Shown: piece by piece, positions 1 to 5,700 of the stretch
Numbering within the stretch: position 1 is the first letter of the stretch
How the letters are laid out: each line of letters begins with the position of its first letter
Virus record (IMG/VR): IMGVR_UViG_2645727680_000010
DNA from: a virus
Taxonomy: Duplodnaviria > Heunggongvirae > Uroviricota > Caudoviricetes
Direction: 5' to 3' (one strand)
DNA: 5,700 nt
The notes under the pieces: model-generated
Databases searched by the model: none
Told to the model about the DNA's origin: nothing
Seen by the model: only the letters and a program-made list of their open reading frames with translations
Program-made: the position numbers and the translations under genes

Positions 1-13
1 GTATAAACCTTAC

Positions 14-41
14 ATGTTGATTACATTTTTGTAATCAACAT
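14..41. repeat. Perfect 12-bp inverted repeat (ATGTTGATTACA / TGTAATCAACAT) around a TTTT centre; hairpin-capable, function unknown
   Basis: Base-by-base complementarity of 14-25 with 30-41. No U-tract follows on either strand, so it is not a canonical intrinsic terminator. Confidence 0.6.
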
Positions 42-267
42 CCTGTTTGGAATAGCCAGCCTTTAATGGATAACTATTTCTGACAATGCAATGAGTATAA
101 TCAAGTCCATCTTCCACTGAGAATTAGAGGCGGCATGCTTTTTCCGGCTCTTGCCGGATATCCGTAATTGTCCATAATCTGCAGATTTATACCTTCTGCA
201 TGACCTGTCAGCGAAAATTTGTCCGGTGTTTCTACGGGAATGACATCAAAAGTTACACGCACTCGCG

Positions 268-579
268 TTACCGTGTAGACCTACTTTCCTGCACTTGCAA
301 GATCACAGTGGTGTAACCGTAACAGGAATTTATTCTCTGGACCGGCAGTAAATCCCTGAGTGGCGTGGTTCCCATATCAATTTCCCGCCAGGCAGCCTCC
401 ATTGCCAGCGTACAGGCTGGAGCCATGACCTGCCCTTTAAATCTGGCCCGACCATCCCACCGGACGTGTTCTTCTCCCCTGAACTTAGGTACAGTCATCT
501 CCAGTGGCACAAAAGTGTCAGCGCCATAATTTTTGACCGTTATCGCGCTACGGATATTTTGTTGACTGGTGAAAATCAC
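268..579 (-). CDS. Hypothetical protein (103 codons, GTG start), possibly the remnant of a frameshifted gene
   Basis: Open frame from GTG at 577-579 to TAA at 268-270. No convincing Shine-Dalgarno upstream and no motif I recognise. The overlapping frame 548-685 carries two in-frame ATGs (685, 673) just after the upstream gene stop, which suggests a disrupted longer gene. Confidence 0.3.
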   Translation of the reverse strand: MIFTSQQNIRSAITVKNYGADTFVPLEMTVPKFRGEEHVRWDGRARFKGQVMAPACTLAMEAAWREIDMGTTPLRDLLPVQRINSCYGYTTVILQVQESRSTR

Positions 580-708
580 CCCGCAGAATCAGGCTTATTC
601 CCTTAACCCGGGCTTTCATCCTGACCGCCGCCTCACTACGACCAATCAGACTGCCGATGCATTTTACCTTCATTGTTAGTATCATGATTTCAGGCCTGCA
701 CCATCCGC

Positions 709-1443
709 TCATTGCCCGGACTTCCGACAAATCCCGGCAACCATATCCCGGTGCTTGTTCAGCTCCCGCAGCGCGGCGCAGACTCGCTCCCACTTCTGAA
801 CATGATTCTTCGCCCTACGCAGTTCGCGATTTGCCATATGCAGCGATGGCAAAATCAAATCATCTTCTCGCGTTGCAGTAAACGATGGCAGCGACTGCAC
901 AATGTCCGCCACAGTTTCTGTTTTAATATCTTCCTGTGTTGCATCTTTCTGTACCGGTAACGCAACACCGGCTGGCTGAGGAAAGGCTTTACCATCGGTT
1001 TCCGCTACCGATTCAACTTTCGGCTCTGCTGGTAAATTATCACCTGGTATGCAGTAACGAATTTTACCGTTCTGGTTTACGCGAATCAGACGACCTTTGC
1101 TGATTGCCATTGCCAGCGTTGAAGCAACTTTGCGGGATGTTGTACCGAACAGCGTAGCCAGTTCATCCGCCGTTTGTGGTCCGCGTTGTTCAATCGTCGC
1201 GGTTAAATCGCACTCTGAGATTTTCGCTTCTGTTGCCGTGGTGGTTTCTTCTGGCGCTGGCTGTTCCTGCTGAACGTTGTTATCAGCCACACGCCAGGTG
1301 TATACGCTTTTATCAACGAAGCCAGCCTTTTTCAGTTCCCACAGCTCGTTCAGTACTTCTTCACGACTGATATCAAGGCGCGCAGCCAGCTCTACCGACG
1401 TGGCTTTTCCCATCGCTTTCAGTGCGTCAAAAACAGTCTCCAT
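709..1443 (-). CDS. Prophage protein with two winged-helix-like segments (DUF1627-like by recollection), function unknown
   Basis: 244-aa ORF with ATG at 1441-1443 and GGAGG 6 nt upstream on the - strand. N-terminal segment [28 protein letters not shown] and a second segment [29 protein letters not shown] look like winged-helix folds, separated by an acidic/Thr-rich linker. Stop TGA at 709-711. Confidence 0.7.
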
Positions 1444-1476
1444 AAATTTCCTCCCGGTAAAAAATCACTTCTCAAC

Positions 1477-1875
1477 TCAAACAAAACCAGCCGCTTTCCG
1501 GCGTTCATATTCCTGTTTCAGCAACTCAATTGGCGTTGGCCCCGACGGGCGTTTGGGGGCCGCCAGTTGTCGCCGGACTGGCGGAACGCTCAGGCCGTTA
1601 CTAACATGCTTTGCCCATTTCGTCAGTTGCCGTTCTGCAAGCCGTTTTAATTCCCCTTCGGTCATCTGGCGCTCAATCCCCTTTGAACGCATCTCGAGGC
1701 AAATGTGATACAGCACAGGCTGAGACCACGGGTACTTATCACTTCCGTCGTATCGCCAGGACTCATTGCGCCAGCGGCGGTACTCCTCCATCACAGCATC
1801 CACCGTCAGACCGAATGGATTGGCTCCGCTTTTCGAAATCAGTGCCACAAACTCAGCCANNNNNNNNNNATGCAC
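1477..1875 (-). CDS. Hypothetical early-operon protein; 5' end unresolved because of the N-run
   Basis: Open frame ending at TGA 1477-1479. The upstream part runs into the 10-N gap at 1860-1869. Candidate starts are GTG at 1873-1875 or ATG at 1789-1791 (GGTGGA about 9 nt upstream). No Walker motif or other recognisable domain, so it is not a DnaC/DnaB-type helicase loader. Confidence 0.5.
   Translation of the reverse strand: MHXXXXAEFVALISKSGANPFGLTVDAVMEEYRRWRNESWRYDGSDKYPWSQPVLYHICLEMRSKGIERQMTEGELKRLAERQLTKWAKHVSNGLSVPPVRRQLAAPKRPSGPTPIELLKQEYERRKAAGFV
1860..1869. other. Run of 10 ambiguous bases (N): assembly gap or masked bases inside coding sequence
   Basis: Directly visible. Ten N is not a multiple of three, so the true length and frame across the gap are unknown. 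Confidence 0.99.
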
Positions 1876-1902
1876 TGGCGGCAGACCTGCCGGATTTGCT
1901 GC

Positions 1903-2943
1903 TCAGTCATCGCGCCAATCTGTGCAATCCAGAGCTTCGAAGGTGCGGCCCCGTTCTTCTGGGTCCAGCGGTTCGAATAAACCACCCCCATGAGTTCCCA
2001 CAGCTTCCAGGCCGTTTCCGTCGCTGATAAATCCGTTTTCACGTTCCCACTGCTCACGTGCTGCCCGAATTTCCTGAACTGCCCGTGATGCGGTGCCACC
2101 TGGTGCTGCTGCATGGTTTACCCCTTTGCTGACTGGTTTAACCTGCGCCCTGACGTGATTTACGTGACGGGCGAATTTCTGCTCCCACTGAATCTGCGTA
2201 AACACTTTCCCCTCCGCTGCCCAGTAGTCCCGGAAGGCGGCAAGTTCAGCAGGTGTAAATTCTGTCTCCGGCAAAGCCATCCCCCACAACGCAGCCCGTC
2301 GTCGAAAATCCCGTGACGGATACCAGCTATCGCTCATCGGGAATTTTCCGATGGGTTCGCTCAGGCCATACAGGAATACAGGGGGGGCTGCCTGTAACGA
2401 CAAAACTTCCTGCTCACTGGTCGGAGCACTCTCGCGTGCGTTATGTGTGGGGTTTAGATCTTTGGGTTCCTTTGGGTTCCGTGATCCGTTTTTGGGTGTC
2501 TTTGATGGAAAATTTGGGTGTCTTTGGTTATTTTCCATGCAGCTAAGAGTTCTGTTTTTGGGTCTGTTTTGTGCTGAAACATAACCATTTTCGGTACTGT
2601 TTTTATTAACAGCACCAATTTTACCCACCTTTAAAGACTCCCGTTTTTGGGTGTATTCAGGCTCGGCAACACTTTCTTCTACACCGATAAGTCGGTACAC
2701 CACAATTTGCTTTGTTCTGCCTTTTCTCTCACCGGTATCAACAATTAACCCAATCTCCATCAGGTGTCGTAAGCTGTCCTGCACAGTCTTTTTGTTCAGT
2801 TCCGTTACTTCTGCCAGTGCAGATACAGACGGGTATGCACACAAATCGGCACCGCACATATCAGCAAGCCAGGTCAATACTGACTTACTGGATGAACTGC
2901 CGGTTTTCACCTTTTTAGCCCATCGTAGTGCATCGATACTCAT
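1903..2943 (-). CDS. Phage replication initiation protein (N-terminal winged-helix DNA-binding domain, low-complexity linker, C-terminal DnaT-like domain); lambda O-like role
   Basis: First ATG of the frame is at 2941-2943 with AGGGG 5 nt upstream; the longer 3018 start is a TTG and overlaps the upstream gene by about 100 bp. N-terminus MSIDALRWAKKV...LAEVTELNKKTVQDSLRHLMEIGLI is typical of phage replication-protein HTH domains. The Pro/Lys/Asn-rich linker is encoded by the iteron array. C-terminal region resembles DnaT-type domains (recollection). Stop TGA at 1903-1905. Confidence 0.75.
   Translation of the reverse strand: MSIDALRWAKKVKTGSSSSKSVLTWLADMCGADLCAYPSVSALAEVTELNKKTVQDSLRHLMEIGLIVDTGERKGRTKQIVVYRLIGVEESVAEPEYTQKRESLKVGKIGAVNKNSTENGYVSAQNRPKNRTLSCMENNQRHPNFPSKTPKNGSRNPKEPKDLNPTHNARESAPTSEQEVLSLQAAPPVFLYGLSEPIGKFPMSDSWYPSRDFRRRAALWGMALPETEFTPAELAAFRDYWAAEGKVFTQIQWEQKFARHVNHVRAQVKPVSKGVNHAAAPGGTASRAVQEIRAAREQWERENGFISDGNGLEAVGTHGGGLFEPLDPEERGRTFEALDCTDWRDD
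2461..2652. repeat. Iteron-like direct repeats (6 x TTTGGGT, same orientation) plus adjacent AT-rich stretch; putative phage replication origin inside the initiator gene
   Basis: TTTGGGT at 2461, 2471, 2491, 2513, 2557 and 2646. Extended copies: TTTGGGTTCC x2 in tandem, TTTGGGTGTCTTTG x2, TTTGGGTCTG. Region 2571-2640 is about 36% G+C by hand count against about 55% around it. Same layout as ori-lambda inside gene O. Confidence 0.55.
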
Positions 2944-3466
2944 ACGAACCCCTGGCAGACATTTGTTTATCTGCAAAGTAATATTGGTATTGCTGACGAT
3001 ACGCGTGCTTGAAAGCAATAGCTTTTTCTATAAGCTCGTCAGTCTCACGTTCCACAACAACTGGATCCGCAAAAAGCAGCCCGGACTCCACCACATCGCC
3101 ATATTCTTTGTTTAACCCGGCGATCATGTACGTAATGCTTTTTCCGTCAGTAATTTCACAATACAATCTGAAATCGCTGATCCGGATAGCCTCCATAATT
3201 GCCGGAATCAGCGCCGTGAATTTGTCACGCTTATCTCTGGTGTCGATAGCTTTCCAGCGTTCGAATATCTTCACCCGGTTAACGCCCAGCGCCCGTTGAT
3301 CAACCTCGCCATCATTAAACGTGACGCGTTGAACATCGATGTTCGGGCGTTCTTTCAGAGCCCAGAATGCTTCCGTGATTAATATCGTCGCCTGCTCCTG
3401 TGTCATTCCTGGTCGGCATACCCAGGTATCCAGAGCCTCACAAACCTGTTCAGTGGTGATTTTCAT
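2915..3466 (-). CDS. CII-like / YdaT-family early regulatory protein (putative)
   Basis: 183-aa ORF with ATG at 3464-3466 overlapping the 3' end of the Cro-like gene by 17 bp, which suggests translational coupling. Its position right after cro is where lambdoid phages carry cII or YdaT-type genes. Family assignment rests on position and size, not on a recognised motif. Stop TAA at 2915-2917. Confidence 0.55.
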   Translation of the reverse strand: MKITTEQVCEALDTWVCRPGMTQEQATILITEAFWALKERPNIDVQRVTFNDGEVDQRALGVNRVKIFERWKAIDTRDKRDKFTALIPAIMEAIRISDFRLYCEITDGKSITYMIAGLNKEYGDVVESGLLFADPVVVERETDELIEKAIAFKHAYRQQYQYYFADKQMSARGSYEYRCTTMG

Positions 3467-3677
3467 TGTTCAACCGCCCCGCCCGCTTTGCCTTACGATA
3501 TTCGTCATAAACTTTGGGGTCGTACTGAAGTTCCCCGCCGGATGCCTCTTGCAGGCGCATCGCGCGACCTTCAGGAACCAGTTCCCCCCATGCAGCAACG
3601 CTTGCCAGCCTAACTCCTGCGACATTGGCAAGCTTTGTTTTGCTGCCAAAAAACGCTATAGCATCAATTTTCAACAT
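3450..3677 (-). CDS. dicC: Cro-like transcriptional regulator (DicC / YdaS family)
   Basis: 75-aa ORF with ATG at 3675-3677 and AAGGGG 6 nt upstream. Divergent from an XRE repressor. Size and sequence character (…GSKTKLANVAGVRLASV…LVPEGRAMRLQEASGGELQYDPKVYDEY…) match my recollection of DicC of the Qin prophage and YdaS-type proteins. Confidence 0.7.
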   Translation of the reverse strand: MLKIDAIAFFGSKTKLANVAGVRLASVAAWGELVPEGRAMRLQEASGGELQYDPKVYDEYRKAKRAGRLNNENHH

Positions 3678-3753
3678 ATCGAACCCCTTAGATTTTCCTA
3701 AGGAAACTAGATCGTAGAGAAACCTAAGTCAAGAAAAATTAGAATTACCTAAT
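3678..3753. promoter_or_regulatory. Divergent promoter/operator region of the repressor / Cro-like switch
   Basis: 76-bp intergenic region between divergent start codons. 18-bp palindrome CCTTAG-ATTTTC-CTAAGG at 3686-3703 overlaps the RBS of the Cro-like gene. TTGACT (-35-like) on the - strand at 3727-3732. TAGAAT (-10-like) on the + strand at 3740-3745, only 8 nt before the repressor ATG, implying a leaderless or near-leaderless repressor mRNA. Confidence 0.6.
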
Positions 3754-4161
3754 ATGAAAAACGAAACCTTCGGTGCTCGCCTCTTATACAGGCGAAAAAA
3801 ATTAAAACTGTCTCAGGCCGCATTAGGTAAGCTGGTCAAAGTGGCTCACGTAACAATTTCTCAATGGGAAAGAGATGAAACACAGCCAGCGGGGAAGAGA
3901 TTATTCGCACTGAGCCAGGCGCTTCAGTGCTCGCCGACTTGGCTTCTTTTTGGAGATGAAGATAAGCAACCAGGCGAACCGATCCCAGATAATCAGCCAG
4001 TCAATCTGACAGAAGATCAAAAAGAGTTGCTTCAACTGTTCGACGCACTGCCTGAGTCAGAGCAAAAGGCTCTGTTGTCAGAGATGCGTGCTCGAGTTGA
4101 GAATTTCAACAAACTTTTTGAAGAACTACTCAAAGCTCGCAAAAGAAGCGCAAATAAATAA
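3754..4161 (+). CDS. dicA: XRE-family phage repressor, DicA-like (CI-equivalent)
   Basis: 135-aa ORF with ATG start. N-terminal XRE helix-turn-helix (LSQAALGKLVKVAHVTISQWERDETQP) and a C-terminal helical region. Size, divergent partner and sequence match my recollection of DicA of E. coli Qin prophage. Stop TAA at 4159-4161. Confidence 0.8.
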   Translation: MKNETFGARLLYRRKKLKLSQAALGKLVKVAHVTISQWERDETQPAGKRLFALSQALQCSPTWLLFGDEDKQPGEPIPDNQPVNLTEDQKELLQLFDALPESEQKALLSEMRARVENFNKLFEELLKARKRSANK

Positions 4162-4259
4162 CCCCCCTTTTTTTCGCAACTCTCTGTAATAAAAAGCACA
4201 AACTTTCAAATACTTGTGTTTTTTACATCAAGAAGCTTAGGTTTTTCTACACAAAAAGC

Positions 4260-4289
4260 TTGACCATAACTCTTAGGCTATTCTAAATT
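4260..4289 (+). promoter_or_regulatory. Candidate sigma70 promoter for the downstream small-gene cassette
   Basis: TTGACC at 4260-4265 (5/6 to TTGACA), 18-nt spacer, TAAATT at 4284-4289 (4/6 to TATAAT), about 80 bp upstream of the first cassette ORF. Confidence 0.35.
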
Positions 4290-4301
4290 CTACTCATCAA
4301 G

Positions 4302-4315
4302 ACACCGCACGGTGT
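4302..4315. promoter_or_regulatory. 14-bp palindrome ACACCG-CA-CGGTGT between the candidate promoter and the cassette start; candidate operator
   Basis: Perfect 6-bp arms with a 2-bp centre, too tight for an RNA hairpin, so more likely a dimeric protein-binding site. Lies between the putative -10 and the RBS (AGAGGA, 4356-4361). Confidence 0.35.
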
Positions 4316-4368
4316 TCTCAGCAAACAGTTCCGCTACCCGGCGTTAAGGGGAAGCAGAGGATTTCTCA

Positions 4369-4725
4369 GTGGGCGAAGTCAAACATCAGAATGGAAGGCG
4401 TCCAGGGATCAGCAAAGAAACAGCGATGGCGCTTTATATTGATATCAGCGCCATTGCCGGACAGGTAAGAGTTATCAGAGCGGTAACTAAGCGGTATGCG
4501 CCTTTACTTCAGAAAGTCTCTGGTGAGTGCACCGAAGATATTGTCAACGATTTCGTCATCGAACTGCGAGGACTCATCTTCAGTTACAAGGTGACCACAA
4601 TTTTTGCAGATGGCTCCCGCGAAACTGTCAGAGCCCTGCGGCTTAAAGGATGTGTCAAAGACTTAGCCACCACATTCTGGGCAAGAAAACTTGATTGTAT
4701 TCATAACCAATTTCCTCTCGAGTAA
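4369..4725 (+). CDS. Hypothetical protein, 118 aa (GTG start), first gene of the accessory cassette
   Basis: GTG at 4369-4371 preceded by AGAGGA with a 7-nt spacer. The first in-frame ATG (4426) has no RBS. No TM segment or motif recognised. Stop TAA at 4723-4725. Confidence 0.55.
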   Translation: MGEVKHQNGRRPGISKETAMALYIDISAIAGQVRVIRAVTKRYAPLLQKVSGECTEDIVNDFVIELRGLIFSYKVTTIFADGSRETVRALRLKGCVKDLATTFWARKLDCIHNQFPLE

Positions 4726-4797
4726 CAGACCCCTCAGAGGATACCACCTCGCCTGACGTGGTTAAAAAGCAGGCAACGCTAACCACAAGGAGCCGAC

Positions 4798-5016
4798 ATG
4801 CAGAAACGAGACCCCGTCATCATCGCGCCAGACTATACCGATGATGAACTTTATGAGTGGATGCACCAGAAAATTAAGGCGGTGCAGGACCTGAAATGGG
4901 CCAATGAAGCCAGGGCTAAGCAGGCTGAAAATCTGTCCGCTCTGGAGCAGGATATCACCAATCTGGAAAAAGCAGCGGCATTAAGCATTGCCAGAATGAT
5001 TACATACCCACGTTAA
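4798..5016 (+). CDS. Hypothetical protein, 72 aa, helical/coiled-coil-like
   Basis: ATG at 4798-4800 with AAGGAG 5 nt upstream. Charged, helix-prone sequence (…KAVQDLKWANEARAKQAENLSALEQDITNLEKAAALS…). Same length as ydfC of Qin, but I cannot confirm identity from memory. Stop TAA at 5014-5016. Confidence 0.65.
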   Translation: MQKRDPVIIAPDYTDDELYEWMHQKIKAVQDLKWANEARAKQAENLSALEQDITNLEKAAALSIARMITYPR

Positions 5017-5038
5017 TAGCTAACCAACGAGGCTAATA

Positions 5039-5446
5039 ATGGAATTTAAAGATTTACCAACGCCATTACAGGAAATGGCATCGAATATAGTTCGTTCACA
5101 ACTGGCTACTCTTGACCTTAGTACCGCAGAAAAAGAAACCATCGATAATATGGTTCGTAATGTGCGCAATGCTTTTTCTGGGTTATATGGTTCTGATAAT
5201 CAAAAGCAGGAAAGCGATGTTAATAAACGGGTAATTTCTGTTTGCGTGAATGGCCATGTTCTTTCATCAATCAAAACAGAAACGGCGACAGTCTTCGATT
5301 GCCTTTGCATTGTACAGAGCCTTGTTGATGCCCTGTTTCGTTCAGTGAATTTAGAAAATGATGCAAATCTGCGAGGGCGCATAATAGCACATCCATATGC
5401 ACATACTTTAGGCTCTGTGGATATCAAAGATCCCACAAATCTTTAA
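5039..5446 (+). CDS. Hypothetical protein, 135 aa, low-GC accessory gene
   Basis: ATG at 5039-5041 with GAGG 6 nt upstream, 22 bp after the previous stop, so operon-like. About 37-40% G+C by hand count on lines 5041-5160, against about 58% on line 1501-1560. No recognised motif. Stop TAA at 5444-5446. Confidence 0.65.
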   Translation: MEFKDLPTPLQEMASNIVRSQLATLDLSTAEKETIDNMVRNVRNAFSGLYGSDNQKQESDVNKRVISVCVNGHVLSSIKTETATVFDCLCIVQSLVDALFRSVNLENDANLRGRIIAHPYAHTLGSVDIKDPTNL

Positions 5447-5657
5447 TGAAATAGTTAACGCGAATTGTACTTGCTCTTTCGGTTGCTTTCAGAATACGCG
5501 TTGAAACTGCTGGCGGTAATTTGGTATTCCATTTATTAAAATCATGCCCGGGAAAGTACTCTTCGAAAATACTTTTAACTGCAGACTCGCCTATTGAAAT
5601 GCTGCTTACCATGCGATTTTGATAAAGGCATTTAGCAATAAGAGTTGATTTTAACAT
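5424..5657 (-). CDS. Hypothetical protein, 77 aa, convergent with and overlapping the 3' end of the 135-aa gene
   Basis: ATG at 5655-5657 with AGGAGG 4 nt upstream on the - strand. Stop TGA at 5424-5426, overlapping 5424-5446 of the + strand gene by 23 bp. Low GC. No recognised motif. Confidence 0.6.
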   Translation of the reverse strand: MLKSTLIAKCLYQNRMVSSISIGESAVKSIFEEYFPGHDFNKWNTKLPPAVSTRILKATERASTIRVNYFIKDLWDL

Positions 5658-5700
5658 TCACCCTCCTGAGGGTTGGTAATTAAGGAGTTCTCCACGGGTG

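Follow-up and report, generated by a model that had tools for sequence, protein, structure and literature searches.

A putative iteron-type replication origin within the initiator gene of a Rac-like Escherichia coli prophage

The window analysed here, a stretch of 5,700 nucleotides, harbors a replication initiator gene in which the heptamer TTTGGGT occurs six times (at 2461, 2471, 2491, 2513, 2557 and 2646), always on the plus strand. The question raised by this locus is whether such an array serves the replication of the prophage or merely reflects the protein segment it encodes. As judged from sequence comparison and from analogy to known systems, we consider it probable (about 0.78) that the array represents the iteron part of the prophage replication origin, located where the initiator gene encodes the linker and working like ori-lambda.

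The window corresponds to a Rac-like/lambdoid E. coli prophage with 99.8% identity to PPompW of STEC, and its genes are arranged in the order cI-like, cro-like, cII/YdaT-like, initiator and P-like. The initiator gene, the segments encoding its domains and the adjoining loader gene are located as follows.

1903 to 2943, minus strand: replication initiator gene, 346 aa (open reading frame; 'phage replication protein' in LC567818)
2674 to 2943, minus strand: N-terminal winged helix, residues 1-90 (AF2 pLDDT about 90)
2362 to 2673, minus strand: coding sequence of the disordered linker, residues 91-194, which hosts the repeats (pLDDT 36-44; GC 36-43%)
2143 to 2343, minus strand: DnaT-like ssDNA-binding domain, residues ~201-267 (PF17948, E 9e-17)
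1477 to 1875, minus strand: lambda-P-like helicase-loader gene (PF06992, E 9e-15; PHROG 109 'P-like helicase loader', E 4e-43)

The 5' part of the loader gene is hidden by a run of N at 1860-1869; in related records, for instance in the layout of NZ_CP148379.1, there is an 8-nt overlap with the initiator stop. The same pair of initiator and P-like gene is found in phiV10. Besides the Pfam DnaT domain listed above, the initiator matches PHROG 1032 'replication initiation protein' (E 9e-91). Its N-terminal domain is modelled by AF2 as a single wHTH with helices 3-11, 17-29, 40-47 and 51-64 and a beta hairpin 67-85. With this domain Foldseek retrieves only generic winged-helix proteins, wHTH regulators and Rep proteins, and HTH_36, which is assigned in homologues, stays below its cut-off (20.9 versus 25). 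The C-terminal ssDNA-binding domain is close to host DnaT in structure and sequence (Foldseek against 6aeq and 4ou6: E 6e-6, 54-59% identity, TM(target) 0.87-0.91). The N-terminal half of DnaT, in contrast, is absent, the domain being fused instead to the presumed origin-binding winged helix, and the NCBIfam DnaT equivalog NF002770 reaches 93.4 bits versus a cut-off of 201, with only the C-terminal domain matching.

On both strands of the 5.7-kb window no further TTTGGGT is found outside 2461-2652, and none of 200 dinucleotide shuffles of the window reaches the observed six copies (mean 0.97, maximum 4). Thus the preliminary description was correct in regarding six copies of one orientation as non-random and four of them as closely spaced, these lying within 59 bp. 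Both extended copies it reported are present as well, namely the tandem pair TTTGGGTTCC (TRF period 10, 2.1 copies, 2460-2480) and TTTGGGTGTCTTTG, which is found at 2491-2504 and 2513-2526. The placement of the array inside the initiator coding sequence, where it was said to encode the linker between the N- and C-terminal domains, agrees with the AF2 model, in which residues 91-194 are disordered. Read as ACCCAAA, the heptamer occupies all three codon phases in the window.

The heptamer itself, taken at first for the repeat unit, has to be replaced by an iteron of about 20 nt that is present four times. When about 130 homologous loci, found from a five-sequence alignment, are compared, a unit of this length, AAYAGTMCCRAAAACGGNAC, is found in 2-7 copies immediately behind the winged helix, with a family consensus of arms GTnCC...GGnAC flanking RAAAAC. 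A family matrix was built without the window, its core being defined by selecting on AAAACGG. Applied to both strands of the 5.7 kb, it detects exactly four sites, all inside the array and with the scores given below, while the next-best score in the window is 1.4 bits and the shuffle maximum 12.6. The isolated phages phiV10 and EPP-1, neither of which was used in building the matrix, carry 6-7 and 5 sites, respectively, at the same place, and no sites are detected in Rac-SA53, pPE4 and lambda. Of the six TTTGGGT copies, three form the core of 20-nt iterons, a fourth lies in a half-site and the remaining two are part of another repeat. A genuine iteron at 2582-2601, which contains TTTTCGGT, had been missed in the earlier list of repeats.

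2638 to 2657, minus strand: iteron 1, AATACACCCAAAAACGGGAG, read E-Y-T-Q-K-R-E; holds TTTGGGT 2646-2652; 24.6 bits, best of the window
2582 to 2601, minus strand: iteron 2, AACAGTACCGAAAATGGTTA, N-S-T-E-N-G-Y; weaker, 14.8 bits, one core mismatch
2549 to 2568, minus strand: iteron 3, AACAGACCCAAAAACAGAAC, N-R-P-K-N-R-T; holds TTTGGGT 2557-2563; 23.3 bits
2505 to 2524, minus strand: iteron-like half-site, AAGACACCCAAATTTTCCAT; holds TTTGGGT 2513-2519; not scored by the matrix
2483 to 2502, minus strand: iteron 4, AAGACACCCAAAAACGGATC, K-T-P-K-N-G-S; holds TTTGGGT 2491-2497; 21.7 bits
2461 to 2480, minus strand: tandem GGAACCCAAA x2, TRF period 10; holds TTTGGGT 2461-2467 and 2471-2477

The four iterons fall on codons 96-154, i.e. 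just past the winged helix of residues 1-90. The position of iteron 1 is conserved in Kluyvera, Scandinavium, Edwardsiella and Plesiomonas, and iteron 2 aligns with ACCGAAAACGG in relatives. Iterons 2 and 3 of the window each contain a core mismatch. Gene nt 390, in iteron 3, is polymorphic: the window has CAG, the minority allele, whereas 33 of 44 related haplotypes have CGG, an allele that scores 30.9 in NZ_CP148379.1. In the five-species alignment the core of iteron 4, CCCAAAAACGG, does not vary; Edwardsiella and Plesiomonas read it in a different frame. The left arm of the half-site is identical to that of iteron 4 (13 nt in common, AAAGACACCCAAA) while its right arm is replaced; the aligned position is occupied by an inverted CCGTTTTT copy in Kluyvera and Scandinavium, and the half-site is set between the arms (2505-2513 and 2530-2538) of a perfect inverted repeat of 9 nt. 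At the downstream end of the array, the tandem GGAACCCAAA, which aligns with CGGAATCTACCAAAGGAACCTAAAG in relatives, is by this alignment the form that a second repeat of the whole family, GAAYCTA, takes in the window. Of this repeat 2-3 copies in two frames occur in the family, with leucine encoded by CTA in 36 of 55 cases versus a background of 9%.

The preliminary description had left it to related prophages whether the repeats are conserved at the DNA level beyond coding constraint. This is borne out by the homologues: the unit is found in three frames with frozen synonymous sites, and synonymous variation does not destroy it. In particular, it is read as QKR, as PKNG or ENG, and as PKT, and its inverted copies as PFF. 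Among 48 non-redundant homologues, AAAACGG has a density of 7.1 per kb within gene nt 255-540 versus 0.16 per kb elsewhere in the loci, with frame counts of 63/23/11, and inverted CCGTTTT copies are 12-fold enriched at the same place. Within the linker motif proline is encoded by CCC in 25 of 26 cases (background 11%, p ~3e-23) and arginine by CGG in 19 of 20 (background 15%, p ~4e-15); lysine is AAA in 46/46, glutamate GAA in 25/25 and threonine ACG in 11/13 (background 19%), all these codon statistics ignoring phylogeny. Invariant residues of the folded domain, on the other hand, use all synonymous codons, as exemplified by R73 (CGC 12, AGA 8, CGT 7, CGA 7, CGG 4). The residue preceding the motif is variable (P, T or S), yet its codon always ends in CC, and the orthologous last iteron (iteron 4) encodes TPKNGS in the window and DPQKRD in Edwardsiella with the same DNA. 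Unit and position are kept across Enterobacterales, Neptuniibacter, Sulfuricella, Methylobacter and Acinetobacter, with N-domains down to 35-45% identity, and the copies are dispersed with variable spacers instead of forming simple tandems. As judged from the ~130 homologous loci, this pattern shows that selection in the array acts on the DNA and not on the peptide. The first viral-contig scan yielded nothing but E. coli copies of 98-100% identity; iteron positions could not be told apart from other positions by the polymorphism among them.

The array ends at a mosaic junction, where the segment comprising N-domain and repeats meets a shared module.

2459 to 2463: mosaic junction; the 'N-domain + repeats' module ends and the shared DnaT-like module starts

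The nucleotide identity of about 90% to Rac-SA53 ydaU ends at 2463 and that to phage pPE4 at 2459; in both, the N-domains are unrelated to that of the window and the iterons are absent. From gene nt 484 on, one close haplotype is entirely different, and the 'N-domain + repeats' block occurs with varied C-domains. Such comparisons show the block to behave as one recombination module, joined at ~2460 to the DnaT-like C-terminal module. A search for equivalent repeats in Rac-SA53, which shares the C-domain and has another N-domain, gave nothing clear. Beside its junction pPE4 contains an in-frame 12-bp tandem (CCTAAGGATAAG), for which peptide and DNA selection are ambiguous. The module is also found in NZ_CP148379.1, a record of 8.46 kb that was submitted as a circular plasmid of E. 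coli and may be an assembly artefact; it is made up of the immunity and replication block, all four iterons included, and lists no further replication genes.

The N-terminal winged helix is the presumed reader of the iterons. Residues K52-T53 covary with the canonical iteron (38:4 versus 0:6, Fisher 1.7e-5, phylogeny ignored), and homologues with a diverged helix 3 contain other direct repeats, again in 2-3 frames, of which GTAGGGAAAA is one type; the arrays of some homologues consist of perfect tandem copies. Within the homologues compared, this shows that the sequence type of the repeats changes along with what would be the recognition helix.

The resemblance to ori-lambda proposed in the preliminary description holds for the layout: the repeats occupy the middle of the initiator gene, in the linker-coding part that comes right after the DNA-binding domain, and a P-type loader gene follows immediately downstream. 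The annotated iterons of lambda have the same relative position, starting at O codon 116 in frames 0, 2, 2 and 1. Lambda possesses four iterons and the Stx phages 933W and P27 six, of ~19-20 bp, compared with four of ~20 nt in the window; the origin model for lambda and Stx phages is described in PMC7466680. Dyad arms around an A-tract with a C-AAAAC-G centre are common to lambda (TCCCTCAAAACGAGGGA) and the window (ACACCCAAAAACGGGAG), in both the iterons occupy several frames, and in both a specificity module made up of N-domain and iterons is exchanged. Unlike lambda O, the window initiator has an N-domain that gives no match to Pfam Phage_rep_O (PF04492), and its C-terminal domain is DnaT-like. 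When it was compared directly with lambda O, there was no BLASTP match and the hhalign probability was 2%, but the PHROG O-like profiles 678 and 345 match the N-domains of both proteins; any homology to lambda O is therefore based on these shared profiles, as direct similarity is not significant. Furthermore, the array in the window is closed by the second short repeat GAAYCTA (here GGAACCCAAA x2), which distinguishes it from lambda.

A further difference concerns the AT-rich tract, which in lambda follows the last iteron and has no distinct counterpart in the window: downstream of 2483 the DNA is ~55% GC, and no such unwinding tract was found there. The AT-rich stretch described earlier as flanking the array exists with moderate AT-richness, but it lies inside the array and contains one iteron.

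2581 to 2639: stretch between iterons 1 and 3, moderately rich in AT (70%)

In 40-nt windows this stretch reaches 70% AT, where the mean of the window is 52% and the 99th percentile 72.5%. It is a possible candidate for the unwinding region, though not conserved as a spacer, relatives filling the interval with further iterons. Neither in the window nor in the GC profile of the family, where the dip amounts to only 5-7 points, did a search reveal a convincing AT-rich unwinding element that is conserved.

Among other systems, Rac (ydaU/ydaV, oriJ) shares the dicA/racR-like, dicC/ydaS-like and ydaT-like regulatory context and, with ~90% nucleotide identity, the C-terminal DnaT-like module. Its YdaU differs in an unrelated N-terminal domain (DUF1376), so that the alignment starts only at residue ~164, and in the absence of the iterons. 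An active origin of Rac, oriJ, is reported in PMC3945230, and oriJ plasmids are referred to in PMC11014345 (reference 62 therein). The literature searches gave nothing specific on oriJ mapping or on iterons in DnaT-like or HTH_36 phage initiators, and found no experimental binding or origin mapping for the initiator family; likewise, no annotated origin is present in any record examined.

In iteron plasmids (R6K, pSC101, RK2, F, P1; Rep_3-type), too, a winged-helix initiator binds to several direct repeats. There, the iterons are located outside the rep gene, usually accompanied by DnaA boxes and by a defined AT-rich DUE, and each initiator comprises two winged-helix domains. The window initiator, in contrast, has no Rep_3 match and a single wHTH, and its repeats are intragenic.

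Several explanations compete with an origin. The repeats could be a by-product of a low-complexity, Pro/Lys/Asn-rich linker, selected at the peptide level or not at all, and the region does encode a disordered linker in which short peptides such as PKNG recur among homologues. This is nevertheless extremely improbable given the different peptides made from one DNA word in three frames, the synonymous positions fixed far above background where invariant folded-domain residues use all codons, the fixed CC after a varying residue and the survival of orthologous sites through a change of frame. An origin by neutral slippage or recent duplication at a recombination hotspot, leaving functionless repeats, is suggested by the perfect tandem 10-mer at 2461-2480, right at the mosaic junction, and by the perfect tandem arrays of some homologues; the conservation of unit and position across distant hosts despite N-domains at 35-45% identity and the dispersed copies with variable spacers render it very improbable. 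An element acting in the mRNA, i.e. a slippery or pausing sequence or an RNA structure, would explain why the canonical copies are all on the coding strand, and CCCAAAA is similar to slippery heptamers. Direct orientation is, however, usual for iterons, lambda included, inverted copies are enriched at the same place and the motif covaries with the DNA-binding helix. A frameshift signal is incompatible with copies that occupy all three frames, and as inverted copies also exist, the frameshift or RNA-level reading was rejected, with hardly any probability left to it.

It is unlikely that the repeats are bound by the initiator or another factor for autoregulation, handcuffing copy control, partition or packaging, with the origin elsewhere. 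DNA conservation and winged-helix covariation indicate a protein-DNA site and not its function, a strong AT-rich unwinding element beside the array was not found, and in iteron plasmids such sites can serve both initiation and control. In favour of an origin, on the contrary, are the position, which matches ori-lambda exactly, the annotation of the protein family as initiator and its placement by synteny with a P-like loader, the movement of N-domain and repeats as one module with varied C-domains, and the small replicon-like record NZ_CP148379.1, which holds no other candidate.

For an origin working like ori-lambda, the following course can be envisaged. The N-terminal winged helix of the 1903-2943 product would bind the iterons, probably as dimers, since the unit has GTnCC...GGnAC dyad arms around the A-tract. 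Binding may then lead to an O-some-like nucleoprotein complex on the phased A-tracts, which would destabilise nearby DNA, and the DnaT-like ssDNA-binding domain together with the P-like protein encoded next door would bring in host DnaB.

A more far-reaching proposal, to which we give slightly less than even odds, is that the conserved iteron AAYAGTMCCRAAAACGGNAC and the terminal GAAYCTA in the linkers of HTH_36-type initiators mark a very widespread unannotated class of origins, extending from Enterobacterales to Acinetobacter, Methylococcales and Betaproteobacteria. The linker peptides QKRN, PKNGT, ENGT, PKTE and NLSVEP would then be by-products of translation, the C-AAAAC-G centre and the dyad arms would reflect one ancestral co-evolved pair with lambda O/ori-lambda, and GAAYCTA might be a new unwinding element or a second binding site.

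The present analysis names a candidate origin for a replication module that 908 of 5,426 complete E. coli genomes carry, prophages of STEC O157, O145 and O111 among them; in these genomes the gene is labelled only 'DnaT-like ssDNA-binding domain-containing protein'. For the large initiator family a recognition rule is obtained, namely multi-frame direct repeats right after the winged helix, which could serve automatic origin annotation as well as the prediction of replication specificity and of incompatibility among co-resident prophages. The locus is moreover a clean case in which overlapping, predicted DNA-binding sites dictate a protein-coding sequence, and the lambda paradigm is extended by it, not changed.

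The window is 99.8% identical to PPompW, an ompW-integrated lambdoid prophage of Shiga-toxigenic E. coli, and comprises its early control and replication block with the following genes.

3754-4161, plus strand: cI/DicA-like repressor gene
3450-3677, minus strand: Cro/DicC-like gene
2915-3466, minus strand: cII/YdaT-like gene
1903-2943, minus strand: initiator ('phage replication protein', 346 aa)
1477-1875, minus strand: lambda-P-like helicase-loader gene, interrupted by an N-run at 1860-1869
709-1443, minus strand: DUF1627 gene

The run of 10 Ns is located just 3' of the initiator stop and within what should be the 5' part of the P-like gene; related records show this gene overlapping that stop by 8 nt. 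At its own start, the initiator gene overlaps the cII/YdaT-like gene by 29 nt (2915-2943), which suggests translational coupling of the two. The hexamer CCTAAG/CTTAGG is found twice in the cro/cI intergenic region (3697-3728) and twice more 3' of the cI-like gene (4236-4285), there inside a 14-nt direct repeat, CTTAGGnTnTTCTA, and a near-tandem repeat of 23 nt is present at 4218-4261; the hexamers and repeats at 3697-3728 and 4218-4285 are candidates for operators in the immunity region. Directly after the cI-like gene (4190-4225), a T-run adjoins the second arm of an inverted repeat of 12 nt (TAAAAAGCACAA / TTGTGTTTTTTA), which makes an intrinsic terminator likely.

In the AlphaFold2 model of the initiator, residues 1-90 form a confidently predicted winged helix (pLDDT ~90), residues 91-194 are disordered (pLDDT ~40) and residues ~200-270 fold into a third part that is 54-59% identical to the ssDNA-binding domain of DnaT as seen in crystal structures. 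This third part matches Pfam PF17948 with an E-value of 9e-17, the PHROG label of the product is replication initiation protein, and the 'O-like' PHROG profiles 678 and 345 match the initiator's N-domain as well as that of lambda O.

The heptamer TTTGGGT occurs six times in the window, on the plus strand only and between 2461 and 2652 only, whereas shuffled windows contain 0.97 copies on average and never more than 4; the non-random, same-orientation clustering and the extended copies reported in the preliminary description are real. On the coding minus strand the six copies (ACCCAAA) lie in codon phases 0, 2, 1, 2, 1 and 2, and this use of all three phases is an early indication that peptide repetition alone does not explain them. 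The actual repeat unit is longer. Alignment of 95 linker sites from 47 homologous genes other than that of the window yields a consensus of ~20 nt, AAYAGTMCCRAAAACGGNAC, whose A-tract sits between GTnCC/GGnAC dyad arms and in which position -10 is an A in 93 of the 95 sites. When the resulting matrix is run along both strands over the full length of the window, exactly four sites emerge.

2638-2657, minus strand: iteron 1, 24.6 bits
2582-2601, minus strand: iteron 2 (ACCGAAAATGG), 14.8 bits
2549-2568, minus strand: iteron 3, 23.3 bits
2483-2502, minus strand: iteron 4, 21.7 bits

No other position in the window scores above 1.4, and 200 shuffles reach 12.6 at most. Start-to-start spacings are 56, 33 and 66 nt, approximately multiples of 11. 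Three of the six heptamers form the cores of iterons 1, 3 and 4, while iteron 2 had been missed and the remaining copies belong elsewhere: the tandem pair at 2461-2480 is a different repeat, and the copy at 2513-2519 belongs to a half-site that has its left 13 nt in common with iteron 4 and aligns to an inverted CCGTTTTT copy in Kluyvera and Scandinavium. A perfect 9-nt inverted repeat (ATGGAAAAT / ATTTTCCAT, 16 nt between arms) is also present at 2505-2538, with its left arm (2505-2513) within the half-site and the heptamer at the inner edge of this arm. The 70%-AT stretch described as flanking the array does exist, but it lies inside the array, is unexceptional for the window and corresponds to an interval occupied by more iterons in relatives.

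Homologues of the N-domain were collected from 22 loci (one genome per species), 160 viral contigs and phage and plasmid records, and reduced to 48 non-redundant genes. In all homologues a variable, repeat-rich linker follows directly after the winged helix, whatever the C-terminal domain. Clusters of AAAACGG are found at gene nt 255-540 in most of the 48 genes, at a density of 7.1 per kb versus 0.16 per kb in the remainder of the ~3.4-kb loci; the copies are distributed over the reading frames as 63, 23 and 11, and inverted CCGTTTT copies are 12-fold enriched as well. Depending on the frame, CC(A/G)AAAACGG is read as x-Q-K-R, as P/T/S-K-N-G or x-E-N-G, or as P-K-T-G/E, and an inverted copy as P-F-F. 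Codon choice within these motifs is nearly fixed: AAA encodes Lys in 46/46 KNG motifs (background 62%), the codon before it may specify P, T or S but has CC as its last two bases in 44/46, CCC encodes Pro in 25/26 linker motifs (background 11%, binomial ~3e-23), CGG encodes Arg of QKR in 19/20 (background 15%, ~4e-15) and ACG encodes Thr of PKT in 11/13 (background 19%). The same genes provide a control: where the folded N-domain has invariant residues, all synonymous codons occur (R73: CGC 12, AGA 8, CGT 7, CGA 7, CGG 4), and therefore synonymous sites are saturated at this divergence. With such sites frozen in the linker, the motif is held by selection on the nucleic acid. A five-species alignment even shows a switch of frame at the last iteron, whose DNA encodes T-P-K-N-G-S in the window, but the same DNA in Edwardsiella and Plesiomonas gives D-P-Q-K-R-D.

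These frame and codon data contradict a purely peptide-level origin of the repeats, which is excluded: instead of synonymous variation destroying the motif in homologues, the outcome named beforehand as refuting, the opposite is observed, and three frames, frozen synonymous sites and the frame switch mark conservation beyond coding constraint. Conservation across distant hosts likewise rules out neutral slippage, which may nevertheless account for the exact form of the perfect tandem of 10-mers at the junction described below. A signal acting in the mRNA is unlikely in view of the copies in three frames, the enrichment of inverted copies and the covariation with the DNA-binding helix.

The tandem pair at 2461-2480, GGAACCCAAA twice, is the window's degenerate version of a second, family-wide repeat, GAAYCTA(YCA), of which homologues carry 2-3 copies with 12-13-nt spacing directly after the last iteron (e.g. 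homologous loci L016:1870-1910 and L116:1940-1990). It is read in two frames, as Q/R/K-N-L (NL[SP]) and as E-S/E-P, and the rare codon CTA specifies its Leu in 36/55 cases versus 9% background. The repeat could act in unwinding or provide a second binding site.

The matrix also finds 6-7 sites in phiV10 and 5 in EPP-1, isolated temperate phages left out of its construction, at the same place, and 5 in a Klebsiella relative, but zero in lambda, Rac-SA53 and pPE4. The latter two share the window's C-terminal DnaT-like module at ~90% nucleotide identity, with unrelated N-domains, and this homology ends at 2459-2463, the array edge; a divergent E. coli haplotype breaks at this point as well. N-domain and repeats thus form a single recombination module, resembling the specificity module of lambdoid O genes. 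At this mosaic junction one C-terminal module is joined to three unrelated N-domains, in the window prophage, in Rac-SA53 (DUF1376-type YdaU) and in a record labelled Actinobacillus phage pPE4.

Homologues lacking the K52-T53 pair in helix 3, the recognition helix, contain zero canonical iterons and carry other direct repeats in that place, in two or three frames: CnCCCCCGAA x7, GT(A/C)GGGAAAA x6-8 and CCACCAGTGCCAA x4. Presence of the pair versus canonical iterons gives 38:4 against 0:6 (Fisher 1.7e-5, raw counts uncorrected for phylogeny), an association of the kind expected if the DNA-binding domain co-evolves with its sites. Among the collected loci, L018, L019, L022 and L023 hold arrays of other repeats in several frames (gene nt ~270-420 from position 1501); the CnCCCCCGAA array (17/22-nt spacing) belongs to a Desulfovibrionaceae genome, and ACCGGTAGGGAAAA is present eight times in a Methylococcaceae MAG.

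In lambda, binding of O to the iterons produces the O-some, and the adjoining AT-rich tract unwinds; in Stx phages the iterons number six (PMC7466680). The lambda record annotates four, which directly follow the N-domain at O codons ~116-145 and lie in frames 0, 2, 2 and 1. Reading TCCCTCAAAACGAGGGA and variants, they consist of C-rich and G-rich dyad arms around a C-AAAAC-G centre that is identical in the window's ACACCCAAAAACGGGAG. The proposed ori-lambda layout is supported as to iterons in the initiator gene directly after the N-domain, but in the window the last iteron is not followed by a distinct AT-rich tract, and the GC profile of the N-domain homologue family shows no convincing one. 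Further differences are an N-domain that is not Pfam Phage_rep_O, the DnaT-like C-domain and the second repeat closing the array; direct similarity of the initiator to lambda O is not significant.

What the comparisons show is that the repeats are constrained as DNA, where they lie, that they covary with the winged helix and that they are inherited as part of a module. Beyond this, a mechanism can be envisaged in which the winged helix would bind the four iterons, probably as dimers on dyad units, the complex would bend and destabilise nearby DNA, and the DnaT-like ssDNA-binding domain together with the P-like protein would bring in host DnaB. A circumstantial hint of autonomous replication is provided by NZ_CP148379.1 (L187:1-8461), deposited as a circular E. 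coli plasmid of 8,461 bp, which lists cI-like, cro-like, YdaT-like and P-like genes, the initiator with all four iterons and five further genes, including hokD, rem and an HNH endonuclease, and no other replication gene or replicon type. The record is reminiscent of lambda-dv and could represent a comparable mini-replicon, or else an artefact of assembly. One alternative still has to be taken seriously, namely binding of the sites for control instead of initiation; in iteron systems the two roles are not mutually exclusive. No published origin for this initiator type was found in the literature searched, and all records examined are devoid of an origin annotation.

The principle of the array is the classical lambda one, and the replication module that carries it is common in E. 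coli (908/5,426 complete genomes at >=95% identity). The parts most worth following up are the iteron rule across the homologue family and the second repeat, and the other arrays of distant homologues may offer natural specificity variants for swap experiments.

Follow-up and report, generated by a model that had tools for sequence, protein, structure and literature searches.

The interval 4369-5657 of the DNA analysed here (5,700 nucleotides in all; hereafter the window) is the promoter-proximal part of a repressor-controlled dicBF operon, a pL-like or "early-left" operon of cell-division inhibition, and it is a mosaic of three separately exchangeable units within a conserved frame. In the third unit, the C-terminal domain of a forward protein (the P domain) and a small protein encoded against the operon (ORF77) would form a cognate antagonist pair. 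The operon identity, the mosaic and this antagonist-pair model, taken together, make up an account that we hold with moderate confidence. Genome comparison revealed EHEC and O55:H7 chromosomes that match the whole window with 100% identity; against PPompW phage records, the identity is 99.9%. By this identity, the locus is PPompW, the ompW-integrated, Qin-family defective lambdoid prophage of EHEC and O55:H7 E. coli.

The dicBF frame and its repressor

In K-12, a polycistronic dicBF transcript repressed by DicA has been published (PMC10448788, PMC5069750). The window locus and the K-12 Qin locus share a DicA-family repressor with a divergent Cro-like gene, TTGACC at the equivalent place, the leader, ydfC (68 of 72 residues identical over the full length, 94%), the ydfC-dicF spacer, DicF, dicB and a DUF1482/ydfD gene (Table 1). 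An earlier note on this DNA had pointed to Qin ydfABC-dicF-dicB by position. The comparison was the relevant one, but judged from the shared promoter, leader, ydfC, spacer and DicF/dicB/ydfD-like part, the two operons are homologous, beyond mere analogy. The conserved frame thus consists of promoter and leader, ydfC, the ydfC-dicF spacer, and then DicF, dicB and a ydfD-like gene. The window differs from Qin in an unrelated ORF118/99 and zinc-ribbon segment in place of ydfA/ydfB, in an extra ORF135/ORF77 cassette of ~640 bp after ydfC, and in CTTAGG-N5-CTAAG repeats, for which a reading of the K-12 dicBp region showed no evident counterpart. Sequence comparison with K-12 revealed that the similarity stops at the ribosome-binding site of the first gene. 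DicF lies beyond the window in a 100%-identical locus (L001), and this copy falls below the Rfam gathering score of 48. Besides DicF, the Rfam scan gave only sok and a weak STnc100 below its gathering score, and the cassette itself had no match.

Table 1. Features of the window and of the adjoining part of locus L001
Feature	Position	Strand	Basis or remark
Cro/CI-family (dicC/cro-like) gene	3450-3677	-	ORF list and annotation; divergent from repressor
Three operator-like palindromes, CTTAGG-N5-CTAAG	3687-3702, 3713-3728, 3738-3753		between divergent dicC/cro-like and dicA-like genes
DicA-family repressor, 135 aa	3754-4161	+	NCBIfam NF007257, 241.6 bits, residues 1-135 of 135
Two further operator-like palindromes, same type	4236-4251, 4272-4287		flank/overlap promoter-like site
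Promoter-like site TTGACC-N18-TAAATT, dicBp equivalent	4260-4289 (= L001 8561-8590)	+	promoter scan
Leader common to K-12 dicBF transcript, caccgcacggtgttctcagcaaacagttccgctacc...gttaaggggaa	4300-4351	+	direct sequence comparison
ORF1, 118 aa from GTG 4369 or 99 aa from ATG 4426	4369-4725	+	ORF list; phrog_21318
Zinc-ribbon gene, ECs_2282 family, 66 codons, two CxxC knuckles (CPECG...CKNCG)	4504-4704	-	NCBIfam NF047912
ydfC (ORF72), 72 aa	4798-5016	+	RefSeq "protein YdfC"; phrog_1744
Exchangeable low-G+C cassette ("slot 2"), ~640 bp	5020-5675	both	between ydfC stop and ydfC-dicF spacer
ORF135, 135 aa	5039-5446	+	ORF list; phrog_1363, phrog_23433
ORF135 N-terminal domain, ~50 aa (MEFKDLP...GLY)	roughly 5039-5190	+
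ORF135 C-terminal P domain, ~aa 60-135	roughly 5216-5446	+
Overlap of convergent 3' ends, 23 nt, near-palindromic AAAGAT...ATCTTT	5424-5446	both	coordinates
ORF77, 77 aa, stand-alone five-helix protein	5424-5657	- (against operon)	ORF list
ORF77 ribosome-binding site and 5' leader, ccaaccctcAGGAGGgtgaATG (minus strand)	5658-5700	-	ydfC-dicF spacer begins ~5676
DicF	L001 10293-10342 (beyond window)	as operon	Rfam, 43.5 bits, E 1.3e-7
dicB and DUF1482/ydfD gene	L001, just past window end	as operon	annotation

The full-length match of the repressor to NF007257 (cut-off 101 bits) bears out the placement of the interval directly downstream of a DicA-like repressor; its identity to K-12 DicA is 63%. 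With 0.86 strand matches expected in the window, the palindrome pattern had 8, a number that none of 200 shuffles reached. DicA repression of dicBp has been demonstrated in K-12 only (PMC10448788). We infer that the DicA-like protein represses the promoter-like site of the window, and the description as accessory genes under a prophage repressor is judged right to this extent. The parallel with the position of lambda rexAB did not hold. Nothing lies between the repressor gene and the promoter, and the genes downstream of the pL-like promoter are in the position of N/ral/sieB.

The interval had been read as a single horizontally acquired cassette in which G+C drops to 37-40%. This drop is real only for the last ~650 bp, which is the ORF135/ORF77 unit; the whole interval has 43.6% and the window 48% (P, 55.3%; O, 49.9%; ORF118, 46.8%; ydfC, 48.4%; ORF135, 39.5%; ORF77, 36.3%). 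Instead of one cassette there are three separately exchangeable units, and only the ORF135/ORF77 unit is low in G+C. The four ORFs of the earlier note (118, 72 and 135 aa on the plus strand; 77 aa on the minus strand) are present with good ribosome-binding sites. That these are real genes is supported by the identity of ORF72 to YdfC, 224 relatives of ORF135 in a homologue search, and 55-72% identity of ORF77 homologues across genera. The inventory missed the antisense zinc-ribbon pseudogene inside ORF118 and the conserved convergent pairing of ORF135 and ORF77; in addition, one product taken as unrecognisable, ORF72, is YdfC.

Family searches agree with the view that the ORFs are mostly uncharacterised. 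Searches of all ORFs in Pfam, NCBIfam, PADLOC and PHROGs gave DicA, the ECs_2282 family and, apart from these, only PHROG families without an assigned function, and the uncharacterised cassette ORFs had no above-threshold match in Pfam, NCBIfam, PADLOC or PDB. The PADLOC check that had been proposed was run with PADLOC-DB v2; none of the four ORFs matched, and the zinc-ribbon protein and the alternative-cassette proteins described below gave weak matches only (E 0.002 or worse). PDB sequence search gave no significant match, and no resemblance to a known toxin, antitoxin or defence protein was found in the Pfam, NCBIfam and PADLOC scans. None of the four is full-length homologous to a characterised protein; ORF72 matches YdfC over its full length, but the literature assigns YdfC no function.

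ORF1 and the antisense zinc-ribbon gene

The first unit, containing ORF1, stands where K-12 has ydfA-ydfB. The segment is unlike K-12 from the ribosome-binding site to the start of ydfC, and pairwise comparison found no similarity between YdfA and ORF118. The ribosome-binding site read from the sequence (AGAGGA) is 7 nt ahead of GTG 4369, and ATG 4426 is the start used by RefSeq and PHROG; phrog_21318 matched with 222 bits over residues 20-118. Nested antisense in ORF1, with codons aligned, is the zinc-ribbon gene. It shares both CxxC knuckles with the ECs_2282 family, which has no known function, and differs by a premature TAA at codon 14 (4663-4665; TTA on the plus strand), and its translation reads MNTIKFSCPECGG, the stop, and then VFD...CKNCG. 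The intact allele scored 57.3 bits against NF047912, and the window allele with the stop masked 55.7 bits (cut-off 37). Judged by this in-frame nonsense codon, the window copy is a pseudogene. The identical TAA stop was found in 21 related loci. Relatives with 27-53% identity occur in Klebsiella phages, Kluyvera and Serratia, and keep all four cysteines. A literature search on ECs2282 found nothing. Lar/Ral-like restriction alleviation was rejected for the zinc-ribbon protein, because TIGR03655 gave only 15.7 bits against a cut-off of 39.6, and an N-like antiterminator role was rejected for the first pL gene, in which the arginine-rich motif is absent.

The zinc frame is clearly under selection: within clades, pN/pS was 0-0.28 for three of the four pairs compared and 0.66 for the other. 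Of 72 distinct sequence pairs, taken from several genera, 71 had an open forward frame of ORF1 (94-148 codons), and the remaining one came from a locus cut at a contig end; in the overlap, the pN/pS of this frame was at least 0.75. On these comparisons, the forward frame is kept free of stops in every lineage, with weak constraint on the amino acids it encodes. It is a serious possibility, though one we lean against, that ORF118/99 has no coding role of its own and is either a shadow of the zinc-ribbon gene or kept open against Rho-dependent polarity, with ribosomes trailing RNA polymerase; the window would then carry three forward or reverse genes and one pseudogene. Within the overlap, the four substitutions that separate loci L022 and L049 are all silent when read in the zinc frame and all change the amino acid when read in the forward frame, and between L049 and L017 pN/pS is 0.22 in the zinc frame vs 1.34 in the forward frame. 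Variable sites are distributed 38:10:22 over zinc-frame codon positions 3:2:1. The zinc frame also gives higher blastp scores, RefSeq annotates the minus-strand gene, and only that gene, where the zinc-ribbon frame is intact, and the chance of an antisense frame being open is 0.21-0.57 per lineage. However, the forward frame is open in every lineage and reaches an ATG 24-31 codons past the zinc gene, which a non-coding frame does not readily account for. Its non-overlapping part has the lowest pN/pS of the six frames (0.63), with differences of 96:69:129 by codon position; within clades, the pN/pS of this part was non-discriminating (0.4-0.75 in most frames). A good ribosome-binding site before GTG 4369, exactly at the end of the K-12 ydfA similarity, also argues for a coding role.

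YdfC and the convergent ORF135/ORF77 cassette

The second unit is ydfC, with a ribosome-binding site (AAGGAG) 5 nt before ATG 4798. YdfC has been described as a protein without known function (PMC5069750, PMC10448788), and our literature search found no native function for it. The third unit follows directly. The cassette has a G+C content of 39.3% and is absent from K-12 Qin, where the junction reads gctaaGGTTAGTAATTAAGGAG, vs gctaaTAATGG...GAGGGTTGGTAATTAAGGAG in the window; the spacer behind it is common to K-12 and the window. At a coverage of at least 80%, the cassette was found in 646 of 5426 complete E. coli genomes.

ORF135 (ribosome-binding site GAGG, 6 nt before ATG 5039) consists of two domains. 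The N-domain is common to proteins of 122-212 aa with unrelated C-termini. In other genera, ORF77 homologues face convergent partners of 77-79 aa, with which the P domain shares 35-42% identity; this partner family was missed when the ORF135 C-domain by itself served as the query in a homologue search. The P domain is also found alone, without the N-domain. Some phages encode it as a fusion with a YdfC-like domain (35% identity over 62 aa, E 1e-9), and in one phage protein a ClpX-type zinc finger (PF06689, 34.1 bits) is N-terminal to it. The AF2 model of ORF135 was unreliable (pLDDT 47.7) and unusable for a fold search. ORF77, with a ribosome-binding site (AGGAGG) 4-5 nt before its minus-strand ATG at 5657, gave a confident model (pLDDT 97), and the fold search with this model found neither a structural relative nor a helix-turn-helix-like match. 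Searching an ORF77 profile against 1.84 billion proteins retrieved only stand-alone small proteins without informative domain fusions. The mean column identity was 75% for ORF77 vs 49% for the partner. Neither ORF135 nor ORF77 has a long hydrophobic stretch, as read from the sequence.

ORF135 and ORF77 both end in IKD...L, because their 23-nt overlap is near-palindromic. Among 39 distinct pairs, drawn from 115 loci, 36 have this overlap (26 nt if ORF77 has 78 aa). In Serratia, Dickeya and Klebsiella, each context that was read had an ORF77 homologue facing a 77-79-aa partner with the 23-nt overlap, beside a CI-type repressor, and the pairing is also kept in uncultivated phage contigs. A terminator scan found none between the convergent genes. 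A promoter scan found no convincing sigma-70 promoter for ORF77 in E. coli; a promoter-like block that is kept in other genera is not conserved in the window.

We propose that the forward genes stay silent until the DicA-like repressor is relieved, and are then transcribed along with DicF and DicB. ORF77 would have signals of its own for expression against the operon, and would therefore be produced chiefly under repression, in the lysogen. The P domain, probably with YdfC, and ORF77 may constitute a cognate antagonist pair: ORF77, as the conserved effector, would target a conserved component of the host or of a phage, in exclusion or growth control, and the P-domain protein would neutralise ORF77 after the operon is switched on. 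Convergent transcription across the overlap would help to make the two states mutually exclusive. Co-occurrence alone is no proof of a functional link, because adjacent overlapping genes are co-inherited regardless of role.

In further E. coli prophages, the slot before dicB is taken by other convergent pairs, with forward/reverse products of 133/76, 208/69 and 201/63 aa. The 133-, 208- and 201-aa forward proteins share the N-domain, and each faces an unrelated reverse gene. The 201-aa variant retains the P domain and has a different reverse gene, and in a Stx phage, a relative of the N-domain protein lacks a reverse gene facing it. In two of the three alternative cassettes (L274, L277), the leader of the window's reverse gene precedes different reverse genes. 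Cassettes would be exchanged between prophages by recombination at two crossover points, the conserved 5' part of the forward gene and the conserved reverse-gene leader. A more ambitious reading, which we regard as rather doubtful, is that the ydfC-dicF site is a polymorphic locus of cognate antagonist pairs, each with a reverse lysogen effector, a forward matching neutraliser, an either/or switch by convergent overlap and swapping at the N-domain and the reverse leader, and that the first slot is in addition a genuine nested antisense pair open on both strands across genera.

We consider it unlikely that the genes of the cassette are independent accessory genes. The forward ORFs would then be early host-takeover or anti-defence genes, like ral, gam and kil of lambda pL, ORF77 would be an unrelated moron expressed in the lysogen, and the 23-nt overlap would be compact packing, kept since both C-termini are constrained. 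The position equals that of the lambda pL accessory genes, the G+C of the cassette is low, and the 201-aa variant and the Stx-phage protein show that P domain and N-domain can occur with another reverse gene or with none. The neighbours DicF, DicB and YdfD, furthermore, act on the host (PMC5069750, PMC6832061, PMC10448788). Independence, however, does not readily account for geometry and partner domain persisting across genera (ORF77, 55-72%; partner, 35-42%) amid changing surroundings, nor for the other slot cassettes being forward-plus-reverse pairs likewise. A type II toxin-antitoxin pair was rejected: the genes are convergent, no toxin or antitoxin family was found in Pfam or NCBIfam, and ORF77 has no helix-turn-helix-like match. 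Reversed roles, in which the forward protein is a toxic takeover effector and the reverse protein or an antisense RNA is constitutive immunity or addiction against leaky or stochastic firing of the dicB promoter, are improbable; the conserved N-terminus, variable C-terminus, small cognate gene and exchange at conserved flanks would fit, as would convergent 3'-overlapping transcripts typical of type I toxin-antitoxin loci and a toxic dicBF operon that fires spontaneously in a subpopulation, as published for the latter (PMC10448788), but the searches gave neither a toxin fold nor a toxin motif, conservation is higher in ORF77 than in its partner, contrary to what is usual for immunity proteins, and the occurrence of the P domain by itself or joined to dimerising domains suggests a binding protein rather than an enzyme.

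Known systems and biological meaning

In lambda and P22, small non-essential accessory genes lie just downstream of the repressor-controlled leftward promoter pL, and P22 sieB/esc is an exclusion gene with a built-in antagonist, that is, a lysogen-expressed function and a phage-encoded relief factor. The antagonist-pair model shares with these the gene position and, by analogy, would share the logic of lysogen function and relief factor. However, there is no sequence or fold similarity, ORF77 is antisense to the operon, and no N-like antiterminator was identified. Type I toxin-antitoxin systems with convergent 3'-overlapping transcripts, such as txpA/RatA and bsrG/SR4 of Bacillus prophages, have the prophage setting and convergent genes with overlapping 3' ends in common with the cassette, whereas ORF135 and ORF77 are both conserved soluble proteins, with neither a hydrophobic toxin peptide nor an identified antisense RNA. 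CDI, Rhs and colicin-type systems are polymorphic toxin-immunity cassettes. The slot resembles them in a conserved N-part, a variable C-domain, a variant-specific small gene and exchange at conserved flanks, and differs in that its proteins are small and cytoplasmic and lack a delivery domain, the genes are convergent, no toxin or immunity fold was found, and the P domain occurs without the N-domain.

The ORF1/zinc-ribbon locus is a clean natural test case of whether fully antisense overlapping genes are real. It is also a warning for annotation, as a single nonsense codon decides which of the two strands RefSeq calls. The products of the dicBF operon include an sRNA that acts on cell division, a lysis protein, and an activator of MinC that in addition blocks phage receptors. 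Its promoter-proximal genes, by contrast, are without known function, and in published comparisons the non-conserved ones appear only as blanks (PMC5069750). The recombination-swappable slot of convergent pairs and the fusion of YdfC to the partner domain in some phages provide testable handles on these genes. Such handles bear on the role of YdfC and on the means by which defective prophages, which occur in a large share of E. coli genomes, EHEC included, influence their host or keep other phages out.

Kinship with the Qin dicBF operon

The four small ORFs lie exactly at the coordinates first read for them, each with a plausible Shine-Dalgarno sequence in front of it, and the 135-aa repressor upstream is a full-length match to the NCBIfam model 'transcriptional repressor DicA' (241.6 bits, cut-off 101). 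The earlier note had compared the cassette with the Qin dicB operon. Qin is indeed the relevant relative, but the comparison with K-12 is one of homology rather than mere analogy. The promoter-like site TTGACC-N18-TAAATT is the counterpart of K-12 dicBp, and the leader 'caccgcacggtgttctcagcaaacagttccgctacc...gttaaggggaa' is common to both. ORF72 is YdfC and shares 68 of 72 residues with the K-12 protein. The ydfC-dicF spacer is also conserved, and the right end of the window lies within it ('ggttggtaattaaggagttctccacggg'). In contrast to K-12, ydfA-ydfB is replaced by the segment carrying ORF118 (unit 1), and the ORF135/ORF77 unit (unit 3) is an insertion. Past the window, in O55:H7 strain CB9615 (L001), a DicF copy was found ~340 nt beyond the right end (Rfam RF00039, 43.5 bits, E 1.3e-7, just below the gathering score of 48), followed by dicB and a ydfD-like DUF1482 gene. 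This copy has the 5' seed of the Rfam DicF consensus and an altered terminator stem-loop. The dicBF operon itself is already known, and ydfA, ydfB and ydfC, whose neighbouring genes are variable, have no known function in the literature (PMC5069750, PMC10448788). The likeness to lambda rexAB fails: the interval between the repressor gene and the promoter encodes nothing, so that the cassette genes stand in the N/ral/sieB position rather than in that of rex.

Five palindromes (CTTAGG-N5-CTAAG) were found, three separating the dicC-like gene from the divergent dicA-like gene and two at the promoter-like site of the cassette, where one falls between the hexamers. Strand matches numbered 8 against 0.86 expected, and none of 200 shuffles reached 8. 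The local DicA-like protein is 63% identical to K-12 DicA. This layout is compatible with the local protein repressing the cassette, as we infer for this prophage. In K-12, DicA represses a polycistronic transcript that begins upstream of ydfA, and the antirepressor Rem lifts this repression (PMC10448788). The annotation of PPompW_132418 (L002) includes a rem homologue.

Many EHEC and O55:H7 chromosomes match window positions 3700-5700 at 100% identity, and 'PPompW' phage records do so at 99.9%. PPompW prophages, which are lambda-like but defective, were reported from 44% of a set of 767 complete E. coli genomes (PMC8112680). The annotated order in L001 and L002 is replication genes, YdaT, Cro/DicC, DicA, a hypothetical gene, YdfC, two hypothetical genes (the second on the minus strand), DicB, DUF1482, exonuclease, xis, int and ompW. 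On the early-right side of the window, the Cro-like gene is overlapped by the YdaT-family 'toxin' gene; beyond them to the right, the prophage has a hokD/sok locus (sok 103.9 bits). A drop in G+C from the replication genes to the whole cassette had also been claimed; measured values bear it out for the final ~650 bp only, and not for the rest of the interval. Within the replication-protein-P gene, 10 consecutive N (bases masked or undetermined) appear as XXXX in several ORF translations.

Positions and base composition of the features discussed (window coordinates unless a locus is named)
Feature	Position	Strand	G+C
Replication-protein-P gene	1477-1875	-	55.3%
N run	1860-1869
O gene			49.9%
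YdaT-family/Cro-like genes	2915-3677
Three palindromes	3687-3753
Two palindromes	4236-4287
Promoter-like site	4260-4289
Whole interval	4369-5657		43.6%
Unit 1 segment	4369-4725
ORF118		+	46.8%
ATG of the 99-aa ORF	4426	+
Zinc-ribbon ORF	4504-4704	-
TAA at its codon 14	4663-4665	-
38-nt stretch	4738-4775
ORF72 (YdfC)		+	48.4%
Unit 3	5020-5675
ORF135		+	39.5%
ORF77		-	36.3%
ORF135/ORF77 overlap	5424-5446
hokD/sok locus	L001 2873-3175
DicF copy	L001 10293-10342
Phage Evi block	L005 3332-5406
DicF-like hairpin, Klebsiella prophage	L011 4874-4922	-
Insertions beside immunity regions	L278 1694-2172; L275 1-1265

An antisense zinc-ribbon gene in unit 1

ORF118 has no similarity to YdfA; similarity to K-12 ends at the first ribosome-binding site and returns at the ydfC start codon. 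RefSeq and PHROGs start the ORF later, giving 99 aa (phrog_21318). In E. coli strains with 95.6-99.5% identical DNA, RefSeq annotates the other strand instead, as 'ECs_2282 family putative zinc-binding protein'. The corresponding 66-codon ORF of the window reads MNTIKFSCPECGG*VFD...AICKNCGH, in which codon 14 is TAA instead of the GAA of other strains. Against NCBIfam NF047912 (cut-off 37), the intact allele scores 57.3 bits and the window allele, once its stop is masked, 55.7 bits. The stop is also present in 21 loci, and the strand that RefSeq annotates here depends on codon 14 alone.

The two ORFs are antisense with their codons aligned. We compared 170 related loci, which gave 72 distinct sequence pairs from E. 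coli, Serratia, Kluyvera and two Klebsiella phage groups; both frames are open in relatives from all of these. The zinc frame retains 4/4 Cys at 27-53% protein identity, so that the forward frame must read GCA or ACA opposite them. In the overlap, loci L022 and L049 differ by four substitutions, each of them synonymous for the zinc frame but not for the forward frame; for L049 and L017, pN/pS is 0.22 in the zinc frame and 1.34 in the forward frame. Variable sites at zinc-frame codon positions 3:2:1 number 38:10:22. These patterns are evidence for selection on the zinc frame, and we read the zinc-ribbon gene as genuine but reduced to a pseudogene in the window's lineage. The forward ORF could be a non-gene. 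It is open in every lineage (94-148 codons), against a chance of 0.21-0.57 per lineage that an antisense frame is open given the zinc protein; it always starts 24-31 codons past the zinc gene, and in the non-overlapping part its pN/pS of 0.63 is the lowest among six frames, with differences by codon position of 96:69:129. It is probably kept open, as a weakly constrained protein or just to be translated. In the gap between ORF118 and ydfC, a 38-nt stretch has ~97% identity in many records without ORF118; more than 1000 records match the query only partially.

An exchangeable slot before dicB

Of 5426 complete E. coli genomes, 646 carry unit 3 at >=80% coverage. The N-terminal ~50 aa of ORF135 recur in E. 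coli prophage proteins, 122-212 aa long, whose C-termini are unrelated. Three such proteins, read in genomic context, all lie in the slot before dicB, each convergent with a different, unrelated small reverse gene (forward/reverse 133/76, 208/69 and 201/63 aa). The leader 'ccaaccctcAGGAGGgtgaa-ATG', joined to the conserved spacer, precedes ORF77 and two of the three alternative reverse genes. Thus, the variable part consists of the forward C-terminal domain and the reverse gene, and in the sequences compared it is flanked on both sides by conserved sequence. Phage Evi carries the same ORF99/zinc-ribbon, ydfC and ORF135/ORF77 block behind a different repressor, and thus the block moves as a module; DicF (76.4 bits) and then a Kil gene rather than dicB follow. 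Other prophages of this kind have extra insertions beside the immunity region, among them a PaaA2/ParE toxin-antitoxin pair between repressor and dicB promoter in one and Mu-like transposase genes in another.

ORF77 homologues (55-72% identity, nearly always 77 aa) occur in seven other genera; the family comprises 157 clusters at 50% identity, almost all stand-alone small proteins. Its AF2 model is very confident (pLDDT 97.3) and has five helices; the predicted structure of ORF135 was unusable. Wherever its surroundings were read in Serratia, Dickeya and Klebsiella prophages, the homologue converges on a 77-79-aa gene, overlapping it by 23 nt, and the pair comes directly after a CI-type repressor. 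This partner is homologous to ORF135 residues 60-135 (the P domain; 35-42% identity). The overlap is 23 nt, or 26 nt if ORF77 is one residue longer, in 36 of 39 distinct pairs (115 loci). In the window it is near-palindromic (AAAGAT...ATCTTT), so both proteins share a C-terminal motif of IKD, three residues and L. The P domain occurs on its own or behind short N-terminal extensions; elsewhere it is combined with the MEFKDLP domain, as in E. coli, or with a ClpX-type C4 zinc finger (PF06689, 34.1 bits), or is fused to a YdfC-like domain (35% identity over 62 aa to the window's YdfC, E 1e-9). This last fusion suggests a functional tie between ydfC and the gene after it in the window.

No clear promoter was found upstream of ORF77 in E. 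coli. Upstream of its homologues in other genera (L006, L011, L262-L272), a conserved block, TTCACC/TTCTCC, 16-17 nt, TATCTT, then ggagttctcacacaaccaagaagg and ATG, resembles a promoter and leader of their own; E. coli has the resident ydfC-dicF spacer in its place. In one Klebsiella prophage, the pair has just downstream of it, in the pL direction, a DicF-like hairpin of low score (29.9 bits, E 0.013), which hints that the pair precedes a DicF-type sRNA outside Escherichia too. We did not find the convergent-pair slot, the ORF77 and P-domain families, the YdfC-P fusion or the nested zinc-ribbon gene described in the literature, and the cassette proteins matched no known defence, toxin-antitoxin or anti-defence family.

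A proposed role for the convergent pair

With a mean column identity of 75%, against 49% for its partner, ORF77 is by far the more conserved of the two, and we therefore propose that it is an effector on a conserved target. The P-domain protein, together with YdfC, would be its cognate neutraliser. The genes may instead be independent, without partnership: pairing recurs across genera, but a 201-aa variant has the P domain with a different reverse gene, and in an Stx phage a relative of the N-domain protein stands without a partner. The roles may also be reversed, as toxin-immunity, where the conservation of ORF77 favours it as effector. The forward genes would be made only upon derepression, and ORF77, antisense to the operon, would be favoured while the operon is silent. 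The convergent overlap would help to keep the two states exclusive.
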